Positions 1 to 39,251 of a DNA stretch of 39,251 nt are shown here, piece after piece (positions within the stretch are counted from its first letter, which is position 1; each line of letters begins with the position of its first letter). Below the pieces are notes generated by a model, which searched no databases, was not told the origin of the DNA, and saw only the letters and a program-made list of their open reading frames with translations. This stretch comes from a virus. The stretch is from IMG/VR virus record IMGVR_UViG_3300045988_063349, positions 1 to 39,251 of that record. One strand, 5' to 3'. The translations under genes were made by a program, and so were the position numbers.

Positions 1-119
1 TCCAAGCTGTCTACTGTAGACATTAAAAACAAAAAAACTTTTATAAATTTTGATTTACCTCTTGACTTTACGGCGTTATCGCCGTATAATAGAGACAACA
101 AAAGGGAAACACCCAAAGA
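1..119. repeat. Terminal direct repeat copy 1 (identical to 39133..39251); circular-contig overlap
   Basis: Read directly: bases 1..119 equal bases 39133..39251. Confidence 0.95.
62..90 (+). promoter_or_regulatory. Sigma-A type promoter P1 with an operator-like palindrome in the spacer
   Basis: TTGACT (62..67), 17-nt spacer, TATAAT (85..90). The spacer contains TACGGCG-TTAT-CGCCGTA (69..86), which overlaps the -10. Confidence 0.75.
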
Positions 120-136
120 AAACGGAGGAAAATAAA

Positions 137-427
137 ATGAAAATCGCAGGAATCGGAAACGTCCGCAAAGCGGACATCATGAAAGAGATGTTAAGCCCAG
201 AGGGTCGCGGCATGGTGCGCCGCGGCGAGATTACAAACGAGGAGCTTGCCGCAGAGTACAAGCGTTGGATTGTAAGTAAGGCGTCCAAGTTTGGACGTTA
301 TCCGGACACGTTTGACGCTTGCTGGAGCAACATCCCTGCGGGCGTGAGAGAGTCCGCCGCAGTGGCAGACCTCGCCGAGCTTGTCAACAACTTTTATTAC
401 TCCCGCCCTCACGGGTATGACGAGTAA
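137..427 (+). CDS. Hypothetical small protein (96 aa), first gene of the accessory island
   Basis: ATG at 137 lies 8 nt after GGAGG, in frame with ORF 50..427. No recognisable domain. Confidence 0.7.
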   Translation: MKIAGIGNVRKADIMKEMLSPEGRGMVRRGEITNEELAAEYKRWIVSKASKFGRYPDTFDACWSNIPAGVRESAAVADLAELVNNFYYSRPHGYDE

Positions 428-428
428 T

Positions 429-459
429 AAAAAAATCCCCTCGGCTTGGTGCCGAGGGG
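429..459 (-). terminator. Intrinsic terminator of the minus-strand ncRNA
   Basis: On the minus strand: CCCCTCGGC-ACCAA-GCCGAGGGG followed by A and TTTTTTT. On the plus strand the hairpin has no downstream T-tract. Confidence 0.75.
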
Positions 460-493
460 ATAGTGGGTGGTGGTAAAAATTACCCAAACTTAT

Positions 494-529
494 GTTTCAA
501 CCCGTGTGCGGTCGGATTGCTGACCGCAC
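494..529 (-). repeat. CRISPR-repeat-like element A: GTGCGGTCAGCAATCCGACCGCACACGGGTTGAAAC
   Basis: 8-bp stem, 8-nt loop, 12-nt tail ending GTTGAAAC. Part of unit 486..558. Confidence 0.6.
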
Positions 530-608
530 CAATCTAGTAGCATCCAACTAGATCGACTGTTGTTTTGGTTTTGCCGTTGTGGCTATTGCCAAAACTGTCT
601 AAATTTAT

Positions 609-644
609 ATTTCAATCCGTGTGCAGTCGGATCGCTGACTGCAC
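609..644 (-). repeat. CRISPR-repeat-like element B: GTGCAGTCAGCGATCCGACTGCACACGGATTGAAAT
   Basis: Same architecture as A, 115 bp away. The tail GGATTGAAAT matches type I-C repeat 3' ends (from memory). Part of unit 601..673. Confidence 0.6.
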
Positions 645-679
645 CAACCTGACAGCATCCAGCCAGGTTGACTATAACT

Positions 680-708
680 ATAATAATGCCTTGACAACGG
701 TTTGTCAA
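680..708 (-). promoter_or_regulatory. Promoter of the ncRNA
   Basis: Minus strand TTGACA (708..703), 17-nt spacer, TATTAT (685..680). The predicted start near 673 coincides with the unit B boundary. Confidence 0.7.
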
Positions 709-710
709 GG
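689..710. promoter_or_regulatory. Perfect 9-bp inverted repeat (operator candidate) covering the ncRNA -35 and lying just upstream of the HTH gene RBS
   Basis: CCTTGACAA-CGGT-TTGTCAAGG read directly. Confidence 0.6.
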
Positions 711-724
711 TGAAGGAGGCAAAA

Positions 725-1102
725 ATGAGGAAAATAATAAAGGGTCACCTGTGCAGCACTGAGACTGCACGGAATGTAGCGGAAAGTGAGACCTGTGCGA
801 TTTATCAAAACCGCGCAGGGTTTTACTTTGCGTTTTATCCAGCCGAACAGGACATTGCCCTGCTGACAGACGAGCAGGCGCAGGCAGAACTGCGCAATCT
901 GTCACACGCCGTGCCGAACGGAATCAAGACTTTGCGTAGAGCCGCAAAGTTGACGCAAAAGCAGCTGGCCGATGCTGTCGGTCTTGACATCCGGAATCTA
1001 CAGCGGTATGAGAGCGGTGAGTTTGACGTTGCAAATATGAGCTTGTCAATCGCTGTAAAGATTGCCGACGCGCTGGGCGTCGACGCAAAAAAACTTTTAT
1101 AA
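725..1102 (+). CDS. XRE-family helix-turn-helix protein (125 aa), Aca-like position
   Basis: ATG after GAAGGAGG. C-terminal motif LTQKQLADAVGLDIRNLQRYESGE is typical of HTH_XRE. The N-terminal 60 aa are unassigned. Confidence 0.75.
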   Translation: MRKIIKGHLCSTETARNVAESETCAIYQNRAGFYFAFYPAEQDIALLTDEQAQAELRNLSHAVPNGIKTLRRAAKLTQKQLADAVGLDIRNLQRYESGEFDVANMSLSIAVKIADALGVDAKKLL

Positions 1103-1117
1103 ATTCCGTTTTTCCTC

Positions 1118-1146
1118 TTGACTTTACGGCGTTTTCGCCGTATAAT
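1118..1146 (+). promoter_or_regulatory. Promoter P2, near-identical duplicate of P1
   Basis: TTGACT, 17-nt spacer, TATAAT with TACGGCG-TTTT-CGCCGTA. The surrounding block 1087..1170 is about 93% identical to 31..116. Confidence 0.75.
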
Positions 1147-1185
1147 AGAGACAACAAAGGGAAACACCCACAGGAGGAAAACAAA

Positions 1186-1491
1186 ATGAAAAAAGTAAGA
1201 TATGCAGATTTAAGTAATGTGACAAACCACAAGTTTGCCGTAGTAATCAGCTCGCTCAAAGATTTTGAGATCGAAGAGGTCGGAGAATACGAGCAGCACG
1301 CAAACGCAGCAATTTATGTGCACCTCGGCAGGATGGATGCGGAAGAACTCGACGAGTACTGCGAAGGCGTGCTTGAGTACATCGAGAAAAACAACGAAGG
1401 CGAACCGGTAGACGATGAAATTTTTGACTGCTGGGAATGGGTAGGCGAAAACGAATCGCGGACTCTTGTCTTTCCAGAATCGTGGGTGTGA
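1186..1491 (+). CDS. Small highly acidic hypothetical protein (101 aa)
   Basis: ATG after AGGAGG. Rich in D/E (EEVGEYE, DAEELDEY, EGEPVDDE). Confidence 0.7.
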   Translation: MKKVRYADLSNVTNHKFAVVISSLKDFEIEEVGEYEQHANAAIYVHLGRMDAEELDEYCEGVLEYIEKNNEGEPVDDEIFDCWEWVGENESRTLVFPESWV

Positions 1492-1505
1492 AGGAGGAAA
1501 CGAAA

Positions 1506-1976
1506 GTGATTTATCTGTACGACAGAAAAGAGCTTGATTTTAATGCAGCCGACAGCCTGACTATCATTCACAACGAGCAACGGTACTTCGCATGGCTTGC
1601 GAAAACTCTCAAGCCGGAACGCGCGAAATACCTTGAGCACATCGACGAGGGATATGACGACACGGACGAAGAGCGGTCGTATTTTCAGCTCGGCGAAGTA
1701 GAGCAAGCTTGGCTGGAGGATGTTTTCAAAGAAGCCGCAAACGGTGGGAGCAGCGTTGAGGTTTCGCAGTTTGACACAAAGTCTCGGCTGCCCGAAACTT
1801 ACGATTTTGGAATCGACTATCATTATGCTGTCGCTGCGGGCGACCTGCCCGCGGACTTCGAGAAGGAAAACCGCGAGCACTGGCCAGAATTTCATTTTTG
1901 GAAGGGCGGTCACGTGATTGATAAACCGGAAAACGAGGACGAACCCGGCAATCTTATAGAGGTGTTCACACTGTGA
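1506..1976 (+). CDS. Acidic hypothetical protein (156 aa)
   Basis: GTG start 8 nt after GAAGGAGG, in frame with ORF 1437..1976. Confidence 0.65.
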   Translation: MIYLYDRKELDFNAADSLTIIHNEQRYFAWLAKTLKPERAKYLEHIDEGYDDTDEERSYFQLGEVEQAWLEDVFKEAANGGSSVEVSQFDTKSRLPETYDFGIDYHYAVAAGDLPADFEKENREHWPEFHFWKGGHVIDKPENEDEPGNLIEVFTL

Positions 1977-1979
1977 AAA

Positions 1980-2006
1980 CAGCCGCCCAAACGGGCGGCT
2001 GTTTTT
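1980..2006. terminator. Bidirectional intrinsic terminator between convergent operons
   Basis: CAGCCGCCC-AAAC-GGGCGGCTG flanked by AAAA upstream and TTTTT downstream. Confidence 0.8.
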
Positions 2007-2295
2007 ATATCTTTGATAGTTTTAAAAAGATTTGATTATAGACGCGCGGGCTGACAACGGACAGCGTTTGCATCAGCTCATCCATCACTCTCCACGCGGA
2101 TGCTTGATCTACAGAGGCGACGAGGCGCAGAAAGTCGCTGTCTGTCGGCATGTCCGGCGGCGCCGCTTGGCTGTAGCCGCTCGAATTGTGCGCACGGACA
2201 GTGTACAGATTCGCCAGCTTTTGCACATTTGCATAAGTTGTCTGCGAGTGCTCAAGCTCTACGATCGCGCTCTCTACCTCTTGCATATCAAGCAT
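2005..2295 (-). CDS. Hypothetical protein (96 aa), last gene of the post-lysis cassette
   Basis: ORF track; tightly packed with the upstream gene. Confidence 0.6.
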   Translation of the reverse strand: MLDMQEVESAIVELEHSQTTYANVQKLANLYTVRAHNSSGYSQAAPPDMPTDSDFLRLVASVDQASAWRVMDELMQTLSVVSPRVYNQIFLKLSKI

Positions 2296-2298
2296 GAT

Positions 2299-2679
2299 CT
2301 ACATCCTCTCCAGCTGCTCCAGCGCCTTGCGCATTGCCGATCTGTCCGATGCGGACAAGGCATCGGTGTCCATCGCGTTGCGGATGCGGTCAATGATGTC
2401 GCTCTTTACGTCATCACGGCTATAGTGACCGGTCACCCAGTGTCGGGCATAAGAGTGCCCCTCGTCACGCATTCGACGCGTGTCCGCCGGATAGCTGTCG
2501 CGGTAGACCGGATAGCCGCGAGAGTCGCCGGTGTCCATTGTCTCAATCTCTCCGATGTCCTTGATAATGTCTACCATTTTGTAAACTGCCTCAAGGTCTG
2601 CCATGCTCATGTTGCCCTTGTCTGCGTACTCGTCAAGCGTCATACACACTAAATCACGCAGTTTTTCCATGTTTTTCAT
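2299..2679 (-). CDS. Hypothetical protein (126 aa)
   Basis: ORF track; no recognised domain. Confidence 0.6.
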   Translation of the reverse strand: MKNMEKLRDLVCMTLDEYADKGNMSMADLEAVYKMVDIIKDIGEIETMDTGDSRGYPVYRDSYPADTRRMRDEGHSYARHWVTGHYSRDDVKSDIIDRIRNAMDTDALSASDRSAMRKALEQLERM

Positions 2680-2689
2680 ATTTTACACC

Positions 2690-3082
2690 TCATTTCACGC
2701 GCTGCACGATAAAGTTTGCATTGTCGATAGTCGCAGCCGCCGACAGAGTGACAGCAAGCGTCACGCGGGACGGATATGCTGCAGGCCTGACATAGATCGT
2801 GTCAATCAAGTTAAATGCGAGCGCGTCAGTTGTCGCTGCGCTGGTCTGCGTCTGTGCGCTGCTTGACAGTGCAGTTCCGTTTGCGGTGACCTGCGCGGTG
2901 ACATTTCCGGCAGCTGCGCCGGTCGCGTTGATATTTGCAAAGATGTTGTAATATCCCGCTTTGAGCAGGGTCACTGTTCCGCTGCCGGTTGCCGTCGCGC
3001 TGTTGCTGTTGATCTGTGCGGCGAACGGGATGTTTGTGCCAGCCGTATAGGCGGTCGAGCTTGTAATTGTGCCTTTATACAT
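2690..3082 (-). CDS. Putative C1q/TNF-like (BclA C-terminal-like) jelly-roll protein (130 aa)
   Basis: Small-residue-rich beta pattern: IPF...GTVTLLKAGYYNIFANINA...VTANGTAL...IDNANFIVQRV resembles BclA_C/C1q heads (recalled, not searched). Confidence 0.4.
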   Translation of the reverse strand: MYKGTITSSTAYTAGTNIPFAAQINSNSATATGSGTVTLLKAGYYNIFANINATGAAAGNVTAQVTANGTALSSSAQTQTSAATTDALAFNLIDTIYVRPAAYPSRVTLAVTLSAAATIDNANFIVQRVK

Positions 3083-3146
3083 ATTTTTTACCTCTTAAAC
3101 AATAGGCAGAGCTTGCGCCCTGCCTATTTTCATGCCTTGCGCATCC

Positions 3147-3974
3147 TTATGCGAGTGTAGTTCCGCCGTAGTATCCGGTATACTGCTGACCGCAGCAGCA
3201 ATACGGATTCTGCGTGATATATGCCGGAATCGGAGATGGACGCAGAGCATTGATAATATAATTGTTCTGCGCCGCCTGAGATGCCGCGAGGTTGAGCGCA
3301 TTGATCTGCTGCGCCTGCTCTGCGATTTTCTCGTTTTTCTGCTCGATGCTCTGTGCGGTAAGCGCGTCAAGAATCGCACGCGTGTTATCATTTTGGTTCT
3401 GTACGATAGCCTGCGTGTTCTGCGTCGCGTTGGTATTGATAGAGCACGTGTTGGTAGCCATATTGTAATTTGCGTTATCAACTGCGCGCTGGATGTTGTT
3501 CGCGTTTTGCAGTGCATCGTATCGGTTCTGGCAGCAGCAATCCGAAATCTGCCGAGAAACGCTGTTAATATTCTGGTTCAGGGCGTTTGTGCTCTGGGTG
3601 TTTGCCAGCGTGTTGTCTGCAAATCCCTGTGAAATAGTCTGCTGAATAGCGTTCTGACCCTGCATATTCTGCACAGCGGTAGAGGAAAAACCTTCATAAA
3701 TGCCATTTCTGATGTTGGAAACAGAATTCTTCAAGTCGTTGAAATTCATGTCCATGCACAAATCCTGACGGGTCAGCGCGCCCTGTGCGCCCGCGCCGTT
3801 GAATCCGTTCATGCCATTATTTCCCCATCCATTGCCGCCCCAGCCCATAAAAACGAACAAAAAGAGGATAATAATCCACCATGCGCCGCCGTCCATGCCG
3901 AAAGCACCGTTGTTATTGTTACCCGTGACCGCTGCCAGATCGGCAGGAGTCATCTCAGAAGTGGTTAAACTCAT
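3147..3974 (-). CDS. Membrane-anchored Asn/Gln-rich protein with two CCC motifs (275 aa)
   Basis: ATG 3974 after GGAAGG. TM segment WWIIILFLFVFMGW, then a Gly/Asn tract, a long N/Q-rich region, DCCCQNRY and C-terminal NPYCCCGQQY. Confidence 0.65.
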   Translation of the reverse strand: MSLTTSEMTPADLAAVTGNNNNGAFGMDGGAWWIIILFLFVFMGWGGNGWGNNGMNGFNGAGAQGALTRQDLCMDMNFNDLKNSVSNIRNGIYEGFSSTAVQNMQGQNAIQQTISQGFADNTLANTQSTNALNQNINSVSRQISDCCCQNRYDALQNANNIQRAVDNANYNMATNTCSINTNATQNTQAIVQNQNDNTRAILDALTAQSIEQKNEKIAEQAQQINALNLAASQAAQNNYIINALRPSPIPAYITQNPYCCCGQQYTGYYGGTTLA

Positions 3975-4028
3975 TGCATAACCTTCCTTTCTTTTTATAC
4001 AAAATGCGTGCACTGCATGTTTGTTTGC

Positions 4029-4220
4029 TTATTTAACATTAAACTGACCAAGAAGCTGGCTGAACTGTTGTGCCATGCTTTGCAGCTGGTTGAGCTGCGA
4101 CTGATTCATCTGACCGGATTGCAGGAGTTTCTGCACTTCCTGCTGCGGGTTGCCAGAGAACGAATTTTTAAACTGTGCAAATTGCTGAATCATCTGCATC
4201 GGGTTGTTAAACATTGTCAT
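4029..4220 (-). CDS. Small Gln-rich protein (63 aa)
   Basis: ATGA overlap with the upstream gene; about 27% Gln (17 of 63). Confidence 0.55.
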   Translation of the reverse strand: MTMFNNPMQMIQQFAQFKNSFSGNPQQEVQKLLQSGQMNQSQLNQLQSMAQQFSQLLGQFNVK

Positions 4221-4651
4221 CCTTCTTTCTTGTCAATCAGCATACTAATGCGCTTTTCAAGTTCTTCTTTTGTGACATATTCGCTCAAGTCTGGCATCGG
4301 TGCCGTTGCCTGCTGCTGCGCAGGATTTTGCACCGGCGGCGCAGAATCAAAGGTGTATGTCAGCGTCTGCATCATCGGCACGCCGTTGAGATTGACCGAC
4401 TTTAGATATATGCGCTGTTGCTCACTATCCCACAATGCGACAGTGCACCCAGCAGCAACCATGTACGCCTTTGCGCCTGCCTCTCCCTGCACCCAGATTC
4501 TTTCATCCGGCGTCTGTGTCTGCGCCTGCTGAAAAGGCTGATTTTGCTGCACACTGCCCTGTTGTCGCAATTGTGCAAGTTGGTCAGGCATCGCTTGATT
4601 ATATCCGTAGTACTGCCCTTGATAGCCCTGATACGGGTTAAAAGTCATCAT
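4217..4651 (-). CDS. Protein with Gln/Tyr-rich N-terminus and a globular C-terminal domain (144 aa)
   Basis: ATG 4651 overlaps the upstream stop (ATGA), preceded by GGGAG. Confidence 0.6.
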   Translation of the reverse strand: MMTFNPYQGYQGQYYGYNQAMPDQLAQLRQQGSVQQNQPFQQAQTQTPDERIWVQGEAGAKAYMVAAGCTVALWDSEQQRIYLKSVNLNGVPMMQTLTYTFDSAPPVQNPAQQQATAPMPDLSEYVTKEELEKRISMLIDKKEG

Positions 4652-5010
4652 TTTGCATACTCCCAATAGTAAATCGGTTTATTCCCGCCGCTGTCCCACG
4701 TGTCGTATATGCAGCCGTCTTTTACAGTTACCACGTGACCGGACGCAGCGACAACATAAACACCGTTTCTGTGCATTTTCGCAAAATCGTCAATTGTGTT
4801 TTGATTCGCAAGACGCCGCGTGAACCCTCTGCGCTGTAGTAGCTCGCCCCAAACCGCGTTAGCTGACGGCATGTCGCACATTTCCATGCCGATAGCACAC
4901 AGGTCTAAATATGCTGTACTCCAATCTTCGTCGAGTGCTGCGCTGATCGCCCGCACTGTGCAATCGCCGACGCACTGTTTTTTCGGGTTAGGATTGTAAA
5001 ATTTGTACAT
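4648..5010 (-). CDS. Small papain-fold Cys-His-Asp enzyme (transglutaminase / NlpC-P60 / C39-like), 120 aa
   Basis: Ordered motifs GDCTVRAIS ... ASGHVVTV ... YDTWD. Fold assignment inferred from motif order only. Confidence 0.45.
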   Translation of the reverse strand: MYKFYNPNPKKQCVGDCTVRAISAALDEDWSTAYLDLCAIGMEMCDMPSANAVWGELLQRRGFTRRLANQNTIDDFAKMHRNGVYVVAASGHVVTVKDGCIYDTWDSGGNKPIYYWEYAK

Positions 5011-5055
5011 TTTCGAACCATCTTTTGTCTATTTATTGATTTAAGTATAGCAAAA

Positions 5056-5079
5056 AGCAGGGACTAAAAAATCCCTGCT
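5056..5079. terminator. Hairpin terminator after the lysis/sigma-like operon
   Basis: AGCAGGGA-N8-TCCCTGCT with T-rich flanks on both strands. Confidence 0.6.
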
Positions 5080-5100
5080 TTCTTTCGAAAAACTGTCAGT

Positions 5101-5367
5101 TTAGTGTCTATCCATCCAATCCTCTTCCGCAGACGCTCTGCGCGGTGGTAGAATTTCACTATATTTCTGGCAGTTGTCGTATTTTTGCTTTAAACGTGCA
5201 ATGTGTCTATTTACTGTAGACACCGACATACCAAATTCCATTGCTTGCTTTGTGATACTCCATCCAGCGACGCGCGTTTTGATAATTTTCCGCTCGTCGT
5301 CTGTCAGGCAGCCCAGTTTGATAAACTCGTCTAAAAACGGCTTGCACCACGGAATTTGTTTTGACAT
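5101..5367 (-). CDS. Sigma-70 region-4-like HTH protein (88 aa)
   Basis: LTDDERKIIKTRVAGWSITKQAMEFGMSVSTVNRHIARLKQKY resembles sigma region 4 / LuxR-type HTH. Starts 2 nt after the endolysin stop. Confidence 0.55.
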   Translation of the reverse strand: MSKQIPWCKPFLDEFIKLGCLTDDERKIIKTRVAGWSITKQAMEFGMSVSTVNRHIARLKQKYDNCQKYSEILPPRRASAEEDWMDRH

Positions 5368-5368
5368 G

Positions 5369-6214
5369 TCACGCCTCCGATTTTGACATATTGTGCAGGA
5401 TAACAGCCGCCTGCTCGCGCGTCAGTGCCTTCTGCCAGCCAAAATTTCCGTTGCTGCCTGCAAAAATGCCGGCACTTTTTGCCCAGTCCGTCGCGCTCTT
5501 TGCCCAGCCCGACGGGTTGTCACCCGTGCCGGTGATGTCTGTGAGACTTGCCAGCTTTGCGGCAACCCTGCTGTCAATAAGCTTCTCGACCTCGGATTTT
5601 GTCATATCTACCTCATCCTTTCCGCTTGCGCTGATTTTTGATTTTGTCACAATGTAATAATAGTCAATCGCTGATCTGATTCCCGCGCGCGTCACGCGCA
5701 CAAGTCCGTCCGACTGCACCAATTTGCAATATTTGCGCCGGTTTGCCTGTGCCGTCCACTTGTCGCTGTAACTACAGCTGTCGATAATATATCCGTAGCT
5801 GTCGTCAACCGCAGCGAGACACATAAAGTGCCCCGCGCTGGACAGCAATTTGTTATATGTGCCGCCGACTGCACCGGCGGTGTGAATGATACACATAGCG
5901 CCGGATTTGACAGTTGCAAACGCTGCAGAGTCATCTGTAGTGTATTTGTACGTAAACCCGCCGTATTTGCTCTGCATCGCTTTAAGCAATGTACTGATAG
6001 TAGTGCCGCCGTCGTACCGCGCGCCGCAATTCACGGCGATCCGCGCAACTGCTGGGATAGTCGTTTTCCACCCCAGCAGATTGTTTCCGAGATTTCGGAC
6101 GCTGGAAGGGCCGCAGCCGCCACTCTTAATCGTCGCGCCCTTTGGCTTTCCGCTTTTTGTCCGATACGCCACATTGCTATATTGCAGCTGACTGGCAATG
6201 TCGTATTTTCTCAT
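5369..6214 (-). CDS. Endolysin: C39-like cysteine peptidase domain plus C-terminal SLH-like wall-binding domain (281 aa)
   Basis: Start ATG 6214 shares one base with the holin stop (TGATG). Motifs GGCGPSS ... AGHFMCL ... IIDS. The C-terminus GWAKSATDWAKSAGIFAGSNGNFGWQKALTREQAAVIL is SLH-like. Confidence 0.7.
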   Translation of the reverse strand: MRKYDIASQLQYSNVAYRTKSGKPKGATIKSGGCGPSSVRNLGNNLLGWKTTIPAVARIAVNCGARYDGGTTISTLLKAMQSKYGGFTYKYTTDDSAAFATVKSGAMCIIHTAGAVGGTYNKLLSSAGHFMCLAAVDDSYGYIIDSCSYSDKWTAQANRRKYCKLVQSDGLVRVTRAGIRSAIDYYYIVTKSKISASGKDEVDMTKSEVEKLIDSRVAAKLASLTDITGTGDNPSGWAKSATDWAKSAGIFAGSNGNFGWQKALTREQAAVILHNMSKSEA

Positions 6215-6405
6215 CAATCCACCTCCGGCAGACCGGTCACGATGCTGGTCAGCAGGGATGCCAGCGCGGACAGTGCAGCGGTAGACAGCACCACGCACCA
6301 GCTGACATCTTGCAACATTCCCGCCGCAGGAATCAGCGCAAGCGCCGTCTGCGCAGCGGTCTTTACCATGCGGATTCCTGCCGCTTTCCAAAACTTTTTG
6401 CTCAT
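6214..6405 (-). CDS. Holin (63 aa, two TM helices)
   Basis: Size, two hydrophobic helices, position immediately upstream of the endolysin. Confidence 0.7.
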   Translation of the reverse strand: MSKKFWKAAGIRMVKTAAQTALALIPAAGMLQDVSWCVVLSTAALSALASLLTSIVTGLPEVD

Positions 6406-6416
6406 AAAGCCCTCCT

Positions 6417-6641
6417 TTAGTGCAAAATTTGGTTGACAATTGCACCGGCGACAGCGGCGCCGATTGTTGCCAGAATTGCAATAATCATATTAAGCTTGTT
6501 TTTAATCACCGCAAAAGATGTGTCACCATGAGCCAATCGCGCGTCGTGACTATCAAGCCTTTCCTCGTGCTCGTCAAGCCGCGCTTTGTGGTTTTCAAGC
6601 GTCTCTTTGACGTGGTTAACCTCACATTCCAAATCGTGCAT
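6417..6641 (-). CDS. xhlA: XhlA-like lysis-associated membrane protein (74 aa)
   Basis: N-terminal coiled coil (HKARLDEHEERLDSHDARL) plus a C-terminal TM helix, upstream of the holin. Confidence 0.6.
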   Translation of the reverse strand: MHDLECEVNHVKETLENHKARLDEHEERLDSHDARLAHGDTSFAVIKNKLNMIIAILATIGAAVAGAIVNQILH

Positions 6642-6710
6642 TTTGCATCATCCTTTCTTTACATTTGTATCGTTTTCCGCTGTCTATGCCGTATCTTTAC
6701 ATCGGCAGCA

Positions 6711-8738
6711 TTAAAAACCAAGTCCTATCTTGATTATTGACTCGGAATCCGCACCTGGAATGTTAAAAAAATTTCTTTGTGTATTTGCAAAATCTCTAAA
6801 TATGTTTCCAATGAACGAAATATTTGTCACCGGCTTTACTGCATCGTCCTTGAGCACGGCTAAGGCATAACGATACTTGCCAGCGCTTGTAACGATCATA
6901 CAGTTATTGATTGAGACCCTGCTAATTCCATCTGATTTAGCATTTATCAATACTCCGTTTTCATTGTCATAAAGAGATGTATTGTTAACAAATACATCTA
7001 AAATTGTATGATTTTGACCGTTGTTTAGTAGTCTGACGCCGTTTGTAGAGTTGCAAAAATCACATTTATCAATAACTATATACTGTCCGCATGTCACGCG
7101 CAATGCATCGACAGTAAATCCTTTTGATGACCCACCTGCTTTGCAGTTTGTAAAATAAACATAATTAGGCAGTATAGTATTACCCTCTTCAGTCGTCCCT
7201 GTGTTATTGTAATCTTTCCCGACAGAAAAGCCTATCCCTTCCGATGGCGGAAAAAGCGAAACACGCACATTATCAAAATAATTGTACCCGCTCGGACAAG
7301 ATATATCTATGCCGTATGCAAAATGCGTTATCACCACGTGCTGGACGCAAGTGTCCGTTGTCCGGCAATCCATGTTGTGTGGCGTGTTATCTCTAAATGC
7401 AATTGCTCTTGATGTAGGGTTGTCGTTGCCTTTTAGCGACAGATCCTCTATTTTTAAATTTGACCCGCCGAAAAATTGAATAAACGTGCCGGAATACGAT
7501 GCAACAAATAACGTCCCGTACCATTCTGTTCCGTCTCCCTTTATTGTGAGCCCTTTTTTTTGATTGATCGTTATATTGCTTTTAAAAAGGTAACTCCCCT
7601 TTGGAAAATAAAGAACCGTGCACGGTTTTGCATCGTCAATCGCTTTTTGCACAATTTCGGCACAATCTACAACACCAGTATTATCAAGTTTTCCGTCGGA
7701 TATAGCGTTCCAAACGTTTCGCTTCAACAAAAAAATATCCTGTTTAATAACTTCAATGTCTTGACTACTTCCGCAGCTTTGCAAATCAACAGTCACCGCC
7801 GCTGATCCGTCATAAGTTGCAGATGTTGCGCCCGTAAAGGTGAGCGGAAATGTATTTGCGAAAGTTGCTTGATTAAGCTTTTTACTAAAATCGGTTTCCG
7901 TTCCGGTATAGCCCGCTTCTTGCGCAAATTGATATGCGGATTTGCCGTCTGCACCCGCTGGGATTCCAAGCGTATATTTTCGCGCTTGTGCTGTGCTGTC
8001 AGCGGTTTCTGTGACGGTCGGCGCACTGCCAGCTGCAAGACTAGTTGCACCCGTGATTTCCACAGTGCCAGCTGTGCCAGAGTTCCATTTTGCAATGTCA
8101 CTTTCGGAGATGGAATCAAGAGCGGATTTATTGCTGTGTGTATGCCGTGCAGATGTGTTTTTGTCAATGTCGCTTTTTGCACTTTCCGGCACTGCACCAA
8201 CTTCTGCCGCTGTGTAGGTCGGCTTTGTTTCTGCCTTTGCCCAGTCCGGCACTGTCGGGTCTTTCTCCTGATGCGCATCAACAACGCTTTGTGCGATTTC
8301 GCGCGCCTTTTGCTCTGTAATGCCGCTCAATTTAATATCCTCAGCAGCCTTCAAAACCTTATCTACCCAGCTTTTAGCGGCATCAGGCGGTGTTTCCGGT
8401 GCTGTAAGTGCACTTTTAATGATTGTACTAAAAATCTTGCTTTTCGCAAGGTTTCCGTTAACCATCCAGCGCAGTTCAAGCTGACCAGTGCCCGCTGTTG
8501 CCGTGTCTCCGTCAGAAATCAGCCAACTAACACGGTTGTTTTCGTCCTGCTCGATATTTACCGGATAGGTTGTCCCGTCCGGCGTCCTGTGTACAGCTTC
8601 GGCAAAACCATCACCATACATTTTTGCATATCCGGCACACAGAAATGTAATCTCTGTCACTCCATTTTCGCCCTGCCTACCCAGCTGCAAAGAGCCGGAA
8701 AACGCAGGTGGGATATTATATTTTCGCATTACTTCCAC
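6711..8738 (-). CDS. Tail fiber/tail spike: BppU_N-like N-terminus plus pectate-lyase-type beta-helix
   Basis: N-terminus QGENGVTEITF...PDGTTYPV...GTGQLELRW. Central motif VDCAEIVQKAIDDAKPCTVLYFPKGSYLF...LTIKGDG. An alternative ATG start at 8729 overlaps the upstream stop. Confidence 0.75.
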   Translation of the reverse strand: MEVMRKYNIPPAFSGSLQLGRQGENGVTEITFLCAGYAKMYGDGFAEAVHRTPDGTTYPVNIEQDENNRVSWLISDGDTATAGTGQLELRWMVNGNLAKSKIFSTIIKSALTAPETPPDAAKSWVDKVLKAAEDIKLSGITEQKAREIAQSVVDAHQEKDPTVPDWAKAETKPTYTAAEVGAVPESAKSDIDKNTSARHTHSNKSALDSISESDIAKWNSGTAGTVEITGATSLAAGSAPTVTETADSTAQARKYTLGIPAGADGKSAYQFAQEAGYTGTETDFSKKLNQATFANTFPLTFTGATSATYDGSAAVTVDLQSCGSSQDIEVIKQDIFLLKRNVWNAISDGKLDNTGVVDCAEIVQKAIDDAKPCTVLYFPKGSYLFKSNITINQKKGLTIKGDGTEWYGTLFVASYSGTFIQFFGGSNLKIEDLSLKGNDNPTSRAIAFRDNTPHNMDCRTTDTCVQHVVITHFAYGIDISCPSGYNYFDNVRVSLFPPSEGIGFSVGKDYNNTGTTEEGNTILPNYVYFTNCKAGGSSKGFTVDALRVTCGQYIVIDKCDFCNSTNGVRLLNNGQNHTILDVFVNNTSLYDNENGVLINAKSDGISRVSINNCMIVTSAGKYRYALAVLKDDAVKPVTNISFIGNIFRDFANTQRNFFNIPGADSESIIKIGLGF

Positions 8739-9838
8739 CGTCCCTCTGCAACTAAATAAAAAGTACCGTTATTCATGCCGCCCGTTGCGTCCGCGCCTGG
8801 CGTATAACAAAATTTCGGTTCAGGTGGCAACTTGTAGGTGTTGTCACTTGCGTCAGCTGTGCAGCGTGCATAATCAGTATAAAGATATATGCCTGTGTAA
8901 TCTGTGCTTCCCGCTGTATGCATCAAAGAGACTGCAGGCGGCTCGATAAAACCAACCGGAAAAACTTCCTCTTCTGTGATTGTCGAGCTGGACACCTTTA
9001 CGCCAGTAACATTATTTATGTGCCAGCCGTACAAAAATGAGCTTTTCTTAACACTTTTTAGCGTCATTCTGCCGTCTGCATATTTATAGCCAGACCAGTA
9101 AGAATTTTGCACCTTTTCCGGTTCTGAACTTCCGCCCGCGCCGCCCAGCTGGCTTTTAGGTATACTTGCGATAACCTGTGATTCAGTGCCGCGTAAAACA
9201 AAGTTATCATTATTGTCAATTGCAAACTCGACAGGGCGCACTTTAAGGTTGCCCGCTGCGTTTACAACCGGAATTTCGCCTACTGCGTCCGTGTAGCCTG
9301 CTGCGTCCATTTTGCCAGCTATCTGCTGTCTGAGCGTTTCCGCTGCTGTCAGAGACATGTTTGCGCCATCCGTCAGTTCTTCCACGCCTGCGCCCTGCTC
9401 GATTGTACAAGCATATTGCATGTTTGTAGTTCGGACAACCGCGCCTGTGGAATCGTAACCAACGGCACCGATATATAGATTATTGCCAGCGTGCAACACA
9501 AAAGCATTTTCAGCAGTCAGTGTACAAGAGCCGCCGCCATCTGTTGCGCTGCGTGAAGTAATCTTCTCGGATACAACACGCTTTTGCTGATACTTCGACA
9601 GACGCGGATAGCAAGCTGGCGCAGACATGAGCACGATTTCCACTGTTGTGCATGCTTTCCAGTTATCCTGATTTTCTTTGCCGTTTACGTGCAAAAGTAG
9701 GTCTATAGTGCCCTTCTGACCGCTTAAAATATAATTCTCAGACCCAACAACCGAACCCTCATTGATGTAATCAACATGGTCTTCGTTCGTATTTGTCGAG
9801 CCAATGTTTGCGGTAAAAGTCCATGTTTTATATGCCAT
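8729..9838 (-). CDS. Tail/baseplate structural protein, function unknown (369 aa)
   Basis: Position between Tal and the tail spike. Confidence 0.6.
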   Translation of the reverse strand: MAYKTWTFTANIGSTNTNEDHVDYINEGSVVGSENYILSGQKGTIDLLLHVNGKENQDNWKACTTVEIVLMSAPACYPRLSKYQQKRVVSEKITSRSATDGGGSCTLTAENAFVLHAGNNLYIGAVGYDSTGAVVRTTNMQYACTIEQGAGVEELTDGANMSLTAAETLRQQIAGKMDAAGYTDAVGEIPVVNAAGNLKVRPVEFAIDNNDNFVLRGTESQVIASIPKSQLGGAGGSSEPEKVQNSYWSGYKYADGRMTLKSVKKSSFLYGWHINNVTGVKVSSSTITEEEVFPVGFIEPPAVSLMHTAGSTDYTGIYLYTDYARCTADASDNTYKLPPEPKFCYTPGADATGGMNNGTFYLVAEGRWK

Positions 9839-9842
9839 TTAA

Positions 9843-11006
9843 TCAATCCTTCCAGCCCGCAGATGCGCGGGAAATTGTTGCTTGTGTCGCGCCAAGAGTG
9901 ACAGTAGACTTTTCAGGATGCGTTAAATCAATGCTTTTCTCTTTGCACAGCAACCACACATTCAAATCATGCGGCTTACTAATCACATTGACATATTGAC
10001 CAACTTCAATGCGCGAAATGTCGCTGTCCAGTATAGACAAATCAAACGCGGTAATAGTCAAAGACGTTTTCAACGATTGACCATTAACCATGCCTTGCGC
10101 AAGATTTTTCAGCGTTTGAGGATCGTCAATATCATCCCAGGTCGCAGTGCCTATGATTCTGCCGTACAAGGATTCAAGGGCTTCGTTTTTGACATATCGA
10201 GTACTTGATACGCCATTTGCCAAAATGGTTCTGCGCTCCTGCCAGCCCTCATGCTGTTTGTTTGTGTCATCAAGCAGCTTTCCGACCGGATACAGCCAAG
10301 TGTAAAGCGATTCTCCATTAAGGTAGTTTTTAATATCGAGGATATTTTTGCCAAACTCGATTTTCTGTGTGCTGCGAATCTGTGCGCCCGTGGAATCAAT
10401 AAAGTCTGACTTAAAGTCAATGTATTGCTTTCCGTCATTGCCAACACGCAATACCAAATAGCCGTCTATCTTTTCAAGTAGCTTTTTGCAAAGTTCGAAC
10501 GGCGTTGTTGGTTCTTGCGTCTGAATCAATAAAGTGCCTGTTTTGTCACTAGTTCCCGCATAAAACTTGCGTGAATCGTCGTTTACCATCTTATTATGCG
10601 CAGTATTTGCAGTTTCCAGCCAGAATTTCAGCCAGCCAATAATGGAATCCGTTTCTGGAGGGCTGGTATATTTATTGTTGCCCTTTGTGTAAATCGGCTC
10701 AATGACCGTATCACATAGATATGCAAGCCTGTCCTCACAAGTTACAGTGATAGTGTTATCAAACGCCTTATCTACGCGAATTACGCGCCCTACAAACAAC
10801 TCTCCGTTACCGTCATACACTTTTACACGTGAGCGCAAAACATGCACATTGTTATATGCTGGATGTTTCTGCGACATTTTAAATGTGAACTGGTTGATCT
10901 CCCAGTCGATTGACTGAGAGATCACCATGTCCTCGCAGAATAGCCCCTGCTGCGCTGTGGCTGACGGATTGTGAATGATGTTGTCATCAAGGTATACTCT
11001 ATACAT
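9843..11006 (-). CDS. Tail-associated protein Tal (siphovirus tail tip / minor structural protein N-terminal type)
   Basis: MYRVYLDD...FTFKM...VKVYDGNGELFVGRVI pattern and synteny after Dit. Confidence 0.65.
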   Translation of the reverse strand: MYRVYLDDNIIHNPSATAQQGLFCEDMVISQSIDWEINQFTFKMSQKHPAYNNVHVLRSRVKVYDGNGELFVGRVIRVDKAFDNTITVTCEDRLAYLCDTVIEPIYTKGNNKYTSPPETDSIIGWLKFWLETANTAHNKMVNDDSRKFYAGTSDKTGTLLIQTQEPTTPFELCKKLLEKIDGYLVLRVGNDGKQYIDFKSDFIDSTGAQIRSTQKIEFGKNILDIKNYLNGESLYTWLYPVGKLLDDTNKQHEGWQERRTILANGVSSTRYVKNEALESLYGRIIGTATWDDIDDPQTLKNLAQGMVNGQSLKTSLTITAFDLSILDSDISRIEVGQYVNVISKPHDLNVWLLCKEKSIDLTHPEKSTVTLGATQATISRASAGWKD

Positions 11007-12017
11007 TTACAACCACGCCTTTCTGTAGGTCACCGTCACGGATGCAGACGTATTTTTAAAGCACAGCTCTGTGCCTTCCGGCGGAATCTTGATTTCCGTG
11101 CACTCATAAGTCCCGCTTTTATAGCTTTCGGAAACATTTCCCGCAACCACAACGCCGCTTTTAGATGACTGGATAACCGGATTTACAGAAACTGCACCGC
11201 CCGCGCACTGAACGAAATGACCGGAAATAACGCCTTGACAATACATACCCGAAAGCGAACCCGTCCAAACTCTCCAAACCTTTGTCAAATCCTCAACCGA
11301 TTCTTTGATTTCGCTTGTGGGTATATCCACAAACCATCTGTGAGTTGCGGAAGATGGTACAGTATAAAATTTAATAAAAGCACCGCCAACCGAACCCGCG
11401 ATAGTAACATCAAACTGCCTGTTCCACAACTTACCACCGCGTGGAACATCATACCAAATTCTCAGGCTATCATATTGAGATAAATCAAGCTCTGGAAATG
11501 TAGTCGTTCCAAACCGCAAGTCGGTATCTGTCTTGCGTTCATTTCCCGCATGAACGCCCTTAAAAGGAATAACACGTTCATCTGTTGTAGACCAAGTTTC
11601 GTTGAAAGTGGTATATTCATTTTCGTACCAGAACGGCTGTAGTGTTGCTGAAATGTTTAGATACAGCACTTTATCCTTGACGGAATGCGAATCTACATAA
11701 CAAACGCCCTCATAATAACCACCCGGCTGTTCATCCAGCCGAATCTTAAGATATTGCCCATGCACGCTTTTTGCAATGTCGCGCATGATGTCCGTCCAAT
11801 CGTCCCGCTGTGCGTCTGTCTTAAACTTCCAAGTCTTTTTTCGGCTCTGATAGGTCGGCTCGCCCGTCATTACTTCCGTTAAATTGATATATCCATTGCC
11901 GCCGTCAATCTCCAACAGGTTTAGATTAGGATCGGCTGCATCGACAAACGGATCCTCTACCAAGCAGAGTCCCCAATCGTCAAAGGTGTGTTTATCTCCA
12001 AATGTGATACCTTGCAT
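11007..12017 (-). CDS. Distal tail protein Dit (Sipho_tail family)
   Basis: MQGITFGDKHTFDDWGL N-terminus; immediately downstream of the tape measure. Confidence 0.7.
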   Translation of the reverse strand: MQGITFGDKHTFDDWGLCLVEDPFVDAADPNLNLLEIDGGNGYINLTEVMTGEPTYQSRKKTWKFKTDAQRDDWTDIMRDIAKSVHGQYLKIRLDEQPGGYYEGVCYVDSHSVKDKVLYLNISATLQPFWYENEYTTFNETWSTTDERVIPFKGVHAGNERKTDTDLRFGTTTFPELDLSQYDSLRIWYDVPRGGKLWNRQFDVTIAGSVGGAFIKFYTVPSSATHRWFVDIPTSEIKESVEDLTKVWRVWTGSLSGMYCQGVISGHFVQCAGGAVSVNPVIQSSKSGVVVAGNVSESYKSGTYECTEIKIPPEGTELCFKNTSASVTVTYRKAWL

Positions 12018-14779
12018 TATGCCAATCCCCTCCTAAATCGCTGTCTGTTTTCACCTAGCTTTTGGTCAATCGCCTTGACGGTCTCGCCTACCAGTACATC
12101 CTTGTCGATGTAAATGCTCTGACCGGTTGCGCCTTGCTGGATAATCTCATTCAGCTGGCTGATGATCGTACTCAGTCCAGCGGAAAGTGCGCTGTCCACC
12201 TGCTCTCGCACTGTGTTTGCAAGGCTGTTTTGTCCTACAATGTACTCATTTCCAGCCTCACCGCCGCCTGCGATTCCGTGCGCTGTCGCAAACAACGTCG
12301 GATTGTCAAGCAAGTACGCGCCCTCCATTGCTCTCTTATACCATTGTACGCTGATATGCGGCACGCTGGGCGGGTTAAGGCTGAAACTGCCAGATATAGA
12401 AAAGTGCGGCAATTTGATGTTTGGTAATTTTAATGTTAGTCCGCTAAAGAAGCCCTTAATTGCATTAAGTCCGTTTTTCACTGTATTTTTTGCGCCGTTG
12501 ATAACGCTGGAAATCTTCTCTTTCACGGCGTTAAATGCGTTAGATACCGCAGATTTTATGCCGTTTACAGCACTCGATGCGAACGATTTCATAGCGTTAA
12601 ATCCGTTAGATACCGTGCTCTGTATACCTGACACAACACTAGATACAGTGGACTTGATGGTTTGCCAGATGCTAGAGATTACAGCCATTACATTTGCCAT
12701 AATGCTTGCAACCGCCGACCTTATATTGTTGAAACCGTTTGTTATAGCAGTCCCTATAGCCGATACCGCACTGCTCACCGTTGACGTGATAGCCGACCAC
12801 ACGGCAGCCATCAAAATCGGAAGAGTGCTCCAAATTCCGGTCACAGCCCCAACAAATTCGGAAAATTTTGCCTTGACGAAATCAACAATTGTGCCCCAAT
12901 TTTGGAATATGAGGATCGCTGCTGTGACAGCTGCTATCACGATCAGAACCGGCGCCGCAACTGTTGCGAGAACGCCGCCGAACGTCGTAAAAGCGGTCAC
13001 AACCACGGTAATAATCGGAGCGAGCAGGGCAAACGCTGTCACTGCAAGACCTATCGCAATAATGATATTTTGCACCGGTTCCGGCAAATTGGTAAACGCC
13101 GTTGTGATTGTCTCTACTGCCTGTGTCACAATCGGCAATACTGTGTTCGCAAGCTCGGTCAGCTTGTCGCCGAGCGGCGAAAAGGCATCGTTGAGCTGTC
13201 GGGTGTTTGCCTCAAGTTGCTGCGTCGGCGTGAGTGACTGCTCAGCAAACTGCGCCGCCTTGCCGCCGACATCGTCATACTGTGTGCCGACCGCTCCGAG
13301 CGACTCGATAACCTTTAGTCCGCCGTCCTCTGCGAGCGTGCCGAACGCAGTTGTCGCTAAGTTAAGAGCTTGCTGCTGGTTATCGCAGTTTTGTATATCT
13401 GATACAATGCTCTGTATAACCTCTTTTTGCGATGCACCGCCGTTTTGCCATGCCTCAAAAAGCTCTTGCGTCCGATCGGAAAACTTGCCGATGTTGTCCT
13501 CGATCGAGCCGTCTGCAAGTTTGTTTGTGACCTCGTTAATCGCATCATTGACTTTATCAAGCTGATATGCGCCGTTCTCCACGCCGCTCGTCAACACTGT
13601 AAAATACTCGCTTGTGCTATATCCGGCCTGAGCAAACTTGCCGGAATACTCTGCGATGTTGTCACCCAGCTCGTCCGTCTTATCTAGTCCGTTTTGAGTA
13701 CCGGCAACAAGGTAGTTCATCGCGTCCTCAGCCGACAAACCAAAATTTACCATCAGCGCAGACACGCCGCGCACGCTCTCGGACAGATCGATTCCGAACA
13801 TGTCCTCCATCTGCATCAGCTGCGTTGTGAGATTGCTCAATGTGACATTATCCACATCGCCGAGGTTACGGCGGATTGTAATAATCGCGTCAGCCACAGC
13901 GTCCATACTGTCGCCCACGCCGCTCTCAAACACAGATTTGATAACTTCTGCGCTCTCACCGGCTTTCGCGCCGGTGTCCGCAAAATATGAAGAAACCTTT
14001 GTTGTCGCGTCCTCGATTTGCAGATAGCTGTCCATTGCCGCGCCGCCGAGCTCTCTCAGCTTGTCTGCGACATTTGCCAGCTGGTCAGCAGCTTGCATGA
14101 GCACTCCGGCCTTAAAAAACTTGCCGATGCCGCTCTCTAAACTGTCTCCTGCGTCGCCCGCACCGCTGGCCATGTCGTCCATTTTGCCGGACAAATTGTC
14201 AAACTCTCTCTCGGCTGCACTTAGCTTTTGAGCAAGTTCCTGCGACGCGTCACTCTGCGCGCCGGTCTTTGCGACCGACTCATTAAACGCCTGCGTCAGA
14301 TCGTCTACGTTCTGCTGCGCGGCGTCAAGTTGTGCAGCAAGCAACTTGACTTTGTTTTCTGCCGTCGTCGCTGCGTTACCGTAATCGTCAAGAGCGGCGG
14401 AAGTCTTGTCAATGTCATCCGCGCTCTCTCCGATGCCGTCCGCGCTCTCTTTCGCGCCGTCAAGTTTTGTCTTTGCCTTGTCTGCGCTGTCTGCGCTGTC
14501 GGCAAGGTCTTTGCCCATGTCGTCAGCAGCATTGCCAGCGGCATCCAGCTTTGTCGCCATGTCGCTCGCGCTGCTGCCAGCGGATTTTGTTGCACTTCCA
14601 ACTTCGTCCGCGCTGGTTCCGACGCCTTCAAACTTCTTCTCGGCGGCATCAGATGATTTGCCAGCCGTGTCCAGCTTTTTGCCAAATTCTTCTGCTTGCT
14701 TTCCGCTGTTTTTGATGCCCTTCTCATAACCGGACGTATCAAGTGAGATGGTACCAAACAGTTCCAGCACATTATTCAT
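12017..14779 (-). CDS. Tape measure protein (920 aa)
   Basis: Length, Ala/Ser-rich helical repeats, internal TM block, position after the G/GT chaperones. Confidence 0.9.
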   Translation of the reverse strand: MNNVLELFGTISLDTSGYEKGIKNSGKQAEEFGKKLDTAGKSSDAAEKKFEGVGTSADEVGSATKSAGSSASDMATKLDAAGNAADDMGKDLADSADSADKAKTKLDGAKESADGIGESADDIDKTSAALDDYGNAATTAENKVKLLAAQLDAAQQNVDDLTQAFNESVAKTGAQSDASQELAQKLSAAEREFDNLSGKMDDMASGAGDAGDSLESGIGKFFKAGVLMQAADQLANVADKLRELGGAAMDSYLQIEDATTKVSSYFADTGAKAGESAEVIKSVFESGVGDSMDAVADAIITIRRNLGDVDNVTLSNLTTQLMQMEDMFGIDLSESVRGVSALMVNFGLSAEDAMNYLVAGTQNGLDKTDELGDNIAEYSGKFAQAGYSTSEYFTVLTSGVENGAYQLDKVNDAINEVTNKLADGSIEDNIGKFSDRTQELFEAWQNGGASQKEVIQSIVSDIQNCDNQQQALNLATTAFGTLAEDGGLKVIESLGAVGTQYDDVGGKAAQFAEQSLTPTQQLEANTRQLNDAFSPLGDKLTELANTVLPIVTQAVETITTAFTNLPEPVQNIIIAIGLAVTAFALLAPIITVVVTAFTTFGGVLATVAAPVLIVIAAVTAAILIFQNWGTIVDFVKAKFSEFVGAVTGIWSTLPILMAAVWSAITSTVSSAVSAIGTAITNGFNNIRSAVASIMANVMAVISSIWQTIKSTVSSVVSGIQSTVSNGFNAMKSFASSAVNGIKSAVSNAFNAVKEKISSVINGAKNTVKNGLNAIKGFFSGLTLKLPNIKLPHFSISGSFSLNPPSVPHISVQWYKRAMEGAYLLDNPTLFATAHGIAGGGEAGNEYIVGQNSLANTVREQVDSALSAGLSTIISQLNEIIQQGATGQSIYIDKDVLVGETVKAIDQKLGENRQRFRRGLA

Positions 14780-15436
14780 CGACCGTCACCGTCCTGTTGT
14801 ATTTTGATAAAAGGCTGTTTTTAACCTGTGCTTCGTTCAGATCGCGTTCCGGCTGCGGATTGTCGATAGCCTCATAAGCGTCATACCACCGGCGATTTGC
14901 ACCGCACAAGAGTTTCAAGCAATCTGTGATATAAGTATCATAAGACAGTCGTTTAACTCGCTCTATATAACAGTCTGTAATGTGCTCAAACACAAACTTC
15001 CTGCCGAAAATGCGCACCTGTTCAAGCGTTATTCGTGCAACGTATCTTTTTACTTCTGCGCTCCCAACGACGCTACAGACGTAAAAAAATCCATGATTTC
15101 CTTATTATTCAGCACCTTTACGGCGGTCGTAAGCAGCTTGACACCCTTCGGAAATTCCTCGCCGTCATCCAGCACAATCAGAGAGTGCAGTGCCTTAATC
15201 GTTTCGTCCGGATGTTCCTTCATTGCGCTTTTTGCAATGTCAAGCATGTTCTTTTTCGACTGAGCCTCAAGTTTTGCCTTGCGCTCAGCTTCGGTTTCGG
15301 TTCCGTCAAGCTCCGGCATGTGCTTTCTGATTTCTGCAAAGCCCACCGCTTTTACCATATTTGCCACAGCTTCGGCGGCATCATAAACCGCGCCGAGAAA
15401 CTGCGCGTCGTCCTGTACGTCTGTAATCAGTCTCAT
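14772..15436 (-). CDS. Tail assembly chaperone GT (-1 frameshift fusion)
   Basis: The -1 frame is open from the T7 slippery run (15089..15083) through ORF 14772..15017. Confidence 0.65.
15050..15436 (-). CDS. Tail assembly chaperone G
   Basis: 128-aa acidic protein between the major tail and tape measure genes; contains a slippery site near its 3' end. Confidence 0.75.
   Translation of the reverse strand: MRLITDVQDDAQFLGAVYDAAEAVANMVKAVGFAEIRKHMPELDGTETEAERKAKLEAQSKKNMLDIAKSAMKEHPDETIKALHSLIVLDDGEEFPKGVKLLTTAVKVLNNKEIMDFFTSVASLGAQK
15083..15089 (-). promoter_or_regulatory. Programmed -1 ribosomal frameshift heptamer T TTT TTT
   Basis: In the G frame GA-T TTT TTT-ACG. After the shift the reading is TTT TTT TAC GTC ... 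with no stop until 14772. Confidence 0.65.
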
Positions 15437-15439
15437 TTA

Positions 15440-16000
15440 TTAAACTTCCGCCTTTTTCACATAAAATTCCATCGGGACTACATCCTGCGCATTGATCGAC
15501 ACGTGACCGGTCAGCTCTACCGAGACCTGACCCTTGCCCTTCTTTGTCGTCTGCAGACTAAATCCGCCGGTACCGAGTGCATTCATCAGCTTACAGCATG
15601 CCCAGCCGCCGTCCTTCATGTCGCCAACCCAGTAAATGTCTGCAAAATCGGTGGTTTTGAGCGATGCTCTCGGCGTTACCTTTGTGTCGCTGATGTCAGC
15701 CGCGCCAATCGCCGCCTTAATCGCTTTAAGAGATACAGACAGACAGGTAAAGGACATCTTTGCCTCCCAGCTCTCGATCTCTTTAAGCTCCATCATATTT
15801 GTCGGCACGTTGTCGATGTCCTCGCCGTAGTCCGTGTATGACGGCGTCAGAGATACCTGAATGCCACCGGACGTCGCGCAAATAATATCCTCGTCTGCAA
15901 TCTCAGCAGTACCGTTAAGGTCAAACTTAGACAGCACCATGCCTGCGTCAAACTGGATTTCTTTGAACGCATCGGTAGAAATTTTTGAAAACTTTCCCAT
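15440..16000 (-). CDS. Major tail protein (186 aa)
   Basis: Size and position immediately upstream of the chaperones. Confidence 0.7.
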   Translation of the reverse strand: MGKFSKISTDAFKEIQFDAGMVLSKFDLNGTAEIADEDIICATSGGIQVSLTPSYTDYGEDIDNVPTNMMELKEIESWEAKMSFTCLSVSLKAIKAAIGAADISDTKVTPRASLKTTDFADIYWVGDMKDGGWACCKLMNALGTGGFSLQTTKKGKGQVSVELTGHVSINAQDVVPMEFYVKKAEV

Positions 16001-16019
16001 GTTGTCACCTTTTAATATG

Positions 16020-16391
16020 TCATAATGTAATCAAATACTCTGCGTCTATCAAAATGTAAATCCGTTTGATGTCGGGAGATACATCGTCACGCAGAGTCTG
16101 TGCAAAGGGCGTGCCTCGTGTAAACCAGACGCACCCGTTGTCACAATCCACAGTCTCACCGCCACAGCCCAATCTTTCAAAGATTTCACGCTTTTTAGCA
16201 TTGATTTCCGTGTTTTTTGTGCTGTAGTAGTACAAATTTACCGTTCCTGTAGCTTTCCCGCCGTCCCAATCGGACAGCGGGAAATTGTACGTCAGGTACG
16301 GAAAAACTACATCATCGGGCACGCTTGTCTCCGGATAGGCAACCAGCCCGAATCCAGAAAAATATGCCTGAATCGCTGCATCAATCGTCAT
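16020..16391 (-). CDS. Tail terminator / tail completion protein
   Basis: Synteny. ATG 16391 forms an ATGA overlap with the upstream stop (alternative ATG at 16403). Confidence 0.55.
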   Translation of the reverse strand: MTIDAAIQAYFSGFGLVAYPETSVPDDVVFPYLTYNFPLSDWDGGKATGTVNLYYYSTKNTEINAKKREIFERLGCGGETVDCDNGCVWFTRGTPFAQTLRDDVSPDIKRIYILIDAEYLITL

Positions 16392-16744
16392 GTGAGTGTC
16401 CATTCCTCGGCAGTTACTATAGACATTTGCGGCATTGCAGCGGATGCCGCTGCCGGTGTCTGCTTATCGTCTCCGTCAGAGGTTGCGCGGAACACCTTGC
16501 CATCTTTGACGCGTCGGAACACGTCATGATACTCCAACTTTGTAGCCGTCGGAGTAGTCACGGTATACGCAGATGTGACACCCTGCGCCTGCGCCCTGCG
16601 TGCCTCGATGCTCGTTGAGAACTCGATTGTTGCCTTAAAGTGCGCGCCGTCCTCCCATTGAGTAGTCCAGCCGCCTTCCGGATCGGCAACCTTGTGTTTT
16701 TCCACAAGAACGCATTCCTCTAAAAATGCATCGTATAAACTCAT
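16388..16744 (-). CDS. Head closure / head-tail adaptor protein
   Basis: Synteny. ATG 16744 overlaps the upstream stop. Confidence 0.55.
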   Translation of the reverse strand: MSLYDAFLEECVLVEKHKVADPEGGWTTQWEDGAHFKATIEFSTSIEARRAQAQGVTSAYTVTTPTATKLEYHDVFRRVKDGKVFRATSDGDDKQTPAAASAAMPQMSIVTAEEWTLT

Positions 16745-17157
16745 AGACACCTCCACGCTTTCAGCCGCGCCGCAAATGCTGTCTGCCAGCTGTAAGCGGT
16801 TCCGTCTGCGTTTGTCGCTTTAGAGTAAGTGTAGCCTGCAAAGCTCTCGGAGGTGTACGGACTTGCCAATTTGTCAGCATTTGCCGACTGCCAAGCCTCG
16901 ATTTCCTCCGTCAGCTTTAACAGCGAGACGGGCACGCACATCGGATAGACCGCCCCGAAAAAAGTCTCATCGACTAAATCGTAAGAGGGATAGCGATATA
17001 TGCCATCGTTAAGAGCAGAGCCGACGATCCGGTAATACTGCCCGTCTTTGACGTTTGACAGCTCAATCGCACCGCCGGTAATCTCAAAATCACCAACTCT
17101 AGCATTTTGCATATCCTCAAAGTAGTTGTGTAAATATGCGCAAACCTCGTCAAGCAT
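16741..17157 (-). CDS. Head-tail connector protein
   Basis: Synteny directly after the major capsid gene. Confidence 0.5.
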   Translation of the reverse strand: MLDEVCAYLHNYFEDMQNARVGDFEITGGAIELSNVKDGQYYRIVGSALNDGIYRYPSYDLVDETFFGAVYPMCVPVSLLKLTEEIEAWQSANADKLASPYTSESFAGYTYSKATNADGTAYSWQTAFAARLKAWRCL

Positions 17158-17165
17158 TATTTACC

Positions 17166-18059
17166 TCACTTAGATACAACCTCAGTCGCCGAGATGGTCT
17201 CTACGCAGATAGCGTCAAGATACTCAGCAAACAGCGTCAAGCCGGTAATGGCAAAGACCTCGGAGACCGCAGTGCTGTAGTTGCCCTGCGTATGGAAACC
17301 AATCAACGGAGTCTCGCCCCAGGTGGTGTACGACAATCCAGCCTTGCTGAAATCGCTGTCAGCTGGGTCAACGTAGTATAGCACAATGTTGTTTACAGGT
17401 GTTGCAATGATGGTACCTTCTGCAATCTCGTTGGAACCGAGAATAAACACGGTATCATAGCCCATAAAGTCCTTAATGTACTGAAAACCGAACTGATTCT
17501 GAATAGTAATGTCCGCAGTGCCGAGATACTTATGCACGTCCAGAACATTAACAAATGCGACTACGCCAGTGACGGAACGGTGCATCGACTTAAACTTGTC
17601 AATGACCTTGCCGCGCGCCATTGCGAGCGCCATCTGAAACGTTGCCTGCTTGTCCTTAAGCGAACCAGTCTTAAGGTAGTCGTAAAACTTTTTGGTGACC
17701 TTCTCCTGCAACTCATAGCGGAACTCGTCGTCGGTCATCTGTACCGCTACGTCATAACCGTAAGCTTCGATTGCTTCCAGCGTGACAGCCTTGGCGTACT
17801 TAGAAATCTCGATTGTGCCATATTCTTCCTCGGTCACGGTAAACTGAGAATACGGGATAACCGCGCCCTCTGCGACCGTTCCTGTGCCCAGCGTGCCGCT
17901 TGCCTTCTTGGACTTAAGGACAGTGCCAGGCGCCTTTCGGATAACTCTCAGGGTTCCTAGAATCTCCTGCAAGTGCTCCCAGTTGCGCTGAAACTGCGTG
18001 ACAAAATCAATCTCTCTTGCAGTCGCGGTAATGTTCGCCTTTTTTACTTCGTTTGCCAT
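17166..18059 (-). CDS. Major capsid protein (297 aa)
   Basis: Size and position after the scaffold gene; SPP1 gp13-like sequence character (recalled). Confidence 0.8.
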   Translation of the reverse strand: MANEVKKANITATAREIDFVTQFQRNWEHLQEILGTLRVIRKAPGTVLKSKKASGTLGTGTVAEGAVIPYSQFTVTEEEYGTIEISKYAKAVTLEAIEAYGYDVAVQMTDDEFRYELQEKVTKKFYDYLKTGSLKDKQATFQMALAMARGKVIDKFKSMHRSVTGVVAFVNVLDVHKYLGTADITIQNQFGFQYIKDFMGYDTVFILGSNEIAEGTIIATPVNNIVLYYVDPADSDFSKAGLSYTTWGETPLIGFHTQGNYSTAVSEVFAITGLTLFAEYLDAICVETISATEVVSK

Positions 18060-18067
18060 AAAGCTAT

Positions 18068-18616
18068 TTATTCGTCCTTTCCTTCGTTTTCAAGGTAATC
18101 GCTCCAAGCCGATTGCCGCTTGCCTGCGTCCTTGATCTCCGTGATTTTTTCGGGCGTCATGACCTTGCCGCCGTCGTGTGGCTTCGGCGGATGCGCCACG
18201 TTCGCGCCCTGTTCGTGTGTTTTCTCAACAAAGTCCGCCCATTCCGATTTCGCATTTGCGATAAAAGCATCTGCGTCCTTTACCTTGCCGCCGTCAATCT
18301 CGATGCCGTCAAGGTCTGTCAATCGTGCAATGTTGTCGATATACTTTGCAGAGATTCCCGCGCTTTTCAGCGCGTTTTTTACGGCAGTTGCCTTTGCCGC
18401 TCTTGCTGCCTTCGCGCTCTCTTGCTGCTTGTAAGTCTCAAACTGCTGCTTTAAATCATCGAGCGCCTGCGTGAGCTTTGTGTCATTTGCTTTAGTCTCC
18501 TGCTCTCGCTGTCGGATGTCGTTGAGATCGTCCATGTGCATGTCGCACAACTTGTCAATTACATCCTTTTCAAGACCCATCGCCTCAAGATTCTTTCGCG
18601 TAAAATTATTAGGCAT
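18068..18616 (-). CDS. Scaffolding protein (DUF4355-like)
   Basis: Charged coiled-coil protein upstream of the capsid gene. Confidence 0.75.
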   Translation of the reverse strand: MPNNFTRKNLEAMGLEKDVIDKLCDMHMDDLNDIRQREQETKANDTKLTQALDDLKQQFETYKQQESAKAARAAKATAVKNALKSAGISAKYIDNIARLTDLDGIEIDGGKVKDADAFIANAKSEWADFVEKTHEQGANVAHPPKPHDGGKVMTPEKITEIKDAGKRQSAWSDYLENEGKDE

Positions 18617-18682
18617 TATGCTATTTCTCCTTTGCTTCGTCCGCAGTGCTTTGCGACTAGAAATATCTTTGTAAAAAACAAA

Positions 18683-18725
18683 GAGCCGAGCACACTACTA
18701 AATGTAATGTGTTCGGCTCAAGGCT
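18683..18725 (-). terminator. Intrinsic terminator inside the head module
   Basis: Minus strand GAGCCGAACACA-loop-GTGTGCTCGGCTC followed by TTTGTTTTTT. Confidence 0.55.
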
Positions 18726-18736
18726 CTTTTTGTGTT

Positions 18737-18856
18737 TTATAACCTCATAAGCTGCTCTCTTTTGCACTTTTTGCACCACAGTGCAACTCTACCAGATGCA
18801 TCGTAGTTCTTGCCCAGCAGCTTTCCGCATGTCGGGCATACAATGATACTAACCAT
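18737..18856 (-). CDS. Com-like zinc-ribbon protein (39 aa), below the ORF-track cutoff
   Basis: Hand translation MVSIIVCPTCGKLLGKNYDASGRVALWCKKCKREQLMRL. CxxCxKLL...CxxCK resembles Mu Com (recalled). ATG shares one base with the upstream stop (TGATG). Confidence 0.5.
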   Translation of the reverse strand: MVSIIVCPTCGKLLGKNYDASGRVALWCKKCKREQLMRL

Positions 18857-19266
18857 CATTTACCTCCAAGCTCGTCCTTTATGATTGCCTGATATGTCTT
18901 GATGTTGTTTTGCAACGCTGGCTTTAAAAACGGCTGCGCACGCTGACCGTGCGTGTAATGCCAGTTGCCTTTGTCATCTTTATACACCCACGGCGTGTTT
19001 CTGCCGCCCGCTGCGTACTTGCCCGTGCCGAACTCGACGTACTTTGCATATTTTACGTCAGAGCCGACGTCTACCGATCTGTCATCGACGCGTACTATAT
19101 GCGTCATGCTGCTTCTCAACCTGCCGGTCACCGGCGACGGCGTCAGGTCTGCCGCGAATCCTTCCGCTGCGCTACCTACACGCTCAAGAGCGGCAGCAAC
19201 AGCATCGTCTAAATTGTCGCCTGCGTAATCGTCAAAGTTTGCATTTAGAGTAATCTCGATGCTCAT
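18856..19266 (-). CDS. HK97 gp10-family protein
   Basis: KYAKYVEFGTGK...QPFLKPAL motifs typical of the gp10 family. Confidence 0.65.
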   Translation of the reverse strand: MSIEITLNANFDDYAGDNLDDAVAAALERVGSAAEGFAADLTPSPVTGRLRSSMTHIVRVDDRSVDVGSDVKYAKYVEFGTGKYAAGGRNTPWVYKDDKGNWHYTHGQRAQPFLKPALQNNIKTYQAIIKDELGGK

Positions 19267-20324
19267 GTCCGTGCCCTCTCCTGCTGCTTAACCCACTCCA
19301 GCCAGTCATCATAGTTGTTTGCTGTGATGATTTCGTTTCTGCCCGTCGCCGGATTCCTGACGCGCATTTGCCGCTTTTCCGGCTCGATGCCTGCCTTTTC
19401 GACCGTCACGACACGGCAGCGACAGTTATATAAATCTGCCGGTTTTGCTCCGTGTCTGTTGTCGCCCGGAGCGGACAAATATCCGCCCAGCGGACTCTTA
19501 AACAGCTCGTCAGCATTTACCACTTTGCCATCCAGCCGCTGGTGACTGTATCGCGTCCGCTTGTCTTTTGTGCACACCCAGCGCTTGCGGTACTTGATGC
19601 CAAGCTTCTGCGCTTTTGTCATCGTGTCCAGCCTTCCCGCGTTTTCCGCTGCCGTCACCGCTGTGCGTGCTGCGCGTCTTGCGGAAGCATCCGACATAGT
19701 GACGATGCGGCTTTGTAGAGCCTTGCGCATAGTCGATATGTCGTGCCCTTGTATGATTGATTGTGTGATTTGCGCTGTGATTTGCTTTTTAGTCCACGAC
19801 AGGTCAATGCCGCGCTTTAACGCAAGCCGCTGTGGATACCGCGGCATCAGGTTAAGCTCCTGATTTTTAATAAGCCGCCTGACTGTTGCCTCGTCCCATA
19901 GCTCAAAATCTGTTCCGGCGCTGTATTTGCCGCGTGAGAGTAAGTCCATTGTAAAGGCTGTAAAGTTGCGGTTGCTTGCGTAAATCGTTGCTATGCGGTC
20001 GTTTGTGTACTCTATCGCTATCTCATGCGCATTTGCAACAGCAACGGCACATTTATCTTGCAGCGTGATTAAATGTTGCCCTCGCAGGTATTGATTTAAC
20101 CGCCACCGCCGGTAATACTCTTCCGGCGTCATGTCCGCCGGAACGGGATATGTGCCAGCAGCAATCGCCGCCTGCATCTCTGCATCTCGCTCTGCAAACC
20201 TTGCAAAATACTGCTCAATGTCCTGCTTTAACGATTTGCCGCAGTCTGTAAATATCTTGTGCACCCTGCGCTCGATAATCTCAAGCTCTTTATCTGCGCG
20301 CTCTCTGCCGATGTCTCGCATCAC
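19263..20324 (-). CDS. Head morphogenesis protein (SPP1 gp7 / Mu F-like)
   Basis: Follows the portal gene; ADLYNCRCRVV motif. Confidence 0.8.
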   Translation of the reverse strand: MMRDIGRERADKELEIIERRVHKIFTDCGKSLKQDIEQYFARFAERDAEMQAAIAAGTYPVPADMTPEEYYRRWRLNQYLRGQHLITLQDKCAVAVANAHEIAIEYTNDRIATIYASNRNFTAFTMDLLSRGKYSAGTDFELWDEATVRRLIKNQELNLMPRYPQRLALKRGIDLSWTKKQITAQITQSIIQGHDISTMRKALQSRIVTMSDASARRAARTAVTAAENAGRLDTMTKAQKLGIKYRKRWVCTKDKRTRYSHQRLDGKVVNADELFKSPLGGYLSAPGDNRHGAKPADLYNCRCRVVTVEKAGIEPEKRQMRVRNPATGRNEIITANNYDDWLEWVKQQERART

Positions 20325-21688
20325 TCAATGTCCTCTGTGTCCTCCTGCGTGTCCGGTACATCTGTCACACGCGTCATCTCTTCGGCGTCCAGCTCTTGCA
20401 GCACATTATCCAAGCTGTCTGTGTCTCCGAGGATTGACAGAATGCGAGACACAAGGTAGTCGCGCGGAAGGTACTGCGCCGACAGCATCAGGGTCTGCAT
20501 CGACTCCTGCGCGTTGGCTACCGTCGAGCGCTCAAAGTGATACTCGCCGCTGACGCCTGCAAACTGCATCAGCTGGTCAAGGCACTCGCGCACCTGCGTC
20601 TCAAACAGGTCTGTCTTTTGATTTAACGGCTCATAAGCCGACCGGATTTGTGTCGCTGTCACGCTACCGGCCTGAATTGTAGACGTCCGCAACGCCATCG
20701 CATCGCGGTATAAATTATCCTCGAGCATGTTGATGATTGCTTGATTTGCCTCGAAGGCAATGTCCGGCGACATCGTGTCAACGGACTGGTCATCATCAAC
20801 AGCCGCGCCGCCGACGCGCTCTATCCGGCTCATGACCTCTCTAAACTTTTCCTCTCCGCTGCTGCCCATCGCGCCGCGGAGGATGAAAAGAATCTGCCGT
20901 GTGTCTTTGACCGTGTTTGCAAATCCGTTTGTCAACAGGTCAACTGCGTCAATCGTGTCACGCAATCCGCTGAGCCCCGTCTTTTTGTTTGCATTTGCCC
21001 ATAACGGGACAATCGGAAAACCATCGTAATTTCTGCCATCGCGAATCTCCGTGTCAATAGCTGTCTGCACAACAGTTTTAACATAAGGCTGTTTATCGAC
21101 CAGCAGCACAACTCCTGCGCCGTCGTTCCGGTCGATGTACTCAGAGTAACCGTCATCCTCATACAGCGTGATTCGCAGCGGCTTCTCCGGCGTCAGTCGC
21201 CAGTATCGTACACCGGCTCTCAATGCACCGGTGTCCTCGTCCCACAACGGCACGAACTCCAGCGCGTCAAATATCTCTACGTGATCAAGATTCCAAAATG
21301 CGTAACTGACCGCCCCGCACTGTGCTTTAATCGCCGCTTTAATCAGCTGCTTATCAATGTCTCCCAGCTTTTCCTTTTCCGCTGTATCCATCTGGATTCC
21401 GTTGCCTAAAAGGTACAAAACCAGCTGATTGACAAAATACGGAAACATTTTGTTGCGCATCCGGAAATTGCTTGCGCTGTCATCGCGCTTGCGATTGCCA
21501 AATTTATCAACGTAGTATTTTACCACATTGCTGATTGTCTCATTGTCTCCGTCGTAATATCTGACGCCCGAGCGCGCCGCTCGATACGCGGGCGAACTCT
21601 CATGTGCTGAGATGCACGACCTTAAAAAATTTGTCTTTGCCGTCTCATTGTCCTTGACCGGCAAATAGTCTTGATATGTTGCTATCAT
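20321..21688 (-). CDS. Portal protein (SPP1 gp6-like)
   Basis: 455 aa with an acidic C-terminus; lies in the packaging module. Confidence 0.85.
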   Translation of the reverse strand: MIATYQDYLPVKDNETAKTNFLRSCISAHESSPAYRAARSGVRYYDGDNETISNVVKYYVDKFGNRKRDDSASNFRMRNKMFPYFVNQLVLYLLGNGIQMDTAEKEKLGDIDKQLIKAAIKAQCGAVSYAFWNLDHVEIFDALEFVPLWDEDTGALRAGVRYWRLTPEKPLRITLYEDDGYSEYIDRNDGAGVVLLVDKQPYVKTVVQTAIDTEIRDGRNYDGFPIVPLWANANKKTGLSGLRDTIDAVDLLTNGFANTVKDTRQILFILRGAMGSSGEEKFREVMSRIERVGGAAVDDDQSVDTMSPDIAFEANQAIINMLEDNLYRDAMALRTSTIQAGSVTATQIRSAYEPLNQKTDLFETQVRECLDQLMQFAGVSGEYHFERSTVANAQESMQTLMLSAQYLPRDYLVSRILSILGDTDSLDNVLQELDAEEMTRVTDVPDTQEDTEDIE

Positions 21689-22488
21689 CCGCCTAACCCC
21701 GCGATAATTTCGCGCTCTCTATCACTCAGCTCCCACACGGTTGCTGCCGCTTTTTCTGCTGCCGCTTTTTCTGCTGCCGCTTTTTCTGCTGCCGCTTTTT
21801 CTGCTGCCGCTTTTTCTGCTGCCGCTTTTTCCGACAGCAGCAGCCCGCCGCCATAAACCGTCTTGTTTTTTTGCTTTTGAGCATCTAATGCGCGGATAAA
21901 AGTGCAGTCTGCGTAGTCTAGTTTGTAATCTACGCCGTGTTTGCTAAATGCGTTCATCATCGCCGCGCTCATCACATGTCGCGGGTACTCATATCGCGGT
22001 ACAGTCTTTTTTGAGTTGTTGTTTGCTGCGCCGATCCTCTTTCTCAATTCCGGAGCCGAGACCGCCATGCGCCCGCGCTTTTCCAAATTTGTCACAAACG
22101 AGGTATTTACTACAACGCCGTTGTCATAAATCACCTGCGCATTTGCGCAGACCGCACAGATTGCAAACTCTTCAAACCACGGTTTAAACACCGTCAGCGC
22201 GGGGGAAAACAGAAAGAAGCCGATTCCTTTTTTTGCATAAAACTTTTGAATCTCTGCCAGCTTGGAAAACGGCGGATTGTCAACAACGACCGCGTCCGGT
22301 GCGTACTCAAACGCCTGATAATCTCCATTTGGCACAAATGGTCTAACAAAATTGTCAGGGTTTAGATTATACTCTTTCGCCACCCAATCCGCCACAACGT
22401 CATAAATCGCGGGCGGCGTATAGCAATCGTCTGTTGTGTGCCTCTCTTCAAATTTGCTGATAAATTCGTAATACTCTTTGCTATTCAT
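21685..22488 (-). CDS. DNA N6-adenine methyltransferase with a C-terminal (AEKAA)n helical repeat
   Basis: DDCYTPP and VVVDNPPFS motifs (phage Dam-like order). Overlaps both TerL and portal by 4 nt. Confidence 0.6.
   Translation of the reverse strand: MNSKEYYEFISKFEERHTTDDCYTPPAIYDVVADWVAKEYNLNPDNFVRPFVPNGDYQAFEYAPDAVVVDNPPFSKLAEIQKFYAKKGIGFFLFSPALTVFKPWFEEFAICAVCANAQVIYDNGVVVNTSFVTNLEKRGRMAVSAPELRKRIGAANNNSKKTVPRYEYPRHVMSAAMMNAFSKHGVDYKLDYADCTFIRALDAQKQKNKTVYGGGLLLSEKAAAEKAAAEKAAAEKAAAEKAAAEKAAATVWELSDREREIIAGLGG
21743..21832. repeat. Perfect 15-bp tandem repeat, 6 copies (GCTGCCGCTTTTTCT; last copy has 1 mismatch)
   Basis: Read directly; encodes EKAAA x5-6 in the methyltransferase. Confidence 0.95.
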
Positions 22489-23729
22489 AAATCAAACATC
22501 TTTCGCAATACAGTCCATGCAAAATACCTCAATGCGTCCATGCAGTGATCGTTCTCTTTGATTACCGCATCCGTGCTTTTTTTTGAGTCCCAGCTGTAAG
22601 CCCCGAACTCGCGAATAGTATTTTTACATGACCTGTGTATTTTTATCTTACCCGATTTGAGCCCCGCAGCTGTCCCGCGGATGCCGTCTAACACATCGTT
22701 TTTGGCATCCTTGACCGCAAACTTTGTGTTGCTCCTCAACTCAGCTTTAAACGATGCCGCCGACGGATCGAGCACTATAAAATCAATCTTGTGCTCGCCT
22801 GCCAGCTTGACCACCTCGTCGCGGTACTCTGCATCCGTCTTTGTAAAAGCTGCACGTTCGTCCGCGTTCCGCGCGTCTTTTTTTGCATCGCGCCCGGAGA
22901 AGTAGTACTCATTTATACATACTGCGCGTTCCGGCGTTACTGACCACAGCAGCGCGGCGAACGGGTTGTTAGTGCCGTAATCAATGCTGATATAGTACCG
23001 GCTGCCAGCTGGTCGCTCGTCCGTGATGCAGTCATCATTAAAAAAGTCGTATACAAGACCCTCAGCCAGCACCCAAAGCCCTTGGATATATCGCTTATAA
23101 AACACGCCGCTGTACATGCTCTCGTATCGTTTTACGATCTTGTCAGATAGCGACGGGTTGTCTGACAGCAGAAAATGTAAATGTAACGCATTCCGCTCTT
23201 TGCACTTATCAATCCAGCCGGTTTTAAACCAGTGGTTTGGCGCCGCCGGATTGCAATTAAACCACATCTTTGAGCCGTCCACAGAGCAGCGTGATGTTGC
23301 CTGATTTACAAACGATTCCGGCATTAATGCAACCTCGTCTAAGAGTATGCCTGCCAGCGTGCGTCCTTGTATCAGCTGATAAGACGCCTCGTCTTTGCCC
23401 CCGAACACCTCAAACACATTCGCGCGCCGTCCGTCTCTTGTCGAGACCTCAAGCACCTTCTCCTGCGTTTTCCAAACGATTTTGTATTTGTGCCGAAACT
23501 TTTTAATGCCCATCCACGGCACAATCAAGTTCTTTTTCGCACTGTCGACGGTCTTGCCGCATATACCAAATCGCTGATTGTTAAACCGGCGCATTGCATC
23601 CTCGATAAAAGCAATCATCATCCAGCTGGTTTTTCCGGATCGGATTGCTCCGTCACAGATTAAGGCATCGTAGCTTGTAAACGGGAAAGCAAGGATTTGC
23701 AGCTGCTTCTCACCGATCGGCATCTGCAT
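22485..23729 (-). CDS. terL: Terminase large subunit
   Basis: Walker A DGAIRSGKTS, PBSX-type TerL character, 414 aa. Confidence 0.9.
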   Translation of the reverse strand: MQMPIGEKQLQILAFPFTSYDALICDGAIRSGKTSWMMIAFIEDAMRRFNNQRFGICGKTVDSAKKNLIVPWMGIKKFRHKYKIVWKTQEKVLEVSTRDGRRANVFEVFGGKDEASYQLIQGRTLAGILLDEVALMPESFVNQATSRCSVDGSKMWFNCNPAAPNHWFKTGWIDKCKERNALHLHFLLSDNPSLSDKIVKRYESMYSGVFYKRYIQGLWVLAEGLVYDFFNDDCITDERPAGSRYYISIDYGTNNPFAALLWSVTPERAVCINEYYFSGRDAKKDARNADERAAFTKTDAEYRDEVVKLAGEHKIDFIVLDPSAASFKAELRSNTKFAVKDAKNDVLDGIRGTAAGLKSGKIKIHRSCKNTIREFGAYSWDSKKSTDAVIKENDHCMDALRYFAWTVLRKMFDL

Positions 23730-24180
23730 TCCCTCTGTCCAGTTTGTCAGCTATCTCATTAAGCGCCTTGGTCAGCGGATCATCATCTTCTGCCATTCCT
23801 GCAATGCTTGATACGCCGCTGGTAGACATTTCGGTATAAATCTGCTGCAGCCGTCTGAGGTCTCCGGTTTCCACCTCTTCAATCGGCAGTTCGTTTGCAA
23901 GGCTTTGCAGCTTCTTCTCTGCGATCTTCCAAATCAGTGTTTCACAATCTGCTTTCACGTTTGCCGCTTCGGCGGCTATATCTGCTCGCCTTTTGCTCGC
24001 CTTTTGTTTGCATTCGTTCGCAGTTTCCTGCATTTGTCGCTCTCTCTGCTCTACCCAATGTTCCTTGCTTGCCTTGTTAGCAATCGTCGATTTGTGTACG
24101 CCGTATTTTTTCGCAAGGCTTGAGTAGCTTCCGTTACCGGCTATGTATTCTGTTTTTATAGATAACCAGTCAACGGACAT
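23710..24180 (-). CDS. terS: Terminase small subunit
   Basis: ATG 24180 after GAGGTG. N-terminal HTH (YSSLAKKYGVHKSTIANK). Directly upstream of terL. Confidence 0.65.
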   Translation of the reverse strand: MSVDWLSIKTEYIAGNGSYSSLAKKYGVHKSTIANKASKEHWVEQRERQMQETANECKQKASKRRADIAAEAANVKADCETLIWKIAEKKLQSLANELPIEEVETGDLRRLQQIYTEMSTSGVSSIAGMAEDDDPLTKALNEIADKLDRGNADADR

Positions 24181-24211
24181 TTTGCACCTCACGCATTATT
24201 GCATATGCAAA

Positions 24212-24245
24212 GAAAGCCTGTAAGTGTGTTTACTTACAGGCTTTC
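24212..24245 (-). terminator. 13-bp hairpin terminator upstream of terS
   Basis: GAAAGCCTGTAAG-N8-CTTACAGGCTTTC followed by TTTG on the minus strand. Confidence 0.55.
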
Positions 24246-24294
24246 CCGACAAGAATAGGGAGAAAAGAGTTGAAATGAAAAAGTAGGTACTTGT

Positions 24295-24364
24295 GACAGT
24301 TTGAGGACTTGAACCTCACCCGACAAGGGCTATACGTTCCCTTGTCAACCACCGTGGAACTGCC
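24295..24364 (-). ncRNA. tRNA-like element (acceptor stem plus canonical T-arm); not a canonical tRNA
   Basis: Minus strand GGCAGTT...TGAGG-TTCAAGT-CCTCA-AACTGTC. There is a 7-bp stem with a 9-nt loop where the anticodon arm would be, and no convincing D-arm. Confidence 0.3.
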
Positions 24365-24365
24365 A

Positions 24366-24398
24366 TGAAAAAGAGCACCCCAAAACCGGAGTGCTCTT
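24366..24398 (-). terminator. Intrinsic terminator after the early/middle operon
   Basis: Minus strand AAGAGCAC-N12-GTGCTCTT followed by TTTC. Confidence 0.6.
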
Positions 24399-24499
24399 CC
24401 CTGTATAACTCAGGAGGCTAGAAACCCTTTCCGGCTCACGTATATTATATCATAATACGCCATTGCCGGTATGTCGAATCTTGTATGTTTACTTTTGAA

Positions 24500-24832
24500 T
24501 TATCTCAATCTTTTTTTTACCTCCCGTGCCGCGAACTCGAGGAAATCTTTGTTTGTCACACGCCCCGTCTCCGGTGACACATAGCACCACTCGTACAGGC
24601 TGTCGCTCGCTTCTGTCAGTGCTCTGTCCACCGAGCAGCGCATCGCACGCTCTACACTCCCGCGCGAAGCAGAATGTGTCTCGTCTGCGATTTTGATATA
24701 CAAATCGCACATACCGCGTCTATATCCGTTTACGCGGTGTGCAATCGCACGCTCCCAAAATTCAAATCCTCTTGTGCTCGGGCGCATACCCGTTTCCATC
24801 AGCATTTCATAAATTACATCGCTTAATATCAT
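24500..24832 (-). CDS. Stand-alone Spo0A C-terminal (DNA-binding) domain-like regulator (110 aa)
   Basis: LYIKIADETHSASRGSVERAMRCSVDRAL and RVTNKDFLEFAAREVKKR parallel B. subtilis Spo0A [28 protein letters not shown] and KPTNSEFIAMVADKLR (from memory). Confidence 0.7.
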   Translation of the reverse strand: MILSDVIYEMLMETGMRPSTRGFEFWERAIAHRVNGYRRGMCDLYIKIADETHSASRGSVERAMRCSVDRALTEASDSLYEWCYVSPETGRVTNKDFLEFAAREVKKRLR

Positions 24833-24861
24833 TTCAAGCTCCTTTCGCGTGTTTGACGCAT

Positions 24862-25077
24862 TTATTTATAATTGTCTCCGTCGTATGTGATATAAACCAC
24901 CTTATCGAGATTGATTGTATGCGCCACAGCATCACCTTCCGGTATTGTCATAAGCCGGTTATCTATCTCGATTTCGCTCATGTCAACCTCATCAATGTCC
25001 AAAACGGTTCCGTTCTCAAATTCCACGTGCACATCAACCAAGGTTTTCTCTGTTTTGTCAATCGTGTTTTTCTGCAT
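24862..25077 (-). CDS. Hypothetical protein (71 aa)
   Basis: ORF track; co-oriented and tightly packed. Confidence 0.5.
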   Translation of the reverse strand: MQKNTIDKTEKTLVDVHVEFENGTVLDIDEVDMSEIEIDNRLMTIPEGDAVAHTINLDKVVYITYDGDNYK

Positions 25078-25081
25078 GTTC

Positions 25082-25273
25082 TTAACCTTCTGTGTGCGGT
25101 ATGATTTTTACATACTTTATACTTTCCACGTCAACTGTATACAGATTTCCATACATATCGGCACACACAATCCATTTTTCCGTGCTCATTTCCGATATGC
25201 CGTCCTCTGCACTTGTACCATTCACACACAGCATTTCGTCATCTTTAAAACAGATAATCACATCTTTCTTCAC
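25082..25273 (-). CDS. Hypothetical protein (63 aa)
   Basis: ORF track; co-oriented and tightly packed. Confidence 0.5.
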   Translation of the reverse strand: MKKDVIICFKDDEMLCVNGTSAEDGISEMSTEKWIVCADMYGNLYTVDVESIKYVKIIPHTEG

Positions 25274-25276
25274 GGC

Positions 25277-25477
25277 TTATACCTCGCTTTCGCAGACTCT
25301 CGTTTCTTCCCCGCACACGGGGCAAACGATGTATTTATATATATACATCCCGCTCTTGATATTGTACCTGCTACCTTGCTTTACATCAATCGGAAGGTAC
25401 TCCAATCGAGAGCCGCAGTTATCGCAAGACGTCCTCTCGTTTTTGCATGTTGCTATAATTTTAACCACAGTAACCAC
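25277..25477 (-). CDS. Zinc-ribbon protein (66 aa)
   Basis: CDNCGS ... CPVCGE pairs. Confidence 0.55.
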   Translation of the reverse strand: MVTVVKIIATCKNERTSCDNCGSRLEYLPIDVKQGSRYNIKSGMYIYKYIVCPVCGEETRVCESEV

Positions 25478-25480
25478 CTC

Positions 25481-25759
25481 TCACAAGTCAAGCAGCTCGT
25501 TTAAAAAAACCAAGCCCGCGATCGTCGCACAAGCTCCGACAAGTACGCCAGCGCAAATTCTCGCTGGTAACAGCAAAGCAACATTGTTAAAAGTGCTAGC
25601 TGTGACGCTGTCTGCAATCATGACTCCAACCGTTGCACCGCACGCAAGCGCGCGCACATATACCAGCACCTTTAACGTCAACATCACCAACTTTTCAAAC
25701 CTTTTCACCGCGTTCCTCCGTATACAATCGCCCAGATTGCAAAAATCGCAATCAGCCAT
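25481..25759 (-). CDS. Small membrane protein (92 aa)
   Basis: Two hydrophobic segments in the C-terminal half. Confidence 0.5.
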   Translation of the reverse strand: MADCDFCNLGDCIRRNAVKRFEKLVMLTLKVLVYVRALACGATVGVMIADSVTASTFNNVALLLPARICAGVLVGACATIAGLVFLNELLDL

Positions 25760-25790
25760 ATTGCAACAATCACCCTTGACATTGTAATCA

Positions 25791-26087
25791 TCACTTACTC
25801 TCCCTTTCCTCTAACCGCTGCATCCAGCGTTTTTCCTTCTCCGCTCTGATATGCGCAACGATCTCCCAATCCAGCAGGCTGAGCAGTTCGCCCAAACTTA
25901 CGTATACGTCCGCGACTTCTTCTAGCAAGTCTGTATGCGCATTTTGGTATGTTTTCGGCGTAGGGTTATCGCTCGTCAGCGTCCGACGCTCTTTGAGCGC
26001 TGCCTGCGCCAGCTCCGCTGCTTCCTCTGCCAACTGGCAGAGGAGCGTCTCGCGCGTCAAATAGTCTCTCGGTCTTGTCTTTATCAT
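25791..26087 (-). CDS. MazG-like nucleotide pyrophosphohydrolase (98 aa)
   Basis: ATG 26087 is 1 nt after the upstream stop. Motifs LAEEAAELAQA (EExxE) and LLEEVADVYV (ExxD). Confidence 0.55.
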   Translation of the reverse strand: MIKTRPRDYLTRETLLCQLAEEAAELAQAALKERRTLTSDNPTPKTYQNAHTDLLEEVADVYVSLGELLSLLDWEIVAHIRAEKEKRWMQRLEERESK

Positions 26088-26088
26088 G

Positions 26089-26487
26089 TCAATCCTCCTC
26101 ACTGTAGACTTCCGGCAGCGGCATCCATGCGTTAACATCCTCACACACAAGCCCGTCATATGTCTCCCAATGTAGCTTTTTGTTAAAACGTACACAGCAT
26201 CCCGTGAGGACTCTGCCAGCGTCTGAAACTAGCACAACGTCAGAGACGCGCAGCATATCGTCCTCAAACTCGTCTTTGTGCATCTCCGGCAACCGCTCTT
26301 TACACGGGATCCAGCGCGGCTTGCTCTTCAGTGCCCGCACAGCCATGCGCAGAGCCTCCAGCTCAACCTCCACGTCGTGCAACTCTACTCGTGCGTCCTC
26401 GCTGTAATCGCCCAGCAGCGTCCACTCAAATTCCTCGCATTTCTCAATCATCGAGTTGAGCCGCTCGACCGCTTGTTTAGTCGTCAT
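26089..26487 (-). CDS. DUF551-like protein (132 aa)
   Basis: WIPCKERLPE ... AWMPLPE pattern. Confidence 0.55.
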   Translation of the reverse strand: MTTKQAVERLNSMIEKCEEFEWTLLGDYSEDARVELHDVEVELEALRMAVRALKSKPRWIPCKERLPEMHKDEFEDDMLRVSDVVLVSDAGRVLTGCCVRFNKKLHWETYDGLVCEDVNAWMPLPEVYSEED

Positions 26488-26511
26488 GATTTTGCTCCTC
26501 TCTGCAACTCT

Positions 26512-26898
26512 TTAATCCGGTGCTGTTTGCGACACGTCGGAGCTGTTGTTGCTCGCGGTCGTGATTTGCAGTTCCACGTTCCGCCGCTGTCCAGTCGTCA
26601 GCCCGCGGCTTTCGCGCTCACTCGAGTCCCCTCCTGCCAGCCTCGAGACAATATCGCGCTCAATCTCATACGCGGTCACAATCGAATCCTCTTCGCCCAT
26701 CCCGCACCCGCAGACGGCGTCGCTGACGGCTGCCTGCACAATCCGGATGACGTCAAACGCCGTGTACAGCTTGCCGGTGTGCGCCGCGTCGATTACCGCA
26801 GTCAGTGCCGTGATGTCGTTTTCTTGCGCGGCATAGTCCTCGGTGCGCAAGTATTCTCGTAGCGATTCCAGCTGCTTGATGATTTCCAATTTTGTCAT
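26512..26898 (-). CDS. Hypothetical protein (128 aa)
   Basis: ORF track. Confidence 0.55.
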   Translation of the reverse strand: MTKLEIIKQLESLREYLRTEDYAAQENDITALTAVIDAAHTGKLYTAFDVIRIVQAAVSDAVCGCGMGEEDSIVTAYEIERDIVSRLAGGDSSERESRGLTTGQRRNVELQITTASNNSSDVSQTAPD

Positions 26899-27161
26899 CT
26901 TGTTGCTCCTTTCCGCTTGCTAGTTCGTCCGCCTGTTTTCACATCGATCTTTATCCAGCTTTTGGGTATGTAATACCATTTTCGACAGTCTTTTCCGCTC
27001 ATCCAGTCCGGTCGCGCGTCCGCGCTTGCCTGATCTGGATGTTGTCTAACAAGTCTGTCCAGTTTTCGCGCCAGTGCCGGCTCGTACGTGACGACTTCCG
27101 CAATGTCACTTTCCGCGTTGTACTCGATGATCGTTTCCTGCTCGCTTTTTTCCAGTTGCAT
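26895..27161 (-). CDS. Hypothetical protein (88 aa; start uncertain)
   Basis: ATG 27161 lies 6 nt after AAGGAG. The same frame stays open upstream to 27440. Confidence 0.5.
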   Translation of the reverse strand: MQLEKSEQETIIEYNAESDIAEVVTYEPALARKLDRLVRQHPDQASADARPDWMSGKDCRKWYYIPKSWIKIDVKTGGRTSKRKGATR

Positions 27162-27327
27162 TCTGTCTCCTTTCCGTACAGACTCGCTGTGAGTCTGTAC
27201 TTGTCCCGTTGGTGTAATTTTACGTTTGACTCTTAAAAATCGCTCTGCGGTCAAATTTGACGGGTCTATGACCATTTCCCGCCATGCTCGCAGGGTGTAA
27301 TTTTTAAACCGGTCGAAATCGACCAGC

Positions 27328-28131
27328 TTAAACCTGCACGCCTGCAAATCGCAAGCGGTAGTTTCTCCCGGCTTTTTTAGCGATTTGCAAGGTGTATTTG
27401 CTCGCCCGTTCCGCGATGCGTCCGGCGAGTGCCTCGTCAATCGCGAAAAGCTCTGTGAGCGTCAACTCCGTGCTGATGATTGTCAGCAGTGCAGGGTCAC
27501 AGTATCGCGCATTGATAATCTCCATCGCGATTTGATACTCCTGCTCGCTTGGTTGTTTGTTGCCCTGCGTTTTGAGCAAGTCGTCAACATAGAGCACTTT
27601 GCAAGTCTTAAGCGGATGCAGCAGCTTGCTGTAGTCCTCTGCGTCAAATCTCATTGCCCGCGCTTGCTGGACAAGCTCACCCCAGCGCACGTACCGCGTT
27701 GACGCCCCAGCACGCAGCATCTTGACCGCTACCGCTGTACACAGATGCGTTTTTCCGCATCCGGTCTGCCCTGCGACGTAGAGCCATCCGCGCTCTTTGT
27801 CTGCGAGGTACGCCTTTGCCGTGTCGAGCATCAGCTTTTGCCAGTCTTCTCCGGTCTCAAAGCTCTTAAGCGTGCACTTTGAGGCAAGGTTCGCCAGCCC
27901 GCTCTTTCGCATCCGCGCAATGTCCGCGCGTTTTTGCATACATGCGCACCGCTCTGTCGACTTTTCGCCGTGCTCGATATGCCAGATAAATCCTCGATTC
28001 CGGCACACAGGGCAGTCATAGCCCTGCAAATTGCCGTCCTCATGATTGAGTATGTCCTCAAGCTCTTTATCCGTCGGGTTATGCTCAGATAGTCTTGTAT
28101 CCGTCAAACAGAGCCGCTGCACTTGACTCAC
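27328..28131 (-). CDS. DnaC/IstB-like AAA+ helicase loader
   Basis: Walker A GQTGCGKTH, Walker B LYVDDL, N-terminal CPVC...C.C zinc motif. GTG start at 28131 or 28122. Confidence 0.8.
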   Translation of the reverse strand: MSQVQRLCLTDTRLSEHNPTDKELEDILNHEDGNLQGYDCPVCRNRGFIWHIEHGEKSTERCACMQKRADIARMRKSGLANLASKCTLKSFETGEDWQKLMLDTAKAYLADKERGWLYVAGQTGCGKTHLCTAVAVKMLRAGASTRYVRWGELVQQARAMRFDAEDYSKLLHPLKTCKVLYVDDLLKTQGNKQPSEQEYQIAMEIINARYCDPALLTIISTELTLTELFAIDEALAGRIAERASKYTLQIAKKAGRNYRLRFAGVQV

Positions 28132-28903
28132 CTCCCTTCCGGCGCGGTGTCTTTCCGCTGTCTTGCTCTCGGCCGAGCCAGATATTTACAAACCGCGGGC
28201 AGCCTGCACGTGTTTTCCGTTTCCGCGGGTTTGCGTCCAGCCACGCGATCATCTGCTTGAGTGCAAGGTCTATGTCAACAGCCGGATAAGCCTCTGTCCA
28301 GCTGTCAATCTGACTTTGTGTGACAGCGTAGACCTCGTTTTTGATACACGGCAGTGTATACACAGCTGGCTCGGCGGGTGCAGACGGCGTTTTACGCCTC
28401 TGCGCTAATAATCTTGTATCTGTTTCTGTATCTGTTTCTGTATCTGTATCTGTATCTGTATCTATCTCTATATCTAGCGTCACTTTTTTGTCACTCTCGC
28501 GTAACGCTTGCGTCACATCGGCGTCACATTGTGACGTTTTACGCTCTCTGAGCTTTCTCATTCTGCCCGCAGATGCGGATTCCGAGATGGTCATAGACGG
28601 TGTTTCTGTTAAAAAAGCCTCGGTTTCCGACACCTTTTCAAGCAATCCGCACTTTTCGAGGTACAACATGCAAAACCGCACATTGTCCGCGTCCTCGTCA
28701 AGCTCAAGTGCAATCTCGTCTGCAAACGTGTCCTCGATGCCGTCGTAGTAGATGCGCCCGTTGTTTTTGAGCCCTCGCAGCAGCATTTTGAGATAGATAA
28801 CCGTGTAAGTGTCACCGCCCGCCATGCGGCGTAGCTTTTTGACAGATTTGTCAGTAAAAAAGCTCTCTTTGAGCTTGAGCCAGTACAGCCTCTTTTCGCT
28901 CAA
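28085..28903 (-). CDS. Phage replisome organizer (N-terminal domain) with DnaD-like C-terminus
   Basis: MSEKRLYWLKLKESFFTDKSVKKLR...GDTYTVIYLKMLL N-terminus; acidic D/T/E repeat linker. Confidence 0.75.
   Translation of the reverse strand: MSEKRLYWLKLKESFFTDKSVKKLRRMAGGDTYTVIYLKMLLRGLKNNGRIYYDGIEDTFADEIALELDEDADNVRFCMLYLEKCGLLEKVSETEAFLTETPSMTISESASAGRMRKLRERKTSQCDADVTQALRESDKKVTLDIEIDTDTDTDTETDTETDTRLLAQRRKTPSAPAEPAVYTLPCIKNEVYAVTQSQIDSWTEAYPAVDIDLALKQMIAWLDANPRKRKTRAGCPRFVNIWLGREQDSGKTPRRKGGESSAAALFDGYKTI
28414..28474. repeat. Hexanucleotide-type microsatellite (TATCTG/TTTCTG units) encoding (D/E-T)n
   Basis: Read directly; encodes DIEIDTDTDTDTETDTETDT. Confidence 0.85.
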
Positions 28904-29349
28904 AACGGTACCTCACAGTCATCGTCGGCAATCTCTGCGAAGTCAGACTCTACAGCCGGCTTTTTGTATCTGCTGTTCTGCGTGTATCCGCCATTGTTGT
29001 TCGGAGAGCTTTCGCCGCTCTCACGGGAACGCTTGGACTCGCCAAACTGTACCTCGTCTGCGACAACTTCAATCGACGTGCGGTTGTTGCCGTTCTTGTC
29101 CTGCCAGCGGCGGGACTGGATGCTGCCGACTACAACAATCATCTGACCCTTGGTGAACCACTGCGAAATAAATTCGGCGGTCTTGCGCCATGCGACGATG
29201 TCAATAAAATCCGTCTGTCGCTCTCCATTTTGTCCGGTTCTGTTCCGGTCAACCGCAATAGAGAAGCGGATGACCGGCAGATTACTGCTTGTGTAATTAA
29301 GCTCCGGATCGCGCGTCAGGCGACCCATCAAAATTGCTTTATTCAACAT
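28900..29349 (-). CDS. ssb: Single-stranded DNA-binding protein
   Basis: MLNKAILMGRLTRDPEL OB-fold start and acidic tip DDDCEVPF. Confidence 0.9.
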   Translation of the reverse strand: MLNKAILMGRLTRDPELNYTSSNLPVIRFSIAVDRNRTGQNGERQTDFIDIVAWRKTAEFISQWFTKGQMIVVVGSIQSRRWQDKNGNNRTSIEVVADEVQFGESKRSRESGESSPNNNGGYTQNSRYKKPAVESDFAEIADDDCEVPF

Positions 29350-29980
29350 TGTTATTTCCTCCGATTACATTGCCATCTGAGTCCAGCTTGTCCCACAGGA
29401 ACCGTCCCTTGCCGCTATTACGCCACTGCCCATATCCGTTAAATTTGCCGTAGTCGAGCCATTCACGCACGTAAGGCTCTAACTCTCCGTCAAGCATCTG
29501 CACGGTAAAGTCAACCGTAGAGCCTGCCGGAACGCTGTCGCTACACGCAATAGACGTCCGCTCGCCTTGCGGCGTAGACGCGCGCAGCGGGCGTGTGCAC
29601 TCGTCAATCAGCATGCCATGCAGGTCGATCGGATTTCGGCGCTCCTCGATAAATACGAGCAGGTCGATTTTTCTCTTGTACGCGGACATCTTTGCCGACT
29701 TGCTGCCCTTCACGCGTCGCAGTGCACCAGCTGCACTCTTAAAAAATCCGCGAATCTGGTAATCGTATATATACGGCGTGCCGTCCGGCAGCTTGGGAAA
29801 CACGGTCTTACCCTTCTCTGCCGCGCCCTCGATGCCGAGATTTGCGACCTCGTCCTCAATGCCCTCCGCGTCCGGCGCTTTACTCGCAATGTACTCGCGG
29901 TAGATGTCTCTGTTTTCCGGCAGTCCACCGAGTGCATCCTCGGTGAAAGTCCATCTTACGTGCATTTTTTTGATTTTCAT
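29339..29980 (-). CDS. Conserved-looking hypothetical protein (213 aa)
   Basis: ATG 29980 after AGGAGG. No confident domain. C-terminal Gly-rich motif GYGQWRNSGKGRF. Confidence 0.6.
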   Translation of the reverse strand: MKIKKMHVRWTFTEDALGGLPENRDIYREYIASKAPDAEGIEDEVANLGIEGAAEKGKTVFPKLPDGTPYIYDYQIRGFFKSAAGALRRVKGSKSAKMSAYKRKIDLLVFIEERRNPIDLHGMLIDECTRPLRASTPQGERTSIACSDSVPAGSTVDFTVQMLDGELEPYVREWLDYGKFNGYGQWRNSGKGRFLWDKLDSDGNVIGGNNNVE

Positions 29981-30028
29981 TTTCGTTTCCTCCTGTTTTT
30001 TGTCGTTTGTTGTTGTTTGTCTGAGCAA

Positions 30029-30592
30029 GACTTTACGTCTATCAGCCTTGCTTTGTTAGCGATTCACTGCAGATCAATGCCCTAGCACCTCTTAGCCCTG
30101 CCGTTGCTCCGCTACTCATTTCTTCGCCTTTTCTTTGCTATGCCACGCGTTACTACGCCCTTGCATTTCCTAGCATCTCGATACATTGCCTTAGCTGCTC
30201 GGTTCATTTCTGCGCCCTTTCCGCGCTTAGCAATGCTATTCCGCCGCTAATCTACGCACAGCCAATCCGCCGCATATCTTTGCACTGATGCGCACTTCCG
30301 TTTCCGCGCTTCGCAATGCTTTGCTCTGCCTTTGCTTCTCGCAGCTTCTCTGTGCTATGCCGTTGCTGGTCATAACCTTGCACTGCTGTGCATTTCCGTT
30401 GCCTGTCCACGCCACTCCTCGCCTTGCCTTTGCGCTGCTAGTCTGCTCCTAGCTTAGCCTTTGCCTGTCCTCGCTTTTCCCTACGATGCCTTTGCCGCTC
30501 TCAGCTTTGCTTTGCCTTTGCCGCTCTCAGCTTTGCCTGTCGGCGCAATTCGATGCAGCGCCTTTGCGCTGCTCATCTCATCTACGCTATGC
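30029..30592. other. ORF-free, pyrimidine-skewed (plus strand) degenerate-repeat region; candidate replication origin or long ncRNA
   Basis: No minus-strand ORF of 60 aa or more. For example, 30421..30480 has 3 A and 12 G in 60 nt. Recurring GCCTTTGC / TTAGC motifs. Confidence 0.4.
30487..30536. repeat. Tandem duplication of a 24-mer, TGCCTTTGCCGCTCTCAGCTTTGC (26-bp period)
   Basis: Read directly: 30487..30510 and 30513..30536. Confidence 0.9.
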
Positions 30593-30952
30593 CTACACTT
30601 CGCGGATGCGGATGCCTTGCGTATACAGCATCAATTTGCGCTTTATGACATAGTCCTTTGTGCGCACGCCCTTTGTGTCCTCGACGACGGTTTTGCCGTT
30701 TTGGATATACACAAAGTCTGCAATATATGCGCACTCGCGCTCAAGCAGCTTGCCCTTTTTCACCCCGCCGCGCGTGCCGATTTTGCTCGGCTCGCGCTGG
30801 GTCGGGATAAGTACAAATTTGACCTGCCGCCGGAGATTTGTAATTTCTCCGGCTTGCTCTAAAAGCAGCAACTCGTTGTATCTCTTGTGCTCTTTTTTGC
30901 TGTCAAATGTCAAGCCGTCGCGCCGCACCTTGTGGTTGTGGTATTTAGTCAT
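30593..30952 (-). CDS. DUF1064-family protein (putative structure-specific nuclease)
   Basis: KYHNHKV..DGLTFDSKKEHKRY..L...GEI..L..Q..F ... YIADFVY ... VEDTKG pattern. Confidence 0.65.
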   Translation of the reverse strand: MTKYHNHKVRRDGLTFDSKKEHKRYNELLLLEQAGEITNLRRQVKFVLIPTQREPSKIGTRGGVKKGKLLERECAYIADFVYIQNGKTVVEDTKGVRTKDYVIKRKLMLYTQGIRIREV

Positions 30953-31142
30953 CTGCGATGGTTACCTCCGGCGCAAGAATCATCGCGTACAGATAATTGA
31001 CAAAGTTGTCAATTGCAGCGTAGGTGTCAGTGACCTCGCACTCGTTGCGGTTGAGATAACTGTTTCTTGCCCGCGCAATCATGTCGGCAATCTCGAGCTT
31101 GTTGTAATGCTCCATTTCCAAATATGCTTTCTGCATGCTCAT
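30945..31142 (-). CDS. Hypothetical protein (65 aa)
   Basis: ORF track; overlapping neighbours. Confidence 0.5.
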   Translation of the reverse strand: MSMQKAYLEMEHYNKLEIADMIARARNSYLNRNECEVTDTYAAIDNFVNYLYAMILAPEVTIADD

Positions 31143-31441
31143 TCTCCTTTTTGGTATATAAGCTGGGACTCGTCCCAGTCCGGATACTTACTCTTTAGAT
31201 GCTCTTGCAGATCAAGGCGGATTTCCGCACGGTCTGCCGTTTGGTCATATCGTCGGTGACAGTTGAGGCAGAGCGTGACAATGTTTCGCTCGATACCCAG
31301 ACCGCCCTGCGCTCTGCTGATGTAATGCGCGTTCGGCTGGGCGCGGGGGCTGCCGCACAGTACGCAGCAGCCGCCGTCACGCTTCCAAACAGCGTCTTTC
31401 ACGTGTTTTGATATACTAAGAGCTTTCGTTCTTTTGTGCAT
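31139..31441 (-). CDS. HNH endonuclease (100 aa)
   Basis: CVLCGS ... NAHYISRAQGG ... NIVTLCLNCHRRYD. Confidence 0.8.
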   Translation of the reverse strand: MHKRTKALSISKHVKDAVWKRDGGCCVLCGSPRAQPNAHYISRAQGGLGIERNIVTLCLNCHRRYDQTADRAEIRLDLQEHLKSKYPDWDESQLIYQKGE

Positions 31442-31973
31442 TCCATTCCTCCTGTAGTGCTGCTAATTTATGCGGCGGCAAGGTTTCAATCCCCTGCTCT
31501 TTGCACTCTTCGACCAGCAAATTTATAAGATTTGTCATCTGCTTGCTGTCGTAAGTAGATGATCCGTAGTAGGCAATGATGTTTTCATAACCTTTCAATT
31601 TGCTGCTTCCGGTTCTGGCTGTCACCCATCCAATCCCGTTGTGCTCCCACGCTGCACAGAAAGTATCAACAGCGTCTTTCCTCAGCGGCAAAATCTCAAA
31701 ATTGCCGCCTATCCCGCGAATAAGCTCTCTATACAGCTCTTTTGTGGGGATGTTTAACACCTCGGCAAGTTTTCCGAGCAGCACCCAGCAGTATGCGTTC
31801 GCATCGAGACTACGCCGTTCTCTGTGGCGTTTTATCTCGCAATCGTATATCCTGCCGGATTTGATTTCCGGTTGCAGCTCGAGCGCAAGGCGGCGGGCGG
31901 TTGCTCGATTATCAAACTGCATCCACAGCCCACCGTCCCTGTACTCGACCGCCTTAATCTGCCGTGCCTGCAT
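31416..31973 (-). CDS. NinB/Orf-like recombination mediator (185 aa)
   Basis: RSLDANAYCWVLLGKLAE parallels lambda NinB RSLDQNRKLWACLGDVS (from memory). Confidence 0.5.
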   Translation of the reverse strand: MQARQIKAVEYRDGGLWMQFDNRATARRLALELQPEIKSGRIYDCEIKRHRERRSLDANAYCWVLLGKLAEVLNIPTKELYRELIRGIGGNFEILPLRKDAVDTFCAAWEHNGIGWVTARTGSSKLKGYENIIAYYGSSTYDSKQMTNLINLLVEECKEQGIETLPPHKLAALQEEWNAQKNESS

Positions 31974-32535
31974 GGTCTACGACCTCTTTGTTTGCCGATA
32001 GGTAACAGTCCCAGCAGAGTGGCATACCGTGCATTCTGACAGCATTCTGCGCGATCTGCTCGGCACTGTAGGTGCCTGATTTGACGCGTTTGTCTGTGAT
32101 TGTCTTGCCGCATCGCCCGCACTTTTTCGGCGTGCTTTCCTCCGGCGGCAGGGCGTCGGAATCCTTTGTATCGTCGATACAAAACAAACCATTCAGCGCA
32201 TATTTGCGGGCATAGCTGGACGCGCAGCCGGTAATCTGCATGGTGTCCATGCCTTTCTTTTGTTCCGCCTCTCTCGCAGACGCGGTCACCTCGATGTAAT
32301 CATCGGGTTTCTCTGCGTCTGTCAATCTGGCATGTGCAGTGATGTAAGTGCCGTGCGCCTTATCCTCGATTTTGTCATATACAATCAAGGCAGCACCGTA
32401 CTTCTTTTCTAGAGGCTTGGCAGCCTCAAGAATGCTTTCCGCATTGCGGTATGCGTACTTTCCGAAGCTATTGTACAGGTTTTTCGGAGCTTTCAGCTCT
32501 TCCTGCATAGCAATCAGCTTCTCATAAATGTTCAT
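31954..32535 (-). CDS. erf: ERF-family single-strand annealing protein
   Basis: ATG 32535 (ATGA overlap). MNIYEKLIAMQEELKAPKN..NSFGKYAYRN ... KKGMDTMQITGCASSYARKYALNGLF. Confidence 0.75.
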   Translation of the reverse strand: MNIYEKLIAMQEELKAPKNLYNSFGKYAYRNAESILEAAKPLEKKYGAALIVYDKIEDKAHGTYITAHARLTDAEKPDDYIEVTASAREAEQKKGMDTMQITGCASSYARKYALNGLFCIDDTKDSDALPPEESTPKKCGRCGKTITDKRVKSGTYSAEQIAQNAVRMHGMPLCWDCYLSANKEVVDHAGTAD

Positions 32536-32735
32536 ATTTCTTCCAACTCCTCCGGCACCTTTTTCTCGATGCACTCGGTGCATCCGAGAATCATGTTATC
32601 TGACTTATATACATAAATAAAATCTGGGTCTTGCGCCCCGCAAACCGGACAAATCACCGGTCTGTCCTCTCGTCCGTCCTCATATCCGGTGCGCTCTGCG
32701 TTGCGGATGTAAGGCGGGTCGGGTAAATCAAACAT
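32532..32735 (-). CDS. Zinc-ribbon protein (67 aa)
   Basis: ATG 32735; CPVCG ... CTEC. Confidence 0.5.
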   Translation of the reverse strand: MFDLPDPPYIRNAERTGYEDGREDRPVICPVCGAQDPDFIYVYKSDNMILGCTECIEKKVPEELEEI

Positions 32736-32949
32736 CACGCTCACCTGCCTTGTAGCGGATGACGGATGCCGCGACGCGCGGCGAGATGTCAGGCTCGACA
32801 CAACGCCGGAACTGCGATGCGGTTAACCCGTATCTGCGCGCGCTCTCCCGCTCAATGTGCGGGTTGGTCGTCTTTGAGTAGCACGCAGTGTACTCCATCA
32901 TTTTTTGCAGGTGCTGCTTGAGCCTGCGATTGTAACCGACAACCATCAT
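32728..32949 (-). CDS. Hypothetical protein (73 aa)
   Basis: ORF track. Confidence 0.5.
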   Translation of the reverse strand: MMVVGYNRRLKQHLQKMMEYTACYSKTTNPHIERESARRYGLTASQFRRCVEPDISPRVAASVIRYKAGERDV

Positions 32950-33185
32950 CTCACCTCCTCTTTTTTATAATCGTAAACCTCGCGCCGCTGGTTTCCGCGC
33001 AGTGCTGCCAGCTCGTCGTGCATCGCGCGGTTGTCATCCGAGACGACCTTGTACATTTTGCGATACGTCGCAGCAGCGCGGCGAATATCGTCAATTTTAG
33101 CCTTTGTGCGATAGTGATGCAGCACCCAGCCGATGACGCCGCCGATGTATGCCGCCGACAGCGTACCTATGATATACCAGATCAT
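32946..33185 (-). CDS. Small membrane protein (79 aa)
   Basis: N-terminal TM helix IWYIIGTLSAAYIGGVIGWVL. Confidence 0.55.
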   Translation of the reverse strand: MIWYIIGTLSAAYIGGVIGWVLHHYRTKAKIDDIRRAAATYRKMYKVVSDDNRAMHDELAALRGNQRREVYDYKKEEVR

Positions 33186-34063
33186 TTGATCTCCTCCTCA
33201 ATCTTGATTTTTAACTTTGCAAGCTGGATTGCGAGCTTGTACTCCTGCGCATACTCGCTGTCGCCGTATTCCTGCGCAACCGTGTCGGCAAACTCGTCAA
33301 TCGTGCCGCGGAAGCCATCCGTGACGACGCAAATTTTTGAGTCGTCACGCTTAAAAAATGTGACGCTGTCGTTGTAAAAGCCTACCGGAGAGACTGTTAA
33401 AACGTCATGAGAGTTGCTGATTTGCGCGTTGCCGTCAATCTTAGCGTCACAAGCGACATGCGCGTTGCCGGACACAGCCGCACTGCCTCGCACAAACGCG
33501 ATGCCAGCCACCGCCGCGTTGCCGGACACCCGCGCGTTGCCGGACACCGTCGCGCGGTCACTCACAATTGCATTTCCGGTCACACGCGCATTGCCGGACA
33601 CCGTCGCGTTTCCAAACACCTGCGCATTACCGCCAACCAGCGCGCGGGTGCACACCGTCGTGTTGCCGGACACCTGTGCGCCGCCGGACACCTTCGCGAT
33701 GCCGGACACCTGTGCGTTGCCGGTAATGCGTGCGGCTACGCGCACCGTTGCGTAGCCGCACACCTGCGCGTTGCCGCACACCTGCGCGTTGTCGCGCACA
33801 ATCGCCCTGCCGTACACCTTAGCGTCGTCCATGACGATTGCATTGTCACACACAGTCGCGTTGTCGCTCACAACCGCGTTTCCGAGCACCTTTGCATCTC
33901 CGGTAACCCACGCGTCGGCGGTTAAGTTGTCGTATGACTCGACAAAACCGCCCTTTTCGCCTTCCGTGACGGCGCCGAAACTTTCCGTCGCGCGGATTCT
34001 GTACAGCGTTTTGCCGTAAAAATCGACGGTTTCATCTTTCAGCAGTTCGTACTTTCTGCCCAT
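33182..34063 (-). CDS. Hexapeptide-repeat (left-handed beta-helix type) protein (293 aa)
   Basis: About 25 consecutive 6-residue repeats (GNAQVS GIAKVS GGAQVS GNTTVC ...). ATG after AAGGAG. Confidence 0.75.
   Translation of the reverse strand: MGRKYELLKDETVDFYGKTLYRIRATESFGAVTEGEKGGFVESYDNLTADAWVTGDAKVLGNAVVSDNATVCDNAIVMDDAKVYGRAIVRDNAQVCGNAQVCGYATVRVAARITGNAQVSGIAKVSGGAQVSGNTTVCTRALVGGNAQVFGNATVSGNARVTGNAIVSDRATVSGNARVSGNAAVAGIAFVRGSAAVSGNAHVACDAKIDGNAQISNSHDVLTVSPVGFYNDSVTFFKRDDSKICVVTDGFRGTIDEFADTVAQEYGDSEYAQEYKLAIQLAKLKIKIEEEIK
33410..33930. repeat. 18-bp periodic coding repeat underlying the hexapeptide repeats
   Basis: Recurrent GCGTTGCCGGACACC-like units read directly. Confidence 0.8.
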
Positions 34064-34153
34064 TTGTTTTCTCCTTTTCTGTTGATTTTTTGATTTTTAC
34101 GCACTTTTTACAGTGCGTCAGCAGCCACGTAGCTGCTTGTGTCTTAGTGTCCA

Positions 34154-34318
34154 TCACTGCTTGATGTTTGTGAGCAGCGCCTTTGCCGCGTAAGCCTTAG
34201 CAGCAGCCGCCATGCCCTCGCCGTACATCAACCAGCATCTGATATTGTCGTCGTCAAGCAGGTTGACAATCTCAAAGATCTGAGCCGCCTGCCGGATGTC
34301 GATTTTGTTATACGTCAT
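34154..34318 (-). CDS. Hypothetical small protein (54 aa), below the ORF-track cutoff
   Basis: Hand translation MTYNKIDIRQAAQIFEIVNLLDDDNIRCWLMYGEGMAAAAKAYAAKALLTNIKQ. The ATG overlaps the end of the upstream gene. Confidence 0.45.
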   Translation of the reverse strand: MTYNKIDIRQAAQIFEIVNLLDDDNIRCWLMYGEGMAAAAKAYAAKALLTNIKQ

Positions 34319-34694
34319 CGTCGTCCTCCTCCTCTCTAAAATCGTCGCTTACGGGGATGCTATACCCTGTCAGCGAGCGGATGTCGTCAAGCATCCGCAC
34401 GTCCGCCTCGGTAAACTCCGAGTAGCACAAGTGCTGCGGTACCATGCTGCCACAATACGCCGTCAGCTCTTTGTCAGAGCCGGACTGGTGCGCATTTACG
34501 CTGATCCGCGTGCCGAAGTCGCCGCACGACGTGTCAGCGATTGACACCGTCCAGTCCTCCCAGCGGACTACCGTAGTCGGCTGAGAGTAGCCGCCACCGT
34601 TCGCGGCGAGCCGCTCGTCACAGTGCGGGTTTGTCTCGACAACCCCGAGCACCTCTGCGACCATGTTTCCGTTGTCGTCAAAAATCTTACGCAT
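34308..34694 (-). CDS. Hypothetical protein with an acidic tail (128 aa)
   Basis: ORF track; C-terminus REEEDDDDV. Confidence 0.6.
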   Translation of the reverse strand: MRKIFDDNGNMVAEVLGVVETNPHCDERLAANGGGYSQPTTVVRWEDWTVSIADTSCGDFGTRISVNAHQSGSDKELTAYCGSMVPQHLCYSEFTEADVRMLDDIRSLTGYSIPVSDDFREEEDDDDV

Positions 34695-34695
34695 T

Positions 34696-35451
34696 TTATA
34701 CCTCCTCCGTTTTTGTCATCAGGTCGCGGATAAAGCGATGACCCGCCATTGTCCACAGCGTTTCGCGTCTTACGTCCGGTTTTCCGTCAAACCGGACAAT
34801 CGGGACGGTGCGAGTCGTTGTGAGCCCTTTGTCCTGATATTTGCGGTACAGATACCACTGCCCGCTCTGTCTGTACTGTACGCCCAGCTCATGCAGTCGT
34901 TTGTTGAGCGTCACCGCCGACATGCCAAGCTCTTTTGCAATGCTTGTTGTCGTGATGCCGTGCTTTGACTGCAAACTCCGTCCGTATTCGGCGTCAGGGA
35001 GCAGCTTTTTGTTAGCTGTCTCAAGCGCGTTGATGCGCTGCTCACGCTGCTCAATCTGCTTTTGTGCAACCAGCAGAGCCTTTGCCATCAGGTCGGCGTC
35101 GGACAGCTCTTCCTGACCGGTGATGTACCCGCCGGTCTTTACTACGCTCGGCACAACCTCGTCAAATACCCAGCTCTCAAACCGTTCCGCGTTTGGCAAC
35201 TTACTGTGTGCAATCAAGCGGTAAACGTCACCCTCGGAGATAAATGCCATCTCGATGTTCTTATCTGTTGCTTGCGGATGAGGTACGTCGTGTTTCGCGA
35301 CGCACCGGCAATGGCGCCTAACTGCGTCTCGCGGGTTGCTATATCCAAGTCCCTTTGCCACATCGGAACCGCAGAACCACAACTTACCGCCGTTGTCCGT
35401 AAATGTCCGGATTGCGCCGAACTCATGTTTTTCAAAAATTTTAATTTCCAT
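34696..35451 (-). CDS. Antirepressor (Bro-N domain plus KilA-C/ANT domain)
   Basis: FGAIRT...WFCGSDVAKGLGYSNPRDAV (Bro-N) and TTTSIAKELGMSAVTLNKRLHELG (ANT/KilAC). Confidence 0.8.
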   Translation of the reverse strand: MEIKIFEKHEFGAIRTFTDNGGKLWFCGSDVAKGLGYSNPRDAVRRHCRCVAKHDVPHPQATDKNIEMAFISEGDVYRLIAHSKLPNAERFESWVFDEVVPSVVKTGGYITGQEELSDADLMAKALLVAQKQIEQREQRINALETANKKLLPDAEYGRSLQSKHGITTTSIAKELGMSAVTLNKRLHELGVQYRQSGQWYLYRKYQDKGLTTTRTVPIVRFDGKPDVRRETLWTMAGHRFIRDLMTKTEEV

Positions 35452-35516
35452 TTGGTCTCCTTTCTTGTCCGTTCCCTCCCCACATGTTACAATGAACGCG
35501 AAGGGAGGTGATTTTT

Positions 35517-35912
35517 ATGGATTTGTCAGTAATTTCTATTGCTGTCAGTATTTCGGTTTCTCTTGCCGCAATCATATCTCCCGGGATTGTAACTTGGATG
35601 AATAACAGGCATCAGTTAAAAATCAAGAAGATGGAATTGTTGCAAGAACAGTTTGAAAAAAATACATTGCACGAGCGCGAAATTTGGGAAAATTATTTGA
35701 AATACACAGGTCATGTTGTTTTCAGAAATAAAACCGAATCTCGGCAAAGCTATGGCGAGTATTATTTCAAAGCACTTCTGTATGCACCGGATGATATTCG
35801 CAACGATATGACTGCAATCAATCATTTGATAGAGAATGATTCAACCAGCGCAACAAAGCGGCTCGAAGAAATGATCCCTAAGGTTAAGCAGCTGATACGA
35901 TTGCAACTGTAA
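35517..35912 (+). CDS. AT-rich moron: N-terminally membrane-anchored protein (131 aa); candidate superinfection exclusion/Abi
   Basis: ATG after GGGAGGTG. TM helix LSVISIAVSISVSLAAIISPGIV. Visibly lower G+C than its neighbours. Antisense to the early operon. Confidence 0.65.
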   Translation: MDLSVISIAVSISVSLAAIISPGIVTWMNNRHQLKIKKMELLQEQFEKNTLHEREIWENYLKYTGHVVFRNKTESRQSYGEYYFKALLYAPDDIRNDMTAINHLIENDSTSATKRLEEMIPKVKQLIRLQL

Positions 35913-36057
35913 GCACAGTTTGGATTATCTCAATCGCAAGAACGTACCATTTGTACCAGCTCATGCTCGAATCTAGCCGCCCTATGATTGTTACGCTCGC
36001 CGCCCCGACCACCCACAGGGTAATCAAAGCGGAAATTGCAAATGTTTCTAGTTTCAT
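35884..36057 (-). CDS. Two-TM hydrophobic peptide (57 aa), first gene of the early leftward operon, below the ORF-track cutoff
   Basis: Hand translation MKLETFAISALITLWVVGAASVTIIGRLDSSMSWYKWYVLAIEIIQTVLTVAIVSAA. RBS AAAGGATGG. Its 3' end overlaps the convergent gene 35517..35912 by 29 nt. Confidence 0.5.
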   Translation of the reverse strand: MKLETFAISALITLWVVGAASVTIIGRLDSSMSWYKWYVLAIEIIQTVLTVAIVSAA

Positions 36058-36119
36058 TTGACCATCCTTTCTGTTGCATTGCTAACGTAGGATTTCGTTT
36101 GCTCTTACGTTGTGATTGC

Positions 36120-36149
36120 ATTATACAACGCGCTAGCTTGCTATGTCAA
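36120..36149 (-). promoter_or_regulatory. Early leftward promoter
   Basis: Minus strand TTGACA (36149..36144), 18-nt spacer, TATAAT (36125..36120). The -10 is bracketed by the inverted repeat CGTTGT-N11-ACAACG (36108..36130). Confidence 0.7.
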
Positions 36150-36183
36150 GGCATTTTTTTAAAAAAATTCTTTATTTTTTAAC

Positions 36184-36212
36184 TTGACAACGTAGCAGCG
36201 TATTGTATATAC
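36184..36212 (+). promoter_or_regulatory. Repressor-gene promoter
   Basis: TTGACA (36184..36189), then TATATA/ATATAC at 16-17 nt. A third ACAACG motif (36187..36192) overlaps the -35. Confidence 0.55.
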
Positions 36213-36245
36213 TAATATACACAGCGAAAAAAAGGTGGTGAGAAT

Positions 36246-36647
36246 TTGAAAAATACACTTCCGGACAGAGTGCGCAGCTTGCGCAAGAGCAACAAACTGT
36301 CACAGACAGCATTTGCCGAAAGCCTTGGCGTAACCTATGGCGTGATAAACAACATCGAGCTAGGGCGCATTCAGCAGTGGGACACCAAAATCCCTCTGCT
36401 AAACCTAATGTGCGACAAATACGGATGCCGGCGCGAATGGTTAATCGACGGAGAGGGCGAGATGATGCAAGACTTATCTCGTGAGCAGGAGATTATAAGA
36501 GCGGTCAGTGAGATGTTTACCGGTGATGACAGCTTTAAGCAGGATGTTATATCAATGCTGGTAAAGCTACCGGATGAGTGCTGGGGGCTGCTTGAGGACA
36601 TGGCGAGGCGTTTGCTTGATGAGCAAAAAAAAGAGAGGCAGGGTTAA
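36246..36647 (+). CDS. XRE-family repressor (CI-like), 133 aa
   Basis: TTG start after AAAGGTGGTGA. HTH motif LSQTAFAESLGVTYGVINNIELGR. Divergent from the early promoter. Confidence 0.7.
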   Translation: MKNTLPDRVRSLRKSNKLSQTAFAESLGVTYGVINNIELGRIQQWDTKIPLLNLMCDKYGCRREWLIDGEGEMMQDLSREQEIIRAVSEMFTGDDSFKQDVISMLVKLPDECWGLLEDMARRLLDEQKKERQG

Positions 36648-36668
36648 TTCCCTGCCTCTTGGCTTTAT
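36634..36668. terminator. Bidirectional terminator after the repressor gene
   Basis: AGAGGCAGGG-TTAATT-CCCTGCCTCT with an upstream A-tract and a downstream T-rich run. Confidence 0.7.
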
Positions 36669-36778
36669 TATGGCATAATTGACAATAGATGTATAAGCTG
36701 CCTATAAGTCAATTTATTCAGATTCTCTTTGATTTTCCGCTCTATTTCTGCTCTTGTGAGCATTTCTTGTACTTTCAT
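36668..36778 (-). CDS. Possible 36-aa protein (MKVQEMLTRAEIERKIKENLNKLTYRQLIHLLSIMP)
   Basis: ATG lies 7 nt after GAAGGAAGGG. Candidate promoter TTGATA-18-TATTAT (36869..36840). Very short and unverified. Confidence 0.3.
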   Translation of the reverse strand: MKVQEMLTRAEIERKIKENLNKLTYRQLIHLLSIMP

Positions 36779-36815
36779 GCCGGTGCCCTTCCTTCTTTTT
36801 TATGCATTTTGCGAA

Positions 36816-36844
36816 TTGTCGAAAAGTGTAAGCCTTGCTATAAT
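36816..36844 (+). promoter_or_regulatory. Promoter of the HTH-integrase operon, flanked by an 8-bp inverted repeat
   Basis: TTGTCG, 17-nt spacer, TATAAT. ATTGTCGA (36815..36822) and TCGACAAT (36857..36864). Confidence 0.55.
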
Positions 36845-37036
36845 AACAATACCTTCTCGACAATATCAATAATAGCATGTTTCGCTTTTTAGTGCATATC
36901 ACTAATTTTTTGGCTATGCGTGCAAAAAATTGTACACAAAGGACAAGATGCAACGGGGCACATTTTAGTGCTCCGTTTTTATTTGCGGACGGGCAGAAAA
37001 AAATTGCCCGTTAAAATGATGTTAAGAGGCATAAAA

Positions 37037-37621
37037 ATGACAAGACAAGAGGCAACACAAAGCGCCGCGATGATGCTCGCACAGGCGCGAAATGACGCGG
37101 GGCTGTCGCAAAGGTTTGTTGCACAGGCGATCGGCGTCGGCGAGAGGACGGTAAAAAATTGGGAGGCTGGCAGCAGCGCGCCGAACGTCGTGCAAATGGT
37201 CAGCTGGTTCCGCGCGTGCGGCATCAATCCGCTCGGATATGTGCTGGAATGGCTTGACCCAGCGAACTTTGACGGGCTGACGGCAACAGACAGCATAGAG
37301 GATGTAAAAAGCGCGTTAATGGCATATATTAAGGATATAGCCACGGAAAAAGAGATAAGACAGCTGGCATTTTGCATATTTGGCAATCACGGAAGTTCGT
37401 GGCGGTCACAGCTGGACATGCTGACAGCGCACGATCATACAACCCTGCGCAGCCGCGTGACCGTGGCGCGGGCAGTGCTGGAAAATTACGAAATGGAAGA
37501 TGCGCAAGGGATGCTGGTCAATGCGGACGACATCCCGCCAGACCTCTCACACCTGCGGGACGCAGTGGAAAAGGGCAAGGATGCCGTGCAGGAGGGAAAG
37601 AAAGGATATGTCGGAATATGA
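37037..37621 (+). CDS. Second XRE-family HTH protein (194 aa), translationally coupled to the integrase
   Basis: ATG after AAGAGG. HTH motif LSQRFVAQAIGVGERTVKNWEAG. The stop overlaps the integrase ATG (ATGA). Confidence 0.7.
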   Translation: MTRQEATQSAAMMLAQARNDAGLSQRFVAQAIGVGERTVKNWEAGSSAPNVVQMVSWFRACGINPLGYVLEWLDPANFDGLTATDSIEDVKSALMAYIKDIATEKEIRQLAFCIFGNHGSSWRSQLDMLTAHDHTTLRSRVTVARAVLENYEMEDAQGMLVNADDIPPDLSHLRDAVEKGKDAVQEGKKGYVGI

Positions 37622-39114
37622 TAGCTATATATGCGAGACAATCAGTCGAGAAAGCGGAAAGTATATCAATAGAGCAACAAATAGAGATGTGCCAACGCTG
37701 TGCAGACAGCGCAGCTGTAGAGGTGTATTCTGATGCCGGATTTTCCGGCAAAAATACCGCCCGCCCTGACTTCCAACGGATGTTGCAAGATGTAGAAAAC
37801 GGCTTGATAAATAAAGTCGTTTGCTACAGATTGGACAGAATAAGCCGAAATTTGTTGGACTTTGCAAACGTCTGGGAACTGCTGCAAAAACGCAAAGTTG
37901 AGTTTGTCAGCGTGTCCGAGCAGTTTGACACGACGACGCCGATTGGCAAGGCGATGATATATATCGCAATGGTATTTGCGCAAATGGAGCGTGAGACAAT
38001 CAGCCAGCGGATCACAGATAACTATTATACCCGTACAGCACATGGCGCATGGGGAGGCGGTCAGCCGCCGTTTGGCTTTAGTCTATCGCGCAGATTGATA
38101 AACGGCAAGATGCAGGCAGCATTGGAACCGATACCGCACGACATAGACATTGCAAAATGGATGTTTGAGGAGTACGCGACTGGAATCCGCTCGCTCGGCT
38201 GGATTGCAAGCGGCGTGTACGATAAACACCCGACGCGCGACACGCGCTGGAATAATGTCTCTGTGCGCAGGATACTCAAAAACCCGATCTACGCTGCCGC
38301 CGATGCTGATTTATACGCGTTTTTCACGGCGCGCGGGATAAATATAGCCTCATCTTTGACAGCTTTTGACGGCACGCAGACGGCCGTGCAAGTCGGCAGC
38401 CGGTCAAACGATACACGCGTGCGCAGACCGGTCGAAGAGCAGCAGTTGTGCATTTTCCCCGCCGAGCCGGTTGTGTCGTCCGCGACGTGGATTGCTGTGC
38501 AAAAAAATTTGTCGGAAAACAAACAGATAAAAAACAGCGGGAAAGGTAAATACTCCTGGCTGTCCGGCAAATTAAAGTGCGCATCCTGCGGCTACGGCTG
38601 CACGGCACATTATGATAAAAAAGTAAAGCGTGTATACCTGCAATGCACAGGCAGGTACAGGCAAAGCGTCAAGGCCGCGCGGTGCGAAATGCGACACACC
38701 GAGCGGATTGAGGACATCGAGGCGGCGGTGCTGACTCAACTAAAAGAGTACATGAGCGACGCAGAGCCGGCGCAGTCCGGCGTTGACGCACGGACGGAAC
38801 AGCGCAGAAACGAGTTAAAGCTGCAGCTGATAGATGCTCAACAAAAGCAGTCAAACGTTGCCGCCGCGATCGCCGACGGCGGCGCGGAGGTAATGCGGCT
38901 CATGCTGCCGGAAATCAAGCGGCTGGACGAGCAAGTCTTAGACATCACAAACCAGCTGTCGCAACTGTCTGAGCGCACAGTGCCCGCGTGGAGCAAAGAT
39001 TGCTACTTTGACTTAGACGAGCTGACGCGCGACCAGCTGCACGATCTCGCAGCGCTGACTATAAATAATGTATATATATCACCGACCGCCCCGCCGCGCG
39101 TGGAATGGAAGTAG
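37618..39114 (+). CDS. int: Large serine recombinase (integrase), 498 aa
   Basis: MIAIYARQSVEK catalytic Ser motif, resolvase N-domain (VCYRLDRISRN), recombinase domain, Cys-rich zinc ribbon (CASCGYGC ... C), C-terminal coiled coil. Confidence 0.9.
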   Translation: MIAIYARQSVEKAESISIEQQIEMCQRCADSAAVEVYSDAGFSGKNTARPDFQRMLQDVENGLINKVVCYRLDRISRNLLDFANVWELLQKRKVEFVSVSEQFDTTTPIGKAMIYIAMVFAQMERETISQRITDNYYTRTAHGAWGGGQPPFGFSLSRRLINGKMQAALEPIPHDIDIAKWMFEEYATGIRSLGWIASGVYDKHPTRDTRWNNVSVRRILKNPIYAAADADLYAFFTARGINIASSLTAFDGTQTAVQVGSRSNDTRVRRPVEEQQLCIFPAEPVVSSATWIAVQKNLSENKQIKNSGKGKYSWLSGKLKCASCGYGCTAHYDKKVKRVYLQCTGRYRQSVKAARCEMRHTERIEDIEAAVLTQLKEYMSDAEPAQSGVDARTEQRRNELKLQLIDAQQKQSNVAAAIADGGAEVMRLMLPEIKRLDEQVLDITNQLSQLSERTVPAWSKDCYFDLDELTRDQLHDLAALTINNVYISPTAPPRVEWK

Positions 39115-39165
39115 TCTATTTTTATTTTTATGTCCAAGCTGTCTACTGTAGACATTAAAAACAAA
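39115..39165. other. Candidate attP core
   Basis: Immediately downstream of int: imperfect dyad TTTTTATGTCCAAGC-TGTCTAC-T-GTAGACA-TTAAAAA. Location is inferred only. Confidence 0.3.
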
Positions 39166-39251
39166 AAAACTTTTATAAATTTTGATTTACCTCTTGACTT
39201 TACGGCGTTATCGCCGTATAATAGAGACAACAAAAGGGAAACACCCAAAGA
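39133..39251. repeat. Terminal direct repeat copy 2 (identical to 1..119)
   Basis: Read directly. Confidence 0.95.

Follow-up and report, generated by a model that had tools for sequence, protein, structure and literature searches.

A candidate anti-defence island with duplicated promoter-operator cassettes and a convergent two-hairpin RNA in a temperate phage from gut Clostridia

Operons that combine anti-CRISPR (acr) genes with a regulator (Aca) that also controls a neighbouring operon have been described for Aca1, Aca2, Aca11/13 and Aca14 (PMC6765145, PMC9410906, PMC13551039), the co-regulation of an adjacent operon by the Aca repressor of anti-CRISPR loci having been described in 2026 (PMC13551039), and structures have been solved for Aca1, Aca2 and Aca10 (PMC8633003, PMC9410881). 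RNA anti-CRISPRs of phages (Racr), which are solitary CRISPR repeat units, form a second point of comparison, with RacrIC1 adjoining AcrIC5 in a Bifidobacterium gut prophage (PMC10651486). Here we describe a locus that resembles both, and give about an even chance to its being an accessory island of the anti-defence type that is run by one XRE-type repressor of the Aca kind.

The window, that is the whole stretch of 39,251 nucleotides that was analysed (IMG/VR record IMGVR_UViG_3300045988_063349), is a complete circular phage genome with a terminal repeat of 119 nt (1-119 = 39133-39251), and the phage is temperate and comes from gut Clostridia. No DNA relative of the window was found among GenBank phages, the window contains no tRNA genes, and Rfam gave no match at gathering thresholds over its whole length or at E up to 10 over positions 1-2100. 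The island (Table 1) lies between the integrase and attP on one side and the end of the late genes on the other. Its position next to attP, which the initial annotation had proposed, is directly shown by L003, where the same phage is found integrated: host DNA there joins phage DNA at TCCAAG, which places P1 about 25 nt from the crossover; related host/phage junctions are found in L012 and L005. The flanking host DNA carries a MatE gene with at most 67% identity to any species genome.

Table 1. Features of the island and of the adjoining att region, with positions in the window
Feature	Position	Strand	Remarks
Large serine integrase gene	37620-39114	+	On the circle, immediately ahead of attP and P1
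attP right arm	1-29		Crossover at or near TCCAAG (1-6); palindrome GTCTAC-T-GTAGAC inside
P1 cassette	30-143	+	Conserved among 13 distinct cassettes from relatives
P1 upstream stretch		+	A/T-rich; KKLL-stop relic at 31-46
P1 -35 and -10	62-67, 85-90	+	TTGACT, TATAAT
P1 putative operator	69-86	+	TACGGCG-TTAT-CGCCGTA
P1 leader, possible small hairpin	104-114	+	GGG-AAACA-CCC
P1 ribosome-binding site	124-128	+	GGAGG; ATG at 137
ORF1	137-427	+	96 aa; neutral charge, hydrophilic, no known family
Intrinsic terminator of the RNA	435-461	-	11-bp stem then TTTTTTT; plus strand without U tract
RNA unit B (transcribed second)	488-557	-	Two hairpins, loops UGGAUGCU and AGCAAUCC, tail ACGGGUUGAAAC
RNA unit A (transcribed first)	603-672	-	Two hairpins, loops UGGAUGCU and AGCGAUCC, tail ACGGAUUGAAAU
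RNA gene promoter	680-710	-	TTGACA 708-703, 17-nt spacer, TATTAT 685-680
XRE-type HTH regulator gene	725-1102	+	125 aa; last codons (KKLL-stop) inside P2
P2 cassette	1086-1199	+	Leader, ribosome-binding site, ATG at 1186
P2 -35 and -10	1118-1123, 1141-1146	+	
P2 putative operator	1125-1142	+	TACGGCG-TTTT-CGCCGTA
ORF3	1186-1491	+	101 aa; pI 4.24, net charge -17, no known family
ORF4	1506-1976	+	156 aa, GTG start; pI 4.44, net charge -21
Bidirectional terminator	1972-2009		Also serves the late operon (minus strand) at its end

As the window is circular the P1 copy does have a gene ahead of it, namely that of the serine integrase, orthologues of which match the Pfam families Resolvase, Recombinase and Zn_ribbon_recom, and the earlier statement that no gene stands in front of this copy was mistaken. 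It had also been stated that four plus-strand genes run against a genome that is otherwise on the minus strand. The four genes are indeed present, but the plus-strand block runs on into the lysogeny module, so that the plus strand is used beyond the island too. This module is a separate unit that includes a cI-like repressor and a Bro/ANT-type protein.

The duplication of a promoter-operator-leader block is real, with 91% identity between 30-108 and 1086-1164, and if one indel is allowed the repeat extends past the ribosome-binding site and ATG to a total of about 110-114 nt. As TTGACT-17-TATAAT promoters both P1 and P2 score 11/12, and they are predicted to be near-consensus sigma-A promoters. 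The palindrome TACGGCG-N4-CGCCGTA was confirmed in both cassettes, where its 7-4-7 arrangement takes up the 17-nt spacer and reaches into the -10 box. Within the window the exact form is confined to these two cassettes; when up to 3 mismatches are allowed there are 5 such palindromes against 1.6 expected, a number reached in 0 of 100 shuffles. In all relatives examined a cassette follows the att site, and in most of them a second follows the stop codon of the regulator gene. Across the 13 cassettes the half-sites of the operator are invariant, two P1 copies with a single C-to-T change excepted; the 4-nt centre is free to vary, as would be expected of a site bound by a dimer. The hairpin in the leader is a possible structure only, since there is a single compensatory variant (in P2 of L012) and it is absent from P2 of L025. 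A scan of IMG/VR for the exact pattern of the window's own cassette gave no match, and in the metagenome collection no more than 3 stretches contain the cassette pattern.

The two cassettes had been taken for the product of a segmental duplication, with the KKLL-stop string in the first copy as its footprint. Duplication is the correct reading, but it is not an event particular to this phage; an older duplication of the cassette is common to most of the clade and is a family trait with concerted evolution. Within one genome the leaders of P1 and P2 are more alike than corresponding leaders are across phages. The KKLL-stop relic is present in P1 of this phage only, and the stretch upstream of P1 in its relatives is different (AAAAATATTTTTAAG...); in the window it therefore reflects a recent conversion of P1 by P2, which took place on top of the older duplication.

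Residues 67-121 of the HTH protein give a match to Pfam HTH_3 (E 6e-11), and the N-terminal 60 residues are of no recognised type. The family of this protein is made up of 39 clusters which, bar one weak match to the HTH only, have at least 64% identity over the aligned stretch; it was found in this phage clade only and is absent from 185,579 species genomes. Against PDB chains at E up to 0.01, solved Aca structures included, it gave no match, a comparison that covers the Aca families of solved structure. All relatives have the HTH gene downstream of P1; in L009 it is driven by P1 directly, and in L018, L025 and L199 it closes the P1 operon. Both the protein and the operator half-sites are essentially without variation among relatives, in contrast to the variable cargo. 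Two hallmarks of acr-aca loci are therefore found here, an HTH regulator gene in or after the operon and an inverted-repeat operator that overlaps the promoter. Judging from its position the protein would bind the palindrome and repress P1 and P2; this would agree with an Aca-like repressor of its own operon whose control extends to an adjacent one, and the two near-identical promoters probably answer to this one repressor.

XRE proteins are also found as antitoxins, which autoregulate via palindromes, and the island could on this basis be an addiction system in which the HTH protein is paired with a neighbouring toxin, or in which ORF1 and the RNA form a type I or type III pair. Weak profile matches of the HTH protein to the MqsA, HipB and PezA antitoxin families are in keeping with this. 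It would seem very improbable, however, as the neighbours of the HTH gene vary among relatives with a full promoter in between, no gene at all follows it in L018, L020 and L202, and the cargo is acidic, not basic. No conserved toxin gene co-transcribed with, and beside, the XRE gene was found.

The cargo itself is a mosaic, with 9 island layouts and at least 10 unrelated families without known function across the relatives, and its proteins are small, soluble and mostly acidic. That the window encodes two very acidic proteins holds good for ORF3 and ORF4 (Table 1). ORF3 has homologues in two protein clusters only, both from sister phages, and the ORF4 family is small, with 9 representatives among 1.8 billion proteins. 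Profile and sequence searches with the four window proteins gave no match to any known Acr, Ocr or ArdA family, and structure prediction did not supply one: the model of ORF3 is unreliable and could not be used (pLDDT 49.6), and ORF4 is predicted with confidence to adopt an alpha/beta fold (pLDDT 86.4) that has no match in the PDB and BFVD at E up to 0.001 (best TM-score ~0.3), so that a DNA-mimic fold was not found for it in these collections. The acr/aca-like reading of the initial annotation is supported in part: by comparison with the relatives it stands as regards the HTH protein, palindromic operators, strong promoters and acidic cargo, and the anti-defence role that it proposed would be a candidate function.

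Weak matches to Acr families were found in relatives, not in the window, and these are below threshold. The 114-aa P1 cargo protein of L012 matches AcrIIA3_fam (E 1.2e-5, 25.4 bits against a cut-off of 70), as does its relative in L057 (E 1.6e-4, 21.7 bits, same cut-off), both with partial coverage of the profile. In another phage a relative of ORF4 (P0047) adjoins a gene for an AcrIC5-like protein of 47 aa (26.5 bits, cut-off 27; E 7.4e-6; again over part of the profile). None of the cargo proteins reaches the curated cut-off for a known anti-defence family, and none matches a PADLOC defence model. In some host strains a type I-B CRISPR-Cas system lies right beside the prophage; the CRISPR spacer of L012 has no match among the related loci compared.

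A site at the prophage end beside att is the classic "moron" position, and cargo that has its own promoters and terminator, differs between relatives and lacks solid Acr matches would also suit an island for lysogenic conversion or superinfection exclusion, in which genes expressed from the prophage benefit or protect the lysogen, host immunity is not countered and the HTH protein sets the level. Exclusion genes typically encode membrane or surface proteins, however, and the island has none; its cargo is small, soluble and mostly acidic without a PADLOC match, what weak matches there are point to Acr families, and relatives of ORF4 are found in early operons of other phages, not at prophage ends. 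We regard this as an alternative, albeit an unlikely one. An anti-defence function of the island is plausible, and we would put it at roughly even chances; what speaks for it is confined to the two sub-threshold Acr-family matches in relatives and to the likeness of the RNA described below to CRISPR repeats.

The region between ORF1 and the HTH gene is occupied by a structured RNA that is transcribed in the opposite direction. All of its base pairs (16/16) covary and it has a folding z-score of -7.6. Its promoter, TTGACA-17-TATTAT, ends 7 nt ahead of unit A and overlaps a palindrome, CCTTGACAA-N4-TTGTCAAGG (689-710), an arrangement of promoter and palindrome that is the same in L012, L005 and L015; when a strict pattern is applied, at least 24 of the 64 distinct members of the family have a clear promoter ahead of their first unit. 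There are one or two units in tandem, and when there are two they are 94-115 nt apart. The RNA is carried by at least 118 gut-phage contigs, a figure obtained with a looser pattern (the exact pattern of the window's unit has no match in IMG/VR), and all loci are on viral contigs. The family is absent from Rfam. Located on a virus with its own promoter directly upstream and no cas genes nearby, the RNA shares these properties with Racr RNAs. Proteins of the ORF1 family are phage proteins that are nearly always paired with the convergent RNA, and the RNA also occurs without ORF1. The RNA is transcribed towards ORF1, so that transcription from P1 could arrive at the HTH gene only by passing through the RNA gene in antisense; with the HTH gene on the far side, convergent transcription from P1 and the RNA promoter is plausible.

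The ends of the RNA, and the ends only, match type I-C repeats: it starts with GUCG(C) and finishes with GGRUUGAAAY (repeat sequences from PMC8916207 and PMC5626976). The type I-B repeat of L012, the only host CRISPR repeat seen, does not resemble the RNA, which has no match at E up to 10 among the CRISPR repeat families of Rfam; a search of 401 Clostridia genomes for CRISPR arrays ending in CACGGRTTGAAAY found none, with single chance matches only. The two units were also considered as a mini-CRISPR array and this was rejected, since the linker is homologous between phages and contains a hairpin, and is therefore not a spacer. A kissing loop or pseudoknot between loop 2 and the tail, looked for by eye, showed one-sided changes only and is not claimed.

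With respect to the addiction system raised above, the type I pairs of Bacillus prophages are convergent with a terminator in common, as ORF1 and the RNA are, and the one or two tandem units recall type III antitoxins. Against this, ORF1 is a hydrophilic protein of 96 aa, not a small membrane peptide, conservation in the RNA is found in the loops and tail and not in a stretch antisense to ORF1, the RNA is also present where ORF1 is not, and no ToxI-type match was found in Rfam.

It could further be supposed that the HTH protein, RNA and ORF1 tune integration and excision or the late genes of the phage itself, with the cargo being developmental regulators. The island lies between integrase/attP and the late-gene end, and in other phages a sigma-like late regulator or the small terminase is often found close to the ORF1-RNA module. 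Close relatives do not as a rule exchange core regulators, however, and here the cargo is swapped between them; furthermore the phage has its own lysogeny module with a cI-like repressor and a Bro/ANT-type protein, and L009 and L010 have neither ORF1 nor the RNA with the rest of the genome the same. Such a role in phage-internal regulation we think very unlikely.

If the island is an anti-defence island under an Aca-like repressor, a dimer of the HTH protein on the palindrome would block RNA polymerase, so that P1 and P2 would give a burst of expression when DNA enters the cell, damped once repressor has accumulated, and would be kept at a low level in the lysogen. The repeated cassettes of ~110 nt may double as recombination handles for the exchange of cargo, a step suggested by the likeness of leaders within a genome and by the piece of the HTH gene end in the window's P1. 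The cargo (ORF3, ORF4 and ORF1 with the RNA) would then inhibit host defence, which on the present analysis is its most likely function, with CRISPR-Cas as the leading candidate target.

As the ends of the RNA are like those of type I-C repeats, the leading idea for the RNA is that it may act as a decoy for Cas proteins. Its start, GUCG with a hairpin, would resemble the 3' handle of a crRNA, its end, a hairpin followed by GGAUUGAAAY, would resemble the repeat stem and 5' handle, and the mimic could trap Cas5, Cas7 or Cas8 with ORF1 as partner or as a second inhibitor. That ORF1 and the RNA form a new and widespread counter-defence module in this way, with the RNA as a composite mimic of type I-C repeats and the Aca-like repressor driving ORF3 and ORF4 too, is a tentative proposal and one that we consider rather doubtful.

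What appears to be new here, from the sequence comparisons, is ORF1 and a two-hairpin RNA as a recurring module of gut phages. The pair may represent a new class of repeat-mimic RNA with a protein partner, or else a phage regulatory RNA of a new kind. Should the anti-defence reading be true, there would be a new family of Aca-like regulators with a clean operator, which could be used as bait for finding further such genes, and at least 10 small protein families, among them that of ORF4 with its confident but unmatched model, would be candidates for inhibiting immunity in gut Clostridia, for which to our knowledge few inhibitors are known. The duplicated cassettes in concerted evolution would show how phages may swap such cargo.

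Comparison with known systems brings out both shared and distinct features. ORF3 and ORF4 are small and strongly acidic (-17 and -21) as are Ocr, ArdA and DNA-mimic Acrs, but ORF4 matches Ocr and ArdA in neither sequence nor structure, its best TM-score being the ~0.3 given above. In common with Racr RNAs, a small RNA encoded by a phage immediately follows a promoter, cas genes are lacking in the vicinity and the locus is part of a gut-prophage accessory island; the RNA begins with GUCG(C) and has a hairpin before its GGAUUGAAAY tail, like the repeats of type I-C (PMC8916207, PMC5626976); and there is an AcrIC5-like gene, which is found beside a relative of ORF4. Unlike Racr, the unit here is not a copy of a 31-33-nt repeat, being ~65 nt long with two hairpins and conserved loops of 8-9 nt, and there are often two units (94-115 nt apart); furthermore the RNA is convergent with a conserved ORF1 and not co-transcribed with an acr gene, and no similar host repeat was found in L012, Rfam or the 401 Clostridia genomes.

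Finally, the island is like acr-aca loci in having a small HTH regulator downstream of small genes of no known function, an inverted repeat within a strong promoter with the same operator before the adjacent operon, a short structured leader (if the possible hairpin is real) and variable cargo in a phage accessory region. It is unlike them in that the island holds no validated Acr and the HTH protein forms its own family, with a 60-residue N-terminal domain and no match to a solved structure; in addition the entire promoter-to-ATG cassette of ~110 nt, and not the operator alone, is duplicated and evolves in concert, and an oppositely directed RNA gene lies between cargo and regulator.

The island combines two strong promoters with a common palindrome, a regulator gene downstream of the first, variable cargo and a structured RNA directed towards ORF1. 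Its four plus-strand genes have the sizes and charges described in the initial annotation (96, 125, 101 and 156 aa, the last two very acidic), and the duplicated promoter-operator-leader cassette reported there is confirmed: the repeated block has 91% identity across 79 nt and, with one indel allowed, extends through the ribosome-binding site and first two codons, both copies match TTGACA-17-TATAAT at 11/12 positions, and the perfect TACGGCG-N4-CGCCGTA occurs nowhere in the genome outside the two cassettes. Across 13 distinct cassettes CTTGACTTTACGG(C/T)G-N4-CGCCGTAT is invariant, with the four central nucleotides free to vary (TTAT, TTTT, CTTT, ATTT, AAAT, AAAA, GAAA), the pattern of fixed half-sites and variable centre that would be expected of a predicted protein-dimer site. 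The leader carries a hairpin of 3-4 bp (GGG/CCC, GGGG/CCCC, or GAGG/CCTC in P2 of the sister phage L012), which in the window is GGG-AAACA-CCC, ~10 nt past the predicted transcription start; as there is one compensatory variant, and one cassette (P2 of the sister L025) lacks the hairpin, it is only suggestive.

Features of the island, its surroundings and related loci (window positions unless a locus is named)
Feature	Position	Strand	Remark
cI-like HTH gene	36246-36647	+	plus-strand block round the junction
Second HTH gene		+	same block, between cI-like HTH gene and integrase
Large serine integrase	37620-39114	+	then 150-nt gap, then island
Integration site	1-6; L003:7290-7300		TCCAAG
Cassette P1	30-143	+	leader hairpin 104-114
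ORF1	137-427	+	
Two-hairpin RNA	429-673	-	units A 603-672, B 488-557
Second palindrome	689-710		CCTTGACAA-N4-TTGTCAAGG
HTH gene	725-1102	+	
Cassette P2	1086-1199	+	leader hairpin 1159-1169
ORF3	1186-1491	+	
ORF4	1506-1976	+	
Two-way terminator	1972-2009		island end; common to last minus-strand late gene
ORF4 relative with AcrIC5-like protein	L023:4001-4727; L024:115-841		unrelated phage
ORF1-RNA islands	L057:497-1846; L072, L075, L077 (~1000-2300)		other phages
Lone partial CRISPR repeat	L012:8560-8590		oriented away from cas6

The window is an entire IMG/VR virus record with a completeness rating of 100%, and bases 1-119 recur at 39133-39251, so the genome is circular and written with an overlap. 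The apparent lack of a gene ahead of the first cassette, remarked on initially, is therefore an artefact of the circle's cut point, the serine integrase gene preceding it. The same phage was found integrated in a 51.7-kb metagenome scaffold (L003), where the host/phage junction at TCCAAG places the attP crossover ~25 nt left of the first cassette, so the island was correctly placed next to attP. The integration site is the 3' part of a polysaccharide-deacetylase-type-like host gene, of which the junctions in L003, L005 and L012 keep merely an 81-110-aa remnant ORF.

In the 125-aa protein, residues 67-121 form an XRE-type HTH (Pfam HTH_3, E 6e-11), and the first 60 residues gave no match. Its homologues fall into 39 clusters, with at least 64% identity over the aligned stretch save for one weak HTH-only match; the homologue contigs examined are all from sister phages, and the family was not found in 185,579 species genomes. 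The gene always follows P1 in the same orientation, and P1 drives it directly in the sister L009, a position that would suit a negative autoregulator also controlling the next operon. No convincing plus-strand promoter was seen for the gene in the window, the one candidate being a -10-like box that lacks a -35. There the P1 transcript has to get past the RNA's terminator, weak in the plus-strand direction, and traverse the RNA gene in antisense before it arrives at the HTH gene. Transcription of the RNA could therefore set the amount of repressor, and the convergent-transcription interference raised initially is plausible. The second palindrome, in which TTGACA can be read on either strand, covers the RNA promoter's -35 box immediately upstream of the HTH ribosome-binding site, and is retained in L012 and partly in the sisters L005 and L015.

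Comparison of nine island layouts, window included, shows that the control system is conserved and its cargo exchangeable.

Island layouts in the window and related phages (RNA units, in brackets, lie on the opposite strand)
Locus	Order
Window, L003	P1, ORF1, (RNA x2), HTH, P2, ORF3, ORF4
L012	P1, 114 aa, ORF1, (RNA x2), HTH, P2, 120 aa
L009, L010	P1, HTH, P2, ORF3-like, 110 aa, 94 aa
L005, L006, L200	P1, 181 aa, (RNA x1), ORF4-like + HTH, P2, 123 or 135 aa
L015	P1, 85 aa, (RNA x1), HTH, P2, 125 aa, 107 aa
L018, L020	P1, 128 aa, 285 aa, HTH (no P2)
L025	P1, 128 aa, 304 aa, HTH, P2, 109 aa
L199	as L025, with ORF3-like and 120 aa behind P2
L202	272 aa, HTH

The cassettes are indeed duplicated, and P2 starts within the final codons of the HTH coding sequence (AAAAAAACTTTTATAA, which specifies KKLL-stop). 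The same string in P1 had been read as the footprint of that duplication; however, in most relatives the stretch upstream of P1 is of its own type (AAAAATATTTTTAAG...), and among the cassettes compared only the window has the P2-type stretch on P1. Furthermore, P1 and P2 leaders are closer within one genome than counterpart leaders are between phages (for example L005, L015 and the window), which together with the distinct P1 upstream stretch of relatives indicates an old pair evolving in concert by inter-copy recombination. The window P1 records a recent recombination event between the copies, one that probably also deleted the 114-aa gene still present in L012.

The cargo is mostly acidic (pI 4.0-4.9), with three related proteins basic. 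None of the window cargo, nor ten cargo proteins of relatives, reached the curated cut-off for a named Pfam, NCBIfam or PADLOC family, three of the relatives' proteins matched only PHROGs families of unknown function, and the window proteins had no match among PDB sequences. The ORF4 family has 9 representatives among 1.8 billion proteins. Resemblance to Acr, Ocr or ArdA proteins, raised initially, was not borne out for ORF4: the AlphaFold prediction, of good confidence (pLDDT 86.4, pTM 0.81), had no structural counterpart in either the PDB or a set of viral models, so the protein has neither an Ocr/ArdA-type nor a known Acr fold. The ORF3 model is unreliable (pLDDT 49.6).

Two weak matches to anti-CRISPR families are leads rather than proof. 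The 114-aa protein encoded behind P1 in L012 and a relative in L057, from another phage, match the N-terminal half of NCBIfam AcrIIA3_fam (E 1.2e-5 and 1.6e-4; 25 and 22 bits, far under the cut-off of 70). A relative of ORF4 with 45% identity, encoded by an unrelated phage, directly precedes a 47-aa acidic protein that matches the C-terminal half only of the Pfam AcrIC5 profile (E 7.4e-6; 26.5 bits, the cut-off being 27), and a strong promoter heads the early operon that holds the pair. Some host strains do carry CRISPR-Cas, as at L012:1-8600 (host contig NODE_1 of ERZ1026850) a related prophage lies ~230 nt from cas6 of a complete type I-B operon (cas6, cas8b, cas7, cas5, cas3, cas4, cas1, cas2 and an array with repeat GTTTTAATCTATCCATATTGGAATGTAAAT); the same attB gene has other neighbours in L003, which indicates strain-to-strain variation at the cas locus. 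Between cas6 and the attB gene there is a solitary, degenerate partial repeat, CCACATTGGAATGTAAAT, a possible crRNA-like regulator belonging to the host system.

ORF1, a family without matches in Pfam or solved structures, and the RNA form one module, which is widespread and has no description in any library searched. The RNA region folds far beyond shuffled controls (z-score -7.6) and has its own minus-strand promoter (TTGACA-17-TATTAT) and terminator, for a predicted transcript of ~245 nt. An ORF1 homologue (46% identity) in the unrelated gut phage fragment MT839401 is directly followed by one RNA unit on the opposite strand, and among 20 IMG/VR loci that encode ORF1 homologues at 40-49% identity, 18 have 1-2 units just downstream in that orientation. 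A covariance model built on four units recovered 19 distinct units, with both-sided changes at 16/16 base pairs and 96.3% of cells pairing against 31-40% with slid partners, values reached by 0/500 shuffles; fitting the alignment to the model biases it toward pairing, but with the slid control and an effect this large the structure is secure. The RNA is read from the strand opposite ORF1, since 26 cells that are G-U in this orientation would become A-C mismatches in the reverse one. The loops and tail pattern occur in at least 118 viral contigs, and an ORF1 homologue is nearby, always convergent, in 55 of 80 RNA loci examined (within 400 nt in 26 of these), the RNA being found without ORF1 in L005 and L015. 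Several module-bearing phages have a small XRE HTH gene (56-68 aa) beside it. The small ORF1-RNA islands of L057, L072, L075 and L077, from other gut phages, hold XRE HTH, AcrIIA3-N-terminal-like and small acidic proteins, which suggests a similar regulated accessory locus under a different regulator.

The RNA consensus is GUCG, hairpin 1 (loop UGGAUGCU), UGG, hairpin 2 (loop AGCRAUCC) and CAC-GGRUUGAAAY. Published type I-C repeats consist of GTCGC, a stem-loop and GTGGATTGAAAY (PMC8916207, PMC5626976), and the RNA unit resembles them in having GUCG(C) and a hairpin at its start and a hairpin, 2-3 nt and GGRUUGAAAY at its end; in a gut prophage, moreover, a validated type I-C RNA anti-CRISPR has an AcrIC5 homologue as its neighbour (PMC10651486). 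However, the unit is double the length of a CRISPR repeat and its loops are conserved in a sequence specific to them, it gave no match to the CRISPR repeat families of Rfam and is unlike the type I-B repeat on the sole host contig examined (L012), and no array with the RNA tail was found in 401 Clostridia genomes, a set without the true host's. We consider a CRISPR repeat mimic rather improbable.

The acr/aca-like reading of the initial annotation holds for the control architecture, which is well supported by the conserved cassettes, the HTH position and the exchange of cargo; an anti-defence function, for which no Acr match reached cut-off, is plausible. In the proposed scheme an HTH dimer would occupy the spacer and -10 region at both promoters, giving an early burst then repression and controlling the adjacent operon too. 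Such a burst and repression have been shown for Aca1 and Aca2 (PMC6765145, PMC9410906), and control of the adjacent operon is predicted for most Aca families (PMC13551039). This is an Aca-like-controlled accessory island, new in its regulator family, in cargo families that are all uncharacterised, in the concerted evolution of whole promoter cassettes and in its embedded protein-RNA module.

Follow-up and report, generated by a model that had tools for sequence, protein, structure and literature searches.

Does the pair of hairpin-bearing direct repeats near one end of this phage genome specify an RNA that counters CRISPR-Cas immunity by imitating CRISPR repeats? The stretch analyzed here, referred to as the window, is 39,251 nucleotides long and represents a siphovirus prophage with genes for a terminase, portal, tape measure protein, and serine integrase; the original prediction was that positions 429 to 710 encode a phage-made RNA mimic of class 1, especially type I-C, repeats. 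We suggest that the locus may encode a composite RNA anti-CRISPR, a decoy mimicking class 1 (I-C-like) repeats, and we put the probability of this reading at about one-half.

Organization of the sRNA gene

On the evidence of its sequence, the interval from 428 to 708 is the gene for a minus-strand noncoding RNA of ~245 nt. The gene is self-contained within positions 429 to 710 and consists of a predicted promoter, two units of ~66 nt, and a predicted terminator, arranged as follows.

708..680, minus strand: sigma-70 promoter; -35 box TTGACA at 708..703, 17-nt spacer, -10 box TATTAT at 685..680
~672-674, minus strand: predicted sRNA start, at the (A)GUC with which unit A begins
605..674, minus strand: unit A; GUC at 672..670; hairpin 1 at 670..645 with loop UGGAUGCU at 661..654; hairpin 2 at 644..621 with loop AGCGAUCC at 636..629; tail ACGGAUUGAAAU at 620..609, then AUAA
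560..604, minus strand: inter-unit segment S1, with a small internal hairpin (UUUUGG..CCAAAA)
490..559, minus strand: unit B; GUC at 557..555; hairpin 1 at 555..530 with loop UGGAUGCU at 546..539; hairpin 2 at 529..506 with loop AGCAAUCC at 521..514; tail ACGGGUUGAAAC at 505..494, then AUAA
489..462, minus strand: 3' segment S2, within 428..489
461..428, minus strand: intrinsic terminator; 11-bp GC hairpin at 461..435, then a U run at 434..428

The promoter scored 11/12 in promoter prediction, and a 252-nt transcript folded with a z score of -8.2 relative to dinucleotide shuffles. Both units were matched by the covariance model, unit A with 91.5 bits (E = 8e-30) and unit B with 89.4 bits (E = 5e-29), and together they lie in a direct repeat (476-558 and 591-673) of 83 nt that is 78% identical at a spacing of 115. 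The original prediction had framed the repeat as 73 nt (486-558 against 601-673) with 14 mismatches, exactly the number obtained on recount, and had drawn attention to two 36-nt cores, which on the minus strand read GTGCGGTCAGCAATCCGACCGCACACGGGTTGAAAC (529..494) and GTGCAGTCAGCGATCCGACTGCACACGGATTGAAAT (644..609); each folds into the 8-bp stem, 8-nt loop, and 12-nt tail that had been ascribed to it. The three compensatory pairs that it had listed are also present (G510:C525 to A625:T640, T533:A552 to C648:G667, and A536:T549 to G651:C664). Unit B shows compensatory differences both from unit A and from the corresponding sequence in L147, a relative of the window prophage in which S1 is kept. 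The framing of the pair by TTGACA-17-TATTAT at 708..680 and by a GC-hairpin terminator with a T run was confirmed; promoter, terminator, and the strand signature described below all agree with the claim of a self-contained minus-strand noncoding RNA gene, and a Pfam scan identified no cas gene among the 30 window ORFs, as had been stated.

An sRNA family in gut phages

The units are members of a widespread and apparently undescribed sRNA gene family in gut phages. At least 114 IMG/VR phage contigs, most of them from one very large metagenome dataset, carry one or two units, as do relatives of the window prophage. The family surfaced in IMG/VR only with a search pattern that fixed the loops and tail and placed no constraint on the stems; exact or degenerate core patterns returned chance matches only in that collection, and a pattern for intermediates with hairpin 1 alone (TGGATGCT-N8-13-GGATTGAAA) returned only chance matches in coding DNA. 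Rfam 15 gave nothing at gathering score across the window and only subthreshold matches, of 21 bits or less, in the region from 400 to 740, so that the Rfam scan proposed earlier recognized no family at gathering or E-value thresholds. Neither a tRNA nor a tmRNA was detected in the window, and GenBank phages yielded no BLAST match to the element or to 20 kb of the window.

A family unit runs GUC, hairpin 1 (loop UGGAUGCU), GG, hairpin 2 (loop AGCRAUCC), and CAC-GGAUUGAAAY. Among the matches listed, both hairpins are present in all units, the stems covary freely around fixed loops, and double compensatory changes occur at 17/17 base pairs; 95.7% of the cells at these positions are paired, against 25 to 42% in slid controls. 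Syntenic relatives carry wholly different stem 2 sequences, for example CGGCGGCA/UGCCGCCG and CAAGGUUC/GAACCUUG. Selection on structure had been claimed from the two copies in the window, with covariation across homologous loci suggested as a check, and the 17 covarying pairs bear it out. The paired cells contain 111 G·U and 19 A·C combinations, an excess that fixes the transcribed strand. At every family locus among the matches listed, a promoter and a terminator are predicted in the same orientation, the -10 box ending 6 to 8 nt before GUC and the terminator lying 3' of the last unit. We therefore rejected a plus-strand leader or riboswitch of the neighboring helix-turn-helix (HTH) gene, since both the G·U/A·C asymmetry and the placement of promoter and terminator indicate the minus strand. 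Internally palindromic direct repeats, situated toward the prophage end that carries the integrase and attachment site, might also be expected of an element that acts as DNA, be it a set of repeated protein-binding sites, an origin with iterons, or a recombination site, but the G·U excess is a signature of RNA, the stems vary freely while the loops do not, the promoter and terminator frame is found in every lineage among the matches listed, and the prophage junction lies at least ~0.5 kb away, at the start of the window; we consider such an element extremely improbable. Repeats of an attP site or origin were set aside on the same RNA signature and on the location of the junction elsewhere.

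Two units are present at ~60% of loci and a single unit followed only by the terminator at ~40%, with a maximum of two per locus (among the matches listed). The tandem layout and the extra hairpin, which had been regarded as outside the known description of RNA anti-CRISPRs and solitary repeat units, are present but are family-wide and not peculiar to this phage. The intervals of two-unit loci measure 34 to 54 nt, contain hairpins of their own, and are conserved within lineages, in agreement with the earlier view that the inter-unit interval is not spacer-like. A bona fide CRISPR array, with three or more near-identical repeats and unique spacers between them, was rejected because loci hold two units at most, lineages keep the interval, and cas genes are absent.

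The paired arrangement does raise the question of a viral crRNA-like RNA, a Cracr or mini-array, in which the units would be degenerate repeats, S1 or S2 would be a pseudo-spacer, and host Cascade, once loaded with the RNA, would be diverted into repressing a cas promoter or the promoter of a CRISPR-guarding toxin. Host CreR/CreA mini-arrays were reportedly treated by Shmakov and coworkers in 2023. In Cracrs and those host mini-arrays, as at the two-unit loci here, two degenerate repeat-like elements surround a short nonrepeat segment, and Cracrs are likewise phage-encoded, self-contained transcription units; arrays of this kind, I-C ones included, have been described in phages (Liu et al., bioRxiv 10.1101/2024.10.29.618823). 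The shortest intervals in the sRNA family, 34 to 35 nt, have the length of a spacer, and the first 10 nt after the handle are similar in units A and B of the window (AUAARUUURG). Against this, many loci have just one unit, each "repeat" is a composite module of two hairpins, the intervals vary in length and carry their own hairpins, and the post-handle sequences differ among subfamilies, with no common target-like core. In addition, a comparison of S1 and S2 with 9 kb of the one host cas locus that was accessible (I-B, L159) revealed neither a seed of at least 9 nt nor an 11-mer in common, so that neither segment matched a cas or toxin promoter there as a pseudo-spacer would, and no protospacer-like matches were found among the family loci compared. 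A crRNA-like RNA is, in our estimation, very unlikely.

Resemblance of the unit termini to CRISPR repeats

The termini of the units are those of type I-C repeats, GUCGCAC…GUGUGG on the 5' side and GGAUUGAAAY on the 3' side. Published I-C repeats read GTCGCAC…GTGCGTGGATTGAAAT, AGTCACACCCTTCGTGGGTGTGTGGATTGAAAC, and …GTGTACGGATTGAAAT; unit L165a, for comparison, reads GTCACAC-GGCA…TGCC-GTGTGG-(hairpin 2)-CACGGATTGAAAC. In I-C repeats such as those of Roseburia hominis (GTCGCTCCCTGTGAGGGGAGCGTGGATTGAAAT) and Bifidobacterium (PMC4645204, PMC4521832), GTCGC or GTCAC opens the stem, as it does in the units, and the stem base CAC…GTG and a 3' handle of UGG and GGATTGAAAT/C are common to both. Among the matches listed, the tail GGAUUGAAA occurs in 63/73 distinct units while the stems vary, 70/73 units begin with GUC, and 44/73 begin with GUCGC, the two 5' motifs having formed no part of the search pattern. 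The tail is also kept in all 29 RNA-bearing loci that were found through the neighboring protein alone. Likeness to class 1 and especially I-C repeats had originally been argued from the core layout and 3' tail. The CRISPR-like tail stands, but specificity for I-C does not follow from it, as it is found in several class 1 subtypes; the 5' end, GUCGC or GUCAC, which had gone unmentioned, also matches I-C repeats.

The units depart from I-C repeats in several respects. The latter are 31 to 34 nt long, with one stem of 6 to 7 bp and a loop of 3 to 5 nt, and form arrays with variable spacers adjoining cas genes, whereas the units span ~66 nt and have two hairpins, conserved 8-nt loops, at most two copies, a conserved interval, and no cas genes. 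A unit is about twice as long as an I-C repeat, and hairpin 2 with its conserved loop corresponds to no known repeat feature. The layout of hairpin 2 and tail is that of 36- to 37-nt class 1 repeats ending in ACGGATTGAAAC, such as ATTTCTCCGGTCCCACAGACCGGAGACGGATTGAAAC, in which an 8-bp stem leads straight into a 12-nt tail, ACGGAUUGAAAC; a metagenome scan showed that natural arrays with this arrangement exist. In a second class of metagenome repeats, an upstream AAUCCG pairs with CGGAUU of the tail, which mirrors a complementarity in the units between loop 2 (CAAUCC) and the tail (GGAUUG). These metagenome repeats differ from the units in loop length and sequence, and their arrays come from unrelated metagenomes. 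A resemblance of the window's stem 2 to one array repeat, CTCCGGTC…GACCGGAG, was discarded, as agreement at 6/8 positions is within chance given the number of comparisons. Loop 2 is complementary to loop 1 as well, and in L194a, L221, and L228, where stem 2 is degraded, the pairing between loop 2 and tail is kept. Because of this complementarity, the tail could be conserved for pairing and not for the binding of Cas proteins.

Among 185,579 GTDB species genomes, no CRISPR array combined the window's stem and tail; the scan returned six single chance matches, with no arrays and no prophage copies, and the interior of the units was in no CRISPR array found. Mimicry of a particular host repeat, as originally envisaged, thus found no counterpart in these genomes. 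A matching array in candidate hosts, the other place where one had been proposed, was likewise not seen at the sole readable host CRISPR locus, a type I-B operon adjoining a close relative of the prophage; its repeat, GTTTTAATCTATCCATATTGGAATGTAAAT, is unlike the units. The I-B system next to the relative L147 was rejected as a target, since repeat and tag both differ. The loops of the family were absent from the portion of the SRUFinder output examined.

Genomic context

Two features adjoin the sRNA promoter.

725..1102, plus strand: gene for a 125-aa HTH protein with a C-terminal XRE-type HTH (Pfam HTH_3, E = 6e-11)
689..710: operator-like palindrome, CCTTGACAA-N4-TTGTCAAGG, covering the sRNA -35 box and lying just upstream of the HTH gene

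The HTH gene and the sRNA promoter diverge, and by its position the gene is aca-like; in relatives it forms a conserved anchor beside variable cargo, and the region upstream of it differs from one relative to another, as in acr-aca loci. The arms of the palindrome are conserved and its center is variable in L147, L156, L140, and L144, and the overlap of HTH gene and palindrome with the RNA promoter is a feature of the window's lineage. We infer that the HTH protein binds the palindrome, which would be its operator.

The sRNA gene belongs to accessory islands, and at least 12 loci also have, downstream on the same strand, a published type I-B solitary repeat gene, which is a Racr candidate. The distance from the sRNA to this I-B solitary repeat or mini-array gene is 0.55 to 0.95 kb, except at L208, where it is ~2 kb. 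The I-B genes appear in the portion of SRUFinder output from the Racr paper that was consulted, and they have the same promoter-to-terminator organization. Racrs cluster with acr genes, and a Racr of type I-C has been found functional (PMC10651486). Judged as solitary repeat units (SRUs) are, by residence on a virus or plasmid outside a CRISPR-cas locus and by co-location with acr, aca, or other anti-CRISPR elements, the sRNA gene shows both properties; as to the full-length, high-identity similarity to a known repeat that SRUFinder uses, only the termini match I-C. The co-location check identified no known Acr protein alongside the sRNA gene. The genomic context fits an anti-CRISPR. A single phage lineage accounts for all cases of co-location with I-B solitary repeats, which represent few independent events.

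Proposed mechanism and comparison with known RNA anti-CRISPRs

We propose that each module of ~66 nt may be a type I-C-style repeat that has been split: the 5' part, GUC(G/A)CAC…GUGUGG, would form hairpin 1, the structurally conserved hairpin 2 would be inserted between the repeat halves, and the 3' part, (C)GG-AUUGAAAY, would constitute a crRNA 5' handle. Transcribed from its near-consensus promoter, the RNA would present one or two guide-less sites, each a handle with a hairpin, to Cas5-, Cas7-, and possibly Cas6-type class 1 proteins, and these would be sequestered or built into dead-end complexes, with a consequent weakening of interference; RacrIF1 and RacrIC1 furnish a precedent for both outcomes (PMC10651486). 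By binding over the -35 box, the HTH protein would probably limit expression of the RNA, in the manner of Aca regulators, and ORF96, the product of the convergent gene, is probably a co-acting anti-defense protein or an RNA-binding protein.

SRUs were reportedly first noted by Faure and coworkers in 2019. Like the Racrs and SRUs exemplified by RacrIF1 and RacrIC1 (Camara-Wilpert et al. 2023, PMC10651486), the sRNA is phage-encoded with no cas genes nearby, has its own predicted promoter directly upstream, contains repeat-derived sequence (here an I-C-like 5' GUCGC and a 3' GGAUUGAAAY handle beside a hairpin), and occupies islands of the anti-defense type, with an HTH regulator near and, in many relatives, an I-B solitary-repeat gene. 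It differs from them in that its units are not near-identical copies of a known repeat, sharing the termini only; in the ~66-nt unit with a second, inserted hairpin and conserved loop; in the usual tandem pairing; in the invariable possession of its own predicted terminator; and in the conserved convergent protein partner. Such a family would escape SRUFinder-type BLAST searches against repeat collections. RNA anti-CRISPRs have so far been found as near-exact copies of known repeats, and, should the family belong among them, phages would also carry heavily remodeled, structured derivatives of repeats beyond the reach of such searches, and RNA-based counter-defense would be undercounted at present. 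An RNA of this kind might also serve as a tool for modulating class 1 CRISPR systems in gut Clostridia.

ORF96 as a convergent partner of the sRNA

Immediately beyond the terminator lies a convergent gene.

62..90, plus strand: ORF96 promoter, TTGACT-17-TATAAT
137..427, plus strand: ORF96, encoding a 96-aa, all-alpha, orphan-fold protein

As the stop codon of ORF96 ends at 427, the gene abuts the sRNA terminator. Among the matches listed, 38/81 loci have an ORF96 homologue that lies downstream of the RNA and is encoded on the other strand, and about half of the loci have no ORF96 within 2.5 kb; conversely, the RNA is present in 29/35 loci found through the protein alone. AlphaFold2 modeled ORF96 with a pLDDT of 92, and the protein had no match in Pfam, PHROG, PDB sequence, PDB fold, or BFVD fold searches, toxin-like and RNA-binding folds included. 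In other phages the ORF96 domain is fused to XRE HTH or RelB-type RHH domains; self-regulating Acr-Aca fusions offer a comparison. The alignment of ORF96 homologues has no conserved block.

The tight, orientation-fixed pairing of the two genes is what would be expected if the sRNA had nothing to do with CRISPR and were instead a structured RNA that regulates or partners the ORF96 protein. It might belong to an RNA-protein module, for instance as an antitoxin or a sequestering RNA, act on ORF96 by way of convergent transcription, or regulate lysogeny or superinfection. The tail GGAUUGAAA, loop 1 (GGAUGC), and loop 2 (GCRAUCC) would then be kept by mutual pairing or by ORF96 binding, and the likeness to a CRISPR handle would be coincidental or merely ancestral. 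The fusions to RelB-type RHH and XRE HTH domains, which recall antitoxins and regulators, are compatible with this, as are the complementarity of loop 2 to tail and loop 1, its retention against the tail in the three units with degraded stem 2, and the lack of a cognate array in the 185,579 species genomes. However, such a role leaves unexplained both the I-C repeat termini at the two ends of the unit and the proximity of bona fide I-B solitary-repeat genes; ORF96 is missing within 2.5 kb at about half of the loci, and its fold matched neither a toxin nor an RNA-binding protein. An H-type pseudoknot within a unit is sterically doubtful, in that 2 to 3 nt would have to span an 8-bp helix, and we rejected a loop 2-tail pseudoknot inside one unit because, by standard pseudoknot geometry, the connecting loop is too short. 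We judge a CRISPR-independent partner RNA to be somewhat unlikely. A type III toxin-antitoxin RNA (ToxI/CptI-like) was rejected, the neighbor being convergent and no ToxN-like gene being present; the RNA ends at its own terminator, and the neighbor is a 96-aa orphan-fold protein with no Pfam match.

The anti-CRISPR decoy and ORF96 could also be parts of one device. Loop 2 is antisense to the crRNA 5' handle, so that a single RNA would both decoy Cas proteins and pair with pre-crRNA. Gut phages would then carry a two-component anti-CRISPR cassette in which an I-C-style repeat is split by a hairpin whose loop is antisense to the handle; the RNA would decoy Cas5-/Cas7-type proteins, pair with the repeats of host pre-crRNA, and work with ORF96, and it might inhibit several class 1 subtypes that have an AUUGAAA tag. 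We hold this extended scheme to be distinctly unlikely. The family is compact, offers clear targets for mutation in its tail, two loops, and covarying stems, and possesses a conserved orphan-fold partner, so that its function is directly testable; should the link to CRISPR fail, it would still represent a new and strongly supported phage sRNA-protein module. The ORF96 promoter belongs to a cassette of ~75 nt, comprising promoter and 5' UTR, of which a second copy is found at 1106-1185.

A structured RNA gene in a gut prophage

The window is a temperate siphovirus prophage, with structural genes for a terminase, an SPP1-type portal, a Mu-F-like protein, a tape measure and tail proteins, alongside genes for an ERF recombinase, a replisome organizer, a DnaC-like ATPase, an antirepressor, HTH regulators and a serine integrase. 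An identical sequence is present in a human-gut metagenome scaffold with host genes on its flanks, and since a flanking host gene has its nearest named relative (82% identical) in a "Ruminococcus sp." MAG, we take the host to be an uncultured member of the gut Clostridia. Lysis genes and the prophage end bound the accessory region that holds the RNA gene.

Features of the RNA gene and its flanks in the window
137-427, plus strand: ORF96, a 96-aa orphan-fold protein, convergent with the RNA and abutting its terminator
461..428, minus strand: predicted sRNA terminator, an 11-bp GC hairpin and a T run
708..680, minus strand: predicted sRNA promoter, TTGACA-17-TATTAT
689-710: palindrome CCTTGACAA-N4-TTGTCAAGG, spanning the -35 box of the sRNA promoter, with arms kept in relatives
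725-1102, plus strand: 125-aa XRE-type HTH protein, divergent from the RNA

Two units, A and B, lie within an 83-nt direct repeat (476-558 and 591-673; 78% identity, spacing 115 nt), and on the minus strand the order in each is (A)GUC, then a 9-bp hairpin (loop UGGAUGCU), G, an 8-bp hairpin (loop AGC(G/A)AUCC), ACGG(A/G)UUGAAA(U/C) and AUAA. Compared with shuffled sequence, the 252-nt transcript folds much better (z = -8.2). On rechecking of the window sequence, the original prediction's count of 14 mismatches over a 73-nt frame proved exact and the three compensatory pairs that it named were all correct; the promoter and terminator that it placed around the unit pair were borne out, as predicted signals, at 708..680 and 461..428, and its statement that the genome lacks a cas gene agrees with a scan of 30 window ORFs, none of which had a Cas domain. 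A self-contained, structured, minus-strand sRNA gene in the window is firmly supported.

A ~75-nt promoter and 5'UTR segment is near-identical at window 50-135 and 1106-1185 and at 2966-3035 of the related locus L147, where it stands before ORF96, orf101 and a 114-aa gene (in L147). It comprises TTGACT-17-TATAAT, with the spacer filled by the inverted repeat ACGGCG-N4-CGCCGT, and a leader ending in GGGAAACACCCA…AGGAGG, and resembles a modular cassette for the expression of accessory genes, which are probably regulated together.

A large phage RNA family

With the window's exact stems as the query, no match was found in IMG/VR or GenBank phages, and Rfam 15 held no family matching the RNA. A pattern with the two loops and the tail fixed and the stems left free matched at least 119 IMG/VR stretches, and a covariance model built on six units identified, among the matches listed, 129 units in 81 loci plus 48 in 33 further loci. 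About 60% of the loci listed have a tandem pair of units repeating every 98-119 nt, and the remainder have one unit, with no three-unit locus among them. At every locus listed, a sigma-70-type promoter is predicted, its -10 box ending 6-8 nt before GUC, as is an intrinsic terminator ~25-45 nt or less past the last unit. The inter-unit segment (34-54 nt) is kept within subfamilies, often with its own small hairpin, and has no matches elsewhere among the collected loci.

The earlier claim that the structure is under selection is sustained by covariation measured on a model-guided alignment of 73 distinct sequences: double compensatory changes occur at 17 of 17 pairs, 95.7% of cells are paired as opposed to 25-42% with slid partners, and 0 of 500 shuffles equaled the observed values; a model-fitted alignment favors structure, but the pairing effect is far above that bias. 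Relatives derived by synteny independently show compensatory structure. Related prophages were traced through proteins homologous to the HTH protein (65-93% identity), and the cargo that they carry upstream of the HTH gene varies, consisting of the 96-aa gene and the RNA, other small genes, or other genes and a single RNA unit. Loci L147 and L155 carry the two-unit RNA (86% identity), where additional pairs have changed in a compensatory way (A-U to G-C, U-A to C-G, and either A-U or G-C in place of G·U); L156, L140 and L144 have a single unit each, in which an entirely different stem 2 (CGGCGGCA/UGCCGCCG; CAAGGUUC/GAACCUUG) is combined with unchanged loops and with GGAUUGAAG or GGAUUAAAA as the tail. 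The excess of G·U over A·C at paired positions (111 versus 19) indicates that the RNA is read with GGAUUGAAA at its 3' side, the orientation of the minus strand of the window. Membership of the window RNA in a large phage family is firmly supported, and the family, for which we found no earlier description, is apparently undescribed.

A DNA-level element is essentially excluded. At L167 2275-2570, the two units do not share a tandem transcript but belong to distinct genes, separated by 224 nt and each equipped with a promoter and a terminator.

A conserved protein partner

Among the matches listed, ORF96 homologues lie downstream of the RNA at 38 of 81 loci, always on the opposite strand and often only 40-70 nt from the RNA 3' end, and the RNA is present in 29 of the 35 loci reached through the ORF96 protein alone. 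The ORF96 domain falls into 39 clusters at 50% identity and occurs alone or fused behind an XRE HTH or RelB-type RHH; its AlphaFold2 model is all-alpha and confident (pLDDT 92), with no match in PDB or BFVD. The status of ORF96 as a conserved protein partner of the RNA family is firmly supported, and it is here that the main rival explanation belongs, namely, a regulatory RNA tied to ORF96 whose likeness to CRISPR repeats is vestigial or coincidental, which we regard as possible but rather unlikely.

The remaining neighbor genes encode unannotated small proteins, with an endolysin gene upstream in one lineage. The most frequent neighbor after ORF96 is a ~224-aa protein, divergent from the RNA promoter and ~0.5 kb upstream of it at 51 of 81 loci among the matches listed (e.g., L226 1308-1982, in coordinates of the oriented 5-kb sub-locus), with no Pfam or PHROG match. 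Nine separate stretches of another protein, P0075 (721 aa), match the ORF96 domain, making it either a tandem-repeat form of an otherwise single-domain family or a low-complexity artifact.

Likeness to CRISPR repeats

The most likely reading, to which we give roughly even odds, is that the RNA would act as an RNA anti-CRISPR by decoying Cas5-, Cas7- or Cas6-type proteins. In the consensus of the 73 distinct units, ntGTCgcncgnnntGGATGCtnnncgngtGGtnncnnnAGCnATcCnnngnnaCacGGATTGAAAtAaTn (upper case, at least 90% conserved), the parts set by the search pattern are GGATGC, AGCNAT and GGNTTGAA; the pattern demanded neither the 5' GUC found in 70 of 73 units nor the GUCGC found in 44, the A of GGAUUG and the terminal AAY of the tail are likewise conserved without being imposed, and the tail is GGAUUGAAAY in all 29 RNA-bearing loci reached through the ORF96 protein alone, even with varying loops. 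Published type I-C repeats include GTCGCTCCCTGTGAGGGGAGCGTGGATTGAAAT of Roseburia hominis and, among others, GTCGCACCCCACTGGGGTGCGTGGATTGAAAT of Bifidobacterium (PMC4645204, PMC4521832), and entries in the SRUFinder table of the RNA anti-CRISPR (Racr) paper include AGTCACACCCTTCGTGGGTGTGTGGATTGAAAC and …GGGTGTACGGATTGAAAT (PMC10651486). Comparison of the conserved ends with these repeats shows that the unit carries both ends of an I-C repeat: the 5' GUC(G/A)CAC opens a stem closed by GUGUG, then UGG, and the 3' handle is GGAUUGAAAY, whereas the first hairpin is enlarged and a second is inserted ahead of the handle. Unit L165a, from a related locus, reads GTCACAC-GGCA-TGGATGCT-TGCC-GTGTGG-[TGCCGCC AGCGATCC CGGCGAC]-CACGG-ATTGAAAC. 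Resemblance of the unit termini, at the level of sequence, to class 1 CRISPR repeats, and to I-C most, is firmly supported.

The 8-nt tag AUUGAAA(C/U) is not I-C specific, and many natural 36-37-nt repeats in a metagenome scan end in ACGGATTGAAAC. One natural repeat, ATTTCTCCGGTCCCACAGACCGGAGACGGATTGAAAC, has an 8-bp stem followed directly by a 12-nt tail, the layout of hairpin 2 and tail. In a second natural class from metagenomes, an upstream AAUCCG pairs with the tail CGGAUU, an arrangement mirrored in the phage RNA, where the tail (GGAUUG) is the complement of loop 2 (CAAUCC), to which loop 1 (GGAUGC) is almost complementary. The tail shows very little variation. The complementarity could possibly serve an alternative fold, inter-unit or intermolecular pairing, or base-pairing to repeats of the host; by our own reasoning, steric constraints make a pseudoknot inside one unit look unlikely.

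Host arrays and solitary repeats

The proposal that the RNA mimics a CRISPR repeat stood in part: its termini are like those of class 1 and I-C repeats, but no array sharing the stem and tail of the window units was found with one genome per species across 185,579 species, which argues against a simple mimic. Also against a simple mimic, a search for "hairpin 1-only" intermediates found none, and the single host CRISPR locus read, a complete type I-B operon directly adjoining the prophage in L147 and L159, has a 30-nt repeat, GTTTTAATCTATCCATATTGGAATGTAAAT, whose tag differs from that of the RNA. A test for full-length likeness to a known repeat was negative, so by the published definition the RNA is not a solitary repeat unit or Racr, though it may act like a Racr. 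A crRNA-like guide is possible but unsupported, and we consider it improbable: the pseudo-spacers (the inter-unit segment and the segment 3' of the last unit) have nothing in common with the L147/L159 I-B locus. A CRISPR array was rejected as the identity of the RNA gene.

For the RNA anti-CRISPR reading, the genomic context is relevant, and its anti-defense type is firmly supported. A type I-B solitary repeat, TTAAACCGTAACATGAGATGTTTTGAAAT, occurs at least 18 times in SRUFinder output (PMC10651486), which includes it for two RNA-carrying contigs. At 12 or more loci, the strand that encodes the RNA also carries this repeat 0.55-0.95 kb further downstream (~2 kb in L208), with its own predicted promoter and terminator, and a two-repeat mini-array of it is present at four loci; these genes have 29-nt repeats and a 26-nt pseudo-spacer. 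The RNA islands thus already hold a recognized RNA anti-CRISPR candidate of the same gene organization, and this co-location amounts to few independent events because the loci belong to one phage lineage.

Type I-B solitary-repeat/mini-array genes in related loci
L173 1325-1408
L192 281-364
L303 3183-3266
L311 3184-3267
L163 7653-7681: single-copy example

At L147 2517-2670 (= L159 8517-8670), upstream of the host I-B cas6 and divergent from it, a TTGACA promoter and a degenerate I-B repeat (AAAAATTCATCCACATTGGAATGTAAAT) are followed by a terminator ~60 nt further on, in what looks like a host crRNA-like regulatory RNA of the CreR/CreA type, only ~250 nt from the prophage junction. The window begins (1-30) within a short minus-strand ORF extending into host DNA, and the junction AGCTGTCTACT(A/G)TAGACA is common to two different host contexts (window 1-30; L147 2670-3002; L001 4045-4299), so the target of the serine integrase is probably the 3' end of a host gene; the I-B cas operon adjoins this gene in only one of the two hosts.

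Follow-up and report, generated by a model that had tools for sequence, protein, structure and literature searches.

Two kinds of described system are among the closest to the locus analyzed here. In Bacillus, the transglutaminase Tgl cross-links the coat protein GerQ; coat proteins are assembled in the mother cell without signal peptides, and spore-coat sets consist of Cys-, Tyr-, Gln-, and Arg-rich proteins that likewise lack them. Phages, in turn, carry morons and late cargo. A flanking terminator and promoter-like box are the classic moron layout, and the products of late cargo of the Shiga toxin type have no export signals and are freed by lysis. The cassette described here was found in a window of 39,251 nucleotides, the whole stretch of virus DNA that was analyzed (IMG/VR record IMGVR_UViG_3300045988_063349, positions 1 to 39,251). 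All eight of its open reading frames lie on the minus strand of the window, downstream of genes for an XhlA-like protein (E 8.3e-5), a holin (Phage_r1t_holin, E 6.7e-17), and the endolysin. Coordinates, motifs, terminator, and promoter-like box were re-derived from the sequence and are as the first-pass annotation had given them:

5101-5367, minus strand: H, 88 aa, stand-alone sigma-70 region-4/GerE-like helix-turn-helix (HTH) protein
5052-5079, minus strand: intrinsic terminator-like hairpin plus T-run, AGCAGGGA-N7-TCCCTGCT, read directly
5044-5052, minus strand: extended -10-like box, TGCTATACT, read directly, without a recognizable -35
4648-5010, minus strand: C, 120 aa, minimal papain-like Cys-His-Asp protein, facultative member
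4217-4651, minus strand: Y, 144 aa, Q/Y/P-rich low-complexity N-terminus, core member
4029-4220, minus strand: q, 63 aa (61 aa by another gene call), core member
3147-3974, minus strand: T, 275 aa, membrane-anchored Cys/Asn/Gln-rich helical protein, the hallmark of the cassette
2690-3082, minus strand: B, 130 aa, BclA C-terminal-domain-like, without a collagen-like region
2299-2679, minus strand: UR, 126 aa, Arg/Gly/Tyr-rich, core member
2005-2295, minus strand: u, 96 aa, facultative last gene, with conserved SDFL and MDELM motifs
1972-2009, no strand assigned: bidirectional terminator-like hairpin with a 17-bp stem, which closes the cassette and marks the prophage end

Like Tgl-GerQ, the cassette places a small papain-superfamily enzyme beside Gln-rich proteins, and its products lack signal peptides, as coat proteins do. 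Like morons and Shiga toxin genes, it stands as a unit of its own, with promoter-like and terminator signals, on the margin of the late region and adjoining the attachment site, and its products, which have no export signals, would likewise be freed by lysis. Unlike such cargo, it comprises eight genes in a fixed order with a regulator of their own, has no toxin-like domain, and is also found in apparently virulent phages and within head-gene clusters.

The post-lysis genes are a real, strongly conserved cassette, and hundreds of gut Firmicutes phages carry such sets. The identical gene order came back in ~170 independent loci, and thus the cassette is more than a chance arrangement; the genes do co-occur as a set. 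Membership was counted in the 102 loci with enough flanking sequence on both sides of T, where the order is H, Y, q, T, B or J, and UR. H stands at the head in 71 of these and is absent from 31. Y and q (its two variants pooled) each occur in 97, UR in 95, and u in 33, while every locus has either B or, in 12 cases, the Cys-rich protein J in its place. A peptidase slot holds C in 65 loci, a second protein, Z, in 27, both in none, and neither in 10. Independent gene calls on contigs with an identical T protein agree with ours, except that q is 61 aa. Packing is tight: H begins 1 nt past the stop codon of the endolysin gene, the stop of C overlaps the start of Y by 4 nt, Y and q also overlap by 4 nt, and gaps of 10 and 3 nt separate B from UR and UR from u. 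The initial view that the set is not a described system was upheld, as the set matched no curated family or defense system, PADLOC gave no significant match, and no recognizable enzyme is present besides the peptidase. The cassette, a fixed set in fixed order with a sigma-region-4 HTH gene of its own at the head, is so far undescribed and experimentally tractable, and it is best explained as a self-contained late accessory operon of gut Bacillota tailed phages.

H is probably the regulator of the cassette. It matched Sigma70_r4_2 (E 1.3e-4) and GerE (E 2.5e-3) in Pfam, both below the cut-off, and phrog_1740, labeled "RNA polymerase sigma factor" (E 4.9e-7); a homologue from another locus, L003, clears the Sigma70_r4 cut-off (26.7 versus 24.1 bits). 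At 60 to 88 aa, H proteins extend barely beyond a region-4-type HTH, as do GerE, stand-alone sigma region-4, and LuxR-type regulators, but the window copy scores under the cut-offs of those families. H is not a sigma factor, because region 2 is absent. The terminator-like hairpin is predicted to end the late/lysis transcript after H, and an equivalent hairpin with a T-run is found behind H in at least 15 divergent loci. The TGCTATACT box precedes the start codon of C by 34 nt and, by its match to the consensus, is the putative cassette promoter. Many other loci have a -10-like box 3 to 10 nt past the terminator T-run, about half of them with TGn. In many loci, insulation of the cassette comes from a terminator and, behind it, a promoter-like box that lacks a -35.

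An extended -10 box could allow H-independent expression in lysogens. Perhaps, then, the cassette is a lysogenic-conversion moron that is transcribed in the lysogen by way of its own promoter, with T and its partners acting at the membrane to exclude superinfecting phages or otherwise to defend or alter the host. The flanking terminator, a promoter-like box that needs no -35, and the inclusion of a membrane protein all fit, as does location. The cargo position noted in the first-pass annotation was confirmed: insulated by terminators, the cassette occupies the very end of the prophage, beside the attachment site, and in many loci it lies between lysis genes and integrase or repressor genes. 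In an integrated form (L175), the genes of window positions 1 to 1976 come after the cassette, and host genes come after those. A 37.6-kb contig (L174), which we read as an excised or circularly permuted form of the phage, instead has a 109-aa gene and the serine recombinase behind the cassette. We nevertheless consider a moron unlikely. PADLOC found no significant match, the orientation is that of the late genes in every case, and six to eight genes with many low-complexity products are unlike known exclusion genes. Moreover, the phages that carry the cassette include integrase-less, apparently virulent ones, and in two loci (L002 and L009) it lies inside a head-gene cluster, with the minor head protein gene on one side and the scaffold/capsid genes on the other.

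T is the only cassette product with a transmembrane segment; the others, judged by eye, have no N-terminal hydrophobic segment. At its N-terminus, T opens with an acidic tail of ~28 aa that contains a conserved motif, followed by a single transmembrane helix (WWIIILFLFVF) and a Gly/Trp/Asn linker. Two long helices and an invariant CCC come next, and a Pro-rich segment then leads into a Cys-rich tail at the C-terminus. Asn and Gln make up 26% of its residues and Lys 1%, and Cys numbers 8 in the window copy against a family median of 10. The topology of T is ambiguous: the helix has few charged residues on either flank, and the net charge of the N-tail is about -2. The AlphaFold2 model is of low confidence (pLDDT 58), with helices predicted at residues 32-42, 79-120, and 129-243. 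T matched phrog_16490 (E 3.6e-37), and the PHROG families to which it belongs are without an assigned function. The family comprises 3373 representatives at 50% identity; it has neither a Pfam nor an NCBIfam match, no Pfam domain occurs in any of 5619 homologous clusters, and the best 150 representatives of the 3373 are all 160 to 340 aa, without a large added domain.

The layout of T, with an N-terminal transmembrane segment, long helices, conserved Cys, and a Pro-rich end, resembles that of a spanin. Most loci have the cassette directly after the lysis genes, in the usual order behind XhlA-like, holin, and endolysin genes, and H and the endolysin gene are coupled. The cassette might therefore be a lysis accessory module in which a spanin-type T in the inner membrane, with its partners, sets lysis timing or the last disruption of the envelope. 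Weak profile matches of T to the influenza HA2 stem point the same way but are nonsignificant (E 0.25 to 2) and at chance level. Most cassette hosts are monoderm, however, and there is no lipoprotein partner in the cassette. In the integrase-less Dulem virus 36, moreover, the cassette lies 17 kb from holin and lysin, and in L002 and L009 its neighbors are head genes. We consider a lysis accessory module quite unlikely.

In Dulem virus 36, the cassette begins 10 nt past a receptor-binding gene. This location and the two insertions amid head genes raise the possibility that the products are virion associated, made together with the structural proteins as decoration, fiber-tip, or ejected proteins. 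BclA_C/C1q-type heads are found at phage fiber tips, and B resembles such heads. By homology, B would be a C1q/TNF-type jelly roll: it scored 29.3 bits against Pfam BclA_C (E 8.9e-7), under the cut-off of 38, and three close homologues have a precomputed PF18573 match. The best PDB matches of its profile were the C-terminal domains of BclA and F-BclA (E 0.08 to 1.3), the matches including 9H38, identified in PMC12357932. Domains of this kind, known from exosporium and endospore-appendage fibers (PF18573; PMC12357932), are the only ones that B matched. B differs from them, however, in its sub-threshold score, its length of only 130 aa, and the lack of a collagen-like stalk and of an N-terminal exosporium-targeting motif, and the J that replaces it in 12 of the 102 loci has no detectable relationship to it. 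Loci other than the present one have either a main B type or J in this slot. Without a stalk or anchoring region in B, with a membrane protein among the products, with a position that varies and is mostly past the lysis genes, and with regulation of its own, the cassette is a distinctly improbable source of virion parts.

In the model of the first-pass annotation, C may be a transglutaminase that cross-links the Gln-rich and BclA-like proteins into a layer on the spore or envelope of the lysogen. Its structural premise stands. The triad (C17, H92, and D103, in motifs GDCTVRA, SGHVV, and DTWD) is invariant across 50 homologues, and the AlphaFold2 model, which is confident (pLDDT 97.1), indicates a papain-like fold. 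As in clan CA peptidases of the C39, Josephin, and Tae4 kinds, the modeled Cys sits where a helix begins, and two neighboring strands carry His and Asp, although C, at only 120 aa, stands alone without an ABC transporter or signal peptide. Matches to solved structures were weak (E >= 0.024, TMq <= 0.51) but coherent, nearly all being papain-like peptidases, amidases, or deubiquitinases of clan CA, among them YopQ, Josephin-2, Tae4, the C39 domains of PCAT1 and ComA, staphopain, and UfSP2. In BFVD, C strongly matched small uncharacterized phage proteins, including entries labeled "Peptidase C39 domain" and "Josephin domain," and in PHROG it matched phrog_3754 (E 3e-29).

The chemistry and the setting fared less well. 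No transglutaminase is among the best 50 solved-structure matches of C, which has no Transglut_core, other Pfam, or NCBIfam match. Acyl transfer may be compatible with the modeled fold, but the slot is occupied in 27 loci, never together with C, by Z, a small HExxH metallopeptidase-like protein with weak matches to DUF6782, M78, and SprT. This replacement favors hydrolysis over Gln-Lys transfer, and the enzyme, unlike Tgl, is dispensable or exchangeable. C-family proteins are also solitary in Bacillus, Geobacillus, and Gram-negative phages without Q-rich genes; C could thus be an unrelated, co-located accessory gene. The Gln-rich partners, a BclA_C-like B, a GerE-like H, and a composition that recalls spore-coat sets favor the original model, whereas T offers only 1% Lys, and no cassette protein matches Spore_GerQ or another spore-protein Pfam family. 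The only spore-related NCBIfam match, YpeB, is at chance level (E 0.013; 14.5 bits versus a cut-off of 303.55). Neither hosts nor phages are tied to sporulation. The cultured Butyrivibrio phage Ceridwen carries the cassette, and its host is not known to sporulate. Prophages with the cassette lie in contigs labeled Phascolarctobacterium, Selenomonadaceae, Subdoligranulum, and Mollicutes-type lineages. Ceridwen has been seen only in lytic growth (PMC7372960), and Dulem virus 36 has no integrase. A role specific to spores or to lysogeny is unlikely, and cross-linking by C into such a layer is highly improbable. Overall, the papain fold, co-occurrence, and novelty survive from the first interpretation, and the transglutaminase and the spore layer are not supported.

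We favor, with low confidence, a late-expressed, membrane-anchored protein assembly that is matured by a small peptidase. H, made together with the late and lysis genes, would turn on the cassette promoter, so that its products would be made in the last stage of infection. T would enter the cytoplasmic membrane and may recruit the signal-peptide-less Y, q, and UR and the putatively trimeric jelly-roll B (or J), giving a membrane-associated, low-complexity, Cys-rich multiprotein assembly. Limited proteolysis of one component would fall to C in about two-thirds of cassettes and to the zincin-like Z in about one-fourth, the likeliest substrates being Y, translationally coupled to C, and the conserved N-tail of T. 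The tail exists with two alternative motifs, neither of which tracks with C or Z, which counts against a defined cleavage site. We speculate that the assembly serves the release, dispersal, or persistence of progeny, at lysis or later, and that it has no part in spore formation. Counted against this explanation are the loci without H (31 of 102) or without a peptidase (10 of 102), the pLDDT of 58 and ambiguous topology of T, the possible H-independent expression in lysogens, and the solitary relatives of C in other phages.

The remaining members are conserved to differing degrees. Y has a conserved region of ~55 aa with a beta-like pattern (judged by eye) and a helix-like C-terminal segment, EYVTREEF..L; its sequence matched phrog_21718 (E 4.6e-21) and nothing significant in the PDB. 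The 17 Gln of q amount to 27% of its residues, with Met and Asn also abundant; it matched phrog_22984 (E 3.7e-18), and the second of its two sequence variants was seen in 40 further loci. Between its helix-like termini, UR has a low-complexity stretch that is rich in Arg, Gly, Tyr, and Ser and varies in length. Its family has no consistent Pfam match; UR itself matched phrog_28802 (E 1.6e-8) and forms one family with longer "YRYANGRFAPKG" proteins (hhalign probability 100%). Finally, u has homologues in Dulem virus 33, Ceridwen, and MT835551.

A siphovirus-type prophage, about 37 kb long and with its lytic genes on the minus strand, makes up the window. Downstream of the endolysin, the first-pass annotation had named eight open reading frames, and all eight are present, as listed below. 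Independent gene calls on contigs that carry an identical T, the membrane-anchored hallmark protein of the cassette, agree with them, except that q is called at 61 aa. Moreover, the compactness described for the region holds, with H starting 1 nt past the endolysin stop and 4-nt overlaps at C/Y and at Y/q. The Gln richness of q (17 Gln in 63 residues) was likewise borne out, as were a hairpin with a T-run at 5079-5052 and the promoter-like TGCTATACT at 5052-5044.

Principal features of the window
37372-39114, serine recombinase at one prophage end, with XRE-type repressors and a Bro-N/ANT antirepressor
6711-8738, minus strand, pectate-lyase-like tail fiber (675 aa; pectate-lyase/rhamnogalacturonase-like beta-helix domain, Pfam E 1.6e-8)
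6417-6641, XhlA-like gene
6214-6405, r1t-type holin
5369-6211, minus strand, endolysin, C39-like/SLH
5101-5367, minus strand, H, 88-aa HTH protein
4648-5010, minus strand, C, Cys-His-Asp protein
4217-4651, minus strand, Y, Q/Y-rich protein
4029-4220, minus strand, q, Gln-rich protein
3147-3974, minus strand, T, membrane-anchored hallmark
2690-3082, minus strand, B, BclA-C-like protein
2299-2679, minus strand, UR
2005-2295, minus strand, u
1972-2009, bidirectional terminator with a 17-bp stem, closing the cassette

Two further contigs place the cassette relative to the prophage ends. On a 37.6-kb contig with an identical T (L174), the cassette is followed by a 109-aa gene and then by the serine recombinase; we take this contig to be the phage in its excised or circularly permuted state. 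In L175, an integrated copy, the genes of window 1-1976 come after the cassette, with host genes beyond them. Thus, the cassette is the last late-strand unit of the phage and adjoins the attachment site. We note that window 50-1976, beyond the cassette in the integrated copy, holds four plus-strand genes, one for an XRE HTH protein, that the host genes past these four are radical SAM, Mem_trans, MatE, and MerR genes, and that the prophage boundary lies just outside the cassette terminator (1972-2009). The product of 6711-8738 is, judging by its domain, a probable depolymerase-type receptor-binding protein, and its length differs among otherwise near-identical copies of the phage (576-672 aa in L174 to L177).

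The cassette belongs to a widespread and ordered module. The first-pass annotation held that its proposal would fail if the genes did not co-occur in other genomes, and co-occurrence was clearly found. Loci were gathered from phages (12), species-representative genomes (80), and IMG/VR (80), a local profile HMM was built by iteration for each cassette protein, and components were counted in the 102 loci with at least 3.5 kb on either side of T. Three alternative components appear in these loci: Z, an HExxH protein that replaces C; J, a Cys-rich protein that replaces B; and F, another protein in the UR slot.

Components of the cassette in 102 loci
Y, 97
q, two sequence variants, 97
B or J, 102
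UR, 95
H, 71
u, 33
C, 65
Z, 27
C and Z together, 0
Neither C nor Z, 10

Gene order is fixed. The commonest order is that of the window (H C Y q T B UR u), and the variants are H Y q T B UR C, C H Y q T B UR, H Y q T B/J UR Z, and H Y q T J F. Searching 50,697 phage records with the cassette region by blastn gave a single short match, and tblastn of phage records found C and T together in several uncultured gut phages; by these comparisons, the module is conserved in protein, not DNA, sequence. None of the eight cassette proteins reached the thresholds of Pfam, NCBIfam, or PADLOC, and T and its fixed partners match no family in those libraries. Seven of the eight matched PHROGs (u matched none); H fell in a sigma-factor PHROG, and the six other families, those of T and its fixed partners included, lack an assigned function. 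Phage annotations, the libraries searched, and the literature on BclA, prophages, exosporium, and phage-encoded genes yielded no description of the gene set. In our assessment, the cassette is a phage module of an undescribed kind.

T is the hallmark of the module. An acidic N-terminal tail of about 28 residues carries one of two equally common conserved motifs, either (Y/M)SLxDIAAxTG(G/N) or a motif around TMPVAP, and is followed by one transmembrane helix, a Gly/Trp/Asn-rich linker, and two long predicted helices (79-120 and 129-243). The C-terminal part contains an invariant CCC, more conserved cysteines, a Pro-rich RPxPxPAY segment, and a Cys-rich tail, and the family medians are 10 Cys and 20% Asn plus Gln. 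The structural model of T was poor (pLDDT 58, pTM 0.25) and unfit for a fold search, and the charges flanking the helix favored neither orientation in a positive-inside analysis. The family comprises 5619 clusters at 90% identity and 3373 representatives at 50% identity, with at least 514 IMG/VR viral contigs bearing T and 179 confirmed stretches among species-representative genome contigs. When 1.84 billion representatives were searched with the T profile for domain fusions, the best 150 matches measured 160-340 aa throughout, and none had gained a large domain. In L038, L043, L052, and L087, T is either duplicated or split over two neighboring open reading frames, and some homologues (P0049 and P0096) have two CCC-bearing repeat units, which suggests a helical unit repeated within the protein. 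We also note that the (Y/M)SLxDIAAxTGG form of the tail (window 3891-3974, residues 1-28) fits the double-glycine leader LSxxELxxIxGG at most key positions and that C, the enzyme nearby, has C39-like structural neighbors. The leader interpretation was weakened, however, as the TMPVAP motif does not fit it and the motif type is independent of whether C or Z is present.

How C acts bears directly on the original proposal of a transglutaminase that cross-links a Gln-rich spore or envelope layer. A papain fold with ordered Cys, His, and Asp had been predicted for C, and a confident AlphaFold (AF2) model (pLDDT 97.1, pTM 0.90) has the papain-like arrangement: Cys is the first residue of helix 17-26, His starts strand 92-97, and Asp ends strand 100-103, the three residues (C17, H92, and D103) being invariant in 50 homologues. 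Such a core is common to all clan-CA hydrolases, however, and so is not diagnostic for transglutaminase. Foldseek searches of the PDB gave only weak matches (best E 0.024, TMq about 0.5). The recognizable ones were papain-like, namely, YopQ, Josephin-2, the amidase Tae4, the C39 domains of PCAT1 and ComA, staphopain, UfSP2, a herpesvirus deubiquitinase, and IdeC. Among the best 50 of 414 matches, the papain-like ones were peptidases, amidases, and deubiquitinases, the rest were unrelated folds with E of about 1 or above, and none was a transglutaminase. Moreover, C had no match in Pfam or NCBIfam at E of 0.1 or below, and a 50-sequence profile of C matched no PDB sequence. The assignment of C as a transglutaminase is therefore not upheld by either family models or structure matches.

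Instead, C resembles, by prediction, a clan-CA peptidase that fits no curated family. Likeness to C39 peptidases is weak in the PDB (PCAT1 and ComA, E 0.39-1.7, TMq 0.42-0.46), and a protein labeled "Peptidase C39 domain-containing" matched in BFVD (E 4.4e-3). Unlike a C39 system with its linked ABC exporter, however, the cassette has no transporter gene in or beside it. Predicted viral structures gave strong matches (TMq 0.65-0.88), all small uncharacterized proteins of Pseudomonas, Enterococcus, Sphingomonas, Cellulophaga, and other phages, and sequence comparison found the C family also in Geobacillus phage GBK2 and Bacillus Tsamsa-like phages, where its members stand by themselves in early or accessory parts of the genome. 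C is thus a cassette-recruited member of a family of minimal papain-like proteins that is broad among phages. The window endolysin is itself unusual, with only weak Pfam matches to Peptidase_C39_2 in its N-terminal part (E 0.031) and to SLH in its C-terminal part (E 0.0096), and in bajarodcaudo virus 5 the relative of this endolysin bears the annotation "C39-like family peptidase." C is therefore one of two papain-type proteins in the window phage. The SLH domain suggests, for its part, a host whose wall polymer is of the S-layer type. Z is an HExxH protein with weak matches to DUF6782, M78/IrrE, and SprT metallopeptidases and is unrelated to C by hhalign. We note that Z, at 89-128 aa, ends the cassette in 27 of the 102 loci (e.g., L005 9210-9527, L009 9009-9278, and L010 8979-9365). 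The mutually exclusive replacement of C by Z argues that the activity needed in this slot is peptide-bond hydrolysis; acyl transfer is compatible with the fold of C, but nothing points there.

The remaining partners are small and unusual in composition. The head of Y is of low complexity and rich in Q, Y, and P; about 55 conserved residues follow that look beta-like in their sequence pattern, and the tail is helix-like ("EYVTREEF"). A Gln/Met/Asn-rich protein of 60-80 residues, q has two variants. Sequence and profile searches of PDB chains with C, Y, T, J, and the F of L004 gave nothing significant. B matched BclA_C (PF18573) over profile positions 14-127 of 128 at 29.3 bits (cutoff, 38; E 8.9e-7), three homologues with about 95% identity carry a precomputed PF18573 match, and the best PDB profile matches were BclA and the F-BclA C-terminal domain (9H38; PMC12357932) at E 0.08-1.3. 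B is thus likely a distant BclA_C homologue. It is not a BclA protein as such, being below the cutoff and stalkless: neither collagen-like GXX repeats nor an N-terminal targeting motif was found, and its 130 aa are nearly all taken up by the C-terminal-domain match. A search for homologues of B returned 12 close relatives only. The alternative to B, J, is unrelated to it by hhalign and has no match in Pfam or the PDB. J is a Cys-rich protein of 127-146 aa in L003, L004 (7798-8181), L010, and 13 other loci, with conserved CC pairs and an N-terminal C-x3-C-x2-C that is invariant in most members; that spacing is the one of the radical-SAM-type cluster motif. UR has helix-like ends and an Arg/Gly/Tyr/Ser-rich low-complexity middle of very variable length, forms one family with the "YRYANGRF" proteins, and is unrelated to u (both by hhalign); a Pfam scan of 36 members at E of 1 or below gave no consistent family. 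F fills the UR slot at four loci (L003 8386-9384, L004 8398-9177, L064, and L086) and belongs to another family, with 259-332 aa, an Asn/Ser/Gly/Met-rich head, and a helical body. A ferritin-like identity for F was not upheld by Pfam or the PDB, where the only match, to calbindin, was spurious. By eye, no cassette protein other than T has an N-terminal hydrophobic segment, and the partners of T are therefore taken to be cytoplasmic until lysis.

H was called a sigma region-4-like regulator, and it is a putative HTH protein of the region-4 type. In the window copy, only region 4 matched (residues 18-62), at 22 bits for Sigma70_r4_2 (cutoff, 25.7), and GerE was also below its cutoff (17.9 versus 23.5 bits); the L003 homologue passes the Sigma70_r4 cutoff (26.7 versus 24.1 bits). 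Sigma-factor region 2 was not found in H. By its domain matches, H is an HTH protein with region 4 alone rather than a sigma factor. At 15 or more divergent loci, a GC-rich hairpin and T-run follow H, and a -10-like box, often with TGn, lies 3-10 nt on, before the next cassette gene. We infer that H, made with the late genes, might activate a -35-less promoter, although an extended -10 could act without H.

The cassette is co-oriented with the late genes in every case, but its position is variable. Usually it lies after XhlA, holin, and endolysin, with integrase or repressor genes of opposite orientation next in line. In Dulem virus 35 and L009, it lies between an SPP1-gp7-like minor head protein gene and the scaffold/capsid genes, and in Dulem virus 39, it follows the integrase. 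Its layout resembles that of a moron or late cargo unit, and a moron expressed in the lysogen for exclusion or defense is consistent both with the terminator-like and -10-like signals that flank the cassette and with the varying insertion site. We consider such a moron unlikely. PADLOC gave chance-level matches only, namely, CARF/CasR models for the HTH protein and ZorA for T (E 0.031).

Why a phage would carry these genes is also constrained by lifestyle and host. Ceridwen, a cultured Butyrivibrio phage, has C, Y, q, T, a B-type protein, UR, and u after its lysin; the genes are annotated as hypothetical, and the phage was observed in the lytic cycle only (PMC7372960). Dulem virus 36 has a 53.8-kb circular genome with genes almost all on one strand and no annotated integrase, and its cassette lacks H and starts 10 nt past the receptor-binding gene, 17 kb from holin and lysin. 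Long prophage-bearing contigs are labeled Ruminococcus, Subdoligranulum, Acutalibacter, Lachnospiraceae, Erysipelotrichaceae, "Mollicutes" and Anaeroplasmatales-type Bacilli, and the Negativicutes Phascolarctobacterium and Selenomonadaceae; such MAG labels may be wrong, but several of the loci lie within 80-440-kb contigs. For several of these labeled taxa, sporulation is not known. Taken with the lytic and integrase-less phages, the host taxa make a function tied to sporulation or lysogeny unlikely. The original model, in which a transglutaminase builds a spore or lysogen layer, did capture the papain-like fold of C and the Gln-rich q, but it is now very improbable.

The mechanism we propose starts from a fixed, translationally coupled gene set in a late-gene context with one membrane anchor. 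The partners lack signals and have low-complexity and Cys-rich regions, one is BclA_C-like (B would, by homology, be a trimeric jelly roll), and a small predicted peptidase of either of two unrelated types is near obligatory. From the gene set, anchor, signal-less partners, peptidase, and late context, we tentatively infer a late membrane-anchored multiprotein assembly, matured by limited proteolysis and active at or after lysis, and we hold this reading with limited confidence. The cassette proteins would assemble late at the membrane anchor, the small peptidase might mature the assembly by limited cleavage, and the product could then act at or after lysis. A role as a lysis accessory is a rival reading, and T shares with spanins the transmembrane-plus-long-helix layout. 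That layout is the only shared feature, however: the cassette encodes no lipoprotein and no lipobox, and its hosts are mostly monoderm Clostridia or Bacilli. We regard this role as improbable. That the products are virion-associated proteins seems slightly more doubtful still.

We note a parallel in composition between the cassette and spore-coat sets: a protease, a GerE-like regulator, a BclA-like head, and signal-less proteins that are rich in Cys, Tyr, Gln, and Arg and are assembled before lysis. This likeness is real, but it is one of analogy rather than homology. It motivates a speculative reading, one that we think has only a slim chance of being correct, in which the cassette is a virus-encoded counterpart of the spore coat, that is, a coat- or occlusion-like matrix or shell around membrane remnants and progeny virions. 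Signal-less self-assembling proteins and the BclA-like trimer would be nucleated on the membrane anchor, with maturation by the protease at the very end of infection, and the resulting matrix might be cross-linkable, the cysteines perhaps hardening it by oxidation. If true, the coat would protect or aggregate phages of strict anaerobes in fecal-oral transit.

The interest of the cassette lies in its breadth, unusual composition, and experimental tractability. It spans distant hosts (Clostridia, Erysipelotrichaceae, RF39-type Bacilli, and Negativicutes) as well as phage lifestyles, and such breadth suggests that gut phages share a general late function at present hidden from annotation. Solving that function would annotate thousands of dark-matter genes and could expose a new step in how phages are released, persist, or manipulate their hosts. 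The cassette is tractable in Ceridwen, grown on B. fibrisolvens DSM 3071, and in the prophages of the isolates Acutalibacter sp. 1XD8-36 and Pseudoflavonifractor sp. 524-17. Finally, the cassette tolerates selfish insertions with gene order kept: in Dulem virus 33 (L001 7065-7616), an opposite-strand endonuclease gene sits between q and T, and members of this endonuclease-related family, HNH-like by eye, lie inside or beside the cassette at 8 loci in all.
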